Positions 1 to 64,000 of a stretch of DNA of 64,000 bases are shown in pieces. This stretch comes from Klebsiella phage K64-1. The number at the start of each line of letters is the position of its first letter. Within the stretch, counting starts at the first letter, position 1. The position numbers and the translations under genes were made by a program. The notes below the pieces were generated by a model, which was not told the DNA's origin, ran no database searches, and saw only the letters and a list, made by a program, of their open reading frames with translations. The stretch is from sequence record AB897757.1, one strand, 5' to 3'.

Positions 1-1
1 A

Positions 2-643
2 ATTTATATGGAAAGTAAAGCAGATCAAAATGCTATTGTAATGCGTGCGTATGTAAAAGAGTCCGTACCTGAACTGGTTGAACTAAGTGGTCGTTTTGGT
101 CTAGGTCAACTAGGTTTACTACAAGGTCTTCTGAATCTTAATACATTTAAGACTGAAGACACAAAAATTGTACCAATTATCAAAGATGGTGCTGTTAAAA
201 GTCTAACCTTTACATCACCAGAAGCAACAACCAATTTTGTTGTTATTTCTGATAAACTAACACCACAGGCTGTTAAAGTTGCTGAGCGTGGTTATGAAAT
301 TCAAGTAACACCAAGTGCTTCTAAAATTCAGGAACTCAAAAACTTTAGTTCTCTGTTCAAATCAATGAGTACTAAAATTACTCCTTACACCGAAAATGGG
401 ACTCTATATTTCTCTTGTGGTGAGAAAAATAAAAATACTTCAGGTGGTGTACTTGCATTCTGCCTGTGTGATGTTGAATACCCAATGCTACAAGGCTATG
501 AAATTGATTCAGTACTATCAGCTACTGCTCGTGTAGCAAACGCAGAAAGTACTGAAATGTTTATTACAAATAAAGGTCTAATGAAAATTAAAGTTGATAC
601 TGGAATTGCAGTATACGAATTTTTCATGCAAGGTTCAGTATAA
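2..643 (+). CDS. sliding-clamp-like protein (gp45-like), 5'-partial
   Basis: Frame is open from the window start. LGQLGLLQGLLNL and IQELKNFSSLF resemble T4 gp45 DLNGFLGILSL and LQQLLRVSRGL, but are offset about 25 residues, which implies the start lies upstream of the window. Confidence 0.35.
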   Translation: MYMESKADQNAIVMRAYVKESVPELVELSGRFGLGQLGLLQGLLNLNTFKTEDTKIVPIIKDGAVKSLTFTSPEATTNFVVISDKLTPQAVKVAERGYEIQVTPSASKIQELKNFSSLFKSMSTKITPYTENGTLYFSCGEKNKNTSGGVLAFCLCDVEYPMLQGYEIDSVLSATARVANAESTEMFITNKGLMKIKVDTGIAVYEFFMQGSV

Positions 644-701
644 GTAATAACTAAAATGGGGAAATGAATTTCCCCATTATAATAAAGGAGAAAATATAAA
701 A

Positions 702-908
702 ATGCCAATTTATACTTATCGTTGTAGTACCGAAAATTGTACTAATGTAGAAGATAAAATTGTTAAATATTCAGAACGTGAAAATCCAAAAGACTGTAAA
801 GTGTGTGGTTCTGAAAAATCAATGCATTTTGAAAATTTCACACCGGGTGACAAAGGTGCAGCTTTTAACTACAAAGGAAATTGGTTGAATACCACAGGGA
901 GATATTAA
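702..908 (+). CDS. FmdB-family zinc-ribbon protein
   Basis: MPIYTYRCSTENC...CKVCG is the YxYxCxxC...CxxCG pattern. RBS AAAGGAG lies upstream. Confidence 0.6.
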   Translation: MPIYTYRCSTENCTNVEDKIVKYSERENPKDCKVCGSEKSMHFENFTPGDKGAAFNYKGNWLNTTGRY

Positions 909-909
909 T

Positions 910-1209
910 ATGAAATTAAAAATGATTAATGATTATGTACTGGTAAAACTTATTAAAGCAGAGGATACTAGTGCTGGTGGTATTATTCTAAGCAATGTTG
1001 AACCGCCTTGTGTCGGTCTTGTATTGTCAGTAGGTAAGGGTAAAGTTCTACCTAATGGCGAAATTGCTGAACATGATATTAAAGAAGGTGATATGGTTAT
1101 TTTTGGTAAATCATCCCTTAATATACCAATTGAAGAAGATCTTGGTGGTGGAAAGGATACTTATCATGTAATGAAAATTGAAGAAGTGTTTGGTAAGAAA
1201 TATGCATAA
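910..1209 (+). CDS. GroES-like co-chaperonin (copy 1)
   Basis: 99 aa. DYVLVK...SAGGIIL...GLVLSVGKG...GDMVIF matches the GroES/Cpn10 motif pattern. Confidence 0.7.
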   Translation: MKLKMINDYVLVKLIKAEDTSAGGIILSNVEPPCVGLVLSVGKGKVLPNGEIAEHDIKEGDMVIFGKSSLNIPIEEDLGGGKDTYHVMKIEEVFGKKYA

Positions 1210-1909
1210 GAAAAAACGTCTCTTTCCATTTTGGTTAATTCCAGCCCATTGGGGATTAACTGGAAAAGCAAAAGAACTCGCTAAAATCAATTATTATTAT
1301 TCAGGAAAAGATGCTGATCTTATGAGTGCAGAACATATGTACTTAACTCCATATGAAATTGATAAAGCAAAAATGGAAATCAACAAAAAATATGATGATA
1401 TTAGTGAACTACTATATCGTATCGGTGTTGTTGATTTGGATTTAAAATACAATCGAATTTCTAAACTGGAGCACAGTAATTTAGTACTGGACATTCGATA
1501 TGAATTAAAAGAACTGGATGAAAAAGAGTACGAAGCTCAAAAAATCGAATTACTTCCTGATGGTGTGGAAAAGAAATTAGCTGCAATTGAATATTCATAT
1601 AAGTATCATGAGATTACTGAAAATGAATATCATAAAGAAATCGCAACTATTAACAAAGAACCATGGGGTCAATTATATTCATCATATAATCCAGAAGAAG
1701 GTTCAATTGAATTTTCTTTTGATTATAATGAATATTTTTGGAAAAAACTAAAAGCTGATGGTCATCCGGGTAATGACGAAGATGAGATTATCGATAATTA
1801 TATCAGATATTGTTGTCGAAACATTGCACAGGATGATAATGAAGTTTCTGAAAGTGATGATGTGGTAATTCCAGACATTCTTCCCGAAGGATTTAAATCT
1901 TACAAATAA
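1202..1909 (+). CDS. hypothetical protein
   Basis: ORF taken from the ATG at 1202, which overlaps the GroES stop. The track's 1178 start is TTG. Confidence 0.5.
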   Translation: MHKKKRLFPFWLIPAHWGLTGKAKELAKINYYYSGKDADLMSAEHMYLTPYEIDKAKMEINKKYDDISELLYRIGVVDLDLKYNRISKLEHSNLVLDIRYELKELDEKEYEAQKIELLPDGVEKKLAAIEYSYKYHEITENEYHKEIATINKEPWGQLYSSYNPEEGSIEFSFDYNEYFWKKLKADGHPGNDEDEIIDNYIRYCCRNIAQDDNEVSESDDVVIPDILPEGFKSYK

Positions 1910-1910
1910 T

Positions 1911-1946
1911 AAAAAAGGAGAATCAGTTTGATTCTCCTTTTTTTTA
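1911..1946. terminator. rho-independent terminator, likely bidirectional
   Basis: Stem GGAGAATC/GATTCTCC with a 5-nt loop, flanked by A6 upstream and T8 downstream. It sits between convergent genes. Confidence 0.7.
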
Positions 1947-1955
1947 TATTAAAAA

Positions 1956-2651
1956 TTAGCTTACCAGAGCAGGGATCCATTTATACATCTTAATGGCGAA
2001 ATCACCAGCAGCATCAGCAGCGGTACTTAGTAGTGGAACTACGGTAACGCCATCTTTAGCCAGCATTGGAACACCAGTGAGATCATCAATCAACAGACGA
2101 CCTACTTCTTTTTCAGTACTTGGAACACCTTGGAAAGAACGAATGTTTTTATCAAATACATCAGCACGTTCGATCATAAAGGTAACAACAGTAGCAGCAG
2201 CGATTGAAGCAGTACCTACAGAAAGAACACCATTTGGTGCATTGGTAAAATCTTCAATAGCAACACCAGTAGGATTGCCAGCGATTTCAGAAGTACTCAG
2301 AATAACTGCACGTTGTTGGACAATATCAACAATACGTTGTAGATTCAGTTGAGCAGCATAGGCAGCATTGTAATCAGCTTCAAGAGTTGCAACAACGAAT
2401 GGAGTACCGTCAACGCGGATAATACCTTTTTCGTTAAGATAAGCAACGATTACTTCTGGTAGTTCAGTGTTTAGAAAACGTTGAACACCGACAAATGAAC
2501 TAATTGCACCAGTAACCATAAAATCAACATTACCTAGTTTACTTACAGCGATTGATGCAAGGGCATTCTTACCATAGAAGTAGCCAAGTACTTTATCATA
2601 AGAAAAGCCATTAATACGTTCAAATTCGGTATTAGTAGTATTAGTAGCCAT
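1956..2651 (-). CDS. hypothetical protein, Ala/Val/Thr/Gly-rich, paralogue of 2667..3275
   Basis: VQQRAVILSTS and VTFMIERADVFDKN match LLRQRAVLVTTS and ITWIIERQDVFNKQ in the neighbouring gene. Local GC is about 50% against a window background of about 33%. A minus-strand RBS AAGGGGA is present. Confidence 0.6.
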   Translation of the reverse strand: MATNTTNTEFERINGFSYDKVLGYFYGKNALASIAVSKLGNVDFMVTGAISSFVGVQRFLNTELPEVIVAYLNEKGIIRVDGTPFVVATLEADYNAAYAAQLNLQRIVDIVQQRAVILSTSEIAGNPTGVAIEDFTNAPNGVLSVGTASIAAATVVTFMIERADVFDKNIRSFQGVPSTEKEVGRLLIDDLTGVPMLAKDGVTVVPLLSTAADAAGDFAIKMYKWIPALVS

Positions 2652-2666
2652 AGTTAATTCCCCTTA

Positions 2667-3275
2667 TTATAGTTGTACTGGTAGTGCAGCACGTACTTTA
2701 ACAGCAGCAGCAGTTGCAGCAGCGGCATTACCGCTTGCACCAGTACCACTTAGAGCATCGACAACGGCATCTTTAGTACGGAAAATACCAGCCTGTACCA
2801 GTGCTTTAGCTAGATCTTCTGCTGGGTTAACAGGGACGTCATAAGCAGCACCTGGACGTTTATCTTGTTTGTTGAATACGTCTTGGCGTTCGATGATCCA
2901 AGTAATAGCAACAGAACCAGCACCACCAGCAACATCAACGCCGCTGGTTGCAAATGCAACTACATTAGCAGAAGCGGTTTTGAAATTGGAAGGGATAACA
3001 ACATCAGTATCAAATGCAATTGTAGAAGTAGTAACCAGTACTGCACGTTGACGTAGCAGTGAAGTAATTACGAACTGATTGTATTGAGCATTGGTTAGTG
3101 CAGTTTGAAGTGCCTGATCTTGTTCTTCAGAACCATCAGAAGTTACTTTGGTATGACCAACTTCAACATCAGTTGGTAGATCAATTACTACGGTTACGAA
3201 ACCGTTATTACCACCCCACCATTCGCGGCTATCAGCACTCATACCATAGTTGCGGTTAAAAGAGTTAAGACTCAT
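2667..3275 (-). CDS. hypothetical protein, paralogue of 1956..2651
   Basis: Same paralogy and GC skew as the previous feature. RBS AAGGAGA lies upstream on the minus strand. Confidence 0.6.
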   Translation of the reverse strand: MSLNSFNRNYGMSADSREWWGGNNGFVTVVIDLPTDVEVGHTKVTSDGSEEQDQALQTALTNAQYNQFVITSLLRQRAVLVTTSTIAFDTDVVIPSNFKTASANVVAFATSGVDVAGGAGSVAITWIIERQDVFNKQDKRPGAAYDVPVNPAEDLAKALVQAGIFRTKDAVVDALSGTGASGNAAAATAAAVKVRAALPVQL

Positions 3276-3408
3276 AAAAAAATCTCCTTAGTCAATTTTG
3301 TTGTAAGTTTTCACCTTACTTAAAGTTATTTATCAAAATAAATCAGACCCCATTAAAATATAATAAAAAAGTCCAATTTTAACATAATAATATTTATCTT
3401 TTAAATAT

Positions 3409-3438
3409 TTGAACGAATTAAAATCTAAATGATATAAT
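3409..3438 (+). promoter_or_regulatory. sigma70-type early promoter (TTGAAC-18-TGaTATAAT)
   Basis: -35 TTGAAC at 3409-3414 and extended -10 TGATATAAT at 3430-3438. About 36 nt upstream of the rnh ATG. Confidence 0.6.
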
Positions 3439-3474
3439 ATTATTGCTTATTATGAAATGAAACGGAGTTCATAA

Positions 3475-4946
<1,472 letters not shown>

Positions 4947-4981
4947 TTCAGGAGAAATGATAAGGATATCATTTTATTTTT

Positions 4982-8318
<3,337 letters not shown>

Positions 8319-8343
8319 ATATCTAAATAAAATACTAAAATAA

Positions 8344-9636
<1,293 letters not shown>

Positions 9637-9643
9637 ATAAAAA

Positions 9644-9672
9644 CTGAACGAAAATCACCAATTTGATATAAT
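9644..9672 (+). promoter_or_regulatory. sigma70-type promoter (CTGAAC-17-TGaTATAAT), upstream member of a tandem pair
   Basis: -35-like CTGAAC at 9644-9649 and extended -10 TGATATAAT at 9664-9672. Confidence 0.45.
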
Positions 9673-9723
9673 GAATATTGTAAGGAGATGTACCTACAAA
9701 TATAAAAAAGCAGTTAAATAATT

Positions 9724-9753
9724 TTGAACAAAAACACAAAAATGTTCTATAAT
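9724..9753 (+). promoter_or_regulatory. sigma70-type early promoter (TTTTTGAACAAAAA...TATAAT family)
   Basis: TTGAAC at 9724-9729, 18-bp spacer, TATAAT at 9748-9753. Same about 40-bp consensus as the promoters at 21117, 29838, 35664, 44955 and 53328. Confidence 0.6.
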
Positions 9754-9846
9754 TATTTGGTAGGAAGGAAGAATGAATTTTCTTCTGATATTAGTGACAA
9801 AGAAAATATAAACAAAGATGCAATTAAACATAAAGGACTATAATCT

Positions 9847-10932
9847 ATGAAAACTCTAGCAGAAATTCGTGCAGAACTAAAAGCTCAAGCTGAAAAACAA
9901 GAAGCTCAAAAGAATGGTACATTTGTTGGTGAACGTAAACCAGATTCTTTCTTGGCTTTTTGGAATGTTGGTTTAAATGAAACTCTAAACCTTCGTTTTC
10001 TACCTGATGCAGATGAATCAAATCCATATTTCTGGCGTGAACGTGATATGATTAATCTTACCTTTAATGGTATTAAAGGTGTTAAACAAGAACGTGTAAC
10101 TGTTCAAGTGCCATGTAATGAAATGTGGGTACCAAAAAGCTGCCCAGTATTGACTGAAGTTCGCAAATGGTTTGATGAAGCAAATAAAACCGAAAACGAG
10201 GAACTGAAAAAACTAGCATCCTCTTACTGGAAAAAGAAAACCTATCTGATGCAATGTTTTATTGCTCCAGACAGTGCACCAGTTAAAGATGATATTGCTC
10301 CAGAAAACCCAATTCGTCGAATTCTAGCTAATAAAGATATCTTCGAAAAAGTAAAATCCATTCTACTTAATCCTGGTATCAAAGAAATGCCAACTCACTT
10401 CGAATATGGTCGTGATTTTGGTATTACTAAAACTAAAAATGGTGGTGGGTATAACAATTATGATAGTTCACAATTTTCTATGTCTGAACGTCCACTGAGT
10501 GCAGAAGAACGTGCAGCAATTGAAAAATATGGTCTGTATAATCTAAATGATTTTATGCCAAAACAACCAAATGCAGAAGAACTAAAAGCAATCAAAGAAA
10601 TGTTCGAAGCATCAGTGAATGGTGAAGCTTATGATCCAGATCGTTGGGCTTTTGCTTACCGTCCAGCAGGTGTTCAAAAACCACAAACTACATCTCCTGC
10701 TGATGTGATTGCTAGTGCAAATATTCAAACTCCATCTGTAAGTACTGAACCAACAACCCCTGTTGTAGAGAGTACCAGTACTGCTGCATCAGACCTGCTA
10801 AATCGCCTGAAAACTAACAGTACTGCACCAGTACAGGAACCAGTAGTTGCATCAGCACCAGTTCCTGAAACTACCAAAAGTACTGCTTCAGCAGCAGATC
10901 TAATTGCCCGTCTGAAACAACAACAAAAATAA
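9847..10932 (+). CDS. 32: single-stranded DNA-binding protein (gp32-like)
   Basis: LRFLPDADESNPYF matches T4 gp32 IRFLPSKNDEQAPF. The C-terminal third is acidic and S/T/P-rich. There is a long (about 90 nt) A-rich leader. Confidence 0.75.
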   Translation: MKTLAEIRAELKAQAEKQEAQKNGTFVGERKPDSFLAFWNVGLNETLNLRFLPDADESNPYFWRERDMINLTFNGIKGVKQERVTVQVPCNEMWVPKSCPVLTEVRKWFDEANKTENEELKKLASSYWKKKTYLMQCFIAPDSAPVKDDIAPENPIRRILANKDIFEKVKSILLNPGIKEMPTHFEYGRDFGITKTKNGGGYNNYDSSQFSMSERPLSAEERAAIEKYGLYNLNDFMPKQPNAEELKAIKEMFEASVNGEAYDPDRWAFAYRPAGVQKPQTTSPADVIASANIQTPSVSTEPTTPVVESTSTAASDLLNRLKTNSTAPVQEPVVASAPVPETTKSTASAADLIARLKQQQK

Positions 10933-10964
10933 TAAGTTTTTGGTAAAATATAGAGTATATAATA

Positions 10965-10990
10965 AAGGAGCTATGGATTAGCTCCTTTTC
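10965..10990 (+). terminator. rho-independent terminator
   Basis: Stem AAGGAGCT/AGCTCCTT with a 7-nt loop followed by TTTT. Confidence 0.65.
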
Positions 10991-11011
10991 ATTTCAAATG
11001 GAGAATTGAAT

Positions 11012-12124
11012 ATGAAACTGACAAGTGGTTTTGCTAATATTTTAAAAAATAGTACTGCATCAGTTAAAAAGAATACTGGTGTTAGCGTTGGATTCCATGA
11101 TCCTGATACATGGATCAGTACTGGTAATTATGCACTTAATTATCGTATTAGTGGTTACTTTGATCGTGGTATTCCACTAGGAAAAGTTGTAATGTTTGCA
11201 GGTGAATCTGGTGCAGGTAAATCATTCCTAGCTTCTGGTAATATAGCTCGTGAAGCACAAAAACAAGGTATTTTTGTAGTACTAATCGATTCAGAGAACG
11301 CTCTTGATTCTGATTGGTTAGAATCTTTAGGAGTAGATACTTCAGAAGATAAACTTCTAAAAGTTAACATGGGCATGGTAAACGACGTAGCCAAATTCAC
11401 ATATGAATTTATTGATGGATATCGTAAAGAATATCAAGATATCCCTCGTGAAGAACGCCAGAAAGTATTATTCATTGTGGATAGTATTGGTTTTCTATCT
11501 GTTCCTGCTGCTGTTGAACAATTCAAATCAGGGGATATGAAGGGGGACATGGGGATAAAGGCGAAGCAGCTAAAAGCTTATATTACTCAATGTGTGAACT
11601 CTTTTGGTGATCTGAATATTGGTATGGTTTGTGTGAATCATTCATATTCCTCACAAGACATGTTTAACCCAGATCCTGTTGTAGCCGGTGGTGCCGGACT
11701 TGTATATGCTTCTTCTATGGTAATTGCAATGGCTAAGTTGAAGTTAAAAGAAGATGAAGATGGAAATAAAACTTCAGAAGTTAATGGAATTCGTGCTAAA
11801 TGTAAAGTTATGAAGACTCGCTATAATAAACCTTTTGAGGATGTAGAAATTAAGATTCCGTGGAATACTGGCATGGATCCAAGAAGTGGTTTACTTGATA
11901 TGTTTGAGAAGTATAATTTGATTACAAAAACTGGCAATAGACTTCAATACACTGATATAGATACTGGTGAAGTAATTATTAAATTTCGTAAAGCATGGTC
12001 TAATAATGAAGACAACTGTTTAGATTTAGTAATGAATCAGTTTAAACGCAATCCATTAGTCGCACCAATCACTGAAGAAGAAAAAGGCGATGAGAACTTT
12101 GGTGTTGAACCAGATGTAGAATAA
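11012..12124 (+). CDS. uvsX: UvsX recombinase (RecA family)
   Basis: Walker A GESGAGKSF, and DPRSGLLDMFEKYNL matching T4 UvsX DPYSGLLDMALELGF. The ATG at 11012 has a GGAG RBS. The track's 11006 start is TTG. Confidence 0.85.
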   Translation: MKLTSGFANILKNSTASVKKNTGVSVGFHDPDTWISTGNYALNYRISGYFDRGIPLGKVVMFAGESGAGKSFLASGNIAREAQKQGIFVVLIDSENALDSDWLESLGVDTSEDKLLKVNMGMVNDVAKFTYEFIDGYRKEYQDIPREERQKVLFIVDSIGFLSVPAAVEQFKSGDMKGDMGIKAKQLKAYITQCVNSFGDLNIGMVCVNHSYSSQDMFNPDPVVAGGAGLVYASSMVIAMAKLKLKEDEDGNKTSEVNGIRAKCKVMKTRYNKPFEDVEIKIPWNTGMDPRSGLLDMFEKYNLITKTGNRLQYTDIDTGEVIIKFRKAWSNNEDNCLDLVMNQFKRNPLVAPITEEEKGDENFGVEPDVE

Positions 12125-12136
12125 ATGTTTAAAATT

Positions 12137-12161
12137 ATGGTTGATTTAGGTCAACCATTTT
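12137..12161 (+). terminator. terminator-like hairpin after uvsX, first of two tandem hairpins
   Basis: ATGGTTGA-tttagg-TCAACCAT followed by TTTT. A second perfect hairpin GTTATACT-ttc-AGTATAAC follows immediately at 12162-12180. Confidence 0.5.
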
Positions 12162-12201
12162 GTTATACTTTCAGTATAACATTTTAATTGAGAATTTACA
12201 G

Positions 12202-13350
12202 ATGGCTAAAAAAAGAACTCAAGAAGAAGCAAATAAATTAGTTTTTGATGCCTGTGAACGCAAAAACTACACATTTAAATCTTTTGTATATAATAACAGA
12301 AATACTAGAATTGATGTACATTGTAATGTATGTGGGTATGAATGGGATATATTGTTTGAAAATTTAACAAGAAATCCTTGTGGTTGTCCAGATTGTGCTG
12401 GATTGGTTAAACGAACACAAGAACAAGCAGAAAATGAAGTACGTCAAAAATGTAATGAAAGAAATTATAAATTTGGAAAGTTTGTTTATGTAAATAATCA
12501 AACAAAAATACCGTTAATTTGCCATTGTGGATACGAATGGGTTTCATGTTCTTTTTCTAAATTTGTACATGGTAACAGGGGTTGTCCACGTTGCTCTAAA
12601 AAAATACAATTAACTCAAGAAGAAGCAACCAAAAAAGTGGATGCAAAATGTAAAGAGAATAATTACTTATATAAGGAATTCTCGTATATTGGAGTTGATG
12701 ATACGAGACTTTTTCTTATTTGTCATTGTGGATATGATTGGAATTGTTCATTTGATAAATTTGTTAATTCAGGAACAGGCTGTCCTAAATGTGGTGGTAG
12801 ATTGCAATTAACTCAAGAAGAAGCCGAAGAACGAGTATTATCTAAATGCAAAGAGCATAATTATACATATAAACCATTTTGTTATCTAACCAATGAAACA
12901 AAAATATCTTTGATTTGTCATTGTGGATATGAATGGGATTGTAGGTATTCATTGTTTGTAATGCCAAACGGAACTGGTTGTCCAAAATGTTCTCATAATG
13001 ATGGACAGTTATATTCATATATACATTCAATAACAGATGATGACGGTAATTTAATTTCTGTAAAATATGGGATAGAAACCACAATCAATAGTAGGAATAA
13101 AAGTCAAAATAAATTATCTAACTATAATATTTCAGTACTTAATACTTACAAATATATTACTGTTGAACAGTGTAAAAATGCAGAAAAAGAATGTATTAAA
13201 TTATTCCAAAAAGAAAACAAAGAACTTTTTGGAAGAAAGGGTTATATAACTAAAGAAGAAATGAGGGATGGTTGGACGGAAACCACATCTGTTTCTAATA
13301 TTGAAAAAATCATTTCTATCTATGAAAAATGGGGTGGAATTAAACAATAA
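12202..13350 (+). CDS. nuclease-like protein: 4 tandem ~65-aa Zn-ribbon modules plus a C-terminal GIY-YIG-like domain
   Basis: Four repeats of LTQEEA..KC.E.NY.YK.F.Y....TKI.LICHCGYEW.C.....FV....GCPKC. C-terminal QLYSYIHSI...GNLISVKYGIETT...R...E resembles a GIY-YIG motif. The start is taken at the ATG at 12202 because the track's TTG at 12160 lies inside the terminator hairpins. Confidence 0.55.
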   Translation: MAKKRTQEEANKLVFDACERKNYTFKSFVYNNRNTRIDVHCNVCGYEWDILFENLTRNPCGCPDCAGLVKRTQEQAENEVRQKCNERNYKFGKFVYVNNQTKIPLICHCGYEWVSCSFSKFVHGNRGCPRCSKKIQLTQEEATKKVDAKCKENNYLYKEFSYIGVDDTRLFLICHCGYDWNCSFDKFVNSGTGCPKCGGRLQLTQEEAEERVLSKCKEHNYTYKPFCYLTNETKISLICHCGYEWDCRYSLFVMPNGTGCPKCSHNDGQLYSYIHSITDDDGNLISVKYGIETTINSRNKSQNKLSNYNISVLNTYKYITVEQCKNAEKECIKLFQKENKELFGRKGYITKEEMRDGWTETTSVSNIEKIISIYEKWGGIKQ

Positions 13351-13814
13351 TGGCAAAACCTTGGCATTGGATAATTAAGGACGATAAGAGTAAACTTCTT
13401 GATTTGATTACATATTTCAGTACTGAAATTGATGAAGCAAAGAAAGAAGTTAAAAAGGTTGGTTCTGTTGAGAAATTAGCACAAGACTTACCTGGCTGGC
13501 ATGAAACACGTTTGTCCCAATTACAAGAACTTGAAGCAGTACTGGAAACACTTGAAATAGAAATGAAACAAATACAGGCAGAAAAATTTAAATACTATCT
13601 GGAATCATATCGACGTCAGCTATCCAGTTCAGACTGTAAGAAGTATGTTGATGGTGATAAAGATGTGTGTGATTTGGCTGAAGTTATTAACGAAGTTGCT
13701 TTTCTACGAAATAAATACACCAGTATTATTAAATCATTAGAAATGAAAGCATTCCAATTAAACAATATTGTTAAATTGCGATGTGCTGGCTTGGAAGACA
13801 TTAGACTAGATTAG
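13350..13814 (+). CDS. hypothetical coiled-coil protein
   Basis: 154-aa ORF. Its ATG overlaps the upstream stop (TAATG). Confidence 0.5.
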   Translation: MAKPWHWIIKDDKSKLLDLITYFSTEIDEAKKEVKKVGSVEKLAQDLPGWHETRLSQLQELEAVLETLEIEMKQIQAEKFKYYLESYRRQLSSSDCKKYVDGDKDVCDLAEVINEVAFLRNKYTSIIKSLEMKAFQLNNIVKLRCAGLEDIRLD

Positions 13815-13842
13815 AAAAAAGGACGCTTATGCGTCCTTTTAT
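13815..13842 (+). terminator. rho-independent terminator
   Basis: AAGGACGC-ttat-GCGTCCTT followed by TTTT. Confidence 0.7.
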
Positions 13843-13859
13843 ACGTTATAGGGAAATAT

Positions 13860-14681
13860 ATGACAAATAAACTTGAAGAATTTGTGAATTCTATTGCAGT
13901 ACTGGATACTGAAACCAATGGTATTCTTGAAACCGATGAAATTATAGAATTTAGTATTTCATTTCCAGAATCATTGAATGATTCTATTGATAATATTATG
14001 AATTACACCAATCGTTATAAACCACAAAAAGAAGTGCCAGCTATAGCAAGTTCAGTTCATTTTATTACAAATGAAGATTTGGAAAGTTGTGGAACTTATG
14101 ATTCTGAATTACCAACAATTGATGCATTAATGGGAAGTCGTCAATATTATGTTGGTCACAATGTACAGTTTGATCGTAGAATGATGCGTCAATGTGAAGA
14201 TAAATATCGCAGTGAACCTTCTCAATATCTATATAAAGATAATTGGATTTGCACTTTACGATTAGCCAAAAAACTTCATGCAGAAGATTCTGATTACGAT
14301 AATATGACTCTAAGTTACTTATGGTTTAAACTTGGGTGTTATAAGGGGCATCGTAAAGTAGAAGCACATAGTGCACGTGATGATGTTTTTATGTGTTACT
14401 CGGTGCTAATTAAATTAGTTGAAGAATGCATTTCACTTGGAATCATTGATCCAAATAATGACATTGGATCTCAAATTATTCAGTACTGTAATACTCCTAT
14501 TATCTATGAAAAAGTAACATTTGGTAAACACAAAGGAATGGATTTTTCTGAATTACCAATGGACTACCTTATGTGGATGATTACAAATAGTGACATTTTA
14601 AATACTGACAAAGAAGATTGTGATATGGATTTGGTGGCAACTTTTGAGTACGAATATAACAGAAGGACAAACGCCAATTAA
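13860..14681 (+). CDS. DnaQ-like (DEDDh) 3'-5' exonuclease
   Basis: Exo motifs IAVLDTETNG, YYVGHNVQFDRRMM and EAHSARDDV. Confidence 0.65.
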   Translation: MTNKLEEFVNSIAVLDTETNGILETDEIIEFSISFPESLNDSIDNIMNYTNRYKPQKEVPAIASSVHFITNEDLESCGTYDSELPTIDALMGSRQYYVGHNVQFDRRMMRQCEDKYRSEPSQYLYKDNWICTLRLAKKLHAEDSDYDNMTLSYLWFKLGCYKGHRKVEAHSARDDVFMCYSVLIKLVEECISLGIIDPNNDIGSQIIQYCNTPIIYEKVTFGKHKGMDFSELPMDYLMWMITNSDILNTDKEDCDMDLVATFEYEYNRRTNAN

Positions 14682-14698
14682 TAACAAGGAAGATATAA

Positions 14699-16234
14699 AT
14701 GGAAATACCAAAAGTAGGAACAGGAACGTTCAGACCAAAGGCCAAAAAAGGTACTTCGTGCAAATTGATTATTCAAGATGAGGTTAATTGTAAGTTCGAA
14801 GGGTTAGATCCTTCCTTGCGTTCATTATTGATAAAAGAAGTATCATATATTTTACCATATGCGAAATTCACTCCAGCAGGTAGACTTGGCCGCTGGAATG
14901 GTGAAGTGAATTTTATGAATATGGGTGGTGGTACATATTTACATATGCTTGATAAACTTCTTCCAATATTAGATGAGTACGAAGTACAAATTGAATTAGA
15001 AGATCATAGGATTGATTATGGTTTTCAATTCGATCCGATTGATGAGAATATTTTCAGTGATGTAGTATTTCCAATTGGGCATCACATGGAAGGTAAAAGT
15101 ATTATTCTTCGTGAACATCAAGTAAACTCAGTAAATGCATGTTTAGCAAATCCACATGGATTATTATTAGCAGCAACTGGAGCCGGAAAGACAATTATCT
15201 GTGCAGCGTTAGCTCGTTCAGTACAGAAATACGGTCGTTCAGTAATTGTTGTCCCTAGTACTGATTTAGTTCAACAGACATATAATGATTATGTTATGAT
15301 GGGACTTGATACTGGGATGTTTTGTGGTGCTCAAAAGGATTTCGGTCATCAACATACTATTACTACATGGCAATCATTTAACTCCTTGTGGAAAAAAACC
15401 AAGAAGGGTGAAATAGAATTAACAGAGCAAGATGTTCATGATTTTATTGATGGTGTTGTTTGTGTTATTGTTGATGAAGTACAAACAGCCAGAGGTGATG
15501 CATTATCTAATCTATTATCAAAAGTAATGCAGAATGTTCCTTTGCGTTGGGGTTTAACTGGAACAATTCCAAAAGATCAAATTGAAGCAGCCAGAATTAA
15601 ATGCAATCTTGGCAATGTGATTTATACTGTTACATCAAAAGAATTACAAGATAAAAAGATACTAAGCACGTGTAACATTAGTTGTATAAAATTAAAAAGT
15701 TCAATGAAGTTTGAGAATTATGCCGAAGAATTAAAATTTCTAACAACTGATAGAGAAAGAATGTCATATGTTGCTAAGCTTATTCAAGCATTATCTGAAT
15801 CAGGTAATACATTAGTATTGGTTGATAGAATTGAATGTGGTAATCTTTTATGTGAATTTTTAGGTTTACCAAAATCAGAATTTGTTAAAGGTGACACAAA
15901 GAAAAAAGATCGTGAATCTTCTTATGGTGAAATTCGCTGGGCTGATAATAAAATTTTAATTGCTACATATGGGGTTGCTAGTACAGGCATAAGTATTTCA
16001 CGACTCTATAACGTAGTTCTTATAGAACCTGGAAAAAGTTTCATTAAGACAATTCAAAGTATAGGACGTGGATTACGCGTTGCCGAAGACAAAGACCATG
16101 TTGAAATCATTGATATCAGTAGTTCAACAAAATACAGTGCAAAACATCTCAGAGAGCGTTTGGTTTATTACAAGGAAGCAAAATATCCACATAATGTCAT
16201 AGAAGTAAAAGACTGGCAAAATCTCTCAGACTAA
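14699..16234 (+). CDS. uvsW: UvsW-like SF2 helicase
   Basis: LLLAATGAGKTIICAA (Walker A), VIVDEVQTA (DExx) and a C-terminal helicase domain. 511 aa against T4 UvsW at about 503 aa. Confidence 0.8.
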   Translation: MEIPKVGTGTFRPKAKKGTSCKLIIQDEVNCKFEGLDPSLRSLLIKEVSYILPYAKFTPAGRLGRWNGEVNFMNMGGGTYLHMLDKLLPILDEYEVQIELEDHRIDYGFQFDPIDENIFSDVVFPIGHHMEGKSIILREHQVNSVNACLANPHGLLLAATGAGKTIICAALARSVQKYGRSVIVVPSTDLVQQTYNDYVMMGLDTGMFCGAQKDFGHQHTITTWQSFNSLWKKTKKGEIELTEQDVHDFIDGVVCVIVDEVQTARGDALSNLLSKVMQNVPLRWGLTGTIPKDQIEAARIKCNLGNVIYTVTSKELQDKKILSTCNISCIKLKSSMKFENYAEELKFLTTDRERMSYVAKLIQALSESGNTLVLVDRIECGNLLCEFLGLPKSEFVKGDTKKKDRESSYGEIRWADNKILIATYGVASTGISISRLYNVVLIEPGKSFIKTIQSIGRGLRVAEDKDHVEIIDISSSTKYSAKHLRERLVYYKEAKYPHNVIEVKDWQNLSD

Positions 16235-16269
16235 AAAAACGGATTGAAGCTGAATGAAATCTAAAAAAA

Positions 16270-16278
16270 TGATATAAT
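16270..16278 (+). promoter_or_regulatory. extended -10 element TGATATAAT (promoter for 16311 gene)
   Basis: TGATATAAT lies 33 nt upstream of the ATG at 16311. The -35 is poor (TTGAAG with a 23-bp spacer). Confidence 0.4.
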
Positions 16279-16310
16279 TATTGTGTAAAATCAACAAGGA
16301 AGTAGAAATT

Positions 16311-16733
16311 ATGGAATTAAGAACTAGCATTTCTTTTATTGGTACTGAAGATGTACTATCTAAAATCGATTATCTAATCAATGAAGAATCTCTTATCGAT
16401 GATATGGTTTATTCGCTGGATTTTATCTCTGAACTGGAAACAGAAGATACTTATGTTTATCGTTGTTACAGTACTGGTGATTCGTGGGTAAACATCTATG
16501 ATATTCATTCACGATTTTCTACAAATGGAATTGATAAATGTGATATCATTTACACCAGTACTGATTCAGAGACTTATGTTGATGTGATCAGTTTGAGTGG
16601 AAATTTTGATGCTTATGTTGATTGTGATCCTGAAAAAATTCAGGAAATTTGTGAAACATATGGGCTTGAATTTTTTGGTTCAGATGAACCAGAAGAAGAA
16701 TACGACGACGACGAAGAAGAGGGATATTATTGA
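16311..16733 (+). CDS. hypothetical acidic protein
   Basis: ATG at 16311 with RBS AAGGAAG. The C-terminus is EEEYDDDEEEGYY. The track's 16281 start is TTG. Confidence 0.5.
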   Translation: MELRTSISFIGTEDVLSKIDYLINEESLIDDMVYSLDFISELETEDTYVYRCYSTGDSWVNIYDIHSRFSTNGIDKCDIIYTSTDSETYVDVISLSGNFDAYVDCDPEKIQEICETYGLEFFGSDEPEEEYDDDEEEGYY

Positions 16734-17230
16734 TGAATATTTTAACACCAGAAAATAACGCATTTGATATGGATTTGGTATCAGATTTAATTCCCGAAGA
16801 AATGTATTGCGTACTGGATTTAAGTCCAGGTGGAGATAGTGATTTTTATTTTCGTCATATCCTCAATACTATTACATTCAACAGCAACAGTGCTGATATT
16901 CAAATTGGTAATAAAGTACTACAAGTGCCTCTCAACTGGCAAATTATGTTAGGTGACGAAGACACTGGAATGGTAGAAATGTGTACTATTGAAAACATTC
17001 TTAATATGAAAGAACCAAAAGCATATGTTTTCAATCCAATTCGTTCTATGTATCCACGTTTTGAACCAGTTAAAGTACTAAGAGCATTTACTCTACCTAC
17101 TAAATGGCAAATTCCAATTGTACCAAAAAAGAATTTGCTATGTGTTCCATTACAACACGGTTCTAATCCACCTTGCGTATATTTCGCAGATGAAAATGAG
17201 AAAATTCAGGATTTACATTTGGGGCTATAA
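16730..17230 (+). CDS. hypothetical protein
   Basis: 166-aa ORF with ATGA start/stop overlap. Confidence 0.5.
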   Translation: MMNILTPENNAFDMDLVSDLIPEEMYCVLDLSPGGDSDFYFRHILNTITFNSNSADIQIGNKVLQVPLNWQIMLGDEDTGMVEMCTIENILNMKEPKAYVFNPIRSMYPRFEPVKVLRAFTLPTKWQIPIVPKKNLLCVPLQHGSNPPCVYFADENEKIQDLHLGL

Positions 17231-18027
17231 TGTCTGATAAAAAAGAATTACAAATTCAGGATGTATTACATCATATTGATATTGCAGATTATAAGTACTA
17301 TGATACACTTAGTGACGAAGAAAAGAAAAGTTTCACGCCATATACTGTTTTGAGATGGGTAAGTGCGTTGGACGATTCGTTATTGGTTACTTACAATGCA
17401 AAAGAGATTGAAAATGTATTCGGTAAATGGAAGAATGGTGGCAAAGAAGCATTGAACGAGCTTGTATTGGAACTCCAGAAAGATGGAGTTGGTGTTTTGA
17501 ATGTATCAAAATATTGCCACACTGAACCTTATGACTGGAGAATCAAATTTTCAGTTAAAGATAAAAAATCGAGTGAAAAATTGATTTCAACACTTAAAGA
17601 TTTTAGAATTAACTCATCTGAGATTCTTCAACTGGAAAATAGTGATGTACTAAAATATCAATTAATCTTTTTAAATGATATGGTTAATGATGGATTTTGG
17701 GAAATGAAAGACCACCCTGATTTGGTGTATCAATTGATGTGTTCAGTTCAGGATATGGTTGGTGCTGAACCTAAAGTACATAACTGGATCCCGTTTACTA
17801 AAGGTTTGAAGAATGTTAGTACTGAATTATTCAATATCATTAAACAAACCCAACCCGAATTAACACGAGAAAATATAAACGAGCTTGAATATAAAATTCT
17901 CCTTTTATCTTACTCTAAAGAATCTTTTAAAGAACTACTTGATGATTTTGGATATCAGGAGAGTGAAGTTAAAAAATTGTTAAAAACATTTAAAGAAGAA
18001 TGTTCGAAATATGGCAAAGAGATCTAG
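17230..18027 (+). CDS. hypothetical protein
   Basis: 265-aa ORF with start/stop overlap. Confidence 0.5.
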   Translation: MSDKKELQIQDVLHHIDIADYKYYDTLSDEEKKSFTPYTVLRWVSALDDSLLVTYNAKEIENVFGKWKNGGKEALNELVLELQKDGVGVLNVSKYCHTEPYDWRIKFSVKDKKSSEKLISTLKDFRINSSEILQLENSDVLKYQLIFLNDMVNDGFWEMKDHPDLVYQLMCSVQDMVGAEPKVHNWIPFTKGLKNVSTELFNIIKQTQPELTRENINELEYKILLLSYSKESFKELLDDFGYQESEVKKLLKTFKEECSKYGKEI

Positions 18028-18757
18028 TACAGGGGTAAGAAAAACCCCTATAAAGAAAATTAAAAAAGAAGAATATGTATGTTATTTCTGTGATAAAAAA
18101 TTTAAAAGAGAAAATACTATACTAACGCATAAATGTATTAAACGTGACCGATATAATGATCGAGAAAGTCGTTTAATGAGAGAAGCATTAAGAATATATC
18201 TTTTGTTTATGAAAATAAATCATTTACCACTAAAGAAAGATGTTGAACCACTAATGTATTTTATCAAATCTTTGTATTTTAATGACTTCTATGATTTCGC
18301 TAATTACATTCTAAATAATGATATACTTGAAAAAGAAAGATTTTTGAATCACATTATGACTAGTGGTATGTCAGTGCAGAAATGGACTACCCATGCAGTA
18401 CTTGAAGAGTGGGTTCTTCATGTATTAAAATACGAACATCCAGAACGTGGTGTAGAACGTTCTATTATGGCAATAGTCGAATGGTCTGAATTGACGTCAA
18501 ACGAATGGACTACCTTTTTTGATAATGTTTCTCCTGCTCGTTTTATTGCATGGGTAGAAAGTGGTAAAATATCTCCATGGTTATTATGGACTGTTCCACC
18601 GGAAGTGCTTAGAAAAATAACAGACCGACTTAGTGATTCTGAGCTTGAATATATAGTCAAATATATTGATCCTACTTATTATCAAATAAAAAGTATAAAT
18701 CCTTATCAAGTATCAGTGCAAAAATTAAAAACTATATTACAAGATTCGGGATTTTAA
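18011..18757 (+). CDS. hypothetical protein with N-terminal C2HC-type zinc finger
   Basis: CYFCDKKFKRENTILTHKC in a basic N-terminus. Confidence 0.5.
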   Translation: MAKRSSTGVRKTPIKKIKKEEYVCYFCDKKFKRENTILTHKCIKRDRYNDRESRLMREALRIYLLFMKINHLPLKKDVEPLMYFIKSLYFNDFYDFANYILNNDILEKERFLNHIMTSGMSVQKWTTHAVLEEWVLHVLKYEHPERGVERSIMAIVEWSELTSNEWTTFFDNVSPARFIAWVESGKISPWLLWTVPPEVLRKITDRLSDSELEYIVKYIDPTYYQIKSINPYQVSVQKLKTILQDSGF

Positions 18758-18760
18758 AAT

Positions 18761-19126
18761 ATGAGTATATATAAACAAACGATCAATGAAGGTAAAATTG
18801 ATAATCTCTATCACAGAAATGTAACTAAACCAGAAGTACAGAGTATTAAAAAATCATCTGAACTTAAATTGCTCAGAAGTGGAAGTGTAACTGAAATAAC
18901 ACTGGATGATAAAACATTTCAGGTTTATGATGCACATAAGATTCATAATATTATTACGTTCGTTGAACGACATGAAGATAGTATATTCAATTTAAGACAA
19001 GATAATAATAATCTTAAAAAACAAATACAAATACTATCAAAGAATATTCAAACATTACAAAGTACTGTTACAAAATTACAGGAACAATTAAAAAATGCAG
19101 GATTCAGTTCAAACAACTACTTATAA
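18761..19126 (+). CDS. hypothetical coiled-coil protein
   Basis: 121-aa ORF. Confidence 0.5.
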   Translation: MSIYKQTINEGKIDNLYHRNVTKPEVQSIKKSSELKLLRSGSVTEITLDDKTFQVYDAHKIHNIITFVERHEDSIFNLRQDNNNLKKQIQILSKNIQTLQSTVTKLQEQLKNAGFSSNNYL

Positions 19127-19736
19127 AAAAGCAAGAACCGACATTGACATTGATGTAAAAGATGCAAAAGAAGTAATAAGTATTCTTCCTTGTACAAGGA
19201 GTACTGAAAAAATTAATGAAAGTGGGTTAATCGTTCATAATAGTGGAGTTCATTTTGATAATATTCCTGTTGATCCTGTTACTGGGTATAGTAGTATTGA
19301 ATATAAAAAAGCCGAACAATTAGGGTATCAAAAAGTTGATATCCTTTCTAATTCGGCTTATAAGTACGTGAGAGACCGAGAACATTTAATTGAACTCGTT
19401 AATAAAGAACCACAATGGGATTTATTGCTGATACCAGAAATAGTAGAAGAATTGTCACATATTAAAAAACACATTTCACTTCTTAATGTATGGAAACCAC
19501 AAAGCATAGATGAACTGGCAATGTTTATTGCCATGATTCGTCCGGGGAAATACAAATGCCAAAGTATGAATTCATGGGATGAAGTACGTAAAGAAATATG
19601 GGATTACAGTACAGTACCAGTGCAGGCAGATGGTAAAAAGGTAATGTATTTCAAAAAACCACATGCTTACGCGTATAGTTTTATGATTGTGGTGCAATTG
19701 AACGCATTAGTTGAACACATTATGTCCTCTTCTTGA
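19095..19736 (+). CDS. hypothetical protein
   Basis: 213-aa ORF. Confidence 0.5.
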   Translation: MQDSVQTTTYKKARTDIDIDVKDAKEVISILPCTRSTEKINESGLIVHNSGVHFDNIPVDPVTGYSSIEYKKAEQLGYQKVDILSNSAYKYVRDREHLIELVNKEPQWDLLLIPEIVEELSHIKKHISLLNVWKPQSIDELAMFIAMIRPGKYKCQSMNSWDEVRKEIWDYSTVPVQADGKKVMYFKKPHAYAYSFMIVVQLNALVEHIMSSS

Positions 19737-20076
19737 GGGCAACATTTCTTCGTTTAATTCGTTTTTGCGGTAAATCGCTTAAAGATGTTTGTGGCCCACT
19801 GATGAATTTAATTTGTGGTGTATCGAAACGTTTAGTATAGTTTTCAAATTTTTCCATTTCTTCCTGGAAAAATAAACATACTGGAATAAGTCTATTACTC
19901 TGAAACCACCAGTCCTCTGCTAACTGGAGTATTTCCTCTCTTTCTTTTTTAGACATAAGATCCAAGCAATAGAGTGTTGTGTATTTGGTACTCTTTATTT
20001 TAATTATCCCAATGTAGGTATTTTCGTTGTGGTCGAGTACTGTAATGTATTCGGGAAATGCTTGGTATTGATTCAT
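19720..20076 (-). CDS. hypothetical protein (lone minus-strand gene)
   Basis: 118-aa ORF convergent with 19095..19736. The minus strand has an SD-like element and the TATAAATA element upstream. Confidence 0.5.
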   Translation of the reverse strand: MNQYQAFPEYITVLDHNENTYIGIIKIKSTKYTTLYCLDLMSKKEREEILQLAEDWWFQSNRLIPVCLFFQEEMEKFENYTKRFDTPQIKFISGPQTSLSDLPQKRIKRRNVALKKRT

Positions 20077-20121
20077 ATCACTTCCATAAATATTATATAG
20101 GTTTTAGTATTAAGTATTTAT

Positions 20122-20129
20122 AGAAGGAA
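20122..20129 (-). promoter_or_regulatory. T4 late-promoter-like TATAAATA box on the minus strand
   Basis: The reverse complement of 20122-20129 is TATAAATA, about 45 nt upstream of the minus-strand ATG at 20076. Confidence 0.3.
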
Positions 20130-20136
20130 AATATTA

Positions 20137-21114
20137 ATGTCTCATAGTGGCGTATATATGTACCCATATAATCAGGAAGTATCATTAGGAAATTTCAATA
20201 TGCCATTTCATAATGAGAAAATTGTTATATACAGAGGTGCGAATAATAATTTATCCTTTACAATCCATAATGCTGATGGAAAATATACAAAAATAAAAGA
20301 CAATGAATATTTGACATTCATGATCTTCGATGCAAGAAATAATAGTATTTTATTTAATACTGTACTTGATAAACAAATTCCATCGTGGTTATCTGAGAGT
20401 GGTCAGGCACGACAATCACTTGGTAATAAAGAAAAAGTTTATTATGGTTGTGTTGTTCCTGCTGGTGTTATTCAGGATACTAGTCCAGGTTTAAAATATC
20501 GATGGAGTATTGTCAAAACTACTATTGATGGTTCTCTTCTTGAACCCACTCAATATTTGTATACTGGACTTGATTATGAAGCATATGGTGAATTACAAAT
20601 TTCAGATAAAGCTGCACCTGTGTTTGTCCCCAGTACTGAAGTTTCAAAGGATAAAAATTCTTCATGGAAGTCTATCAAAGATAGTTACAGAGAAGTTATC
20701 AGTGATTCTATAAAAGGTGAATATGATGTGATGTGTACTTCTCCATTAGCAGCACAAATGCAGTATGGGTTAGTTGATGGATTGAGTACAATTGCACTTT
20801 ATACTGATAATTTTATTGGAAGAATTCAATTACAAGGTTCACTTGAAAATAATGTACCGTCTGATGTAGAGAATTACAAATGGTTTATTATTAAATTAGA
20901 TTCAAGTGAATATATTCAAAATAGTATAGATGAAAATGGATTTATTATTCCTATGAATGGAATACAGACATTTAATTTCAAAGGAAATTATATGTGGTTA
21001 AGAGTTGTGGTATGTATTCCACCAATCGAGTATACTGTTCCTTATGATTATAATACTGTCCGTAAAGAATACGATCCATTAAAAACACTTCCCAAAATAT
21101 TGATTCGTCGATAA
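20137..21114 (+). CDS. hypothetical protein
   Basis: 325-aa ORF. Confidence 0.5.
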   Translation: MSHSGVYMYPYNQEVSLGNFNMPFHNEKIVIYRGANNNLSFTIHNADGKYTKIKDNEYLTFMIFDARNNSILFNTVLDKQIPSWLSESGQARQSLGNKEKVYYGCVVPAGVIQDTSPGLKYRWSIVKTTIDGSLLEPTQYLYTGLDYEAYGELQISDKAAPVFVPSTEVSKDKNSSWKSIKDSYREVISDSIKGEYDVMCTSPLAAQMQYGLVDGLSTIALYTDNFIGRIQLQGSLENNVPSDVENYKWFIIKLDSSEYIQNSIDENGFIIPMNGIQTFNFKGNYMWLRVVVCIPPIEYTVPYDYNTVRKEYDPLKTLPKILIRR

Positions 21115-21116
21115 AT

Positions 21117-21146
21117 TTGAACAAAAATGCCTTTTGGTGATAGAAT
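21117..21146 (+). promoter_or_regulatory. sigma70-type early promoter (TTGAAC-18-TGaTAGAAT)
   Basis: TTGAAC at 21117-21122 and TAGAAT at 21141-21146 with an upstream TG. About 27 nt upstream of the primase ATG. Confidence 0.6.
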
Positions 21147-21172
21147 GATTTTATCAAAAGAAGGAAAACGAG

Positions 21173-22231
21173 ATGAATCAAGTTCAAAATATAGTATCTC
21201 AAATTTTTAAAGACCCGGTGCCAGCGATAAACCAGTGGAAAAGACATAACTGTCCTGCTTGTGTTTTTCGTGGTCAGGGTCGCCCAGATACAAGAGGACG
21301 TGGAAATCATATGTTCAATGCTGATGGTGGTATTGCATATAACTGCTTTAACTGTCATTTAAAAGTTTCATGGGTTCCTGGTTTATATATGAGCAAAGAT
21401 TTTAAATCTTTGCTTTCTTATTTTGGGGCTGATGAAAAAAGTATTACATATTTAGATCTCTTCGTTAAAGAAATGGTCAATAATGAAGAATATAAAAAAG
21501 AAACACCATCCTCTAAACTATTTCAAAATTTACAAACAAGATCGTTGCCAGAGAATGCAAAAACATTTATAGAATGGGCTAATACTGAACAACCACCAAA
21601 GGAATTCATTTCAGTACTAAATTCCGTAAATTCAAGAAATCCATATATTCTGGATTTGGACTTATACTGGAGTCCATCTAAAGAGCATCAATTATATAAT
21701 CGATTTATTATACCTTATTATATGAATAATAAAATAATTGGTTATACTGCTCGTCATAAAGAACACAATCCCACCAAGTCATTGCGATATATAAACCAAG
21801 TCAGTACTAATATTTTATATAATTATGATTTATTAAATGATAACAGAATTAAAACGATTTTAGTTACCGAAGGACCAATTGATGCCGCATTGATGGGTGG
21901 TGTAAGTGCAAACAACTATTTTTTAACTTCTCCACAGATTGAATTATTAAAAGCAGCACAGGAACGTGGTAAGAAAATAGTCATTGTACCTGACAGGGAT
22001 AAAAATGGATTGGAAGCAGTAAATCAGGCAATTGATAATGGGTTTAGTGTTTCATTACCAAATTTTGGAACTATTAAAGATCCAACCAAATTCGGACACA
22101 GACCAATAAAAGACTTCGATGAAGCATGTGTTATATATGGAAGAATATTTTGTTTACAATTAATACACGATTCAATACTAGATACTGAATTTTCAATCAA
22201 AACAAGAATTGCAAATTCATGGGATATATAA
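21173..22231 (+). CDS. 61: DNA primase (gp61-like; Zn ribbon + Toprim)
   Basis: N-terminal CPACVF...YNCFNCH zinc ribbon. Toprim region TEGPIDAALMGG matches T4 gp61 LEGPIDSLFIENG. Confidence 0.8.
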   Translation: MNQVQNIVSQIFKDPVPAINQWKRHNCPACVFRGQGRPDTRGRGNHMFNADGGIAYNCFNCHLKVSWVPGLYMSKDFKSLLSYFGADEKSITYLDLFVKEMVNNEEYKKETPSSKLFQNLQTRSLPENAKTFIEWANTEQPPKEFISVLNSVNSRNPYILDLDLYWSPSKEHQLYNRFIIPYYMNNKIIGYTARHKEHNPTKSLRYINQVSTNILYNYDLLNDNRIKTILVTEGPIDAALMGGVSANNYFLTSPQIELLKAAQERGKKIVIVPDRDKNGLEAVNQAIDNGFSVSLPNFGTIKDPTKFGHRPIKDFDEACVIYGRIFCLQLIHDSILDTEFSIKTRIANSWDI

Positions 22232-22245
22232 AATAAAGGAATATA

Positions 22246-23814
22246 ATGAACAAATCAATCACACCGGACGTGACTCAATATAGTATTAAAAATCAAGAAT
22301 ATCTTCTTTCTCAAATTTTTACAAATCCAGATTTGTATGTACGTTGTAAAAATATCTTAAAACCTGAATATTTTGATAAGATATTTCAAAACAGTATTCA
22401 GTACGTTCATGAATACAGTAATAAGTACAACGGTGGTTTCCCAACTCTACTTGATATTGAAGTTAAAAGTGGATTTCAATACACTGAAATTAAAGTATCT
22501 GAATTAAACAAACAAGCTGTATTAGATCATTGCGGTGAATTTTGTCGTCACAAAGCACTAGCACTTGCAGTTGAAAAGGGAATGGAATTAGTTCAACAAA
22601 AAAAATATGGTGGTATTGAAGAATTAATCCGTGAAGCCATGCTTGTTACTGTACAAAATGAATTAGGTCTTGATGTATATGAAAACCCAGAGGAAACAAT
22701 CCAGTCACTTAAAGATATGCAGGGTTCGATGCGAAGTGGATGGGATACTCTTGATTTCAAATTATTTGGTGGTTTTGGTAAACAAGAACTTGAAATATTC
22801 GCGGCGGCAAGTGGTGGTGGTAAATCGGTTGTACTACAAAATATCGCAGTTAACTTTTCCAAAATGGGATTAAATGGTGCATATATTTCACTGGAACTTG
22901 CAGAAGAACTGGTTGCGGTTCGTATCTATGGTATGATGACTGATACTAAACTGAGTACAATCAAAAGCGATGCAAGTAACATTGGTATGAAAATCGCCAT
23001 TGATGGTAAACAGTCTGGTTCACTGAGGATTAAGCGTTTACCAGAATCGATTACAACTTCTAATGATATCGAAAGTTACATTCGAGAATTACAAATAAAA
23101 ACTGGGATTAAACTGGATTATATTTGTGTGGACTACTTAGACTTGATGACCTCGGAACGTAGTACTGATGCATCAAACGTGTTTGTTAAGGATAAATTTG
23201 TATCAGAAGAATTACGTGCCTTAGCACATACTATGGACATGACTGTATTCACAGCCGCACAGTTTAACCGTAGTGGTATTAATGAAGAAAAGAAAAGTCA
23301 GGCACAAATTGCAGGTGGCATGTCAAAGATTTATACTGCTGATAACGTAATTTATATCGAAACTAATAAAGATAAAGGTGAACTTTGGTTTGACTTCCAG
23401 AAAACTCGTAACAGTTCTGCTGTAGGTTCAAAACTTCGCATGTCTTATAATATGGACTCTCTTCGAGTACTGGATCATGCACAAACAATTCAGGAGCTTG
23501 AGTGTAATAAGAGTGGTTTTAAGCTCACACAGAGCACTATGGGTGTTGGTGGAGGCTCAGTGACACAACCACCTTCGACTATGACAAGTCTTCGCCACAG
23601 CCTTTACAATGCAAATATGGGGCTATCTCAACCAGTTGAAGTTGAACACAATGTAGACAACACAAGTGTACTAAATACTGACAATGAGGATGTTTTAAAT
23701 TCACCAGCGTATGAAAATGAAACAATTGAAGAATTTGAAATTGTAGAATCGGTGCAGACAAAACTTTCTCCAAGTAAAATTAGTAATATGAGAGACTTTT
23801 TAGGGAAGAGATAG
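22246..23814 (+). CDS. 41: replicative DnaB-like helicase (gp41-like)
   Basis: Walker A AAASGGGKSVVLQN and a RecA-like core (DYLDLM, TAAQFNRSG). Confidence 0.8.
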   Translation: MNKSITPDVTQYSIKNQEYLLSQIFTNPDLYVRCKNILKPEYFDKIFQNSIQYVHEYSNKYNGGFPTLLDIEVKSGFQYTEIKVSELNKQAVLDHCGEFCRHKALALAVEKGMELVQQKKYGGIEELIREAMLVTVQNELGLDVYENPEETIQSLKDMQGSMRSGWDTLDFKLFGGFGKQELEIFAAASGGGKSVVLQNIAVNFSKMGLNGAYISLELAEELVAVRIYGMMTDTKLSTIKSDASNIGMKIAIDGKQSGSLRIKRLPESITTSNDIESYIRELQIKTGIKLDYICVDYLDLMTSERSTDASNVFVKDKFVSEELRALAHTMDMTVFTAAQFNRSGINEEKKSQAQIAGGMSKIYTADNVIYIETNKDKGELWFDFQKTRNSSAVGSKLRMSYNMDSLRVLDHAQTIQELECNKSGFKLTQSTMGVGGGSVTQPPSTMTSLRHSLYNANMGLSQPVEVEHNVDNTSVLNTDNEDVLNSPAYENETIEEFEIVESVQTKLSPSKISNMRDFLGKR

Positions 23815-23825
23815 GAATAATGTGA

Positions 23826-24095
23826 ATGGACGCAAAAAACCAAAATCTATTAGATAGTATTTTTGAACACACATCCGAAAAAAGATCAATACAGCATTTT
23901 AGTAATAGAGCAGATCACGCGATTAACTCTGTTATTAATTTACTTGAATATATAGAAACTGAATTTGATGCAGACGACGCTGAAGATTTAAAAAAGCGTT
24001 TATTTCTTAGTATAAAGAATAGAGACTATAAAAAGTTTCAAAAAGGATTGGAGAATATTGCACTCGATGAATCCAGAAAGAATAAGGATAATTGA
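23826..24095 (+). CDS. hypothetical protein
   Basis: 89-aa ORF. Confidence 0.45.
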   Translation: MDAKNQNLLDSIFEHTSEKRSIQHFSNRADHAINSVINLLEYIETEFDADDAEDLKKRLFLSIKNRDYKKFQKGLENIALDESRKNKDN

Positions 24096-24582
24096 TGATT
24101 TTTGACAAGTCCAAATTTGAAAAATTTACTAAACCACGTAAACTGAAATATATTCAGGAAAATGATTTTTTGGGATTTAATACAAAAAATGCAGTGATGG
24201 TATTATATTGTATAGAAAATGATTTAACAGATGTTGTATATGCACCTTGTGGATCTGAATGTAAAAATAACATCAACTAAACCATCCAAGTACTGTAATA
24301 GTTATAAAAACAGAAAGGAAGAAACATGTCCTCTGTGTCATAATTATTATAAAAATACAATGCAAGAGAAGTACAAAGAAAGTTGTACCAAAAAAATATG
24401 GTGTAGAAAATCCAATGAAAAGTACTGAAATTAGAGAAAACTATAAACAGAATTTCATTGAAAAAACAGGATATACAAATCCATTGTGCACAGGTACCGA
24501 TTCAAGAACAAAAAGAGATCAAACTTGTATTGTATTATTTGGTTCGGTATCTTCACAAAAACGACCCATCACTTTTGCCTAA
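24092..24582 (+). pseudogene. frameshifted, truncated relic of the 27097/46992 endonuclease-like family (N-terminal part only)
   Basis: Three successive frames carry segments that match in order the N-terminus of ORF 46992. ENDLTDVVYAPCGSEC matches LNDLDTIPIAACGNVC. SYKNRKEETCPLCH matches SYKMNKEETCPECH, with about 85% nucleotide identity to 47262-47290. KKYGVENPMKSTEIRENYKQNFIEKTGYTNPL is a NUMOD-like repeat. At least 2 frameshifts are present and no nuclease domain follows. Confidence 0.65.
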
Positions 24583-24805
24583 TTTAACAGAAGATGATAT
24601 AACTATCGGTTTGTATAAGTTCAATAAAATATACACTACTGGGAATTTGAAATATGAAAAAAACTATAAATGAAAATGCCAGTTCTGGAAGTACATCATC
24701 TGGATCTATTGCTTCCAGTACCAACGGATTACATTATCCGCTAGTCACCAGACTTCCCAAGACTAATTTCTTTGGAATGAAAGAATATAAAAAGAAGGAT
24801 AAAAA

Positions 24806-25198
24806 ATGAAACCATATACTTTCTATACAATCAATACAGTTGTTGATATTGGTGATGGTAGTACTCCTACTATATCAAATGGAAAGTTCACTGGTGCTAT
24901 GAATTTATCAAGGCTGGTAGAAACAATTACTATACATGATTATCCTATGATGGTAAGTATTGTAAAAACTGAAGTAGATTTATCAAAAGATAGTAATGCT
25001 GAATTTTACAATTTACCATCTGTGTGGGGAAAATGTGTTGTGAGTACTTTTAAGTTCGCATTAACAAATGATGTGACATTGAAAATTAATGGTGTTCCAT
25101 TGGTATTGCCTACTGTAGTTAATAATACCAGAATTACTAAATTCCAGACAATGAATACTAACAGGAATATCAGTATTATTAAGCAGACTTTTTATTAA
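24806..25198 (+). CDS. hypothetical protein
   Basis: 130-aa ORF with RBS AAGAAGGA. Confidence 0.5.
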   Translation: MKPYTFYTINTVVDIGDGSTPTISNGKFTGAMNLSRLVETITIHDYPMMVSIVKTEVDLSKDSNAEFYNLPSVWGKCVVSTFKFALTNDVTLKINGVPLVLPTVVNNTRITKFQTMNTNRNISIIKQTFY

Positions 25199-25238
25199 AA
25201 TAAATAATTGAAAGATCTTTTTTACAAAAGGAATTAAA

Positions 25239-26210
25239 ATGGATATTCAACAAACATCACAAGAATTACAAAAATTTGCTGATTCTCAGGGAATGAATAT
25301 TGATGTTTCTACTGTACTCGATAATATGGATGCTGGTGATTTCGTGGAATTGAATTCGGCTATCGACTCTAACAATAATCAAGAAATTTTTAAAATTCTT
25401 CAAAAATATAAAGCACGTATGAGTGAAAGTTTTGAATATTTTAGTCCAACATATGTACTTAAATACGTAACCGAAAATTCAAAACTAAAAGAAATTGATA
25501 ATTATAGTATTAAAGAATTAAAAGAAGCGTATTCAAAATTCAGTACATATGGTGATATTTCAGAATTTAGTACTCAGGAATTAAAAGCATTAGTGTATGA
25601 AGATATAACACAGAATGCTACACAGCTTAATGCGTTAAAAACTAGTAATATTGCACAACAAAATCTACAACAGCAACAACAACAAATTAATCCACAGACA
25701 CAGGCTAAAGTTAAACAAGCAGAATTACAAAAAGGTACGGGTAATATGAAAGTATCTGTTCCTGGTCAACAATCTGGTACAGATGAAATTGAACCCCTTG
25801 TTGGTATTGATGTTGGACAAACACCACAACAGACATTGGTTGTTACTAAAAGTGGTTCTAAACCAAATCAGGTTAATATATTTGGTCTAGATGACGTCAC
25901 CCCAGTTCAGGAATCAAGAAAACTAATGGATGACATTGATAAGATCTGCACAGAAGAAAAATCTGTACAAGAGATTAATGCAGAAACTAAAAATGTTGCT
26001 CCGCCAGCACCTGAACAAAGTGGAACGCCATCGCCAGTTACTTATACTGCTCCTGGTATGGGTGAGTTTATTCATTCAGTACAGGACGTTCCATTTGAAG
26101 ATGATTTCAGTGGAGAAGAAAGCCCATTAGGAAATTCTAAATTTGAACAGAATGATGAAATTGTTAACGATATAATTGATTTATGTAATCGAATGGATAA
26201 TAGAAAATGA
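25239..26210 (+). CDS. hypothetical protein with Gln-rich low-complexity tract
   Basis: 323 aa. Contains NLQQQQQQINPQTQ. Confidence 0.5.
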   Translation: MDIQQTSQELQKFADSQGMNIDVSTVLDNMDAGDFVELNSAIDSNNNQEIFKILQKYKARMSESFEYFSPTYVLKYVTENSKLKEIDNYSIKELKEAYSKFSTYGDISEFSTQELKALVYEDITQNATQLNALKTSNIAQQNLQQQQQQINPQTQAKVKQAELQKGTGNMKVSVPGQQSGTDEIEPLVGIDVGQTPQQTLVVTKSGSKPNQVNIFGLDDVTPVQESRKLMDDIDKICTEEKSVQEINAETKNVAPPAPEQSGTPSPVTYTAPGMGEFIHSVQDVPFEDDFSGEESPLGNSKFEQNDEIVNDIIDLCNRMDNRK

Positions 26211-26401
26211 GATCTATAAAAACCGACAATGGTTATAGTATTATCCTTAGTAATGAAGAGTACTCATTATATAGAAAAATTAAAGCTAGAAAAAAAATTC
26301 ACGAAGAATCTCTTCCTGAATATTATCAAGAACTCGCCAATAAACTGGTATCAAGGGGTGTTCTTGATAAAACTGAAGATAATATATATACAGTAAAATA
26401 A
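26207..26401 (+). CDS. hypothetical small protein
   Basis: 64-aa ORF with ATGA overlap to the upstream stop. Confidence 0.4.
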   Translation: MRSIKTDNGYSIILSNEEYSLYRKIKARKKIHEESLPEYYQELANKLVSRGVLDKTEDNIYTVK

Positions 26402-26425
26402 TACAATGTAATTAAAGGAAGTTAT

Positions 26426-27079
26426 ATGAGTTATTATTCTGATGATTATGAACAAAATAAGAAGGCTAAATCAGAAATTTCTGATTTACTTACTGACTTG
26501 TATGATATTGGTTTTTATGATAAAAATGATATCCCACCACCGGTAAGCACGGCACCTGATTATGGTTATGATTATATTACAGAAGGTGTACAAGGTACTT
26601 ATTCACTGGATGAAAATGGTATTCCAGTTAATGTAGTACAACCCACTATCCCAGAACAGTACTATACTGAACCTGTTATTCAAAAACCAAAAAATACTAA
26701 AAAATGGGATTTAGTTGAAGATCACTATCCAGGTACTAAAAGTACTAAAGTCTATAGTATTAAATGTAATTCAAATGACCAAATTATTATGAATAACATT
26801 TTAATGCACGAAGCCGCTTTAACTTTAGTAAATCTTTTAAATGAAGGTAGAATGTTAACTGATCCAAAAATTCTTGGTATAATCAGCAGTGGTATTCAAT
26901 TTACTTCAGTTATGAATGAGGTCATAAAAGTATCAAAAGAACGTCTTGTGGTACTAAATGAAGCTCGTTATGATGATGCAAAAGAATTGGATGTAAAAAT
27001 TGCCGAAAAGAAAAATGAAGCATATAAACTGAAAAAACGTGTACTGGATTTTCTAAAAACTGAAGGCTACATTAAATAG
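26426..27079 (+). CDS. hypothetical protein
   Basis: 217-aa ORF with RBS AAAGGAAG. Confidence 0.5.
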   Translation: MSYYSDDYEQNKKAKSEISDLLTDLYDIGFYDKNDIPPPVSTAPDYGYDYITEGVQGTYSLDENGIPVNVVQPTIPEQYYTEPVIQKPKNTKKWDLVEDHYPGTKSTKVYSIKCNSNDQIIMNNILMHEAALTLVNLLNEGRMLTDPKILGIISSGIQFTSVMNEVIKVSKERLVVLNEARYDDAKELDVKIAEKKNEAYKLKKRVLDFLKTEGYIK

Positions 27080-27096
27080 TACTTCAAGGGAATGAA

Positions 27097-28830
27097 ATGA
27101 AAAAATATCTGAAAAATTTAGATACAGAAACAGAAAATCTATTTAATGAAATTCGTTCATTACTAAGTAACAAAAATAGTAAATCATGGCATACCTCAAT
27201 AAATGCTTCTGGAAGGGAGCATTTAAAAAACGCGGTACTCAGAGTCTATCCAAGTAGTGATTTTTTATTATCAGAAGCATTAAAACTGATTATCAATCAA
27301 GAAGAACCACCGTATGCAGTATGTGGTAGAAAATGTAAGTATTTTAATGGTCAGTATGATAGATATTGTTCATTGGGTGTCAAACCCAATAAAAACACTT
27401 ATTGTGAGAAGTGCAATAAACACTGGCGAGAAAAGAAAAACAAATCCACAAAAGAAAACTGTCTAAATCAGTACAATGTTGAACACCCTTTTCAGCGAAA
27501 TGATGTGAAAACAAAAGTACATGAAACTAAAATACGAAAATACGGTACTAATTATAATAAAATAATTTCAAACAAATCATTCAGTACTTATTATAATAAA
27601 ACTGGATATTCATGTCCATTGAGTAATCCAGATATACAACAAAAAATTAAAGAAACTAATATTAAAAATTATGGATATGAAAATCCCGGTTCATCTCCAT
27701 TAATTGTACAAAAAAGAAAAAATACCCAGAAGAAATTATATGGTCATGAACATTCTATGCAGAATGGTGATATAAAACTAAAGGTATTGATTAAATCTGC
27801 CACACAGAGAATGGATAGTATAAATTCAAAACTTGAATTTACTAATTTTATTCCTTTGTTTGATATTAGTGATTTAATTGGTTTGGATACATATAACAAA
27901 ATGCCATACTGGTGTAATACACATGGTTTATTTTATTCATGTAGTAATTATAAAATTATATGTAATGAATGCACTCCCGTTCATATAAGCACACAACACA
28001 AAGAGATATTAAATTTTATAGAAAATCTTGGTATTGAATGTGTAACGAATACACGCTCTGTTTTAAAAAGTACTATGGAATTGGATATTTTTATACCTGA
28101 CTTGAATGTTGCAATAGAAATTAATGGTATGTACTGGCATAGTACTGAATACAAAGAACGACTGTATCATCAAAACAAAATGTTGGAATGTAAAGAACAT
28201 GGCATTCACTTAATACAGATATGGGAAGATGAATGGAATACCAAACAAGATTTGGTTAAATTTCGTTTGATGAATGTATTAAAATGCTCCAGTACTATAT
28301 ATGCAAGAAAATGTAAAATAAAAGAAATCAATAAAAAAGAATGTGATAATTTTATTAATACATACCATATCCAAGGTTCTAGTTCATCATCTATTAGAAT
28401 TGGTTTATATTACGAAAATGAATTATATGCAGTTATGACATTTGGAAAATCCAGATTTGATAAAACTGTTCAGTATGAATTGATACGATATTGTTCAAAA
28501 AGTACAGTCGTTGGCGGTGCATCTAAATTATTAAAGTACTTTGAGAAGAAATACAAACCAGTGTCGTTGATTTCTTATGCAGATGCGTGTTGGAGTACTG
28601 GTGATTTATATATTAAACTTGGTTTTACATATAATGGATTAACTGAACCTGGTTATTTTTATTACAAATCAAGTACTGGTAGAATTTCAAGGCATCAATG
28701 TCAAAAGAAAAAACTAGTCAATCAGGGATATGATGAAAATTTATCAGAATATCAAATATGTACCACTGTACTTAAATATAACAAAATATTTGATTGTGGT
28801 AATTTTAAATTCACTAAATATTACATATAA
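27097..28830 (+). CDS. modular endonuclease-like protein: Zn finger + NUMOD3-like repeats + Zn ribbon + Vsr-like PD-(D/E)XK nuclease + GNAT-like C-domain
   Basis: Tandem ~28-aa repeats (..KTKVHETKIRKYG.., ..QQKIKETNIKNYG.., ..KRKNTQKKLYG..). WCNTHGLFYSCSNYKIICNEC ribbon. LDIFIPDLNVAIEINGMYWHS...KEHGIHLIQIWEDEW fits Vsr PDIVFPKYKTCIFVHGCFWHHH...GWRVLIVWEC. C-domain TVVGGASKLLKYF + ISYADACWSTGDLYIKLGFTYNG fits GNAT motifs A and B. Paralogue of 46992..48701. Confidence 0.6.
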   Translation: MKKYLKNLDTETENLFNEIRSLLSNKNSKSWHTSINASGREHLKNAVLRVYPSSDFLLSEALKLIINQEEPPYAVCGRKCKYFNGQYDRYCSLGVKPNKNTYCEKCNKHWREKKNKSTKENCLNQYNVEHPFQRNDVKTKVHETKIRKYGTNYNKIISNKSFSTYYNKTGYSCPLSNPDIQQKIKETNIKNYGYENPGSSPLIVQKRKNTQKKLYGHEHSMQNGDIKLKVLIKSATQRMDSINSKLEFTNFIPLFDISDLIGLDTYNKMPYWCNTHGLFYSCSNYKIICNECTPVHISTQHKEILNFIENLGIECVTNTRSVLKSTMELDIFIPDLNVAIEINGMYWHSTEYKERLYHQNKMLECKEHGIHLIQIWEDEWNTKQDLVKFRLMNVLKCSSTIYARKCKIKEINKKECDNFINTYHIQGSSSSSIRIGLYYENELYAVMTFGKSRFDKTVQYELIRYCSKSTVVGGASKLLKYFEKKYKPVSLISYADACWSTGDLYIKLGFTYNGLTEPGYFYYKSSTGRISRHQCQKKKLVNQGYDENLSEYQICTTVLKYNKIFDCGNFKFTKYYI

Positions 28831-28849
28831 CTTATAAGGAATATATAAA

Positions 28850-29473
28850 ATGTCTGACATTAAAAAAATCATGGAAGCTGAAAATCGTGTAGAAGCACTG
28901 AAGTTCATGCAGATTAATGAAAGTAATATTGAAAAACTGGAAGTGGTTCTCGCAATCAAATCTGGTATTGCCGATAAACTACAACGTGCTTCTGAGCAGT
29001 TGATGAACTACAGCGTTGACGTTCTCGGTCCAATTGTTGATCGTATTAAAGCAGAAGAAGGTATTGAAGTGGCCGAAGAATTTCAGTCCAGAGTTAAAAA
29101 CATCCTTCAACATGCAGCAGATGTAGTTATGGATGCTAAAGACCAGATCACTAACGAAACTCTTAAACTTACTGGTGATGTAGCTGATAATCCAGATGTG
29201 GCTGATATCGGTATTGATGATGATCTAACCGTTGATGAGGAAACCCCAACTTTTGATATGGAATCTGATGCTTCCTTTGATGATATTGAAGAACCTGTAC
29301 CGGAAGATCGTGCAATGAAAGAATCTGTACAATATACCCAAGTTGGTATCAAAATGGAAAGTACTAAAGGTACTATTGGTACAAAATATTTCAGTACTCA
29401 TAAAGAAGCTGAAAAATGGCTCAAAGAAAATGAATCTAAAGTCAAAAAAGTACTTGGGTTCGAGAAAAAATAA
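28850..29473 (+). CDS. hypothetical acidic protein
   Basis: 207-aa ORF with an Asp/Glu-rich centre. Confidence 0.5.
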   Translation: MSDIKKIMEAENRVEALKFMQINESNIEKLEVVLAIKSGIADKLQRASEQLMNYSVDVLGPIVDRIKAEEGIEVAEEFQSRVKNILQHAADVVMDAKDQITNETLKLTGDVADNPDVADIGIDDDLTVDEETPTFDMESDASFDDIEEPVPEDRAMKESVQYTQVGIKMESTKGTIGTKYFSTHKEAEKWLKENESKVKKVLGFEKK

Positions 29474-29481
29474 GGTTAATT

Positions 29482-29832
29482 ATGAAATTTCGTGATATTG
29501 TAAAAATCACAGAAGATGCACCACCAAAAGATATTCGCAATATGATCACCAGTATTGCATTATCACTAGTTGCATCTGGTAGGGAAGAGGTTGGTATTCA
29601 GTCATTGGTTAATGAAATTAAGAAAAGGACTGGTATTGATGTTCCTTATAATGTGATGATGGATATTTTAAATTCGTTGCCATTTGTTCAGGATGCAAAT
29701 TCTGATAGAGTACAATTTTCAGGAACTGATACCAGTACTGACTTTAAGCAACCTAATTCAGAAGAAAGTTCTGAACAAAAAGTACAAGATATGGCTGGTA
29801 AAGCAGCCACCGACAGTATGAAATCACTATAA
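29482..29832 (+). CDS. hypothetical protein
   Basis: 116-aa ORF. Confidence 0.5.
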   Translation: MKFRDIVKITEDAPPKDIRNMITSIALSLVASGREEVGIQSLVNEIKKRTGIDVPYNVMMDILNSLPFVQDANSDRVQFSGTDTSTDFKQPNSEESSEQKVQDMAGKAATDSMKSL

Positions 29833-29837
29833 AATTT

Positions 29838-29867
29838 TTGAACAAAAAGACAAAAATAAGCTATAAT
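29838..29867 (+). promoter_or_regulatory. sigma70-type early promoter (TTTTTGAACAAAAA-family)
   Basis: TTGAAC at 29838-29843, 18-bp spacer, TATAAT at 29862-29867. Only about 12 nt lie between the predicted transcription start and the ATG at 29885. Confidence 0.6.
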
Positions 29868-29884
29868 TATGGAGTAACAAGGGA

Positions 29885-30592
29885 ATGTTTGTTCCACCTA
29901 TTATTAGCAGATATTCTTATGTTGATTATAAAAGAATTGAAGGCGGCTCTCAGGGTCGCCTTTATTCTACCCCAACCGGAAATCTGCCATCGGTAACTAC
30001 AATTCTAAGTGCCACATCCAATGATGAAGGATTGAAAAAATGGCGTGAATTTGTGGGAGAAGAAAAAGCCAATGCTATCACACTGGAAGCAACGACAATT
30101 GGTACCTTTATGCATGAAAATTTAGAAAATAGATTAAATTCTAAGCCAGATCATGAAGGTGGTATGCCAGTACGTGTATTAGCAAGAAAAATGGCTGATA
30201 AAATTCAAGAAGAAGCGTGGCCTAAAATTAATGAAGTATGGGGTCAGGAAGTACCACTGTACTATGAAGGTCTATGGGCTGGAACAACAGATTTGGTTGG
30301 AATTCATGACGGAATTCCAACCATCATGGATTACAAAAATTCTAGAAAAAAGAAAACATGGAATCATATTGAAAATTACCGTTTACAAATTGCCGCATAT
30401 GCGTTGGCTCATAACTATATGTATGGAACTGATATACGACGTGGTGTAATATTTGTTTGTGTAAGAGAAGATCCTCAAAATTTACAATATCAGGAATTTA
30501 TAATTGAAGGTGATGATTTTGATGAAGCCGTACAAATGTGGATTTCTAGAGTAGAGCAATATTATATAATGAATGGGCAAATTATAAATTAA
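29885..30592 (+). CDS. PD-(D/E)XK nuclease, RecB/Cas4/lambda-Exo-like
   Basis: GTTDLVGIHDG...IMDYKNSRK (D...DxK) followed by QIAAYALAHNYMYG (the QhxxY motif of RecB-family nucleases). Confidence 0.55.
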   Translation: MFVPPIISRYSYVDYKRIEGGSQGRLYSTPTGNLPSVTTILSATSNDEGLKKWREFVGEEKANAITLEATTIGTFMHENLENRLNSKPDHEGGMPVRVLARKMADKIQEEAWPKINEVWGQEVPLYYEGLWAGTTDLVGIHDGIPTIMDYKNSRKKKTWNHIENYRLQIAAYALAHNYMYGTDIRRGVIFVCVREDPQNLQYQEFIIEGDDFDEAVQMWISRVEQYYIMNGQIIN

Positions 30593-30612
30593 ATTAGCAA
30601 ACTGGAGTAACA

Positions 30613-31149
30613 ATGAAAGACAACGTATACATTTATATTATTAAAGTACTGGAAGGTAAAGGTTACAATATCAATGAAGTAATCAAGAAAAGCGATAAAG
30701 AAATCAAATCTCTTCCTCTATCTCGTCAGATTATTGAGGGTATTATTTCTTATAAAGAAAAAGGTTCCCCAAAACTAGAAGAAATCGAAAAGAAAATCTT
30801 TGATAAGAGATATAACCCAGACGTGGAAGTAAAAACTTCAGATATTATCGAATATGTAAAAAACACCGATGAACAAAATGAAGTCCTGGATAATATTAAA
30901 CAAGAACAACTTGAAGAAATTCCTGATGATGTAATTGTAATTAAACATACTGCTCCTAACAAAGAAGATTTGGATATCATCAAAGATGCCCTTCAACAAA
31001 AAGAACTCCGTACAATTGCAAAATATGTTAAACACCTGAAAGACACCGTTCCTTCTGCTATTATGTCTGCTGTTGATAGTGTGACTATTAATGACCTAAT
31101 TAATGCACGAATTGCAGAAGTAAAATCAGCAGAAGAAAAAACTAAATAA
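30613..31149 (+). CDS. hypothetical protein
   Basis: 178-aa ORF with RBS GGAG. Confidence 0.5.
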   Translation: MKDNVYIYIIKVLEGKGYNINEVIKKSDKEIKSLPLSRQIIEGIISYKEKGSPKLEEIEKKIFDKRYNPDVEVKTSDIIEYVKNTDEQNEVLDNIKQEQLEEIPDDVIVIKHTAPNKEDLDIIKDALQQKELRTIAKYVKHLKDTVPSAIMSAVDSVTINDLINARIAEVKSAEEKTK

Positions 31150-31180
31150 TCCTATAACGAACTTTGATTAAGGGTTTAAT

Positions 31181-31756
31181 ATGGCTCAACAACAAATCGC
31201 TTTACAACAAATCAGAACAGGTAAACAGCGTGATTTACCGGATGCGTTGGAAAAAGGACAACTAGGATTCAGTACTGACGTAGGTCGTATGTTCGTTGGT
31301 TTACCATCCTCATCTGATCCTGCAAGTTTAGTAGCAGGTCGTAATTGGGACAATGCACCAAATAGTGGGAAAGAAAATGTAGAAATTATTACGGAGTTTA
31401 CACCATGGCAGGTTGTTTCTAATATTGTAAACCGACCGTATGTATTCTCTGTACCGAAGGGTGGCAGTACGCAAATTTCAATTCAAAGTGATAATAGAGT
31501 GTTTCTTGATTATATGGCATATAACGATACTTCCAGTATTCTGGAAAGTGGTAATGTACAAATGTTGTGTAATGATTCAAAAACACTACTGGCACAATTT
31601 AATAATACAACTCAAGAAGAGGGTATCATTTCATTGACTTTCTCGGATGCAACATTCGATGAAAGTACTAAATTGATGGTATTCACTATCACTAATAATG
31701 ACACGGAAAGTGATTATAGTATAGAATTCGTATATAGAGGCTGGGATAAACCGTAA
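31181..31756 (+). CDS. hypothetical protein
   Basis: 191-aa ORF with RBS AAGGG. Confidence 0.5.
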   Translation: MAQQQIALQQIRTGKQRDLPDALEKGQLGFSTDVGRMFVGLPSSSDPASLVAGRNWDNAPNSGKENVEIITEFTPWQVVSNIVNRPYVFSVPKGGSTQISIQSDNRVFLDYMAYNDTSSILESGNVQMLCNDSKTLLAQFNNTTQEEGIISLTFSDATFDESTKLMVFTITNNDTESDYSIEFVYRGWDKP

Positions 31757-31776
31757 AAGGCTCCCAGCCTTTTTAT
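31755..31776 (+). terminator. rho-independent terminator
   Basis: AAAAGGCT-ccc-AGCCTTTTT. Confidence 0.55.
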
Positions 31777-31824
31777 CCCCTAAAATAATTAAAAACAATA
31801 AAAAAAAACTTAAAAGGATGTAAA

Positions 31825-34140
31825 ATGATTAACGTTATTAAACGTGATGGATCAAAAGAACCACTCGACCTTGATAAAATTCACCAGATTTTATTTTTTG
31901 CATGTGAAGGTATTTCTGGTGTGTCTGTGTCCGAAATTGAAATTCGTGCTAAATTGCAATTTCATGAAGGAATTAAAACTTCTGTAATTCATGATATCCT
32001 AATTAAAAGTTCATCAGAGCTTATTTCTGAAGATACTCCAAATTATCAATACGTAGCTGGTCGTCTTTTGAATTATAGTATTCGTAAAGAAGTTTATGGT
32101 CAGTATGAACCAATTCCTTACGGAGAATATGTAAATAACATGGTTCAAAAAGGTATATACGATCCTATCATTCTGGAAAAATATAATTCAGCAGAAATCG
32201 AAGAACTCGGGAAATGCATTAAACACAAACGTGATGATAAATTTACTTTTGTTGCAATGAGTCAATGGCAAGGTAAGTATCTGTGTAAAAACCGTGTAAC
32301 TAAAGAAATTTATGAAACACCACAAATGGCTTATATGACTATCGCTGCTACGATTTTCTCTGAATACAGTACTGAAATTCGTTTGTCATATGTTAAGAAG
32401 TTCTATGATGCTATTAGTACTTTTGATATTAGTTTACCAACTCCGATTATGTCCGGTCTTCGCACTAATACACGTCAGTTCTCAAGTTGTGTAGTACTGA
32501 ATGTTGGCGATAGTCTTGATAGTATTGGTTCCAGTAATCATGCAATCCTGCGTTATATTTCACGTAAAGCAGGGCTTGGTGTTAATATGGGACGTATTCG
32601 TGCAATTGATTCTGCAATTCGTGATGGCGATGCAGTACATACTGGTGTAGTACCATTCTTATCTGCATTAGCAAAAACTGTCAAAAGCTGTTCCCAGGGA
32701 GGTGTAAGAGGCGGGGCAGCAACCGTACATTTTCCAATGTGGCATTTGGAATTTGAAAATATTGTAGTACTGAAAAATAATAAAGGAACTGAATTTAACC
32801 GAGTAAGACAACTGGACTATTGCTTCCAAATCAATAAGACATTATATCAACGATTGATTGATGGAAAAGACATTACATTCTTTAGCCCACATGATGTTCC
32901 TGATCTATATGATGCATTTTGTGCTGATCAAGAAGAATTTGAACGTCTGTATATTAAGTATGAACTCGATGAAACTATTCGTAGGAAAACTATGCCAGCG
33001 ATTGAAGCATTTAGTCATCTAATACAAGAGCGTGCAGAAACTGGCCGCATTTATATTCAGAATATTGATAATGCCAATGAGCATGGTTCATTTATTCCAG
33101 AAATTGCACCAATTGAGCAAAGTAATTTGTGTCAGGAAATTGATTTACCATCTGTTCCATTTGAAGATATTAATAATGGTGAAGGTCTTATTAGCCTATG
33201 TACTTTGAGTGCTATTAACTGGGGTAATTTTGACAAACCCGAAGATATGGAAGAAGCGTGTGATTTGGCTGTCCGTGCCCTGGATGCTATTCTTGATTAT
33301 CAGGATTATCCAGTACTACATGCTGAACGAGCTACAAAGCTCTACAGACCACTTGGTGTTGGTATTATGAGCCTAGCCTATTTCCTGGCTAAACGTGGCT
33401 TAAAATACGATACAAACGCATTGAGCACTATTAACGAATGGTCAGAAGCGTGGTCTTATTATTTGATTAAAGCATCCGTAAACCTTGCAAAAGAAAAAGG
33501 GCATTGTGATGGATTTAAGAATACTAAGTACTCACTGGGTTTATTCCCACATGACACTTATAAATCAGATTCATATATCAATGAAATTGCACCATATGAA
33601 TTAAAACAAGATTGGGATTCCCTACGTGAAGAAATGATGGTGTATGGTATTCGTAATGCTACATTACATGCAAATATGCCAGGAGAAACATCATCACAAA
33701 TCAGTAATAGTACTGCTGGTATTGAAAAGATTCGTTCTCTTGTAACAGTAAAAACTTCTAAAGATGGTGTTCTTAAACAAGTTGTACCTGAAATTTCAAA
33801 ATTAAAGAACAAATATGACCTACTATGGGAACAATCTGATAATATTGGTTATCTTCAGGTGTGCGGCGTTATGCAGAAATACATGGATCAAGGTATAAGT
33901 ACTAATACGAGTTATAATCCTGAAAAGTTCCAAGATGGAAAAGTGCCAATGTCAGTACTGTTAACAGAACTTCTAATGGCTTATAAACTTAACACAAAAC
34001 AACTATACTATCATAACGTGTTGGACAATGCTTCTGAAGTTGATATTGACAAATATATGGAAGAAAAAAATAAATTAACAAAAAATGATATTGTTTTGCC
34101 TGAGCTACCAGAAGATGATTGTGAGAGTTGTAAATTGTAA
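31825..34140 (+). CDS. nrdA: ribonucleotide reductase class Ia alpha subunit
   Basis: N-terminal ATP cone (VIKRDGSKEPLDLDKI), catalytic SNLCQEI and C-terminal CESCKL. 771-aa continuous ORF with no intron. Confidence 0.9.
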   Translation: MINVIKRDGSKEPLDLDKIHQILFFACEGISGVSVSEIEIRAKLQFHEGIKTSVIHDILIKSSSELISEDTPNYQYVAGRLLNYSIRKEVYGQYEPIPYGEYVNNMVQKGIYDPIILEKYNSAEIEELGKCIKHKRDDKFTFVAMSQWQGKYLCKNRVTKEIYETPQMAYMTIAATIFSEYSTEIRLSYVKKFYDAISTFDISLPTPIMSGLRTNTRQFSSCVVLNVGDSLDSIGSSNHAILRYISRKAGLGVNMGRIRAIDSAIRDGDAVHTGVVPFLSALAKTVKSCSQGGVRGGAATVHFPMWHLEFENIVVLKNNKGTEFNRVRQLDYCFQINKTLYQRLIDGKDITFFSPHDVPDLYDAFCADQEEFERLYIKYELDETIRRKTMPAIEAFSHLIQERAETGRIYIQNIDNANEHGSFIPEIAPIEQSNLCQEIDLPSVPFEDINNGEGLISLCTLSAINWGNFDKPEDMEEACDLAVRALDAILDYQDYPVLHAERATKLYRPLGVGIMSLAYFLAKRGLKYDTNALSTINEWSEAWSYYLIKASVNLAKEKGHCDGFKNTKYSLGLFPHDTYKSDSYINEIAPYELKQDWDSLREEMMVYGIRNATLHANMPGETSSQISNSTAGIEKIRSLVTVKTSKDGVLKQVVPEISKLKNKYDLLWEQSDNIGYLQVCGVMQKYMDQGISTNTSYNPEKFQDGKVPMSVLLTELLMAYKLNTKQLYYHNVLDNASEVDIDKYMEEKNKLTKNDIVLPELPEDDCESCKL

Positions 34141-34237
34141 TATATTAATTACTAAAAATATCACAAATTAATATCAATAGTAAAAAGCTAAACACCATAT
34201 AACGGTTTTTACTTTCGAATACAAATAATAATATAAT

Positions 34238-34264
34238 AAATCCCACAATTAAGTGGGATTTTTA
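34238..34264 (+). terminator. rho-independent terminator / attenuator between nrdA and nrdB
   Basis: AATCCCAC-aattaa-GTGGGATT followed by TTTAT. Confidence 0.55.
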
Positions 34265-34290
34265 TTCTATAAAACAAAGGAATGTAACAA

Positions 34291-35415
34291 ATGTCAGTGT
34301 TTCAAAAAAATACAAAATCACATTTAGAAAAGAATATGTTTTTTGATGAAGCGGTAGATATCCAACGCTTTGAAACTAACAAGTATTCTACCATTGAGAA
34401 ATTAACCGAACAACAAAAAGGATTTTTCTGGAGTCCCGGTGAAGTTGATGTAAATAAAGACAAAATTGATTTTACTAAATTATCTGAAGCGGAAAAGCAT
34501 ATTTTCACTTCCAACCTCAAACGTCAGATACTACTTGATTCAGTACAGGGTCGTGGTCCAAACACGGTACTTCTACCACTGGCTTCGTTACCGGAAGTAG
34601 AAAATTTTATTGAAACTTGGGCGTTCTTTGAAGGTGCAATTCATAGTAAATCATATACTCATATTATTCGTAACATCTACACCAATCCATCTGAAGTATT
34701 TGATACTATGCTTGATATTCCTGAAATTCTGGATTGTGCCGTTGACGTATCTAAGTACTATGATGATTTAGAAGAATACGGTACTTGGTATCGTATGCTT
34801 GGTGTTGGCACACATACTATCAATGGTAAAGAACTTGTTATTGACATGTATGAACTGAAAAAGAAACTGTGGTTGTGCTTAAATTCCATTAACGTATTGG
34901 AGGGTATACGATTTTATGTCTCATTCGCTGCATCCTTTGCATTTGGTGAAAATAAAATCATGGAAGGTAATGCCAAGATCATTAGACTAATTGCGAGGGA
35001 TGAGTCTCTCCATTTAGCAGCAACTCAAATGATGCTTCGTTTGTTGAAAAAAGAAGATCCAGACTTTGTTAAAATTTCTGAAGAATGCTATGATGAAGTC
35101 CAGAGTATGTTCCTGGATGCTATTAAGCAAGAAGAAGACTGGGCTGATTATCTATTTAAAGATGGTTCTATTATTGGTCTTAATGCTGAAATACTAAAAC
35201 AGTATGTTCGCTGGATTGGATCTAAACGTATGGCAGCAGTTGGAATTAAGTGTCCATATGCTGTAACGAAAAATAGCCCACTCCCATGGATGGAACATTG
35301 GATTAGTAGTGCGGGTGTGCAGGTTGCACCACAAGAAACTGAAATTAGTTCCTATGTAATTGGTGGTATCAAAGCCGATATTACAGAAAACACGTTCAGT
35401 ACATTTAAACTATAA
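34291..35415 (+). CDS. nrdB: ribonucleotide reductase class Ia beta subunit
   Basis: Di-iron ligand region EGIRFYVSFAASFAFGE...RDESLHL. 374-aa continuous ORF. Confidence 0.85.
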   Translation: MSVFQKNTKSHLEKNMFFDEAVDIQRFETNKYSTIEKLTEQQKGFFWSPGEVDVNKDKIDFTKLSEAEKHIFTSNLKRQILLDSVQGRGPNTVLLPLASLPEVENFIETWAFFEGAIHSKSYTHIIRNIYTNPSEVFDTMLDIPEILDCAVDVSKYYDDLEEYGTWYRMLGVGTHTINGKELVIDMYELKKKLWLCLNSINVLEGIRFYVSFAASFAFGENKIMEGNAKIIRLIARDESLHLAATQMMLRLLKKEDPDFVKISEECYDEVQSMFLDAIKQEEDWADYLFKDGSIIGLNAEILKQYVRWIGSKRMAAVGIKCPYAVTKNSPLPWMEHWISSAGVQVAPQETEISSYVIGGIKADITENTFSTFKL

Positions 35416-35420
35416 AATAC

Positions 35421-35457
35421 AAAATTCAGTACTTAATCAGTACTGAATTTTTTTATA
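35421..35457 (+). terminator. strong rho-independent terminator
   Basis: 11-bp perfect stem AATTCAGTACT-taatc-AGTACTGAATT followed by T9. Confidence 0.8.
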
Positions 35458-35468
35458 AGGTATAAATT

Positions 35469-35660
35469 ATGGATGAAATAAATCATATTACAAAAGATGT
35501 TTTTACTATTGATTACGGGGTTGAATACAAATTCGTAATGCAAGGTGGGTTTGAAATTTTAGGAACCGTTGTTGATGTGTTTGATAACGGGATTGAGCTA
35601 TCAGATGGCACTCGACTGGTGCAGGAGCATATTCTTTTATTCAAAGCGATGAAACGATAA
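35469..35660 (+). CDS. hypothetical small protein
   Basis: 63-aa ORF with RBS AAGG. Confidence 0.4.
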   Translation: MDEINHITKDVFTIDYGVEYKFVMQGGFEILGTVVDVFDNGIELSDGTRLVQEHILLFKAMKR

Positions 35661-35663
35661 AAT

Positions 35664-35693
35664 TTTTGAACAGACACAAATTCATGTGATATA
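35664..35693 (+). promoter_or_regulatory. sigma70-type early promoter (TTTTTGAACA-family)
   Basis: TTGAAC at 35664-35669, 18-bp spacer, TGTGATATAAT with TATAAT at 35688-35693. Confidence 0.6.
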
Positions 35694-35732
35694 ATAAACT
35701 TGATAAAACACCAACACTAAGGAAACAAACAA

Positions 35733-35975
35733 ATGAACGAACTAAACAAAGAAGCTCTAAATGAAATGGTAGAAAACAACATCGAAGCAGCACAAGAAGA
35801 AATTGGTTATGAATTGTCAGAAGAAGATCTGGCAAAATCTCGTGATATCATTGCTCAACTGACTAAGTACTACAACATCAAAGATCAGAAACAAGAACAT
35901 AACAAAAAGATCAAAGCACAACGCCGAGCTAAAAATAAAGTACAACGTAATTCTCGTCGTATTAACCGAAAATAA
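35733..35975 (+). CDS. hypothetical protein with basic C-terminus
   Basis: 80 aa with a KKIKAQRRAKNKVQRNSRRINRK tail. RBS AAGGAAA. Confidence 0.45.
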   Translation: MNELNKEALNEMVENNIEAAQEEIGYELSEEDLAKSRDIIAQLTKYYNIKDQKQEHNKKIKAQRRAKNKVQRNSRRINRK

Positions 35976-35990
35976 AAAGAGGTACCCAAG

Positions 35991-37108
<1,118 letters not shown>

Positions 37109-37110
37109 TA

Positions 37111-37136
37111 AAAAGGAGGACCGTTGTCCTCCTTAT
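37111..37136. terminator. bidirectional rho-independent terminator between convergent genes
   Basis: AAGGAGGAC-cgtt-GTCCTCCTT. Confidence 0.6.
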
Positions 37137-37777
37137 AGTTTATTTAATTCAGTACCAATGAACTGCATTTGATCTTTGATTTTATTGACAAGTAATTCAA
37201 CTTCGAATTTATTACAAGGTTTATCAACTGTAATCATTGTATATCCTACGATTTCATACCCTTTGGTGTCCAAAATAGGAATAGTGATAACAGTATCATA
37301 TGTGACCCTTGTGCTTTTAACATAAGCACATGTGAAGTTTTTCGGATCATAATTTTGACTACATTCGTTGTTTGAAGTATAGATATTTTCAAAATGTACT
37401 TTGTTTAAAAGTAATTCTTGAAAAGTATTATTTTTCTTGTCAATCAAATACATATAATTACTTATCTTTCTTTCTGGATAACGGTTTTTAAATGCTATCC
37501 CTTCTTGTGATACTATTATTTTTGTATTTTTATCTTTGTTAAATTTATATACAACTATATATTGTACTGAATCATCAAGATTTATAATTTCTTGCATATT
37601 GGTATCAATCCTGTTGATATGATAACTATATGGAAAAGCATTCTCTTGAATATGCGGAACTATTTGATTAACCAAAAAATCAGTTATTGTATCTTTATTG
37701 TAAATCATTAAAGAGAGTATAGTAACGAAAAACGCTATAATACAAAGCTTTGATAGACCATGTTTTGTGCTGAGCAT
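37133..37777 (-). CDS. membrane-anchored (N-terminal TM) protein, paralogue of 37790..38512
   Basis: N-terminal hydrophobic segment LSKLCIIAFFVTILSLMIY. Shares YIVVYKF/ILVYKY and the C-terminal GYxxVxY...EVE pattern with its neighbour. Confidence 0.55.
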   Translation of the reverse strand: MLSTKHGLSKLCIIAFFVTILSLMIYNKDTITDFLVNQIVPHIQENAFPYSYHINRIDTNMQEIINLDDSVQYIVVYKFNKDKNTKIIVSQEGIAFKNRYPERKISNYMYLIDKKNNTFQELLLNKVHFENIYTSNNECSQNYDPKNFTCAYVKSTRVTYDTVITIPILDTKGYEIVGYTMITVDKPCNKFEVELLVNKIKDQMQFIGTELNKL

Positions 37778-37789
37778 AAGTTTACCTCC

Positions 37790-38512
37790 TTAATATTCCA
37801 AATAATAACCAACATCATTCGCAATATTTTGTGCTATGTTGTTGAATTGCTCAACTTCAGCTTCATCTTTAGGAACTCTTTTGAAATATACAGCAATATA
37901 CCCAGTTATTGTTGCAAATTTAACAGGAGCAGAAACAAGATAAACATTTCCATCATTAACTAATGCAGGATAGTTAATCTGAGATGTATATTCGTTTCGT
38001 GTCTCATTACTATCTTTCAAATACTCTGTGTATATTTTTTTTATTTCAACATAATATATGTGATTATTCCATAATTTATTAGTTTCTGCAAGAAATGAAC
38101 TTAGTGGCAAGTTATCTAAATGGTAGACACTAATATCGTCTTTATTTGGTGGATTAACCTTATAGGTAACTAAAATACGTCTTTCTGAAAATTGTGTATT
38201 TTCAGGAACATACTTATAAACTAATATCATAGATATATCATTTGGATAAGCATTGATTGCTTTAGTTAGCCCTTTATCAATAGTATCTTTATTTTCTTTC
38301 TTTATAGTATACTTCGTAGAATTTCCTAGTTCTTCATGTTTATTGGGATTGTTTAATGTATTATTGATATATAATGTCCAAGAATCTGCTGTACTATATA
38401 TAATAAAACCAATAACCAAGCAAAAAAACACTGTAATTATTTTAGAAGTCTTCCATTTCGTGATCATATCAAGGAGTTTATTAATATTTTCACTATCAAA
38501 ATTGATATTCAT
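37790..38512 (-). CDS. membrane-anchored (N-terminal TM) protein, paralogue of 37133..37777
   Basis: N-terminal TM segment IITVFFCLVIGFIIY. Minus-strand RBS GGGGA. Confidence 0.55.
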   Translation of the reverse strand: MNINFDSENINKLLDMITKWKTSKIITVFFCLVIGFIIYSTADSWTLYINNTLNNPNKHEELGNSTKYTIKKENKDTIDKGLTKAINAYPNDISMILVYKYVPENTQFSERRILVTYKVNPPNKDDISVYHLDNLPLSSFLAETNKLWNNHIYYVEIKKIYTEYLKDSNETRNEYTSQINYPALVNDGNVYLVSAPVKFATITGYIAVYFKRVPKDEAEVEQFNNIAQNIANDVGYYLEY

Positions 38513-38585
38513 ATCTCAATCCCCATGAGTAGACTATATAGAGTATTTACCCAAAAACTAATTTTACCATGAGATAATTCTTAAT

Positions 38586-38942
38586 ATGATAATTTTATAC
38601 TTTCTATGGATTAATATATTATTAGTACTGATAACTTCAGGATTTAGTACTACTGCAATTGTTGTTTATATTTTAAGTTCAGTGTTTATGATTATGAGAT
38701 CATTATCTATAATTTTCAGTACTGAATTAGCAAAAAAGAATAATGATTTTTATGTCTTTTTATCAGAACTCAAAGATGATAATCCAAAATTAACTAAAAG
38801 TAATATCGTGTGTTCTAATATAATACACTTGGTACTAATATTTGTATTTTTACATAGTTATATTGCATTGGGCTTTGTATTATTTAATGTTATTATTAGA
38901 CTTATCGAATCATATAAAATGGAGAAATTATTTAATGGCTAA
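38586..38942 (+). CDS. small polytopic membrane protein (3-4 TM helices)
   Basis: 118 aa, almost entirely hydrophobic segments. Confidence 0.45.
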   Translation: MIILYFLWINILLVLITSGFSTTAIVVYILSSVFMIMRSLSIIFSTELAKKNNDFYVFLSELKDDNPKLTKSNIVCSNIIHLVLIFVFLHSYIALGFVLFNVIIRLIESYKMEKLFNG

Positions 38943-39459
38943 AATTATTTTATGTACAGATAAAAATTACGGTATAGGATATAAAAATACAATTCCGTGG
39001 CATAGCAGTGAAGATTTTAAACACTTCAAAGAAGAAACTTTGAATAAAACTGTTGTGATGGGATATAATACATGGAAATCCCTACCAAATAAACCACTTT
39101 CAAAAAGACTTAATATTGTGCTTGTTAATCGTGCATATGAAGATCGTGATATGTATGATCAAACCAACGTCTTATTTCTGGATGAAGATAATTTAGAAAG
39201 TATTATTCGTAATAACCCTGATTGTGTTATTATTGGCGGTGCATCAATTTATAAAATGAGTTTGCCTCATGTAGATGAAATCGTACATAGTATAATTCCC
39301 AAAGAATTTGTATGTGATTGCTTTTTTGACTTCACTATTGATAAGCGTGTGATTATTGAACGTGAAAGTTGTAAAACACTTGATGATGGTATTATGGTGG
39401 ATTATTATAAATGCAAACCAAATCCAGATTATGATGATTACGTGGATTCATATCAATGA
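38935..39459 (+). CDS. frd: dihydrofolate reductase
   Basis: IILCTDKNYGIGYKNTIPWH...VVMGYNTWKSLP...IIGGASIY. The ATG at 38935 is preferred over the track's upstream extension. Confidence 0.8.
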   Translation: MAKIILCTDKNYGIGYKNTIPWHSSEDFKHFKEETLNKTVVMGYNTWKSLPNKPLSKRLNIVLVNRAYEDRDMYDQTNVLFLDEDNLESIIRNNPDCVIIGGASIYKMSLPHVDEIVHSIIPKEFVCDCFFDFTIDKRVIIERESCKTLDDGIMVDYYKCKPNPDYDDYVDSYQ

Positions 39460-40040
39460 AGATAAAGGATATGGAAGTTCATTTATGTGAGCGTGGTGAA
39501 ATTTCTTCATTCATTGAAGAACATCATTATTCTAAAAATATTAATGGTTGTATAACTGATTATTGTTTCAAATTAACATATAATAATGAAATAATTGGTG
39601 CTATGTTTTATGGAAAAATGGCTATGGCTAACCAATACAAAAGATTTGTTGATAGAGAAGAAGATTGTATTGAGTTGCGTAGATTATGCTGTATTGATGA
39701 TACACCAAAAAACACTGAAAGTTTTTTTATTGGTAAAACACTAAAATGGCTTAAAAAGAACACACAAATAAAGGTGGTTGTTAGTTATGCAGATCAAGAA
39801 TATGGTCATAGTGGTATAATTTATAAAGCATCTAATTTTGAATATAATGGATTTAAAAAAGGTGCTAAAGTTATAATCCACAATGGCAAACAATATCATG
39901 ATAAAGCTATTAGAACTAAGTATAAAGGGAAGTTAAAACCATTTGCACAAAGATTAAAAGATGCATTAGACAGTGGTGATGCTTATTATAAACAAACTGC
40001 TGGAAAACATACTTACACTTACAAGTTAAGGAAAACTTAG
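39456..40040 (+). CDS. free-standing GNAT-like domain protein, homologous to the C-terminal domain of ORFs 27097 and 46992
   Basis: EISSFIEEHHYSKNINGC...LTYNNEIIGAMFYGK...LKWLKKNT...VVSYADQEYGHSGIIYKASNFEYNG aligns with YARKC..E..FI..YH.QG...GLYY.NEL...TFGK...SKLLKYF...SYAD..WS.G.LY.K.GF.Y.G in the large endonuclease-like ORFs. Confidence 0.5.
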   Translation: MKIKDMEVHLCERGEISSFIEEHHYSKNINGCITDYCFKLTYNNEIIGAMFYGKMAMANQYKRFVDREEDCIELRRLCCIDDTPKNTESFFIGKTLKWLKKNTQIKVVVSYADQEYGHSGIIYKASNFEYNGFKKGAKVIIHNGKQYHDKAIRTKYKGKLKPFAQRLKDALDSGDAYYKQTAGKHTYTYKLRKT

Positions 40041-40063
40041 TATCATATACTCAAGGAAGAATA

Positions 40064-41422
40064 ATGTCAATAAAAAAAGAAACTACAAAATTAAAACCCA
40101 CCGCAGATCAGAAAGTTATACTTGATGATTTTTTGGATAGAGTTGATAATTATCCAGGTAGGACTGAAGCTGTTCTTTCTGCACCTGCTGGTACTGGTAA
40201 AACGTTCACCACTGCTGAAATTATTAAATTACTTTATAAAGATTATAATATTGCGGTAACTTCTCCTACACACAAAGCAAATTCCGTAATTCAAAATATG
40301 CTTATCAACCAAGCAGGGATTACAAAAGAAGATGCAAAGGTAAGTACTATTCATTCTTTTCTTGGGCTTAAATTGGTACAGGAAAAAAATCATCAAGTAC
40401 TGAAGCACGATCCACATAGTAAATTATCAACAACCAACGTTGATGTTCTTATCGTGGACGAATGTTCTATGATTTCAGAAGAATTATATTTCCATATACA
40501 GAATCAATTACATCGTGTACGAAGGGCAGTGTTATACATTGGTGATAAATGTCAGTTACCACCAGTAGAAGCTGAAGTTATTGGTAAAGAAAAATTATCC
40601 CCAACCTTTGATGTTTCAGTACAGTATACATTAACTGAAGTACTACGTCAGGCAATGGACAATCCAGTACTATCAGTCGCTACTGCTATCAGAGAATGCA
40701 TCGGTACCAATAAAGATCCAATGCATATTATGGTCAATAACACAAAAGGCCATGATACTATCACACCCATTGATGATGAAGATTTATTTCTGAATGTATA
40801 TAAGGATTTTATTATTGAAAACAAAGGTAATAGTAATAAAATTTTTGATTTCGTGAATGAAAATAAAATCCTTGCATATACGAATATGAGAGTTAATATT
40901 GCAAACATGTATATCAGAAATCAATTATATGATGTACTTGATGAATTTGTAAAAGGGGAACCTATTGTATTTGAGAGTATTACCGAAAATAGTCCATATT
41001 CTGTTCAACAAATTATTCAGTGTCCAAGAGTGAGAAAAGAATCATTTATGGGTATTGATTGTTGGCAGTTTCAGTTACTTAATGGTAGTTTCATTTACGG
41101 TGTTGGTCCTTCATCACGTGCGGCAATGGAAGATCATTTACAGGATATGGTAAGAAAGATTGAAAAGAAAGTTTTTAATCCATTGACAAAACGACCATAT
41201 GTATGGCAGGATTATTATATCATTCGCAATAAAATGCATATCATTAATTACCCATACGCAACAACTGTCCACAAATCACAGGGTAGTACATTCGATAATA
41301 TTTGGTTTGATACTGATTTCATTGAGAGAATCCCAAACAATGATATGAAATGTCGAATTCTTTATACTGCAATGACACGTCCCAGATATAGTGTAATGTT
41401 AAGACAGAATGATTACTATTAA
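40064..41422 (+). CDS. dda: Dda-like SF1B (RecD-family) helicase
   Basis: LSAPAGTGKTFT, LIVDECSMIS, GDKCQLPPV and C-terminal TVHKSQGSTFD. Confidence 0.8.
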   Translation: MSIKKETTKLKPTADQKVILDDFLDRVDNYPGRTEAVLSAPAGTGKTFTTAEIIKLLYKDYNIAVTSPTHKANSVIQNMLINQAGITKEDAKVSTIHSFLGLKLVQEKNHQVLKHDPHSKLSTTNVDVLIVDECSMISEELYFHIQNQLHRVRRAVLYIGDKCQLPPVEAEVIGKEKLSPTFDVSVQYTLTEVLRQAMDNPVLSVATAIRECIGTNKDPMHIMVNNTKGHDTITPIDDEDLFLNVYKDFIIENKGNSNKIFDFVNENKILAYTNMRVNIANMYIRNQLYDVLDEFVKGEPIVFESITENSPYSVQQIIQCPRVRKESFMGIDCWQFQLLNGSFIYGVGPSSRAAMEDHLQDMVRKIEKKVFNPLTKRPYVWQDYYIIRNKMHIINYPYATTVHKSQGSTFDNIWFDTDFIERIPNNDMKCRILYTAMTRPRYSVMLRQNDYY

Positions 41423-41449
41423 AATAAATAACAAAAAGAACTCTATGTT

Positions 41450-42022
41450 TTGGAGAACAAGATGAACAACCAAATGCATGTTTTTAAAATTACAGTACCA
41501 GGTAAAGTACTGGATGATAAACTATATTATCAATATACCGATTTCGAAGATGTAGTAGGTGATGCTACTAAACCACCAAGTGATGCACAAACTGTTGAGA
41601 AAAGTAAGGCGTATGTTCGTATGCGTTATTTCAATATTCAACTGGCATCTCTAATGATTCCTGTGTATGCTACATTTGAACCAACTACTGCTGGTACTTG
41701 TGCTGTTATTCCAGATACACCAGTACTGCACATTGGATACGTAAGTTATGAACCGTTCCTTAGTACTCTAAGTGATGCCGCACGTGCAGCCTTGGATACT
41801 GAAGACAAACGCACCGCTGCCGCAGCAAGTGTTATTGAACAACTTCTAATCGACGCCCTGGCTAAAGATCTGGTTGGTGAACAAGTACAAGTTCAAAAAA
41901 CCACCAATCGCACTACAAGTCCACTAACAACCACTGAGGTTGATTATCGTGAAATCAGTATCGTGGAACTTGATGTTCCAGGAAGTGAAGTATTAGTTAC
42001 TGTAGAATATGTAAAATTATAA
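41450..42022 (+). CDS. hypothetical protein
   Basis: 190-aa ORF. Confidence 0.5.
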   Translation: MENKMNNQMHVFKITVPGKVLDDKLYYQYTDFEDVVGDATKPPSDAQTVEKSKAYVRMRYFNIQLASLMIPVYATFEPTTAGTCAVIPDTPVLHIGYVSYEPFLSTLSDAARAALDTEDKRTAAAASVIEQLLIDALAKDLVGEQVQVQKTTNRTTSPLTTTEVDYREISIVELDVPGSEVLVTVEYVKL

Positions 42023-42043
42023 TTTTTCAATTGGAGTCTTGAC

Positions 42044-42232
42044 ATGCAGGATAAAAAATTCTATGATCGCATTATTGAAGATGAACAATTCTTTGATAAA
42101 GTAATCTATGATATTGAGCATTTTATTGAAAATGCTCCAACGGTGAAAGCACGTCAACTAGGCTATGCAGTAAAACAAGGCTTAGTTGAAATCAAAAAAA
42201 TTGCATCATACTATTCTGATGCTAAAAAATAA
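42044..42232 (+). CDS. hypothetical small protein
   Basis: 62-aa ORF with RBS GGAG. Confidence 0.35.
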   Translation: MQDKKFYDRIIEDEQFFDKVIYDIEHFIENAPTVKARQLGYAVKQGLVEIKKIASYYSDAKK

Positions 42233-42264
42233 TGCTTTACTAATGTTTTAAAATAACATATAAT
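42232..42264 (+). promoter_or_regulatory. candidate promoter: TGCTTTA (MotA-box-like) and -10 TATAAT
   Basis: AATGCTTTAC at 42231-42240 and CATATAAT at 42257-42264. The 19-bp spacing between box and -10 is longer than the T4 middle-promoter rule. Confidence 0.3.
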
Positions 42265-42300
42265 ACAATCTTACCAATAAAAAACGGAGTAGTATAATAC

Positions 42301-42810
42301 ATGAAAGAAATTATTGCCAATGACAAAATTATTGCTAAAACTGTTCGTTTAGTAATGGACGGTTCTAGTGAAGTAATGGCAATTGCTAAAGCACGTCAGG
42401 AAGCCGATAATTTGGGTCTTGATATTGTGGTTGTAAATAATGGGGATGTACCTGTAGTTAAAATTGTAGACCTTAACAAATACAAATACGAACTCAAACA
42501 ATCAGAAAAAGCATCTCTGAAAAAACAGCGTCAGAATGTTATCAGTACTAAGGAGATTCAATTCACTTTCGGTACTCAGGATAATGATTTGATCGTTAAG
42601 GCTAAATCTGCTACTAAGTTTTTATCAGAAGGTAAAAATGTATTAATTGTTATGAAAACCGTTGGTCGTGGAAATACACCTCAATTAGTTAAACAAAATA
42701 TTGATGCGATGAATGCTTTTGTGAAACGTCTTGGTGAAGTAGACTTTATCCAAAAAGTCGAATATCACGGCAAAAAAGTAACATGCACTGTCAAAAGTAC
42801 TGTAAAATAA
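42301..42810 (+). CDS. infC: translation initiation factor IF3 homologue
   Basis: Collinear with bacterial IF3 along its whole length. Phage KIIAKTVRLVMDGS..LGLDIVVV..PVVKIVDLNKYKYELKQSEKA.KKQRQ...KEIQFTFGTQDNDLIVKAKSATKFLSEGKNVLIVMKTVGRGNT matches E. coli [93 protein letters not shown]. Confidence 0.8.
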   Translation: MKEIIANDKIIAKTVRLVMDGSSEVMAIAKARQEADNLGLDIVVVNNGDVPVVKIVDLNKYKYELKQSEKASLKKQRQNVISTKEIQFTFGTQDNDLIVKAKSATKFLSEGKNVLIVMKTVGRGNTPQLVKQNIDAMNAFVKRLGEVDFIQKVEYHGKKVTCTVKSTVK

Positions 42811-43365
<555 letters not shown>

Positions 43366-43369
43366 TAAT

Positions 43370-43990
<621 letters not shown>

Positions 43991-44002
43991 GGAGTAAATC
44001 CA

Positions 44003-44920
44003 ATGCCTAGTAAGAGTCAATCACAAGCACGATTATTTGCAGCAATGGCACATGATCCAGAAATTGCAAAACAACATGGTGTTTCTATGAGTACAGCAAC
44101 AGAATGGAATAAATCAGATGCAGAAATGGGTAATCTAAATAAAAGTTCTAAACTACCAAAGCATGTAAAAAAAGAAAAGACTGAAGAAAGTTCTACGCGT
44201 GACATTCTTGATTATCTCAATAATCTTGAATTACAGGACGAAATAGAACAAGAAGAGAAAGCGGTACAGTACAGTACAGAACGCTCTAGAATGCACCAAA
44301 AAGGCTGTCAGTGCGACGATTGTTCCAATAATGAGCACCACTATTACCCTGATGTACAACACGCCCATGATTGCTCCTGTGATGATTGTGCTTCACATAT
44401 TGAGTTACAGGAAATGCCGCAGAGATTTGACGCGTTTGCTGGACAAGACCGAGATGAATTCGTTGATAAAACCGCTGAAATGACAGGCCGACACAACATG
44501 GTTCCATTTGCTGAACATGCTGATTATACTGTGTATAAAAATAAAAACGGTTCAGGGTTTATTGCTTATGGTAAAGATGGTAAACAGCTTGCAGTACTTA
44601 GTGGGTATGTGAGTGATAATGCAGTACATGGAGTACCAAATGTATTTGTTGAAGAAGCAATTGCATCCAAGACTGGTACTAAGGGTGTAATTTATACTAT
44701 TTTCACTGATCTGTTAAATGCAGGATATAAAATTTTAAGTGATGAATTACATTCAGATGATGCAATTGCTTTTTGGTCTAAATTGATTTCATCTCATCAA
44801 GTATATGTGGTTGGTGACGGCGAAGTACTGGCTCGTGCTAATACTCAAAAATTACACAAGTATTGGAGTTCAGATGAAACAAGTCCAAGTGCAGAATTAC
44901 GTTTATTACTAGTAAAATAA
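44003..44920 (+). CDS. hypothetical protein with Cys/His-rich segment
   Basis: 305 aa. Contains HQKGCQCDDCSNNEHHYYPDVQHAHDCSCDDCASH. Confidence 0.5.
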   Translation: MPSKSQSQARLFAAMAHDPEIAKQHGVSMSTATEWNKSDAEMGNLNKSSKLPKHVKKEKTEESSTRDILDYLNNLELQDEIEQEEKAVQYSTERSRMHQKGCQCDDCSNNEHHYYPDVQHAHDCSCDDCASHIELQEMPQRFDAFAGQDRDEFVDKTAEMTGRHNMVPFAEHADYTVYKNKNGSGFIAYGKDGKQLAVLSGYVSDNAVHGVPNVFVEEAIASKTGTKGVIYTIFTDLLNAGYKILSDELHSDDAIAFWSKLISSHQVYVVGDGEVLARANTQKLHKYWSSDETSPSAELRLLLVK

Positions 44921-44928
44921 AAAAAAAT

Positions 44929-44944
44929 GGGAGCTTATGCTCCC
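44929..44944. terminator. terminator-like hairpin
   Basis: GGGAGC-ttat-GCTCCC with an A8 run upstream and an interrupted T-run downstream. Confidence 0.4.
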
Positions 44945-44954
44945 ATAAATATTT

Positions 44955-44984
44955 TTGAACAAAAACATTAAAATCAACTATAAT
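44955..44984 (+). promoter_or_regulatory. sigma70-type early promoter (TTTTTGAACAAAAA-family)
   Basis: TTGAAC at 44955-44960, 18-bp spacer, TATAAT at 44979-44984. Confidence 0.6.
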
Positions 44985-45020
44985 TTATACGTTATAACAA
45001 AGATACAAAAGGATTTAATA

Positions 45021-46988
45021 ATGGCTAAGAAACAAGAAAGTTCAGTACTTCAAGAACATGATGTACAACGCCTTAATGATTATCAACATGCTCGTCTACG
45101 CAGTGAAATGTACTTAGGATCAAGAAGTATCCATGAAAGCCAAGTTCTCATTTTTGGGGAAAATTCATACCAAGTTACTAACATGGAATGGGTGCCTGCA
45201 TTACTTACTGCATGTCGTGAATTATGGGATAATTCACTTGATGAGTTTAAAAAAGCCGGTACTAAAGAACCGGTACTTAAAATTGAATTTGATGAAAATG
45301 AATTAACATTCAGTTGTATTGATAATGGACGCGGTATTCCGATTGATTATGTTCCAGATTTCAATACTAATCTCTGTACTATGGTAATGACTGAAACAAA
45401 GACTGGTAGAAACTTTGATGATTCAAAGCGTGATGAAACTATTGGTCAAAATGGTCTGGGTGGATCTGTGGCAATGCTTGTAAGTTCTAAAGCTGAAATG
45501 GAAATACATCGAAAAGGTCGTCCATATAAAACATCAGCGTCCAATGATTCATATGATGGATTTTATAAATTCAGTCAAAATTTTAAAGAAGGAACTGAAT
45601 TTATTCCAGAAATTCAAATTTCTGAACCAGTAATTAGAAAAATTAGTTCTGATAAAACAGGAACAAGTATTAGACTAACATTTAGTCCTTCTGTATTTCC
45701 TAACAGAAAATTACCAATTGAACTGTTGTATAGCATTCTTAAAGAAATGGCATCAGCAAATCCAACATATAAAATCTTTTTGAATAATAAACGAATTAAT
45801 GTTAAACCAACTCCAGAAAAAACATTATTTAATGCATCTAAACTAATGCAACTAAATGTTAACGATGAATCTTTTAACTTTAACAGTACTTTTTATATTA
45901 TTCCAAATGCTGTTAATAATATGAATACTAATTTTCATATGCATGGTTTAGTTAATAATGCACCAGCGTTCGATGGTGGTACTCATCTAGATACATTCAA
46001 GAAACATTTTTCACTTGGTATTGCTAATGCTCTTGAAAAAGAAGCGAAGAAGCGTAAGATGAAGCCAAACCGTTCAGATATTGAAGAAGGGCTTCTGATT
46101 TATAATGTAACTACAATGAAAGCACCTTCATTCAATTCACAAATTAAATCCAAATTAACTAACGAAAATGTAGTTAAACCAATTCAACAAGCAATGAGTA
46201 CTGAATGGTTCGAAGAATTAGTTAAAAAGAATAAAGATTGGGTTGATGAAATATTTGAACGTTGTGCTGCACGTACAAATAAAAAAGATGCAGAAGAAGA
46301 TCGTCGTCTTGCTAAAAAACTTCTTAAAGGTAAAGTTGCCAAACTACTTGATTCAGTTGGTACTGATCGTTCCAAATGTATTCTAATGTTGGCAGAAGGT
46401 GATTCTGCTATTTCTAACATGGCTAGTGCTCGTGATCCTAATATTCATGGTATCTTACCTTTACGTGGTAAAATTATGAATGTGAGTGGTGAAGAGAAAA
46501 CAAAAGAATTAATGGATTCTGATGCATTACATGATATCATGGCTAGTATTAACCTAGTTCCAGGTGTGAAGGCAAATCGTGATGAATTGAGTTTTGGTAA
46601 ATTATACATAGCAACGGATGAAGATACTGACGGCCTTAATATAGCCGCATTGATTTGTAATTTTCTTTATAAATTCTGGCCTGAACTATTTCAGGATGCC
46701 GATAATCCATTTGTGTATGTATTCAAAACTCCATTTATTATTCTGGAGAAAGGGAAAGAATCAAAATACTTCTATGGTTATAATGTTTCTGAATACAATC
46801 CTGAAGATTGGAAGGGTTGGAAAGCCACACGTGCAAAAGGATTAGGAACATTGGAAAAGAGTAATTTCAGAGACGCATTCACCAATAGTGTAGCGGTTGC
46901 AATTACCGATGATGGTAATTTAGGTGAAACACTGGATTTGATATTCAATAAAAAGAGAGCAGATGATCGTAAAGCATGGATGGCTTAG
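45021..46988 (+). CDS. 39: DNA topoisomerase II large subunit (GyrB-like; T4 gp39+gp60 equivalent, uninterrupted)
   Basis: GHKL ATPase, Toprim (LMLAEGDSA, PLRGKIMNV) and YIATDEDTDGLNI. The ATG at 45021 has an AAAGGA RBS. The track's 44955 start is TTG inside the promoter. Confidence 0.8.
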   Translation: MAKKQESSVLQEHDVQRLNDYQHARLRSEMYLGSRSIHESQVLIFGENSYQVTNMEWVPALLTACRELWDNSLDEFKKAGTKEPVLKIEFDENELTFSCIDNGRGIPIDYVPDFNTNLCTMVMTETKTGRNFDDSKRDETIGQNGLGGSVAMLVSSKAEMEIHRKGRPYKTSASNDSYDGFYKFSQNFKEGTEFIPEIQISEPVIRKISSDKTGTSIRLTFSPSVFPNRKLPIELLYSILKEMASANPTYKIFLNNKRINVKPTPEKTLFNASKLMQLNVNDESFNFNSTFYIIPNAVNNMNTNFHMHGLVNNAPAFDGGTHLDTFKKHFSLGIANALEKEAKKRKMKPNRSDIEEGLLIYNVTTMKAPSFNSQIKSKLTNENVVKPIQQAMSTEWFEELVKKNKDWVDEIFERCAARTNKKDAEEDRRLAKKLLKGKVAKLLDSVGTDRSKCILMLAEGDSAISNMASARDPNIHGILPLRGKIMNVSGEEKTKELMDSDALHDIMASINLVPGVKANRDELSFGKLYIATDEDTDGLNIAALICNFLYKFWPELFQDADNPFVYVFKTPFIILEKGKESKYFYGYNVSEYNPEDWKGWKATRAKGLGTLEKSNFRDAFTNSVAVAITDDGNLGETLDLIFNKKRADDRKAWMA

Positions 46989-46991
46989 GAT

Positions 46992-48701
46992 ATGAAACAT
47001 GATGAAGTAGTTAGTATAATTAAAAAATTTGCCAATGAAGTCAAGTCCAATGGGGAATCAGTACTAAAGCAAATTAAAAAGATGGATAGATATGAAGAAG
47101 TTATTTCATATCTAAAAAGCTATTATGGTGACTATGATATTAAAGTTCTAATTGGTTCAGTACTAAATGATTTAGATACCATTCCCATTGCTGCTTGTGG
47201 GAATGTATGTAGATTTGATGGATTAAAATTGAGGTACGTATGTACCTCATATAAAATGAACAAAGAAGAAACATGTCCTGAGTGTCATATTAAATTAAAA
47301 GAAATAATGAACAACAACAGAATGCAATCTGTGGAAATGAAGTACGGTACTCCATATATATCTAAAGTTCCAGAATTTAGAGAGAAAGCAAAAAATACAA
47401 TGTTTAATGAGTATGGTGTATATAATATTTCTAATTTGGATTCTGTGAAAAAGAAAAAAAGTGATAATTATCACAATAAAAGTTTAGAAGAAAAAGAACG
47501 TATTAAAGAAAAAAATAAGAAAAAAGTAATACAGACATATGGTGTTGATAACGTATCTAAATCTGAAATTGTAAAACAAAAGAAACTTGGTAATAAAAAT
47601 CCATTCAATAATAGTACTTTTAAAATTAAAAATATCATTAATACAACCAAACGAAGATATAATAGCATAACAGACTATTTAAAAACCAATGATAAACCAT
47701 ATACACTAACTTACATGCCATTTGCATATAAAGATGACCATGTATTTCAATGCAAGTGTGGTGAAATTATAAGTTGTAAAATACAATCGTTTGATACAAT
47801 ACGTTGTTATAAATGTTTCCCATTGGAAGTAAGTTCTGGTGAACTTTGGTTGAGACAAGAAATTGAAAATATTATAAGTAATACATCAACAAGTACTGAA
47901 ATGTTATTAAATCAAAGGTATGATTTTATTGATAACAGAGATATTGATATATACTTACCTGAATTGAAAATAGGTTTTGAATTCAATGGTTCGTACTGGC
48001 ATAATGATGAACACAAAGATAAGTACTATCATCAGAAGAAATCGATTTCTGCAAAAAACAATGGTATCAATTTAATACATATCCATGAATCTGATTATAA
48101 TAAAATAAAAGATAAAATTGTAATGAGATTAAAACATGTATTAAACAAAAATGATAAAACAATTTATGCAAGAAAATGTATTGTAAAAGAAGTATCATTT
48201 AAAGAAAGTGAAGTATTTTTGGATGAATATCATTTTCAACAATCATGTGTATCAGGTATAAGAATTGGATTATATTATGATAATGAATTAGTAGCATTGG
48301 CTACGTATGGAAAATCCAGATATGACAAAAAATATGAATATGAATTATTGAGATTCTGTACAAAGTATTCGGTACCGGGTGGATTTAGTAAAATAATGAA
48401 ATACTTTGAGCAAACATACAACCCTAAATCATTGATGACATATGCCGATCTGGACTGGAGTAATGGTAATGTTTATGAAAAAAATGGGTTTGAGTTTGTG
48501 AAATACACCGAACCAAGTTACTTTTACGTGGATAAATATCAAAATAAAATTTCAAGATATGATTGTCGTAAAACTGAATTATTAAAACTATATGATTGGG
48601 CTACCAATGATATGACGGAAACTGAAATCTGTAAAAAATTAAATTACAATAAAATATATTCATCTGGAAATATAGTTTATCGTAAAATATATAACAAATA
48701 A
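46992..48701 (+). CDS. modular endonuclease-like protein (paralogue of 27097..28830) inserted between topoisomerase II subunit genes
   Basis: Zn finger CGNVC...CTSYKMNKEETCPECH. NUMOD-like repeats (MKYGTPYISKVPEFREKAKNTMFNEYGVYN, KVIQTYGVDNVSKSEIVKQKKLG). Ribbon QCKCGEIISCKIQSFDTIRCYKC. Vsr-like IDIYLPELKIGFEFNGSYWHN...NNGINLIHIHESDY. GNAT-like C-domain VPGGFSKIMKYF...MTYADLDWSNGNVYEKNGFEF. Confidence 0.6.
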   Translation: MKHDEVVSIIKKFANEVKSNGESVLKQIKKMDRYEEVISYLKSYYGDYDIKVLIGSVLNDLDTIPIAACGNVCRFDGLKLRYVCTSYKMNKEETCPECHIKLKEIMNNNRMQSVEMKYGTPYISKVPEFREKAKNTMFNEYGVYNISNLDSVKKKKSDNYHNKSLEEKERIKEKNKKKVIQTYGVDNVSKSEIVKQKKLGNKNPFNNSTFKIKNIINTTKRRYNSITDYLKTNDKPYTLTYMPFAYKDDHVFQCKCGEIISCKIQSFDTIRCYKCFPLEVSSGELWLRQEIENIISNTSTSTEMLLNQRYDFIDNRDIDIYLPELKIGFEFNGSYWHNDEHKDKYYHQKKSISAKNNGINLIHIHESDYNKIKDKIVMRLKHVLNKNDKTIYARKCIVKEVSFKESEVFLDEYHFQQSCVSGIRIGLYYDNELVALATYGKSRYDKKYEYELLRFCTKYSVPGGFSKIMKYFEQTYNPKSLMTYADLDWSNGNVYEKNGFEFVKYTEPSYFYVDKYQNKISRYDCRKTELLKLYDWATNDMTETEICKKLNYNKIYSSGNIVYRKIYNK

Positions 48702-48716
48702 CAAAGAGGCAATGGA

Positions 48717-50123
48717 ATGGCTAAAAAAGAAAAAACTCAAGGTATTGATAATGCAACATTAACGCTATTAGATTACAACAGTTCTGAATATTTGAATAGC
48801 ACTTCACTAGAATATTCAATGTATACATTAGATCGTGCTATTCCCGGAATTGATGGTCTAAAGAGTTCACAACGAAAAGCAATTTTTACGCTAAGTAAAA
48901 TATCAGGTGAAATTAAAACAGTATCATGTGCTGGTCGCATGATTAGTGATGGTATCTATTTACATGGTGATTCATCTGCAAGTGGTACACTACAACAACT
49001 GGCATCACCTGTAGCAAACAATTATCCACTCATTGGTAAACGTGGTGGTTTTGGTACACAGGTAAACAGTACACCAGCATCCCCGCGATACACATATGTG
49101 AAGAAGAACAAAAGTACTGAAGAATTAATTCTTCGTGATATGGAAATTATCCCAATGCAAGAAAACTATGATGGTACCACTATGGAACCAACACATTTTC
49201 TTCCAATCATTCCATTATCGTTGTTTGGTAATGACAGTATGTCGGTTGGTTATAAGAGTACAATTCTTCCTTATAAAATTAAAGATATTATTGATAACTG
49301 TATCCGTGTTATTGATAAAACTGAACTAAGAGAAATGATCCCATATTATGTATCAGTTGGTGCAAGCGAAACTGTAACTAAACTTGATGAAAACAAATAT
49401 GAGTTCTATGGAACAGCAGAAGTTATTGATGCCAGTACCGTAAAAGTTACTGGATTGCCACCCAACTATAGCGTTGAAAAATTTGTTGAAAAATTAATTA
49501 AGATGGGTGATGATGGTGAAATTCGTGATTATGATAATGGTAGTACTGATACCATTGATATAACGATAAAATTACCACGTGGTACATCAAGCAAATGGAC
49601 TGAAAAGGATGTGATTGATTATTTTGGTCTATCCAAGAAAATTACACAAATTCTTACAGTACTCGATGCGAATGGTCGTGTTCGTGTATATGATAACACT
49701 TCTGACCTAATTAAAGATTTCGTCGAATTTCGTTTTGGCTATTACATTAAACGTTATGAGAAAAAAGTTAAAGATTGTACTGAAGAAGTTATATATAAAA
49801 TTCTAATTAAAGAATGCTTTGATAATGATATGATTGGTAAAGTTAAATCATTTAAGAATCGTGCTGAGTTAGTTGATTTTGTAACTAAACTCAATATTGA
49901 TATTGGGGCAAGTGAAGATAATATTCAAAGCATAGTTAATTATCCTTCTTATCGCTGGACACAAGAAAACTATAATGCAGTATTGAAAGATATTCAGGAT
50001 AATATGGATTTAATTGATAAGTACAACGATTTACTTAATAATAAAAATAAAATTTGGGATATCTACAAAGAAGAACTTAAAGAGCTTCGTAAGATTGATT
50101 TTACACCAAAACAAGAAAACTAA
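48717..50123 (+). CDS. 52: DNA topoisomerase II medium subunit (GyrA-like; gp52-like)
   Basis: LEYSMYTLDRAIPGIDGLKSSQRKAIF contains the GyrA-type active-site region (Y...R). Confidence 0.8.
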   Translation: MAKKEKTQGIDNATLTLLDYNSSEYLNSTSLEYSMYTLDRAIPGIDGLKSSQRKAIFTLSKISGEIKTVSCAGRMISDGIYLHGDSSASGTLQQLASPVANNYPLIGKRGGFGTQVNSTPASPRYTYVKKNKSTEELILRDMEIIPMQENYDGTTMEPTHFLPIIPLSLFGNDSMSVGYKSTILPYKIKDIIDNCIRVIDKTELREMIPYYVSVGASETVTKLDENKYEFYGTAEVIDASTVKVTGLPPNYSVEKFVEKLIKMGDDGEIRDYDNGSTDTIDITIKLPRGTSSKWTEKDVIDYFGLSKKITQILTVLDANGRVRVYDNTSDLIKDFVEFRFGYYIKRYEKKVKDCTEEVIYKILIKECFDNDMIGKVKSFKNRAELVDFVTKLNIDIGASEDNIQSIVNYPSYRWTQENYNAVLKDIQDNMDLIDKYNDLLNNKNKIWDIYKEELKELRKIDFTPKQEN

Positions 50124-50132
50124 TAATAAAGT

Positions 50133-50161
50133 CGGGAGCACATATAATAGTGCTCCTTTTT
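50133..50161 (+). terminator. rho-independent terminator
   Basis: GGAGCAC-catataata-GTGCTCC followed by TTTTT. Confidence 0.65.
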
Positions 50162-50196
50162 AGTAAATACCCTATATAAAACGGGAGAAAAGAAGA

Positions 50197-52524
50197 ATGG
50201 AAAATTTTACTCCTTTATGGGATATAAAATCGGAATCTGAATTTATTCAAGAGAGTGCTGACATATTAGTAACAACAAATATTAATAAAGATCCAGATGA
50301 TAAAAACACTTCGTATGTTCTCAAGGACGGGGAATATATACTAATTCAGTTTCTAATAGAAACAAAAAATAAAGATGATACCAGTTTTGTGGCAGAAGAC
50401 CATTATACGTTGTATGCCGGTGAAGATGTTAATAATTTGAAAAACATAACCACTGGTATTACTAAAAATAAATCAATCGCAGGAAATCACTATGCTAAAT
50501 TAACAAAAGAGCAATTTGATTTAATTGATGAAAATACATCACCCATCTGGTATTTCAAATTACATTGTAAAAATAACGGAACATTTGATAGTATTGAAAT
50601 TACTACATTTACAATAGTGAGTGTAACTCGCGTTTCTCCATCTGATAGCATTACCATTGGTACAATTACAACCAGTTCACAATCTATCACTTATAACAGT
50701 ACTGAATTTTGGGTAACTCCCGGTGTAGTTGTTGGTGATGATAACAATAATTATTGTATAGGTGATATTAGTTTCGGTAATGATAGTACTCTGTTTGTAC
50801 AGGCGTTTGGTCGTAAAGTACCAGGAACCACACCGAGAGTATTTTATCCAATTTATCGTTTAATGTCTATTACAGAAGATGAATTACCACAAACTGATAT
50901 TACTGGAAAGAGAGCAATTCTTTTTCCACAAAAAGAAGAATTCCCAATTACTGGCAATAACAAAGAAGTGAAAGTGAACATTCTTGATGAAACAACAAAA
51001 ACCTATGATACAGGTTTGGTGTTCAATCCAAATGGACAATTCTTACAAGCATTTTTATATGATTCATCACCATATGATTTGTATTTTAAAGTTCAAATAC
51101 AAGATATAGAAAGTTCGTATACTAATGATAGTGAGCGTTATGCAATTTCACAAAGTTTTAAATCCGGTCAGATGTTTTTATGTCCAAGTGAATTTGATTT
51201 CATTTATTCAAACGATGTTCCAGTCGCTAATCATTTATATCAGTTGAAATCTGGTGTTACTTACCCATATGTTGTTGACAGTGATACAGAAGACGGTTTG
51301 GAAAAACCCGTATTTAATAGTGATGACTGGGTTGATCTTGGTTTGTATGATAAAACACTGGGTACGGGGATTATTGGTGAAACAAAAATATTCAGAATGC
51401 TTGCAAACTCTGGTACTTCTGGTAAAATTAGTTTTATTACTGATAGTGATTTGGGTACTATTCATGTAGGTGAATATTTTGGTCACAGTACTTATCCTGT
51501 TATTGAAACAGATTCTGAATTTAACGTATCTTTTAAAATAGTATCAGGTTCTGATATTACAAAATATGGACTTGAATTAAAACCAAATGGTTATTTATGT
51601 GGTACTGCGTATGCTAAAAGTACTGATTTCACTGCAAATGATGATATCCCACTCGAATTTGAAGTTGAGGCTTATGATACTTCTGGTCTGAGAAATACAA
51701 AAACATTCCAATTAAGAATTATTCGTGGATTTGGAGAAAACTATATAAGTTCACATTTAGTACCATCTGTACAATTCGAAAGAGAATGGTTTAAATGTAT
51801 TAGTTCTACGATATTTGGTAATCAGCAATTATTCAGAATTTCTGACGAACGATATGGGTTACAAAAAGTTCCGCGTATTCTATTAAAAGAGAATTATGTT
51901 TCACAGGATTATAATTATAATACACTAAAAGAACTAAAAAGAGTACTAAGGAAAAATATTATTGATGAAAATAATATCCCACAAGGTACTTTCAATTTAG
52001 TAATGGGTAATTACAAAGTACTATCATGTCTTGACAATTTAGGAAATTTACAGTACGATTTATTATTCAGAGAAGTACACCCATCTGGTTCTATTATTTC
52101 AGTAAGTAATAATCCAAGAAGTTATTCGATTAAAAATTATACTTCTTTGACTGAAGTTTTTGGTTTAAGACAGAATTTGTTCAATGCTATTGGAGAAGAC
52201 ACTACCAATCTCATAACAGATCCAGATGATTTGAATAACAGGGGGTTATATGTAACGGGTTTGGACAGTTCACAAATGCTCGATACCGTTCCTCGTTTCA
52301 TGAATCATCCATATGAAGGTGATGGTCTTAGTTCTGAATTCATGGTATTAATACCGGTTGCTTACTGTTTGCCGGGTAAAGGCGATGATTTGTTCTATAA
52401 TCTCTATCAAAACAATGAGCACAAACTTATGGTAGGTACTGAATTTGAAGTTCCAGCAGTTGAATTTATTACTCATGTTGGCTATATGAAGGAAAAATTT
52501 CAAATTATTTTACAAAAATCTTAA
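50197..52524 (+). CDS. large hypothetical protein (775 aa), possibly structural
   Basis: Long Ser/Thr/Asn-rich ORF with no recognisable enzymatic motifs. RBS GGGAGAAAAGAAG. Confidence 0.55.
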   Translation: MENFTPLWDIKSESEFIQESADILVTTNINKDPDDKNTSYVLKDGEYILIQFLIETKNKDDTSFVAEDHYTLYAGEDVNNLKNITTGITKNKSIAGNHYAKLTKEQFDLIDENTSPIWYFKLHCKNNGTFDSIEITTFTIVSVTRVSPSDSITIGTITTSSQSITYNSTEFWVTPGVVVGDDNNNYCIGDISFGNDSTLFVQAFGRKVPGTTPRVFYPIYRLMSITEDELPQTDITGKRAILFPQKEEFPITGNNKEVKVNILDETTKTYDTGLVFNPNGQFLQAFLYDSSPYDLYFKVQIQDIESSYTNDSERYAISQSFKSGQMFLCPSEFDFIYSNDVPVANHLYQLKSGVTYPYVVDSDTEDGLEKPVFNSDDWVDLGLYDKTLGTGIIGETKIFRMLANSGTSGKISFITDSDLGTIHVGEYFGHSTYPVIETDSEFNVSFKIVSGSDITKYGLELKPNGYLCGTAYAKSTDFTANDDIPLEFEVEAYDTSGLRNTKTFQLRIIRGFGENYISSHLVPSVQFEREWFKCISSTIFGNQQLFRISDERYGLQKVPRILLKENYVSQDYNYNTLKELKRVLRKNIIDENNIPQGTFNLVMGNYKVLSCLDNLGNLQYDLLFREVHPSGSIISVSNNPRSYSIKNYTSLTEVFGLRQNLFNAIGEDTTNLITDPDDLNNRGLYVTGLDSSQMLDTVPRFMNHPYEGDGLSSEFMVLIPVAYCLPGKGDDLFYNLYQNNEHKLMVGTEFEVPAVEFITHVGYMKEKFQIILQKS

Positions 52525-52537
52525 AAAGGAGTGTATA

Positions 52538-52846
52538 ATGTCTCATCCATTATTTGATGCCAGTGATTTTACAGATAAGGAATTATATGCTAAAATTAAT
52601 GAGCAAATTTTACGTATAGCAAAAGCACGCTCGATTGGTATGAGTGAATCAGTAATTAGTCAAATGCAGATGCTTTTGGATTCTTATTATACAGAAATTG
52701 AAAACAGATCAACCAAAAAGGTTATAAGTAAAATGGAAGATTCAGATCCTTGTGTGTTTGATTTGAGTTCATATCTGGAAGACAACGACGGTGTGAAGAA
52801 GAAAAATGAAAGTACAGGGAAACAGATATATAAGTCCCAATGGTGA
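52538..52846 (+). CDS. hypothetical protein
   Basis: 102-aa ORF with RBS AAGGAG. Confidence 0.45.
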   Translation: MSHPLFDASDFTDKELYAKINEQILRIAKARSIGMSESVISQMQMLLDSYYTEIENRSTKKVISKMEDSDPCVFDLSSYLEDNDGVKKKNESTGKQIYKSQW

Positions 52847-53324
52847 TGTTAAATGTAATCTAAATGCAGTAGTTTATGCCATTAATTGTGGTGCTGATAT
52901 TCAGTACTTGCAATTAATGGATTTGGATGAAAGAGAAAGATTACTTTTCAATGATAACTGTAAGAAGTTTGGTTTAGAACAACGTATGTTGGACTACACA
53001 ATAGATCATGAACGTAATCATGAATTATGGTGCTATGATCCATTCTATGATAAAATCAACCTCAAAGAGTTCTTTTTGAGTAAATGTGAAACGCCAGAAG
53101 CAAGAGAGCGAGTTCTTTATGAACTGGAATTGTATGAATTTTACAATATGTCCAAATTACTTCGTTGTATGATTTGGTTGGTTGATTACTTTAAAGAAAA
53201 TAATATCTTTTGGGGTTTGGGTCGTGGTAGTTCAGTATCATCTTATTGTTTATTTTTGATTGGATTACATTTGGTGGATTCGTTGAAATACGATTTAGAT
53301 GTTAATGAATTTTTGAAATATTGA
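52806..53324 (+). CDS. hypothetical protein
   Basis: 172-aa ORF in a different frame. It overlaps the previous ORF by 41 nt, so the start is uncertain. Confidence 0.4.
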   Translation: MKVQGNRYISPNGDVKCNLNAVVYAINCGADIQYLQLMDLDERERLLFNDNCKKFGLEQRMLDYTIDHERNHELWCYDPFYDKINLKEFFLSKCETPEARERVLYELELYEFYNMSKLLRCMIWLVDYFKENNIFWGLGRGSSVSSYCLFLIGLHLVDSLKYDLDVNEFLKY

Positions 53325-53327
53325 TTT

Positions 53328-53356
53328 TTGAACAAAAATCACAAAAATGATATAAT
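53328..53356 (+). promoter_or_regulatory. sigma70-type early promoter (TTTTTGAACAAAAA-family)
   Basis: TTGAAC at 53328-53333, 17-bp spacer, TGaTATAAT with TATAAT at 53351-53356. Confidence 0.6.
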
Positions 53357-53388
53357 AAAGAAAACAGTTAATAAAAAGGATTTTTAAA

Positions 53389-53736
53389 ATGGTAAAGCAC
53401 GTATCTTATCGTGGTAAAGTTGTTGATATGGAATTACTTAAATCACAAAACCAATATAAAGCTGCAATTGGTAATGCACAACTAAATGCTCGTGGTGATA
53501 AAATTGGTCGAGGTGGTACGGTCATTAAAACGCGTGAACAATTGATGCAAGAACGTGAAGCTGCATTACAGGTTCCTGATTTTATTCCAGTACAGAATTC
53601 TTCCAGTACTGAATATTCAACTGAATGGGATGATTCACAATTTAATGCATTTCCTGACATTACGGAATCGCCACAAGAAGCCCCAGCAGAAGTTCAGACG
53701 AAAAAAGCTGCACCACGTAGGACAAAAAAGGGTTAA
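53389..53736 (+). CDS. hypothetical protein
   Basis: 115-aa ORF with RBS AAAGGA. Confidence 0.45.
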   Translation: MVKHVSYRGKVVDMELLKSQNQYKAAIGNAQLNARGDKIGRGGTVIKTREQLMQEREAALQVPDFIPVQNSSSTEYSTEWDDSQFNAFPDITESPQEAPAEVQTKKAAPRRTKKG

Positions 53737-53740
53737 AGCA

Positions 53741-54073
53741 ATGAATGATAAAGTATTGAAAGCATGTAGAGGTAAAGTACTCGTAACTGATTTGGAAGTA
53801 GGTGAGCGAGTAACAAATGGTGGTATTGTTTTAACTAATGACAACGGTCGCAGTCGAGGCATTCGTTCCCGATGGGCTAAAGTTTATTCAATTGGTGAAG
53901 GCGTAACTGGTATTGAAGAAGGTCAATGGATTTTAATTGATCATGGTCGATGGAGCCGCACTATTGAAGTTGACGGTATTAAACTAAATCTAGTTGATTA
54001 TCCAGCTTCGGTAATGTTAGTGTCAGATGACGACCCACGCCAGCGATGCACTTCATTTGGTTATTTTTCTTAA
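53741..54073 (+). CDS. GroES-like co-chaperonin (copy 2)
   Basis: GKVLVTDLEVGERVTNGGIVLTNDNGRSRG...VYSIGEGV...GQWILI follows the GroES pattern (kVlV...E..t.GGIvL.....rG.V.avG.G). RBS AAAGGG. Confidence 0.6.
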   Translation: MNDKVLKACRGKVLVTDLEVGERVTNGGIVLTNDNGRSRGIRSRWAKVYSIGEGVTGIEEGQWILIDHGRWSRTIEVDGIKLNLVDYPASVMLVSDDDPRQRCTSFGYFS

Positions 54074-54081
54074 TATTATTA

Positions 54082-54113
54082 AAAGTCCAGAATATTCTGG
54101 ACTTTATTTTTTA
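54082..54113 (+). terminator. strong rho-independent terminator
   Basis: 11-bp stem AAAGTCCAGAA-tat-TTCTGGACTTT followed by ATTTTTT. Confidence 0.8.
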
Positions 54114-54124
54114 ATGAGGAAAAT

Positions 54125-54394
54125 ATGATAACACCAGAAGGACAATTCAGCTTCAAAGATATTATATTAGTGTCAAAGAATAATAGATTTATGCTGGAAG
54201 ACAGAAAAAGAAAAAACAAAGTATATGAAGTACAACACGATACTTTTAAAACTATGTTAGTACTTGCTGCACAAGCAAAGGGGAGAGGATTTACTAAAAA
54301 AGTAAATTCATTTGAGTTTTTATATAACCAATTAGAAGTTACAGAAGATTTATTTACTGCATTAATGTATGATTTTACTGATTGGACTGATTAA
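54125..54394 (+). CDS. hypothetical protein
   Basis: 89-aa ORF with RBS GAGGAAAA. Confidence 0.45.
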   Translation: MITPEGQFSFKDIILVSKNNRFMLEDRKRKNKVYEVQHDTFKTMLVLAAQAKGRGFTKKVNSFEFLYNQLEVTEDLFTALMYDFTDWTD

Positions 54395-54405
54395 AGGAAA
54401 AATAA

Positions 54406-55365
54406 ATGAGTAGTAGTACTTTATGGACAGAAAAATATCGCCCACTTACAATGGATGATTATGTTTCAAAAAATGACGCCCTTCGTCAAAAAATGGAAGA
54501 ATGGATCCGTACTGGTGATATTCCCCATATTGGATTTTTTGGTCCAGCAGGAACTGGTAAAACCAGTGCAATTGGTGTTTTACTGAATGGATTGGAACAA
54601 AACGGTCACATTGATATGGGTGATGTGACTATTCTTAATATGAGTTCAGAAGGTATGGATGCTATTCGTGAAAAAATCGAAAGCACAGCACAGTTATCAT
54701 GTTATGGAAGATACAGGATTTTTGTTCTCGAAGAGTTTGAAACTACTTCACAGCGTTCACAAGGTTCAATGAAACGTATTATGGAAGATTATCATGAAAC
54801 TTCTCGCTTCATCATTACCAGTAATGAACCACATAAAATCCAAAAACCTATCATTTCCCGATTACAAGTAATTAATATCGAAAAACATGATATTGACCAA
54901 TTCATGACGCGAGTACTCGATATCCTTATCAAAGAAGGTGTTGAACTTGATACAGAAGAAAGTATTAATACAGTACAGGAATACATCAAAGCATCATACC
55001 CAGATTTTCGTAAAACACTAAATGTATTGCAACAAAATGTCATTAATGGTAAACTTGTCCACATGGAAGATAGTATTGAATCTTCTGCAACGTACAGAAC
55101 CGAGATAGTAGAAGCACTGAAAAACGGTACTATTCGTGCAATGCGTGAAAAAATTGTACAAAGTATTCCAGAAGATGAGATGGATGCATTCTTTTCTTAT
55201 CTGTACCGCAATGCTGAAATGTTCAGTACTGAACCTGTTACTCTGATGAAAATCAAAGTAAAAATTCGTGATGCAGTTGTTAAACAAGCTACTGTATCAG
55301 ACCGAGAAATGAATCTAAGTGCTTTACTTTGTGAAATAGATTTGATCTGTTCAGGGAATATGTAA
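54406..55365 (+). CDS. 44: clamp-loader large subunit (gp44-like, RFC/AAA+)
   Basis: EKYRPLTMDDY and GPAGTGKTSA (Walker A), VLEEFE (Walker B) and SRLQVI (sensor) parallel T4 gp44 QKYRPSTIDE..SPGTGKTT..VIDEFD..SRCRVI. Confidence 0.8.
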   Translation: MSSSTLWTEKYRPLTMDDYVSKNDALRQKMEEWIRTGDIPHIGFFGPAGTGKTSAIGVLLNGLEQNGHIDMGDVTILNMSSEGMDAIREKIESTAQLSCYGRYRIFVLEEFETTSQRSQGSMKRIMEDYHETSRFIITSNEPHKIQKPIISRLQVINIEKHDIDQFMTRVLDILIKEGVELDTEESINTVQEYIKASYPDFRKTLNVLQQNVINGKLVHMEDSIESSATYRTEIVEALKNGTIRAMREKIVQSIPEDEMDAFFSYLYRNAEMFSTEPVTLMKIKVKIRDAVVKQATVSDREMNLSALLCEIDLICSGNM

Positions 55366-55368
55366 AAA

Positions 55369-55992
55369 ATGAATAAACAAGATTGTCTTGTATTTGATTG
55401 TGATGAAGTTCTTCTTAACCACTTAGGGGCTTTTCGCTCCTTTGTTTTTGAACATTACAATATCACACCGAATACTGAATACCCCGTTGAATATAATTTG
55501 GGATCGTGGTTTGATGTTTCTAACACTGAAATTAATGAAATGATCAAACACTTCAATGAACGTTCTTATCAATTCGGATTACTAGAACCATTACAGCACA
55601 ATACAGTAGAAGTAATGCATGAATTGCGAAGAGAATTCCCTAAAAATAAAATTGTAGTATTAACTAAATCAGGAACTGGTGGTCATGGTGAAGTACTTAG
55701 AAAAGTAAATTTAATTAATGTCTTCGGGTATATATTCGATGACATTATTATAATTGAAATGTATGAATCCAAAAAAGGTGCACTATATCAATTACAACAA
55801 AAATATAATGTAAAATTTTTAGTTGATGATTATATTAAAAATATCAAGGATGCTATGCAATTGGGAATTCGTGGTATTATGCTTAAATCCACATATAATG
55901 AAATTTACAGTTCAAGTACTGAATTTGATTATGTAAATAACTGGAGTGAGCTTAGATTAAAAATATACGAAATTTTGAACAGTAGTAAATAG
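55369..55992 (+). CDS. HAD-superfamily 5'(3')-deoxyribonucleotidase-like protein
   Basis: N-terminal DCDEVL (HAD motif I, DxDxV), VVLTKSG and a later K...DD. Confidence 0.5.
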   Translation: MNKQDCLVFDCDEVLLNHLGAFRSFVFEHYNITPNTEYPVEYNLGSWFDVSNTEINEMIKHFNERSYQFGLLEPLQHNTVEVMHELRREFPKNKIVVLTKSGTGGHGEVLRKVNLINVFGYIFDDIIIIEMYESKKGALYQLQQKYNVKFLVDDYIKNIKDAMQLGIRGIMLKSTYNEIYSSSTEFDYVNNWSELRLKIYEILNSSK

Positions 55993-56029
55993 TATATATG
56001 ATTGTAGATTTATAAAGGAATATAAAATT

Positions 56030-56575
56030 ATGCAAAACCCACAATCTACTATACAACAGTTATACGATAATCAGGGAATGTTGGATATTCTTATTGCTAT
56101 TGAAAAATATTTTGAAGATAATGATTTATATGCATATAAAGATATTCAAAGTGGTGAGATAGTTGAAGGCCCAAATATTGAAAAATACTGGGTAGAAATT
56201 GTACTGAAATATTATCGTGAAAATTTTCCAGATCCTGCTGCATTTAAAATTCTGGAACGTCATGGTACTAAAGTTAAAGTTAAAGGTGATTATGAAATTC
56301 GCCCAATTGAACACCCACGTTCCCGTAGAGATATGGAGCAAGTTCCTGCACAAAATGGTACTGTTTCTATGCCCAAAGAAGAACGAGTACCAGTACTTTT
56401 AGTTAGAGTTCAAATTCCACGAAGTGTTATTAATCCAGAAAGCTTTGATGAATACAAACTAAGTATTGCTGAATTGAATAAATCTCAAATTCAGGATGTA
56501 TCAGAATTTGAATCTGATGTGGAACAAGATGCTCCGGTGTCAGATGATGAACAATCAAATGCCGGGGGTATGTAA
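56030..56575 (+). CDS. hypothetical protein
   Basis: 181-aa ORF with RBS AAAGGAA. Confidence 0.5.
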   Translation: MQNPQSTIQQLYDNQGMLDILIAIEKYFEDNDLYAYKDIQSGEIVEGPNIEKYWVEIVLKYYRENFPDPAAFKILERHGTKVKVKGDYEIRPIEHPRSRRDMEQVPAQNGTVSMPKEERVPVLLVRVQIPRSVINPESFDEYKLSIAELNKSQIQDVSEFESDVEQDAPVSDDEQSNAGGM

Positions 56576-57252
56576 TGAAAGAACAACTAAATGAACAAGG
56601 ACTGCGACCAAATATTCTTCATGATTTGGTATATCCAATTATTAGTATAGATGAATATGAACCTAAAATTAATCAAGATAATATCGTGGTTATGTTTCAG
56701 GTATTGAATAATTATGATGCAGCATATGATTTATCTTCTTTTATTGAGAAGACAAGTAAAAATGCCATTGATACTGAAGCAGCGGAAACACCTAATCTTG
56801 ATGGTCGTTATACTGTATTTGTCGAGATGCCACGAAATGTTGAATTTCCAGAAGCATTGTATGATATGATCGTTAATATTCAAAATCTGTGTCCAGATCC
56901 GAGTTGGAAATTACAGTTATATGGGGTTAATGATCCAATTGATTTGGATGTAAAGGAAATCACCAAACTGATTAATTTGAGTTCACCTGAGAGTATTAAA
57001 GAATTTTTAGATGTAGAAGACGTAAAAATACTAAATGAGGGTGTTTTACAAATTTCAGTACACAATAAGGATTTGTATTATAGTACCGCATCTGCATTTG
57101 GTTCGGAAGATTATGTAAAAAAACTTCTTTCCGAAAATGTTGATATTGATAACACACCTTTATCTAATTATCTGAGTACTGATTTTACTGTTGTTAGAAG
57201 TAATGACAAGTACATTGTTGAAAAGAATGGGAAATATTTAATACTTAAATAG
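56575..57252 (+). CDS. hypothetical protein
   Basis: 225-aa ORF with ATGA overlap. Confidence 0.5.
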   Translation: MKEQLNEQGLRPNILHDLVYPIISIDEYEPKINQDNIVVMFQVLNNYDAAYDLSSFIEKTSKNAIDTEAAETPNLDGRYTVFVEMPRNVEFPEALYDMIVNIQNLCPDPSWKLQLYGVNDPIDLDVKEITKLINLSSPESIKEFLDVEDVKILNEGVLQISVHNKDLYYSTASAFGSEDYVKKLLSENVDIDNTPLSNYLSTDFTVVRSNDKYIVEKNGKYLILK

Positions 57253-57263
57253 GGATTTATTGT

Positions 57264-58079
57264 ATGAGAGTATTGAAATATGTACAAGCATTACACCAGA
57301 ATACTAAAATTGATGAATTCAAAAAAGAAAACGTCAAGAAACATGACAACAAAGATATAGCTATTAGGATGTATCTTCGTCGATTTGAGGTTAATCGAAT
57401 TGGAAAAAACTGGAGTGGTGAAGTAAGAGAAGATTTGGATACTGATGCAATACTAAAATCATATCTAGCCCGAAAAATTTACATCAACGAAAAGAGAATT
57501 TATATAGATCACTATCGTGAAATGGAAGAAAAGTTCACCGCTGGGTTATGGAAAATCTGGAGTATTGAACAATTTGGACACGAAGTACCTGAATTGAATG
57601 TACCAACTACATTCGAAGAATTACATAATATTTTAGTTAACAAAAATATTCATGATAAATTTTCTTTGAAAGATACTATAGATTTAGCATTGACACACAG
57701 TATGCTACATGGATACAATGGTTTCTTCGAAACGTTTGATGAATTCGATTTACTATGTGCACTACCAGGAGAGAAAAGTTGGACTTTGAGTCAAACATTT
57801 TCTCAAAAAAGCGATAACCGAAAACTGAGTCCACAACGCTGTATTCAAGTTGCTATTGCTATGTATAAACTGGACTATCTGAATTGTTCAGAACCATATC
57901 CACACTTCTGGAAGCAAAAAGCAATGGAATGTATGAACTATGCTTTGTGTAATATGGAAAAAAGTTATGAAATAAAATTCAGGAACGCAACTGTATACGA
58001 CAATCCTGAAATTTGTGAGAACCCAGACAGATACCCTCCACCAAAACCAATAGCTGAATACATCAAAAAAAGGACGTGA
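57264..58079 (+). CDS. hypothetical protein
   Basis: 271-aa ORF. Confidence 0.5.
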   Translation: MRVLKYVQALHQNTKIDEFKKENVKKHDNKDIAIRMYLRRFEVNRIGKNWSGEVREDLDTDAILKSYLARKIYINEKRIYIDHYREMEEKFTAGLWKIWSIEQFGHEVPELNVPTTFEELHNILVNKNIHDKFSLKDTIDLALTHSMLHGYNGFFETFDEFDLLCALPGEKSWTLSQTFSQKSDNRKLSPQRCIQVAIAMYKLDYLNCSEPYPHFWKQKAMECMNYALCNMEKSYEIKFRNATVYDNPEICENPDRYPPPKPIAEYIKKRT

Positions 58080-58094
58080 AAACGTCCTTTTTTA
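58071..58094 (+). terminator. rho-independent terminator
   Basis: AGGACGT-gaaa-ACGTCCT followed by TTTTT. Confidence 0.7.
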
Positions 58095-58095
58095 T

Positions 58096-58124
58096 TTGAC
58101 AAATCATTTCAAAAGAGTTATAGT
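58096..58124 (+). promoter_or_regulatory. canonical sigma70 promoter TTGACA-17-TATAGT
   Basis: TTGACA at 58096-58101 and TATAGT at 58119-58124. About 38 nt upstream of the ATG at 58163. Confidence 0.65.
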
Positions 58125-58162
58125 ACTGAAAATGTTTAATTGAATAGGACGGATAAACCCAA

Positions 58163-59278
58163 ATGAAAGGTAAATTTTTCTTCAAAGAAAAAGGTAAAGA
58201 AATCGAAATCCAGGAGTTTGATTTCGAATACGTTCTTAATTCTTTGTGTAAAGAATATAATCGCCATTCCAACAAAGAGTATTGCTATACTGTGATTGTT
58301 AGTAGAACTTATAATTCTATTGGGGAACCAGTTTTTGATGTTCGCACATTAAATTTAAAAGAAATTTATTACGACAATGTTCGTTTGTGTGTATACGATC
58401 TCATGATGGACAAAATTGCATTTCGCCGTCCAGAAATCAAAAACTTACCAGTTCCTGCATTACAGAAAGAATACCAGGAATGGAAAGAAGGTAAAGTTAA
58501 AAAATCGAGTACGCCAGTTGTTGTCGATATTCCTTTTAAAGAACTAAAACGTACTGAAATCTCCAGTAACGATCATCGTATTCCAGATATTATGTCACAA
58601 TTTAATGTGGATAGTTCTAAAGCATTAAAAGTACTGGACTGGATTGTTAATCTTCCAGTATGTACACAAGAAGTTACAATTAAAGTTCAAAACATCAGTA
58701 CAAGACAACTGGAACTCAATGATGCATTACAACAACACAGTGAATATATTCATAAACTAATGAATAACTTAACATCTGCGTTAGAAACATTATTTCCATT
58801 AAAGCCAACATTTACTCAGAAGTTATTTGGTAAACAACCAGTTATTAAAATAGAACAATCTGATTTAAAAAATGTGATGGATACATTGAAGAAAGCAGTA
58901 CAGTATGACACCACTAAGTTTAATGGTATTGATACTATGTTTTCTTCTTTAATTAGTGATATTCGTGCAATGCAGGACGAATTTGGTACAGCAGAAAATG
59001 CATGTGATTTTGCTATCAGTACATTAGAAGATAACTTTGAATTTGAATTAATGAAAAATCGCATTCTGAAAATGTCGATTACTAATACATCATCAGAAGC
59101 TGCACTAATTGGGTTCAATAAGAAATACAGAATAGATGTGGATCAAATGGTTGATATTCAAACAACAACGATTCCATGGATTATCATGCGTTTGCAGAAT
59201 CAGGTAGGACAAACTGTTGATTCTGAAACAGTTGATATTCTTAAAAATTTGGCATACGGTAAAAAAGATGACAAATAA
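58163..59278 (+). CDS. hypothetical protein
   Basis: 371-aa ORF. Confidence 0.5.
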   Translation: MKGKFFFKEKGKEIEIQEFDFEYVLNSLCKEYNRHSNKEYCYTVIVSRTYNSIGEPVFDVRTLNLKEIYYDNVRLCVYDLMMDKIAFRRPEIKNLPVPALQKEYQEWKEGKVKKSSTPVVVDIPFKELKRTEISSNDHRIPDIMSQFNVDSSKALKVLDWIVNLPVCTQEVTIKVQNISTRQLELNDALQQHSEYIHKLMNNLTSALETLFPLKPTFTQKLFGKQPVIKIEQSDLKNVMDTLKKAVQYDTTKFNGIDTMFSSLISDIRAMQDEFGTAENACDFAISTLEDNFEFELMKNRILKMSITNTSSEAALIGFNKKYRIDVDQMVDIQTTTIPWIIMRLQNQVGQTVDSETVDILKNLAYGKKDDK

Positions 59279-59281
59279 CGG

Positions 59282-59309
59282 TTGACACAGTAACAGAGTG
59301 CTGTATAAT
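59282..59309 (+). promoter_or_regulatory. sigma70 promoter TTGACA-16-TGtTATAAT
   Basis: TTGACA at 59282-59287 and TATAAT at 59304-59309 with an upstream TG. Confidence 0.6.
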
Positions 59310-59337
59310 CTTTTATATCGAAACAACATACAGCACT
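59297..59337 (+). promoter_or_regulatory. 10-bp perfect inverted repeat spanning the -10 box (candidate operator)
   Basis: AGTGCTGTAT (59297-59306) and ATACAGCACT (59328-59337) are separated by 21 bp. The left arm overlaps TATAAT. Confidence 0.4.
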
Positions 59338-59370
59338 TAAAACTTTTAATTCACCGAAGGAAACATTACA

Positions 59371-60498
59371 ATGTCCGAGAAAGAAATTAATCCCACTAAA
59401 GCAGCCAAGAAAACTAACACTAAAACACGTAAAGCTCTAGCTATGGATGATTCTATCCTGGAAACTCCAAAAAAGAATCTACCGTCAAATGTTGCTTTGC
59501 GTGATACAAAAGGTACTCAACTCGCATTAACTATTGAAAACATCAATAGCATTGGTACTGTAACTGGTACTAAAGTTGCTGCATTAAGCAATGACATTCT
59601 AACTAAAGTCAATGCAAGTGATACCAGTACTGAATTTGGTAAATCAGTATCCACTATTCTGAATCTTACTCGTTCAGTTGATATTGAATCACTTGTACAG
59701 GATAAAAGCCTTATCGGTTGGTTGCGTTCTAAATTTGTTGATGTTAAACAAAAAGTAGGCGACCAGTACAAAAATAGTAAAGAACAAATTGATGAAATTC
59801 TTACAACTATGGAACGCGGTATTATCCGCCAACAAGGTGAGCAGACGTGGCTTGAAAATTCTTATAATGAAAGTAAGAACTATCTCTTTGAATTACGTGA
59901 TTCACTTGATAATTTGCTTGAAGTAACTGCTGAACAACAATCTATTCTTACTGAATACCAGAAAGATGAAAATGTTGATGTATATGTTATTCAAGATCAA
60001 AAAGCAATCGTGGATGCATTGGAACGTCAGGTTGATACCGTTCGTCGACTGATTCTGATGGTGGAAATTAATATTCCACAGATCGCGGCGATGAAGAAAG
60101 TTAATCTCAGTACTATCTCAAAATTCCATGATATGAAAACTATCATGATTCCGAGTTGGACTACTACTCTTAGTCAGAACTTGATCAGTGACCGTCAGAA
60201 AAAAGATCAAGAACTTACTGAATTGTTGGCTAATGAAACAAACCGTATGTTGCGTGTGGGAAGTGAAATGGTTGGTAAGAATATGATCGCAGCAGCTAAA
60301 GCAGCAGGTCGAGGTGTAGTTGATGTTGAAACTCTTCGTATTGCACAGAAAAACATCGTCGATGGTATGACTCAAGTTATTCATGAAGAGAAGAAACTGA
60401 AAGAAGAACGTGCTAATGCTGCAATTGAAATGAGTAAAATGTCACTTGAGTTAAAAGAAACTCTTCGTGATATTGCAGAGAAATCCGGTAAAATCTAA
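59371..60498 (+). CDS. TelA/KlaB-like (toxic-anion-resistance family) coiled-coil protein
   Basis: 375-aa all-helical protein with the length and heptad-rich organisation typical of TelA/YaaN. RBS GAAGGAAA. Confidence 0.4.
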   Translation: MSEKEINPTKAAKKTNTKTRKALAMDDSILETPKKNLPSNVALRDTKGTQLALTIENINSIGTVTGTKVAALSNDILTKVNASDTSTEFGKSVSTILNLTRSVDIESLVQDKSLIGWLRSKFVDVKQKVGDQYKNSKEQIDEILTTMERGIIRQQGEQTWLENSYNESKNYLFELRDSLDNLLEVTAEQQSILTEYQKDENVDVYVIQDQKAIVDALERQVDTVRRLILMVEINIPQIAAMKKVNLSTISKFHDMKTIMIPSWTTTLSQNLISDRQKKDQELTELLANETNRMLRVGSEMVGKNMIAAAKAAGRGVVDVETLRIAQKNIVDGMTQVIHEEKKLKEERANAAIEMSKMSLELKETLRDIAEKSGKI

Positions 60499-60519
60499 TA
60501 CACAATCATACTCACAGTT

Positions 60520-60550
60520 AAAAAGGTTCCACTTCTGGAACCTTTTTTTA
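60520..60550 (+). terminator. strong rho-independent terminator
   Basis: AGGTTCCA-cttc-TGGAACCT followed by T7. Confidence 0.8.
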
Positions 60551-60566
60551 ATATTGGAGGTTATTA

Positions 60567-61247
60567 ATGACAAAGTTGTTATCACTTGATATTGAATCAT
60601 TTGGTGTACCTGAACGTTCTGGGTATAATATCGTAGTACCAAATTATGCGGTTGTGCTTATCCCAGATAATCCCATGCATTTAATTGAATCTTTTTCGTA
60701 TGTAAAACTACCATTTCAACCACAAGTAGAAAATGGGTTAAAAGTTGATGCAGGTTCGATGGATTTTTGGTTCAATGAATGTAGGAAGTATTACCCAAAT
60801 GCACTAAATGAAGTTACAAGTACGTTCAATTTAAAAGAACCTGAAGTTTATCAAGTAACAAAATCTTCTAGATTTAAATCCAATGATGTTATTTCTATGT
60901 GGAAAGACCTAAGATATAATATCTATGGTGAAGAAGAATCGTTGGAAATTTGGGGCAATGGTTGTAACTTTGATTGTAGTATTTTACAAGCAAATCATTT
61001 ACTTCAATTCAATAAAGGTGACTTGTGGAATTATGCTTCACCACAAAACGCCCGTTCTTTAAAACGATTGTTAAGTGCTGAAGAGCGTGAAGAAATGGAT
61101 GAAATTGTTAAAAAACAGTTATTAAAATTCACTGACTTTGCAGCAGGGCATGGTTTTAACGCACTGGAACTGCATCACCCATTATATGATGCAGCACGAG
61201 AAGCCATTCAGATTTCTTATTGCTTGAATAAAAAATCATCAAAATAA
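60567..61247 (+). CDS. dexA: DexA-like 3'-5' exonuclease
   Basis: LSLDIESFG, WGNGCNFDCSIL and ALELHHPLYDAAREAIQ match T4 DexA IIDFETMGSG, WCRGMSFDFPIL and GFVAHDSIHDCAKDIL. RBS GGAGG. Confidence 0.65.
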   Translation: MTKLLSLDIESFGVPERSGYNIVVPNYAVVLIPDNPMHLIESFSYVKLPFQPQVENGLKVDAGSMDFWFNECRKYYPNALNEVTSTFNLKEPEVYQVTKSSRFKSNDVISMWKDLRYNIYGEEESLEIWGNGCNFDCSILQANHLLQFNKGDLWNYASPQNARSLKRLLSAEEREEMDEIVKKQLLKFTDFAAGHGFNALELHHPLYDAAREAIQISYCLNKKSSK

Positions 61248-61269
61248 AAGTTGAAAAAATTTTGAATAC

Positions 61270-61295
61270 AGGATATACTAGTTATATCCTTTTTA
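61270..61295 (+). terminator. rho-independent terminator
   Basis: AGGATATA-ctagt-TATATCCT followed by TTTT. Confidence 0.65.
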
Positions 61296-61312
61296 ATTTA
61301 AGAGATGATCAA

Positions 61313-62410
61313 ATGTTAAGTTATGTCATTTTGTTACTACCTGCACTTATTGTTATGTTTGTGATGAAATACATTTATAACAAAGAAATTAGTACTAAAG
61401 AATTTTTGATTCATGGGGCTATTTGTATTATTAGTGCAACTGTTGTATTGGCACTTTCTTATGCAATAAATTACGCTTCATTGACTGATACCCAGATTTT
61501 AAATGGTAAAGTACTAAGTAAGAACAAACACGTTGAGACTTGTACTCAATATAGCTCGTGTGAGCATTATTATGTAAAAGAAAAATGTCATTATTACACA
61601 GATAGTAAAGGAAAACGTCACAAAAGTTGTGAAACATATAAAGTGTTTGATTATCCGTATGAAGTTGACTGGTATGTCAATACCAGTGTGGGTGACTTCA
61701 AAATTAAACGAGTCAACCGACAAGGTACTACAACACCAAATAGATGGTCAGTTGTTAAAATAAATGATTATGCAAGTAATACTTCATATTATATAAATTA
61801 TCTTCTTTCTGATAAAAATTCATTATTCAGTACTGAAAATGATATCAAAAATTACAGCGAAAAATATTTGAATTCTCTACCAGAATATCCTGAAATTTTT
61901 GATTATTATCATACTGAACATGTAATCAATACAACAAAAGCAGATGTTTCTGGTTTTGATGAATACATTAAAGATGAACTGAAAGATTTGGGATCATCTA
62001 AACAAGTAAACATTGAAATATTAATTTATGATTACAAAGATGTTGACTTTGTTGATGCAGTATTGTTAAAATGGAAGGGTGGTAAGAAAAATGATGTTAT
62101 CATGTTCTTTGGTATTGATGAAAATTCAATTGTAAAATCTTTCGTAAGTACATCTTTCGCCAAAGGGGTTGGTAATGAAGAATTACATTCCAAAATGAGA
62201 ATTGATGCATTACAAGAGAAATTAAATCTTGACTTAATCAAGAAAGAAGTACATAATATCAGTACAAAGTTCGTAAGACAACCAAATGAAAACTTTTCTT
62301 ATCTAGCAACAAAACTGGAACCAAGAAAAGATGTGATGATTTTGGTGTCTATTATACTGTTAATTCTGTCCTATTTCGTTGGACTATACATGAGAGATAA
62401 TGAAGTATGA
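61313..62410 (+). CDS. membrane protein (N-terminal 2 TM + C-terminal TM)
   Basis: Starts MLSYVILLLPALIVMFVM. C-terminal VMILVSIILLILSYFVGLYM. The ATG at 61313 is chosen because the track's TTG start at 61262 lies inside the terminator. Confidence 0.5.
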   Translation: MLSYVILLLPALIVMFVMKYIYNKEISTKEFLIHGAICIISATVVLALSYAINYASLTDTQILNGKVLSKNKHVETCTQYSSCEHYYVKEKCHYYTDSKGKRHKSCETYKVFDYPYEVDWYVNTSVGDFKIKRVNRQGTTTPNRWSVVKINDYASNTSYYINYLLSDKNSLFSTENDIKNYSEKYLNSLPEYPEIFDYYHTEHVINTTKADVSGFDEYIKDELKDLGSSKQVNIEILIYDYKDVDFVDAVLLKWKGGKKNDVIMFFGIDENSIVKSFVSTSFAKGVGNEELHSKMRIDALQEKLNLDLIKKEVHNISTKFVRQPNENFSYLATKLEPRKDVMILVSIILLILSYFVGLYMRDNEV

Positions 62411-62961
62411 ATAAAAATCTAATTGCTGTTTGTGCTGGACTGGTTTTAATTTTTTTGTGTGCAGTAGGTTATGTATCGATGTATAGTTCTGCTCATGATA
62501 CTGCTGTGTCATTTGAAGAGAATATTAAAAAGTACTACGATGCTAGTGAATCACAATTGAGTACATATACACTGACTATTCAGGAAAAAGTACAAATTTC
62601 CGACAAATATAAAGATGGCCTGAAAGAAGTAATTGAATCATATTTCAAAGGTCGTGAAGGTGCAGATCAAAACTTTGTAATGTCATATGTTCAACAGCAT
62701 GTCCCAAATCTTGATCCTAAAATGTATCAAGAACTAATGGTGACGATTGATTCAGGGCGAGAGAAGTTTAACAATCTTCAGAAAATGAAAATCGAGCAAT
62801 GTACTGAATATGGTAAATTCAGAAAAGGATTCTGGAATTCCAAAATTCTGGATAAGGATGTATTCCCAGGTAAAGATATTGAACATTACTGTGCAGTGGT
62901 ATCCGATACACGTACCAAGAATGCAATGAAAACTGGAGTACAAGAAGTTATTAAATTATAA
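62407..62961 (+). CDS. membrane-anchored protein (possibly LemA-like)
   Basis: N-terminal TM segment LIAVCAGLVLIFLCAVGY followed by a helical soluble domain. Confidence 0.4.
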   Translation: MNKNLIAVCAGLVLIFLCAVGYVSMYSSAHDTAVSFEENIKKYYDASESQLSTYTLTIQEKVQISDKYKDGLKEVIESYFKGREGADQNFVMSYVQQHVPNLDPKMYQELMVTIDSGREKFNNLQKMKIEQCTEYGKFRKGFWNSKILDKDVFPGKDIEHYCAVVSDTRTKNAMKTGVQEVIKL

Positions 62962-62965
62962 TTTG

Positions 62966-62992
62966 AAGGGGAGACGAAAGTCTTCCCTTTTC
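62966..62992 (+). terminator. terminator hairpin with GNRA tetraloop
   Basis: GGGGAGAC-gaaa-GTCTTCCC (one G.U pair) followed by TTTTC. Confidence 0.5.
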
Positions 62993-63007
62993 TTGTTAGG
63001 TGAATAT

Positions 63008-63598
63008 ATGTATCACAATGAAACAATAGAGCTATTTGAAATAATCAACTCATTTGAGCCGGAGATGTTAAAAACATTACCCAGTTATGATGTACAACAC
63101 AACGGACGTTCTTTCAGTTATATTTCAACATATGCAGAATCAGAACATCCAATAAAATACAACGAATTTACGGTTAAATGGGTAACAGAAAGGGAAGATG
63201 AAGTTGTACCAACTATTTCAGTTGGTTCTTCAACTTTAACATCATTGACTCGTACTTACAATAATGTCAGTACTGATTTATTGAATACTTGTACAGTACT
63301 TGTATCAAGTGATTTATCCAGATTGATTTCAGTACAATGGGAAATGGGCTTGAATAGCAATATGATTTACCCACAGGCTATGATTAGTTCTACAATTATT
63401 AAAAAAACAACATCTGAAATGAAATTGATGAATGCGTTGTATTTGCGAAATGAAAGTGTATTAATTAATGGTGTACTTTATGATTTAAATGCAAATGCAA
63501 ATGCATTCACTGAAGATATTAGTGATGATAAATCACATTTTTCTATACTAAACGTCATTAATTTAAGGAACATTTTTAATGAATTACGATTGGCTTGA
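63008..63598 (+). CDS. hypothetical protein
   Basis: ATG at 63008 with an AGGTGA RBS. The track's TTG at 62963 would read through the hairpin. Confidence 0.45.
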   Translation: MYHNETIELFEIINSFEPEMLKTLPSYDVQHNGRSFSYISTYAESEHPIKYNEFTVKWVTEREDEVVPTISVGSSTLTSLTRTYNNVSTDLLNTCTVLVSSDLSRLISVQWEMGLNSNMIYPQAMISSTIIKKTTSEMKLMNALYLRNESVLINGVLYDLNANANAFTEDISDDKSHFSILNVINLRNIFNELRLA

Positions 63599-64000
63599 AA
63601 CCCTTATTAACGAATCATGTAATGCACTAAAAGAATATGATATTTCAGTGTTTTTCAATCCACTATTCAATGATCACAAATTTGAATCATTTGATATAGA
63701 AAAAAGAGATAATTTTATTATCTTAAAAAATGGTATTAGTCAGAAAGAAGTCGTGACATATAAAAAGAATTCAAGTCCTTATAATATTAGTACTGCGATA
63801 GTTGGTAGTTCTGCGATAAATGGTAATATCAATGTTTATAACAAAAATCCATTTCATGATGATTTACCTGATTATCACAGTATTGAGTATGTAAATTACA
63901 CTTATTCATTTGTTTTCAGACAAGACGGTTTTATCGGGTTTGATGTAAAGAAAAAATCAGAAACTCTATTGAATATTATTGTTGGAAATAGTGATATTTT
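63579..64000 (+). CDS. hypothetical protein, 3'-partial (runs off window)
   Basis: Open frame from the ATG at 63579 (MNYDWLETLINES...) to the window end with no stop. Confidence 0.45.
   Translation, partial: MNYDWLETLINESCNALKEYDISVFFNPLFNDHKFESFDIEKRDNFIILKNGISQKEVVTYKKNSSPYNISTAIVGSSAINGNINVYNKNPFHDDLPDYHSIEYVNYTYSFVFRQDGFIGFDVKKKSETLLNIIVGNSDI

What the first reader, a model, noticed from the sequence alone, without database searches (positions are those of the whole stretch)
27097..28830. Modular endonuclease-like gene family: NUMOD-like repeats + Zn ribbon + Vsr-like nuclease + GNAT-like domain
ORFs 27097..28830 (577 aa) and 46992..48701 (569 aa) are full-length paralogues with the same five-part architecture. 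The central domain carries the Vsr/DUF559-type signature (D-I-F/Y-x-P-x-L-x-hh-E-h-N-G-x-Y-W-H ... G-I-x-L-I-x-I-W/H-E). This signature is known from Vsr-like homing endonucleases such as I-Bth0305I. Unlike those, it is followed by a ~200-aa domain with GNAT motif A/B-like segments (VGGASKLLKYF; SYAD..WS.G.LY.K.GF.Y.G). A nuclease fused to an acetyltransferase-like fold is not a described homing-endonuclease architecture. It could be a DNA-modifying, selfish or defence/anti-defence module.
Basis: partly seen in the sequence, partly recalled or inferred. Interest (0 to 1): 0.75.

Follow-up and report, generated by a model that had tools for sequence, protein, structure and literature searches.

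The report
Hef homing endonucleases with Mom-like domain
The two genes are copies of a known selfish phage gene (the Hef homing endonuclease) in a Klebsiella jumbo phage.

Summary
ORFs 27097-28830 and 46992-48701 are full-length paralogues (36% identity, E 4e-91). Both have the same architecture: N-terminal helices, Zn ribbon, helical repeats, second Zn ribbon, Vsr-like nuclease, GNAT domain.

The window is a RaK2-type Klebsiella jumbo phage, and GenBank already annotates these genes as 'hef' or 'EDxHD homing endonuclease'. The nuclease matches I-Bth0305I and Vsr. The C-domain's best solved match is phage Mu Mom. It keeps the Mom-essential H58, R111 and Y159 equivalents in all 145 diverse relatives examined.

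Both genes are exact intergenic insertions that are absent from phage 121Q. A third copy is an internally deleted remnant here (24092-24673) but is intact in phage Muenster. That pattern is how mobile homing endonuclease genes behave.

The nuclease-GNAT pair is an obligate unit (143 of 144 representatives) in a very large family (16,341 cluster representatives), and the GNAT half is the better conserved.

The novelty claim fails:
- Taylor 2011 placed Hef in the EDxHD family.
- Iyer 2021 described jumbo-phage Mom domains fused to REase-fold nucleases.
- One GenBank record already says 'nuclease/acetyltransferase'.

Still open is whether the GNAT domain modifies DNA.

The parts
27097..28830 (+). 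hef1: full-length Hef-type homing endonuclease gene (577 aa)
   Evidence: ORF. PHROG 3339 'homing endonuclease' E 1.2e-173 over the full length. Annotated hef / EDxHD in RaK2 and Muenster. AF2 model has mean pLDDT 94.4.
27097..27420 (+). hef1 N-terminal helical region (aa 1-70) and first Cys-rich beta-hairpin / Zn-ribbon-like module (aa 71-108; C76, C80, C91, C103, C106)
   Evidence: AF2 secondary structure: H10-66, E79-91. Cys columns are conserved at 89-93% across the family. Metal binding is inferred, not shown.
27421..27834 (+). hef1 helical repeats (aa 109-246), about five units with a K-x-K-x-T-x3-K-Y-G motif; presumed extended DNA-binding module
   Evidence: Pfam DUF7487 E 9.5e-15, above the cut-off. 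Six helices 104-246 in the model. No NUMOD hit. Only 25% identical between hef1 and hef2. The DNA-binding role is inferred.
27835..27987 (+). hef1 second Zn-ribbon-like module (aa 247-297; C273, H276, C289, C292)
   Evidence: Strands 268-273 and 277-282. The four ligand columns are conserved at 82-91%.
27988..28281 (+). hef1 Vsr-like (EDxHD) nuclease domain (aa 298-395); E328, D330, E341, N343, H348, H358, K361
28282..28827 (+). hef1 Mom-like GNAT domain (aa 396-577); H424, R464, G473-G474-A475-S476, D496, Y505, R532, K537
27079..28831 (.). hef1 insertion: 1753 bp in place of 18 bp of intergenic DNA in phage 121Q
   Evidence: blastn homology with 121Q ends at 27078 and resumes at 28832. 121Q genes 26 and 27 are adjacent.
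46992..48701 (+). hef2: second full-length paralogue (569 aa), between the topoisomerase II large (gp39-like) and medium (gp52-like) subunit genes
   Evidence: ORF. PHROG 3339 E 1.3e-152. Annotated 'hef-like homing endonuclease' in Muenster.
47832..48146 (+). hef2 nuclease domain (aa 281-385); D317, D319, E330, N332, H337, H347, K350
   Evidence: Pairwise alignment with hef1. All nuclease motif residues are retained.
48147..48698 (+). hef2 Mom-like GNAT domain (aa 386-569); H414, R454, G463, S466, D486, Y495
   Evidence: 50% identical to the hef1 GNAT domain, the best-conserved part of the protein. tblastn against the standalone Mom E 3e-6 to 3e-5. No single-sequence Pfam hit.
46984..48700 (.). 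hef2 insertion: 1717 bp in place of a 39-bp spacer that carries a terminator-like hairpin in 121Q
   Evidence: blastn homology with 121Q ends at 46983 and resumes at 48701. In 121Q the two topoisomerase genes are 50 bp apart.
24092..24673 (+). hef3 remnant: decayed third copy, with frameshifts and a roughly 1.04-kb internal deletion
   Evidence: Only short overlapping ORFs are present here. Muenster has an intact 542-aa gene at this site. The window matches Muenster up to 24566 and again from 24557, skipping L001 17516-18558. RaK2 and RCIP0023 share the deletion, and the Asteriusvirus relatives listed at ~56-58% query coverage lack the gene (ph0011 is longer here).
39456..40040 (+). Standalone Mom-family gene (194 aa). 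It is a relative of the Hef C-domain but not part of the hef genes
   Evidence: Pfam Mom E 6.5e-37. PHROG 1384 'Mom-like DNA modification protein' E 5.8e-65. PDB 8bv8 E 1e-10.

Best explanation
These are free-standing homing endonuclease genes of the Hef type, in a RaK2-like Klebsiella jumbo phage.

Each protein has two parts. The first is a fast-evolving N-terminal recognition arm made of helices, two Zn-ribbon-like modules and DUF7487 helical repeats. The second is a conserved two-domain core: a Vsr-like (EDxHD) nuclease joined directly to a Mom-like GNAT domain.

Likely mechanism:
1. The arm positions the core on a site in or beside the conserved neighbouring genes of a phage genome that lacks the gene (inferred).
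2. The nuclease cuts that site. This was shown for Hef of phage U5 by others (recalled from memory) and is inferred here.
3. Recombinational repair from the hef-carrying genome copies the gene into the intergenic gap. The insertion pattern is shown; the process is inferred.

The GNAT domain is not a passive linker. It keeps Mom's active-site His, the Mom-specific Arg, the Tyr and a canonical cofactor-binding loop. It most likely binds DNA and flips or acylates a base at the target. The most coherent role is to mark the carrier genome, so that pre-modified virion DNA is spared while an unmodified co-infecting genome is cut. That is single-chain restriction-modification logic serving homing. This last step is hypothesis only.
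For: Identity:
- 99.8-100% DNA identity to RaK2, Muenster and OU509535, where the genes are annotated hef / EDxHD.
- PHROG 3339 matches the full length at E 1e-173 and 1e-153.

Nuclease:
- Family profile vs I-Bth0305I E 4.8e-7, with the catalytic Asp and His aligned.
- D330, E341, H348 and K361 are at least 95% conserved.
- Taylor 2011 includes Hef-type enzymes in the family.

Mobility:
- hef1 and hef2 are exact intergenic insertions that 121Q and about 30 related phages lack.
- UE-S1 and ph0011 carry a diverged hef at the hef1 site.
- hef3 is intact, internally deleted or absent in otherwise similar phages.
- 1064 copies occur in 421 phage records, up to 12 per Campylobacter phage genome.
- A homologue sits between nrdA and nrdB in T-even phage G8.

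GNAT domain:
- H424, R464 and Y505 (Mom H58, R111, Y159) are conserved in 145 of 145 diverse relatives.
- 26 GNAT positions are at least 95% conserved, against 4 in the nuclease.
- It is the most conserved domain between the paralogues: 50%, against 38% for the nuclease and 17-31% for the N-terminal regions.
- The nuclease lies directly upstream in 143 of 144 representatives.
Against: - No cleavage, homing or modification was measured here, and no target site could be derived from sequence.
- The equivalent of Mom R151 (R151A is inactive in Mom) is Cys in hef1 and Asp in hef2. It is Arg in only 65% of the family.
- The D149 equivalent is Asn in 34% of relatives, including the T-even copy.
- Y59 is never conserved.
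- The S124 equivalence is ambiguous: HHalign pairs it with V472, while the GNAT motif pattern points to S476.
- A trans-acting modifier would also protect a co-infecting genome unless timing or pre-modified virion DNA gives an asymmetry.
- By my recollection of Sandegren et al. 2005 (paper not held), U5 Hef cut both hef-plus and hef-minus DNA in vitro. That fits protection by modification, but it also fits no protection at all.
- The phage carries a separate canonical Mom, so any momylation of RaK2 DNA could not be attributed to Hef.
Confidence: 0.85

Rival explanations
1. Single-chain restriction-modification weapon rather than a homing element. The Mom-like domain modifies adenines across the phage genome, and the fused nuclease degrades unmodified host or competitor-phage DNA. 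This is the prediction of Iyer et al. 2021.
For: - Stated in PMC7824862.
- The nuclease and modifier are obligately fused.
- Catalytic-type residues are conserved in both domains.
Against: - The genes behave as insertions that come and go at single intergenic sites between conserved genes, and they decay in place.
- There are up to 12 diverged copies per genome, each with a different N-terminal arm. That fits many site-specific selfish elements better than one genome-wide defence.
- By my recollection of Sandegren et al. 2005, Hef of U5 cleaves close to its own locus.
- The two readings are not exclusive.
Confidence: 0.2
2. The GNAT domain is catalytically inert. It has been recruited as a DNA clamp, base-flipping reader or dimerisation module that helps the nuclease make a double-strand break, as dimerisation does in I-Bth0305I.
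For: - Mu Mom is a tight dimer and is predicted to flip adenine out of DNA.
- I-Bth0305I needs dimerisation.
- The R151 equivalent is missing in hef1 and hef2, the D149 equivalent is often Asn, and Y59 is never kept.
- R532 and K537 are near-invariant (143 and 142 of 145). They lie in the helical insertion at the position of Mom's DNA-binding insertion.
Against: - The active-site His, the Mom-specific Arg, the Tyr and the G-x-A-S cofactor loop are conserved at 75-100% across 145 diverse sequences. That is unusual for a purely structural domain.
- The Mom dimer residue W48 is not conserved in the HHalign pairing.
Confidence: 0.35
3. The GNAT domain acylates something other than DNA, such as a protein, a tRNA or a small molecule. 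An example would be a host repair or defence factor, inactivated to favour recombinational repair.
For: - The GNAT superfamily has very broad substrate range.
- The canonical G-x-A-S acyl-CoA loop is kept in Hef but not in Mu Mom.
Against: - The only Pfam GNAT-type hit is Mom.
- The Mom-specific Arg, which is not conserved across GNATs (PMC7261163), is invariant.
- The domain is always tethered to DNA-binding and DNA-cutting modules.
Confidence: 0.08

Closest known systems
Hef (homing endonuclease-like function) of T4-related phage U5, and 'Hef-like' genes of Acj9, LIMEstone, Campylobacter CP220/CP81-type and RaK2 phages
   Same: - Same family: PHROG 3339 matches the full length, and GenBank annotates the genes as hef.
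- The same nuclease + GNAT core is found in the T-even phage G8 gene between nrdA and nrdB.
- The genes are free-standing, intergenic and patchily present.
   Different: - The N-terminal arms are very different: 14-27% identity to the G8 and Stupor homologues, and 17-33% between the paralogues.
- hef1 and hef2 have C or D where 65% of the family has the Arg equivalent to Mom R151.
- The U5 protein itself could not be retrieved, because the paper is not held. Its equivalence to G8 gp181 is inferred from gene position.
I-Bth0305I, prototype of the EDxHD (Vsr-like) homing endonuclease family (PDB 3r3p)
   Same: - DNA-binding modules lie N-terminal to the nuclease.
   Different: - I-Bth0305I is intron-encoded, 266 aa, and ends with the nuclease. 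It has no GNAT domain.
- Its arm has NUMOD motifs, whereas Hef has DUF7487 repeats and Zn ribbons.
- The last Asp of EDxHD (D222) aligns with a near-invariant His (H358; His in all 122 family sequences, 133 of 145) in Hef.
Mom of phage Mu (GNAT enzyme that transfers glycine from Gly-tRNA to N6 of adenine in dsDNA; PDB 8bv8)
   Same: - Best solved structural match, and HHalign 98%.
- It shares H58, the Mom-specific R111, D149 and Y159.
- It has a helical insertion before the last strands.
   Different: - About 15-21% identity.
- Hef keeps the canonical G-G-A-S loop that Mom lacks.
- The Y59 and (in hef1 and hef2) R151 equivalents are absent.
- The domain is fused to a nuclease rather than standalone.
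- The phage also encodes a true Mom-family protein at 39456-40040.
Single-chain restriction-modification enzymes such as MmeI (Type IIG/IIL). This comparison comes from general knowledge and was not tested here
   Same: A nuclease, a DNA-modifying domain and a recognition module sit in one polypeptide, so cutting and protection address the same site.
   Different: Those enzymes use a SAM methyltransferase and a PD-(D/E)XK nuclease in cellular defence. Here a GNAT and a Vsr-like nuclease sit in a mobile phage gene. No modification has been demonstrated.

Membership tests
EDxHD (Vsr-like) homing endonucleases | Vsr-like nuclease fold | tested here: met
   [not shown]
EDxHD (Vsr-like) homing endonucleases | Composite E-D-x-H-D active-site residues | tested here: inconclusive
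   D330, N343 and H348 align with D196, N208 and H213. The first Glu is plausibly E303, because position 301 is His in hef1 but Glu in about 80% of relatives. The final Asp (D222) aligns with a near-invariant His (H358; 122 of 122, 133 of 145), so the motif reads E-D-x-H-H if that alignment is right.
EDxHD (Vsr-like) homing endonucleases | Behaves as a mobile gene: present or absent at a fixed site between conserved genes | tested here: met
   Empty sites in 121Q for hef1 and hef2, with base-level junctions. hef3 is found intact, deleted or absent.
EDxHD (Vsr-like) homing endonucleases | Site-specific cleavage of the gene-less allele, and homing | not testable with these tools
   This needs biochemistry and mixed infections.
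Hef / Hef-like family | Full-length similarity to annotated Hef proteins, including the nuclease + C-terminal domain core | tested here: met
   PHROG 3339 E 1e-173 and 1e-153 over the full length. tblastn hits 'Hef-like' genes of Acj9, Los1, N2 and fHyAci03 over residues ~300-572 (N2 over 142-572). G8 gp181 is 39-40% identical in both core domains.
Mom family (Pfam PF25680; GNAT superfamily) | GNAT fold, closest to Mom | tested here: met
   [not shown]
Mom family (Pfam PF25680; GNAT superfamily) | Score above the Pfam gathering cut-off (27.1 bits) | tested here: inconclusive
   The isolated hef1 domain scores 27.6 bits, which only just passes. Full-length hef1 scores 23.4 bits, which fails. 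hef2 gives no hit. A profile-profile comparison gives 98% probability, E 1.6e-13.
Mom family (Pfam PF25680; GNAT superfamily) | Residues essential in Mu Mom: H58, R111, S124, D149, R151, Y159 | tested here: inconclusive
   H424, R464 and Y505 are conserved in 145 of 145 relatives. D496 is present in hef1 and hef2 (61% D, 34% N in the family). The R151 equivalent is C in hef1 and D in hef2 (65% R in the family). The S124 equivalent is ambiguous, V472 or S476.
Mom family (Pfam PF25680; GNAT superfamily) | Helical (HTH-like) insertion before the last strands, required for activity | tested here: inconclusive
   The model has helices 532-535, 537-542 and 551-558 between strands 528-530 and 562-565. 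R532 and K537 there are near-invariant. No residue-level superposition on Mom 175-209 was available.
Mom family (Pfam PF25680; GNAT superfamily) | Transfers glycine from Gly-tRNA to N6-adenine of dsDNA | not testable with these tools
   This needs enzyme assays and nucleoside LC-MS.
   No NUMOD family scored at E<=1 in Pfam. The repeats hit DUF7487 at E 9.5e-15. The functional analogy, an extended DNA-binding arm, remains plausible.

The most novel reading that the evidence does not exclude
The Hef GNAT domain may be an active DNA-base acyl- or aminoacyl-transferase that writes a site-specific mark at the enzyme's own target. It may use acyl-CoA rather than charged tRNA, since it keeps the canonical G-x-A-S loop that Mu Mom lacks. 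If so, pre-modified virion DNA of the carrier phage would be immune while an unmodified co-infecting genome is cut. That would make Hef a homing element whose direction is set by an epigenetic mark rather than by target-site sequence differences. It would also reveal a new, very widespread DNA modification, given the 16,341 protein cluster representatives.
Probability: 0.25. Interest if true: 0.75.

Novelty: already known. Interest (0 to 1): 0.38.

Why it matters
The genes themselves are ordinary. They are annotated Hef homing endonucleases in a sequenced phage, and the nuclease-Mom fusion is already in the literature.

The useful result is that two separate literatures describe the same protein: 'Hef is a homing endonuclease' and 'Mom domains fused to nucleases are restriction-modification-like'. 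Full-text searches for papers that connect them found none.

The untested GNAT half is the better-conserved half of a very large family. It is always paired with the nuclease, and it keeps the residues that were shown in 2020-2026 to be essential in Mu Mom.

With the Mom mechanism and structure now solved, a direct assay is available. It can test whether a homing endonuclease family carries its own DNA-marking activity.

Tried and rejected
- Global MAFFT alignment of the filled and empty sites misplaced the gaps. I replaced it with local blastn.
- A first MAFFT --auto run timed out.
- Sandegren et al. 2005 (PMC1275590) and Iyer et al. 2009 (PMC2995806) are not held. Statements about U5 Hef biochemistry therefore rest on my memory of the abstract and on papers that cite it.
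- The supplements of Iyer 2021 are not held. I could not confirm that RaK2 Hef is among the fusions they list.
- Full-text searches returned nothing for Mom + GNAT + Vsr + fused, or for Hef-like + homing endonuclease + acetyltransferase.
- Promoter and terminator scans around both genes gave no more sites than shuffled sequence.
- NCBIfam gave only sub-threshold noise.
- The family profile did not reach Mom in the PDB sequence search at E<=1. The link needed a profile-profile comparison and a structure comparison.
- Rejected: that the C-domain is a standard homing-endonuclease DNA-binding domain.
- Rejected: that the similarity of the two ORFs is chance.
- Rejected: that the Hef GNAT depends on the standalone Mom. 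Their distributions across phages barely overlap.
Full report
**What is there.** They align over 529 residues at 36% identity, E 4e-91. The standalone ORF 39456..40040 also exists.

The window is a RaK2-type Klebsiella jumbo phage (Alcyoneusvirus). Positions 26000-30000 are 100% identical to OU509535.1 and 99.8% identical to RaK2 and Muenster. In those records the genes are already annotated 'hef: homing endonuclease', 'homing endonuclease EDxHD' and 'hef-like homing endonuclease'. Both proteins match PHROG 3339 ('homing endonuclease') over their full length, at E 1.2e-173 and 1.3e-152.

**Architecture.** An AlphaFold2 model of hef1, built on 83 homologues, has mean pLDDT 94.4. It resolves six parts:
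- an N-terminal helical region (residues 10-66);
- a Cys-rich beta-hairpin module (about 71-108);
- six helices that carry about five sequence repeats (104-246), which hit Pfam DUF7487 at E 9.5e-15 and hit no NUMOD model;
- a second CxxH...CxxC module (about 247-297);
- an alpha/beta nuclease domain (298-395);
- a GNAT-type domain (396-577).

**The nuclease.**
- A profile of the family hits I-Bth0305I (PDB 3r3p) at E 4.8e-7. Hef D330 aligns to the mutated D196, N343 to N208 and H348 to the mutated H213.
- D330, E341, H348 and K361 are at least 95% conserved in 145 diverse relatives. hef2 keeps all of them.
- One departure: the last Asp of the EDxHD motif (D222) aligns with a His (H358) that is His in all 122 close homologues and in 133 of 145 diverse ones.
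- Taylor et al. 2011 already listed 'bacteriophage Hef type homing endonucleases' as members of this Vsr-like family (PMC3239194).

**The C-domain.**
- The only Pfam GNAT-type hit is Mom (PF25680). The isolated hef1 domain scores 27.6 bits against a cut-off of 27.1. The full-length protein scores 23.4 bits. hef2 gives no hit.
- I built two profiles. One used 122 Hef C-domains. The other used phage Mu Mom, the window's standalone Mom and 120 of its homologues. hhalign gave 98.0% probability, E 1.6e-13, pairing hef1 404-532 with Mom 38-184.
- Foldseek of the whole model against the PDB puts the Mu Mom crystal structure 8bv8 first (E 2.3e-6), followed by generic acetyltransferases.

**Mom's essential residues in Hef.** Karambelkar et al. 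2020 and Silva et al. 2026 identified the residues that matter in Mom: H58, Y59, R111, S124, D149, R151 and Y159. R111 is specific to Mom homologues rather than to GNATs in general. The table gives their equivalents in 145 Hef-type sequences drawn from clusters at no more than 50% identity.

| Mom residue | hef1 equivalent | Conservation in the family |
|---|---|---|
| H58 | H424 | 145/145 |
| R111 | R464 | 145/145 |
| Y159 | Y505 | 145/145 |
| D149 | D496 | D 61%, N 34% |
| R151 | C498 (D in hef2) | R 65% |
| Y59 | I425 | always Ile/Leu-type, never Tyr |

- The S124 equivalence is ambiguous. hhalign pairs it with V472. The canonical GNAT pattern G-x-G/A-S/T at the start of helix 3 points to S476 (S 75%, G 20%).
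- Hef keeps the classical G473-G474-A475-S476 cofactor loop. Mu Mom (RNSESRA) and the window's standalone Mom lack it.
- The model places a helical insertion (532-558) before the last two strands. R532 and K537 in it are near-invariant. This is the position of the HTH-like insertion that Mom needs for activity.

**How general is the fusion?**
- A search of 1.84 billion cluster representatives with the hef1 C-domain alone found 16,341 at E<=1e-3 and 12,580 at E<=1e-10.
- In 143 of the 144 newly retrieved representatives among the 150 best hits, the EDxHD nuclease lies directly upstream. The exception is a 171-aa protein, probably a fragment. Four proteins carry two nuclease-GNAT units in tandem.
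- The GNAT half is the more constrained. It has 26 positions at least 95% conserved, against 4 in the nuclease.
- Between hef1 and hef2 the identities are 50% for the GNAT domain, 38% for the nuclease and 17-31% for the N-terminal modules.
- In the phage collection the core (residues about 298-574) occurs at 1064 places in 421 records. Campylobacter phages carry 10-12 copies each. It is also found in T-even-like, Acinetobacter, Dickeya and Vibrio phages, Lak megaphages and PBS1.
- Acinetobacter phage Stupor's copy is annotated 'putative nuclease/acetyltransferase protein'.
- A 530-aa homologue lies between nrdA and nrdB in Tequatrovirus G8. By my recollection, this is the position Sandegren et al. 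2005 reported for hef in phage U5.
- Standalone Mom homologues have a largely different phage distribution (Vibrio ICP1, Listeria, Enterococcus). The Hef GNAT domain therefore does not depend on a separate Mom.

**Mobility.** Related Asteriusvirus phages such as 121Q share the flanking genes at 70-78% identity but lack both genes.
- At the hef2 site, homology stops at window 46983 and resumes at 48701. So 1717 bp replace a 39-bp spacer between the topoisomerase II large and medium subunit genes. In 121Q that spacer holds a terminator-like hairpin.
- At the hef1 site, homology stops at 27078 and resumes at 28832. So 1753 bp replace 18 bp.
- UE-S1 and ph0011 have a diverged hef (45-46% identity) at the hef1 site.
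- A third copy is intact in Muenster (542 aa), OU509535.1, KP13-7, W12-3 and phiKp_21.
- In this window, as in RaK2 and RCIP0023, that third copy is a frameshifted remnant (24092-24673) with a roughly 1.04-kb internal deletion.
- The Asteriusvirus relatives listed at 56-58% query coverage lack the third copy altogether; ph0011 instead spans a longer stretch at this site.

Empty site, intact gene and decaying gene are the three stages expected of a homing endonuclease gene.

**How it most likely works.**
- Shown here: the domain identities, the conserved catalytic-type residues, the obligate fusion and the insertion polymorphism.
- Shown by others: site-specific cleavage by I-Bth0305I. Homing-endonuclease activity of U5 Hef also belongs here, but I cite it from memory because the paper is not held.
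- Inferred: the variable N-terminal arm selects a site near the insertion point. The nuclease cuts a genome that lacks the gene. Repair from the carrier genome then copies the gene in.
- Hypothesis: the GNAT domain binds DNA and flips or acylates a base at the target.

Iyer et al. 2021 predicted that such fusions are restriction-modification-like. A reading that fits both that view and the mobility data is self-marking. Virion DNA of the carrier would be pre-modified and spared, and an unmodified co-infecting genome would be cut.

Against an active enzyme in these two copies in particular, both lack the Arg equivalent to Mom R151. The rival view, an inert DNA clamp or dimerisation domain, cannot be excluded.

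**Novelty.** The entity is already known and annotated, and the fusion has been noted in print. I found no paper that links the 'Hef homing endonuclease' literature to the 'Mom-nuclease fusion' literature. No test of the GNAT domain's activity appears to exist. The open question is real and is now tractable with the Mom assays of 2026, but the finding itself is a correct re-discovery, not a new kind of system.

Noticed in passing
window 24092-24673: A decayed third hef copy, with frameshifts and a roughly 1.04-kb internal deletion. About 10 bp at the deletion junction (24557-24566) align to both sides of the deletion. The same allele is in RaK2 and RCIP0023, while Muenster, OU509535.1, KP13-7, W12-3 and phiKp_21 have the intact 542-aa gene.
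   Followed up: yes
window 23500-25300 compared with 26000-30000: The window is 100% identical to OU509535.1 around hef1, yet it carries the RaK2-type deletion allele at hef3, whereas OU509535.1 has the intact gene. Alleles are therefore shuffled among phages that are more than 99% identical.
   Followed up: partly
window 39456-40040: A standalone Mom-family gene (Pfam E 6.5e-37) directly after the dihydrofolate reductase gene, with a 4-nt overlap. Its equivalent of the essential Mom R151 is Glu. Close relatives (65-68% identity) occur in Vibrio ICP1-type and Staphylococcus phages.
   Followed up: partly
L003 1785-1823 (phage 121Q), corresponding to window 46984-48700: The empty gp39-gp52 spacer in 121Q carries a GC-rich hairpin followed by a T run (GGGGAACATGGTGTTCCCCTTTT). 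The hef2 insertion removed it, and the hef2 start codon sits 3 nt after the gp39 stop, with AGGA overlapping that stop.
   Followed up: partly
metagenomic proteins P0241, P0242, P0245, P0328: These 829-1039 aa proteins carry two Hef-type GNAT domains. In P0241, P0242 and P0245 each is preceded by a nuclease hit (the second in P0245 is weak, E 0.14); P0328 has only one nuclease hit.
   Followed up: no
hef family alignment, hef1 position 358: The residue that aligns with the last Asp of the EDxHD motif (I-Bth0305I D222, Vsr D97) is a near-invariant His in Hef proteins (122 of 122; 133 of 145). Either the alignment is shifted here or the active site differs.
   Followed up: partly
window about 42302-42811 (Muenster L001 36303-36812): Muenster annotates a phage-encoded translation initiation factor IF-3 homologue and, next to it, a Clp protease adaptor-like protein.
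   Followed up: no
window 44955-46988: The mechanical ORF for the topoisomerase II large subunit starts at a TTG 22 codons upstream of an ATG (MAKKQ...). That ATG matches the Muenster annotation and is the likelier start.
   Followed up: no

Follow-up and report, generated by a model that had tools for sequence, protein, structure and literature searches.

An IF3 homologue of Klebsiella phage K64-1 and its counterparts in the RaK2-like jumbo phages

Introduction

The closest described systems are the IF3 genes of the RaK2-like jumbo phages. The CBB paper noted IF-3 homologues in GAP32, 121Q, PBECO4 and Rak2 (PMC5259590) and Iyer et al. counted both IF3 and a KTSC protein as translation-related in the group 2.2 jumbo phages (PMC7824862). 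The authors of the Sharanji paper held that no function can be stated for IF3 in phages (PMC11895373), and our literature searches for an experimental test of any phage IF3 found none. Components of the same class (IF1, IF3, S1 and S21) occur in huge phages, where they were proposed to intercept host translation; Al-Shayeb et al. 2020 reported IF1 and IF3 there, and S21 was described as important for initiation (PMC7162821). The huge phages are mostly uncultivated and belong to other clades, whereas the RaK2-like lineage is cultivated, infects enterobacteria and is genetically manipulable.

Two cellular systems offer a further comparison. Bacterial InfC (E. coli P0A707) has in common with the phage protein studied here the two-domain architecture, the basic helical linker, the charge pattern and the best-conserved residues, K110 and Y75 among them. 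The phage protein differs in its identity of only 29%, in the missing N-terminal tail, in the replacement of C-domain arginines, in the loss of E134 and in being borne by a virus. The genes differ as well: E. coli infC starts with AUU and lies in the thrS-infC-rpmI-rplT operon, whereas the phage gene starts with ATG and has ClpS and KTSC genes as neighbours and not those of L35 and L20. Mitochondrial IF3 (human MTIF3, yeast Aim23) has the fold of both domains in common with the phage protein (Foldseek E 6e-9 to 3e-3), but the identity is only 11-17% and its N- and C-terminal extensions are missing from phage IF3, so that the likeness is one of fold only.

We analysed a window of 64,000 nucleotides from Klebsiella phage K64-1 (AB897757.1). 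It contains the same gene in the same order as the RaK2-like phages, with no difference of substance. To what was already described we add a residue-level comparison with bacterial IF3, evidence that the gene is inherited vertically and kept by purifying selection, its start codon other than AUU and its linkage with ClpS and KTSC genes and, in one relative, with S21.

Results

The open reading frame and its predicted fold

The preliminary description had named a 169-aa ORF as a phage-encoded IF3 homologue, and we found this ORF exactly at 42301..42810 (+), running from an ATG to a TAA. All motifs that had been claimed for it are readable in the translation. In the N-terminal half these are V15-R16-L17, L38-G-L-D-I-V43, N46-N47-G48 and P51-V-V-K-I-V-D57, and in the C-terminal half K84-E-I-Q-F88, D94-N-D96, F107-L-S-E-G-K112 and G122-R123. 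We then compared the translation with profile libraries, the check that the preliminary description had proposed, and IF3_N, IF3_C and the infC equivalog all scored above their curated cut-offs. The Pfam family IF3_N (PF05198) matched residues 7-71 (42319..42513, +) over profile positions 2-69 of 70, with 53.4 bits compared to a cut-off of 26.9 (E 3e-14); the folded alpha/beta part of this N-terminal domain comprises approximately residues 1-57. IF3_C (PF00707) matched residues 81-164 (42541..42792, +) over profile positions 1-83 of 86, with 41.3 bits compared to a cut-off of 34.8 (E 1.5e-10), and this C-terminal domain is predicted to bind the 30S subunit. The NCBIfam infC equivalog TIGR00168 matched over its full length with 90.6 bits (cut-off 60, E 9e-26) and PHROG 9787, labelled 'translation initiation factor', over positions 1-167 of 168 (E 2e-66). 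A search of the PDB matched IF3 chains from 30S initiation complexes (E 5.5e-16).

The AlphaFold2 model, which was built from 36 homologues and has a mean pLDDT of 85.7, places two globular alpha/beta domains on either side of a long helix. In the N-domain we can see strands at residues 14-19, 22-27, 41-46 and 52-56 and a helix at 28-37. The basic linker helix spans residues 58-80 (42472..42540, +), and the C-domain elements follow in the order beta-alpha-beta-alpha-beta-beta. The top structural matches in Foldseek were 30S-bound IF3. The N-domain aligned with the N-domain of H. pylori IF3 (6o6d) with a TM of 0.81 and an rmsd of 1.9, and the C-domain aligned with 1tig with a TM of 0.83 and an rmsd of 2.3. 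The charge layout is also common to the phage and the E. coli proteins, with an acidic N-domain, a basic linker (net charge +5 for the phage segment 58-82 and +6 for E. coli) and a basic C-domain. The predicted fold is thus the IF3 architecture of N-domain, basic linker helix and C-domain. Profiles and predicted fold together uphold the proposal that the phage encodes an IF3 homologue which has both domains, and we regard it as near-certain that the ORF at 42301..42810 is a genuine phage IF3 orthologue.

Residues compared with bacterial IF3

Phage IF3 and E. coli IF3 are 29% identical. The two had been described as collinear with no insertions, which is nearly right, although indels of one or two residues exist: an N-domain loop has a gap of 2 residues, two further gaps are of one residue each, and the phage linker is longer by two residues. 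At its N-terminus the phage protein is short of about the first 9 residues of the E. coli tail. The phage clade keeps the residues that bacterial IF3 proteins conserve best; numbered as in E. coli, these are N16, I19, V24, R25, A42, A46, D52 and L53 in the N-terminal half, P63, V64, K/R66, D69, K72, Y75, K82 and K86-Q88 in the middle of the protein and K94-E95, D106, K110, F117, G121, G132-R133 and G167 in the C-terminal half. The phage residues Y63, D96, K100 and R123 align with E. coli Y75, D106, K110 and R133, respectively. Across the 21 phage sequences aligned K100 is invariant and Y63 is always Y or F. The counterparts of both residues have been studied in E. coli: K110L is an IF3 mutant that does not bind the 30S subunit, and Y75N (infC362) makes start-codon selection less strict and the extended conformation less favoured (PMC7145577).

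We favour, with somewhat better than even confidence, the reading that the phage protein is a working IF3 which acts on the host 30S subunit, is not subject to the autoregulation of the host gene and thereby adds to host IF3, or takes over from it, in infection. Homology, domain architecture, key residues, purifying selection, synteny and the start codon are the observations on which this model is based.

The C-domain shows the most noticeable differences. Eight arginines of the E. coli C-domain (R99, R112, R116, R129, R131, R133, R147 and R168) were reportedly linked by Petrelli et al. 2003 to interactions with the 30S subunit and the mRNA, and only R133 reached the conservation threshold across the non-phage sequences. 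In phage IF3 R133 is retained and R112, R116, R129 and R168 are lysine, while the remaining positions carry the substitutions R99T, R131V and R147A, to which Y107L is added. Across the phage clade R99 is replaced by T, S or A and R131 and R147 are variable, with none of the three basic, and Y107 is replaced by L. The widely conserved residues G35 and E134 are lost in the clade, and Q67 and Q93 are phage-specific. As C-domain arginines are replaced, Y107 has become L and E134 and G35 are lost, the phage factor may bind the 30S subunit with another affinity or specificity than the bacterial one. The preliminary description had suggested that phage IF3 could retune the choice of start codon or leader, an idea for which the sequence offers little support. 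Such an IF3 of altered specificity would take the place of host IF3 on 30S subunits, shifting the accepted start sites or leaders toward phage mRNAs. The C-domain substitutions make such a change possible, and the clade-specific residues and the missing N-terminal tail count in its favour, but the fidelity residue Y75 and the binding residue K110 are both conserved. We consider altered specificity unlikely, and a less likely reading than a working IF3; further evidence on it comes from the start sites and the neighbouring genes below.

The conserved residues also bear on a reading in which the selected activity is subunit anti-association, or the release of assembly and hibernation factors (RbfA, for instance), so that the protein would draw 30S subunits out of idle 70S ribosomes in slow-growing hosts and not proofread starts. 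The anti-association activity of IF3 is based on the C-domain and should not need the N-domain. The N-domain of the phage proteins is as well conserved as the C-domain, which argues against this reading, as does the fact that no gene related to HPF or RbfA adjoins IF3 in the window. It is, on the other hand, consistent with the release of RbfA from mature 30S subunits by IF3, for which full-length IF3 and Y75 are needed (PMC7145577), as both are conserved in phage IF3, and with the presence of a gene of the hibernation-factor family (sigma-54 modulation protein/S30EA) in the related phage Sharanji (PMC11895373). Overall we judge it to be quite improbable.

Distribution, annotation and evolution

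IF3 homologues were detected in 74 of 50,697 phage records (tblastn, E<=1e-5), as intact ORFs of 166-173 aa. Phage-encoded IF3 had been called uncommon, and as a count this is fair, but the gene occurs in every RaK2-like jumbo phage relative that was examined. The hosts of the RaK2-like carriers belong to the genera Klebsiella, Escherichia, Salmonella, Erwinia, Yersinia, Serratia, Cronobacter, Pectobacterium and Xanthomonas, and also to Vibrio; among the carriers are the Escherichia phages 121Q and PBECO4, Cronobacter phage GAP32 and Pectobacterium phage CBB. Remoter matches with about 35-36% identity were found in Agrobacterium phage Atu_ph07 and Sinorhizobium phage Phosso. The tblastn matches end at residue 157 of 169 even in near-identical phages, for which we suspect the low-complexity filter. 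Direct comparison showed the C-terminus of IF3 to be intact and conserved.

The 2-kb region round the IF3 gene is 99.7-99.9% identical to that of the Klebsiella jumbo phages RaK2, Muenster and OU509535 (genus Alcyoneusvirus). The sole amino-acid difference from RaK2 IF3 is H156 here compared to Q156 there (codon 156, 42766-42768), and Q156 is also present in KP13-7, RCIP0023 and the phiKp_21 cluster representative. For RaK2-like phages of other genera the IF3 identity is 47-72%. The preliminary description implied that the gene was new. However, the RaK2 RefSeq record already names it (F403_gp382/ORF153, 'translation initiation factor ... similar to InfC'), its Muenster counterpart CPT_Muenster_394 is labelled 'translation initiation factor IF-3' and phage IF3 has been treated in the literature. 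Further annotated IF3 genes are 121Q gp47, that of PBECO4, GAP32_313, CBB_318 and Sharanji WNN14575. The label 'hypothetical protein' persists in the GenBank record of RaK2 (JQ513383), in RCIP0023 and in phiKp_21. The finding of a phage IF3 is therefore real and already known.

Within the phage clade we calculated pairwise dN/dS values of 0.13-0.25 for pairs ranging from 98% to 49% identity. In a crude neighbour-joining tree, computed without bootstrap, 64 phage-type sequences formed one clade which contained 0 of the 25 sequences from bacterial genomes. A scan of 185,579 species-representative genomes returned only ordinary bacterial IF3 from scattered phyla, with at most 41% identity over partial segments. 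The exhaustive HMMER search collected 4,545 relatives at E<=0.001 and only 4 at E<=1e-30. Recent capture from a host was considered and ruled out, given the 29% identity to E. coli IF3, the low and partial bacterial matches and the separate phage clade. The low bacterial identity, the separate neighbour-joining clade and the dN/dS values point to a gene that is old, vertically inherited and under purifying selection. On these comparisons of sequence, the ORF encodes a complete IF3 and is one of the core genes of the RaK2-like jumbo phages, inherited vertically and maintained by selection.

The same data bear on the idea that the ORF is a non-functional relic of a captured host gene. A relic would sit badly with the low dN/dS, with intact ORFs of the same length across phage genera and with an identity of only 29% to enterobacterial IF3. 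The conservation data effectively refute this idea and we give it virtually no credence.

Start codon, promoter and leader

The start codon of the phage IF3 gene is ATG and that of E. coli infC is ATT. Because of its AUU start the host gene is sensitive to the level of IF3 and hence autoregulated, and phage IF3 should escape this feedback since it starts with ATG. We looked for an AUU start among all phage IF3 genes compared and found none. In four distant relatives the start is TTG, preceded by (A)GGAG at 6-7 nt (position 293 of L032 and position 4001 of L033, L034 and L035, the last being Vibrio phage 2.275.O), and Phosso IF3 starts with GTG (position 2980 of L006). In the window the Shine-Dalgarno core GGAG, as read from the sequence, is located at 42286..42289 (+), 11 nt before the ATG. 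Spacings of 11-13 nt were also observed in 121Q, GAP32 and XaC1. Expression of IF3 may be low as the 11 nt between GGAG and AUG exceed the usual spacing, and the long-spaced ATG and the TTG or GTG arrangements might alike result in modest IF3 expression.

The 68-nt gap upstream of IF3 contains a candidate sigma-70-like promoter at 42236..42264 (+), TTTACT-17 nt-TATAAT, which agrees with the consensus at 10 of 12 positions. Phage 121Q has a perfect TTGACA-17-TATAAT at a similar distance from IF3, GAP32 is also promoter-like in this place, and in the distant relatives L032, L034 and L035 the promoter-like element is TGTTATAAT. In the relatives with such an element the -10 ends 26-44 nt before the IF3 start. 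Scanning 7 kb we counted 49 promoter-type matches compared to 37 +/- 6 expected. Consensus matches are frequent in AT-rich DNA and thus the promoter assignment is only suggestive.

A structured leader or regulatory RNA was considered as well and rejected: the 5' region folds no better than shuffled sequences (z = +1.25), and Rfam returned no match over the whole window at the gathering threshold.

These data return us to the possibility of an IF3 with altered specificity. The preliminary description stated that several genes of the window have very short or unusual leaders, and we could not confirm this. In a crude call of 77 genes, made with a caller that mildly favours ATG, the start was ATG for 75, and 70 showed a Shine-Dalgarno core, counted as 3-6 nt located 5-13 nt upstream. 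The genes of the window are thus conventional and offer no obvious unusual class of start site to favour. We also found no leader structure or motif peculiar to phage genes. Both results argue against altered specificity.

Gene neighbourhood

The IF3 gene lies within a conserved order of genes: Dda-type helicase, a protein of ~190 aa, a protein of ~62 aa, IF3, ClpS, KTSC, X and topoisomerase II, where X is either a virion protein or a Sod_Fe_C protein. RaK2, Muenster, 121Q, GAP32, XaC1, three metagenomic contigs and Vibrio phage 2.275.O all share this order, which persists down to an IF3 identity of 32%. The gene for the ClpS-domain protein (42826..43365, +) begins 15 nt downstream of IF3 and is probably co-transcribed with it. 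Its product has 179 aa, of which only residues 74-143 form the ClpS domain, and the match to PF02617 is barely over the Pfam cut-off (24.4 bits compared to 23). The gene for the KTSC-domain protein (43430..43990, +; PF13619, 46.1 bits) is the third in the conserved block, and KTSC follows ClpS in the relatives examined, including 121Q, L032, L033, L034 and L035. In Vibrio phage 2.275.O (MG592671.1, 349 kb) a gene for ribosomal protein S21 (PF01165; L035 4533-4778) lies directly between IF3 and ClpS. Two proteins with a link to translation initiation are thus neighbours there, which connects the huge-phage observations with the phage IF3 described here. Phosso shows a second, differently arranged adjacency of IF3 and Clp, with the gene for a Clp protease ATP-binding subunit directly upstream of IF3 (L006 1655-3501).

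Judged by adjacency only, these gene arrangements would suit a small module that acts post-transcriptionally or on the ribosome. Other translation genes were also sought in the window and the only candidates were the KTSC and ClpS neighbours; a search of the window for tRNA genes found none. Altered specificity of IF3 gains some support from its linkage to further genes that may act on the ribosome, namely KTSC in every relative and S21 in the Vibrio phage.

A Mom-family DNA-modification protein (PF25680, 127.6 bits) is encoded at 39456-40040, between the DHFR and Dda helicase genes, where 121Q, GAP32 and XaC1 carry a gene for RNase H. No Pfam family matched the window ORF after KTSC (44003-44920, 305 aa); the corresponding RaK2 gene carries the annotation of a virion structural protein. 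In the distant relatives L032 (1693-2244), L034 (5610-6173) and L035 (6350-6919) the gene after KTSC has a Sod_Fe_C domain, the C-terminal domain of iron/manganese superoxide dismutase. An ORF of 569 aa at 46992-48701 lies between the genes for the large and medium subunits of topoisomerase II; the Muenster annotation calls it a Hef-like homing endonuclease, and it may be a mobile insertion that splits the topoisomerase gene pair.

Two further readings of the locus involve the ClpS-like neighbour. In the first, phage IF3 would substitute for host IF3 that has been inactivated by an abortive-infection toxin or by phage shut-off, or would competitively inhibit host initiation, and the adjoining ClpS-like adaptor would possibly route host proteins to ClpAP. 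The evidence for it is adjacency: a ClpS-domain gene follows IF3 in 8/8 RaK2-supergroup relatives examined, in one of them (L035) past the inserted S21 gene, and the Clp ATPase gene adjoins IF3 in the distant phage Phosso. Adjacency is also its sole evidence, no system is known to us that would mark IF3 for degradation, and the conserved binding and fidelity residues argue against a dead decoy. We regard this reading as very unlikely. In the second, IF3, ClpS and KTSC (plus S21 in the Vibrio relative) would form a module for taking over the ribosome. Phage IF3 with its altered C-domain surface would replace host IF3, the ClpS-like adaptor would remove host factors and initiation would be biased to AU-rich phage mRNAs. 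We would give this module only a slim chance.

Discussion

The reading we prefer, that of a working IF3 on the host 30S subunit, can be put as a sequence of steps. After infection a sigma-70-type promoter of its own would drive IF3, and the transcript would also take in the ClpS-domain gene and perhaps that for KTSC. Translation would begin at a normal AUG, so that the AUU feedback which limits expression of host infC would not apply. The basic C-domain would then bind the platform of the host 30S subunit, and the linker and the N-domain would monitor the codon-anticodon pair in the P site. In this way phage IF3 may keep 30S subunits free and competent for initiation, and host IF3 would be supplemented or replaced while a phage with 32% GC infects a host with 57% GC (host value taken from the RaK2 paper). 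We infer the timing of expression, the binding to the 30S subunit and the benefit to the phage.

Phage initiation factors are widely cited as an example of large phages 'intercepting' host translation. In E. coli, Klebsiella and Salmonella, which the lineage described here infects, genetic work on infC, start-codon reporters and cryo-EM of 30S subunits are routine. As these tools are routine in its hosts, the lineage is a practical system in which to study the role of a viral IF3.
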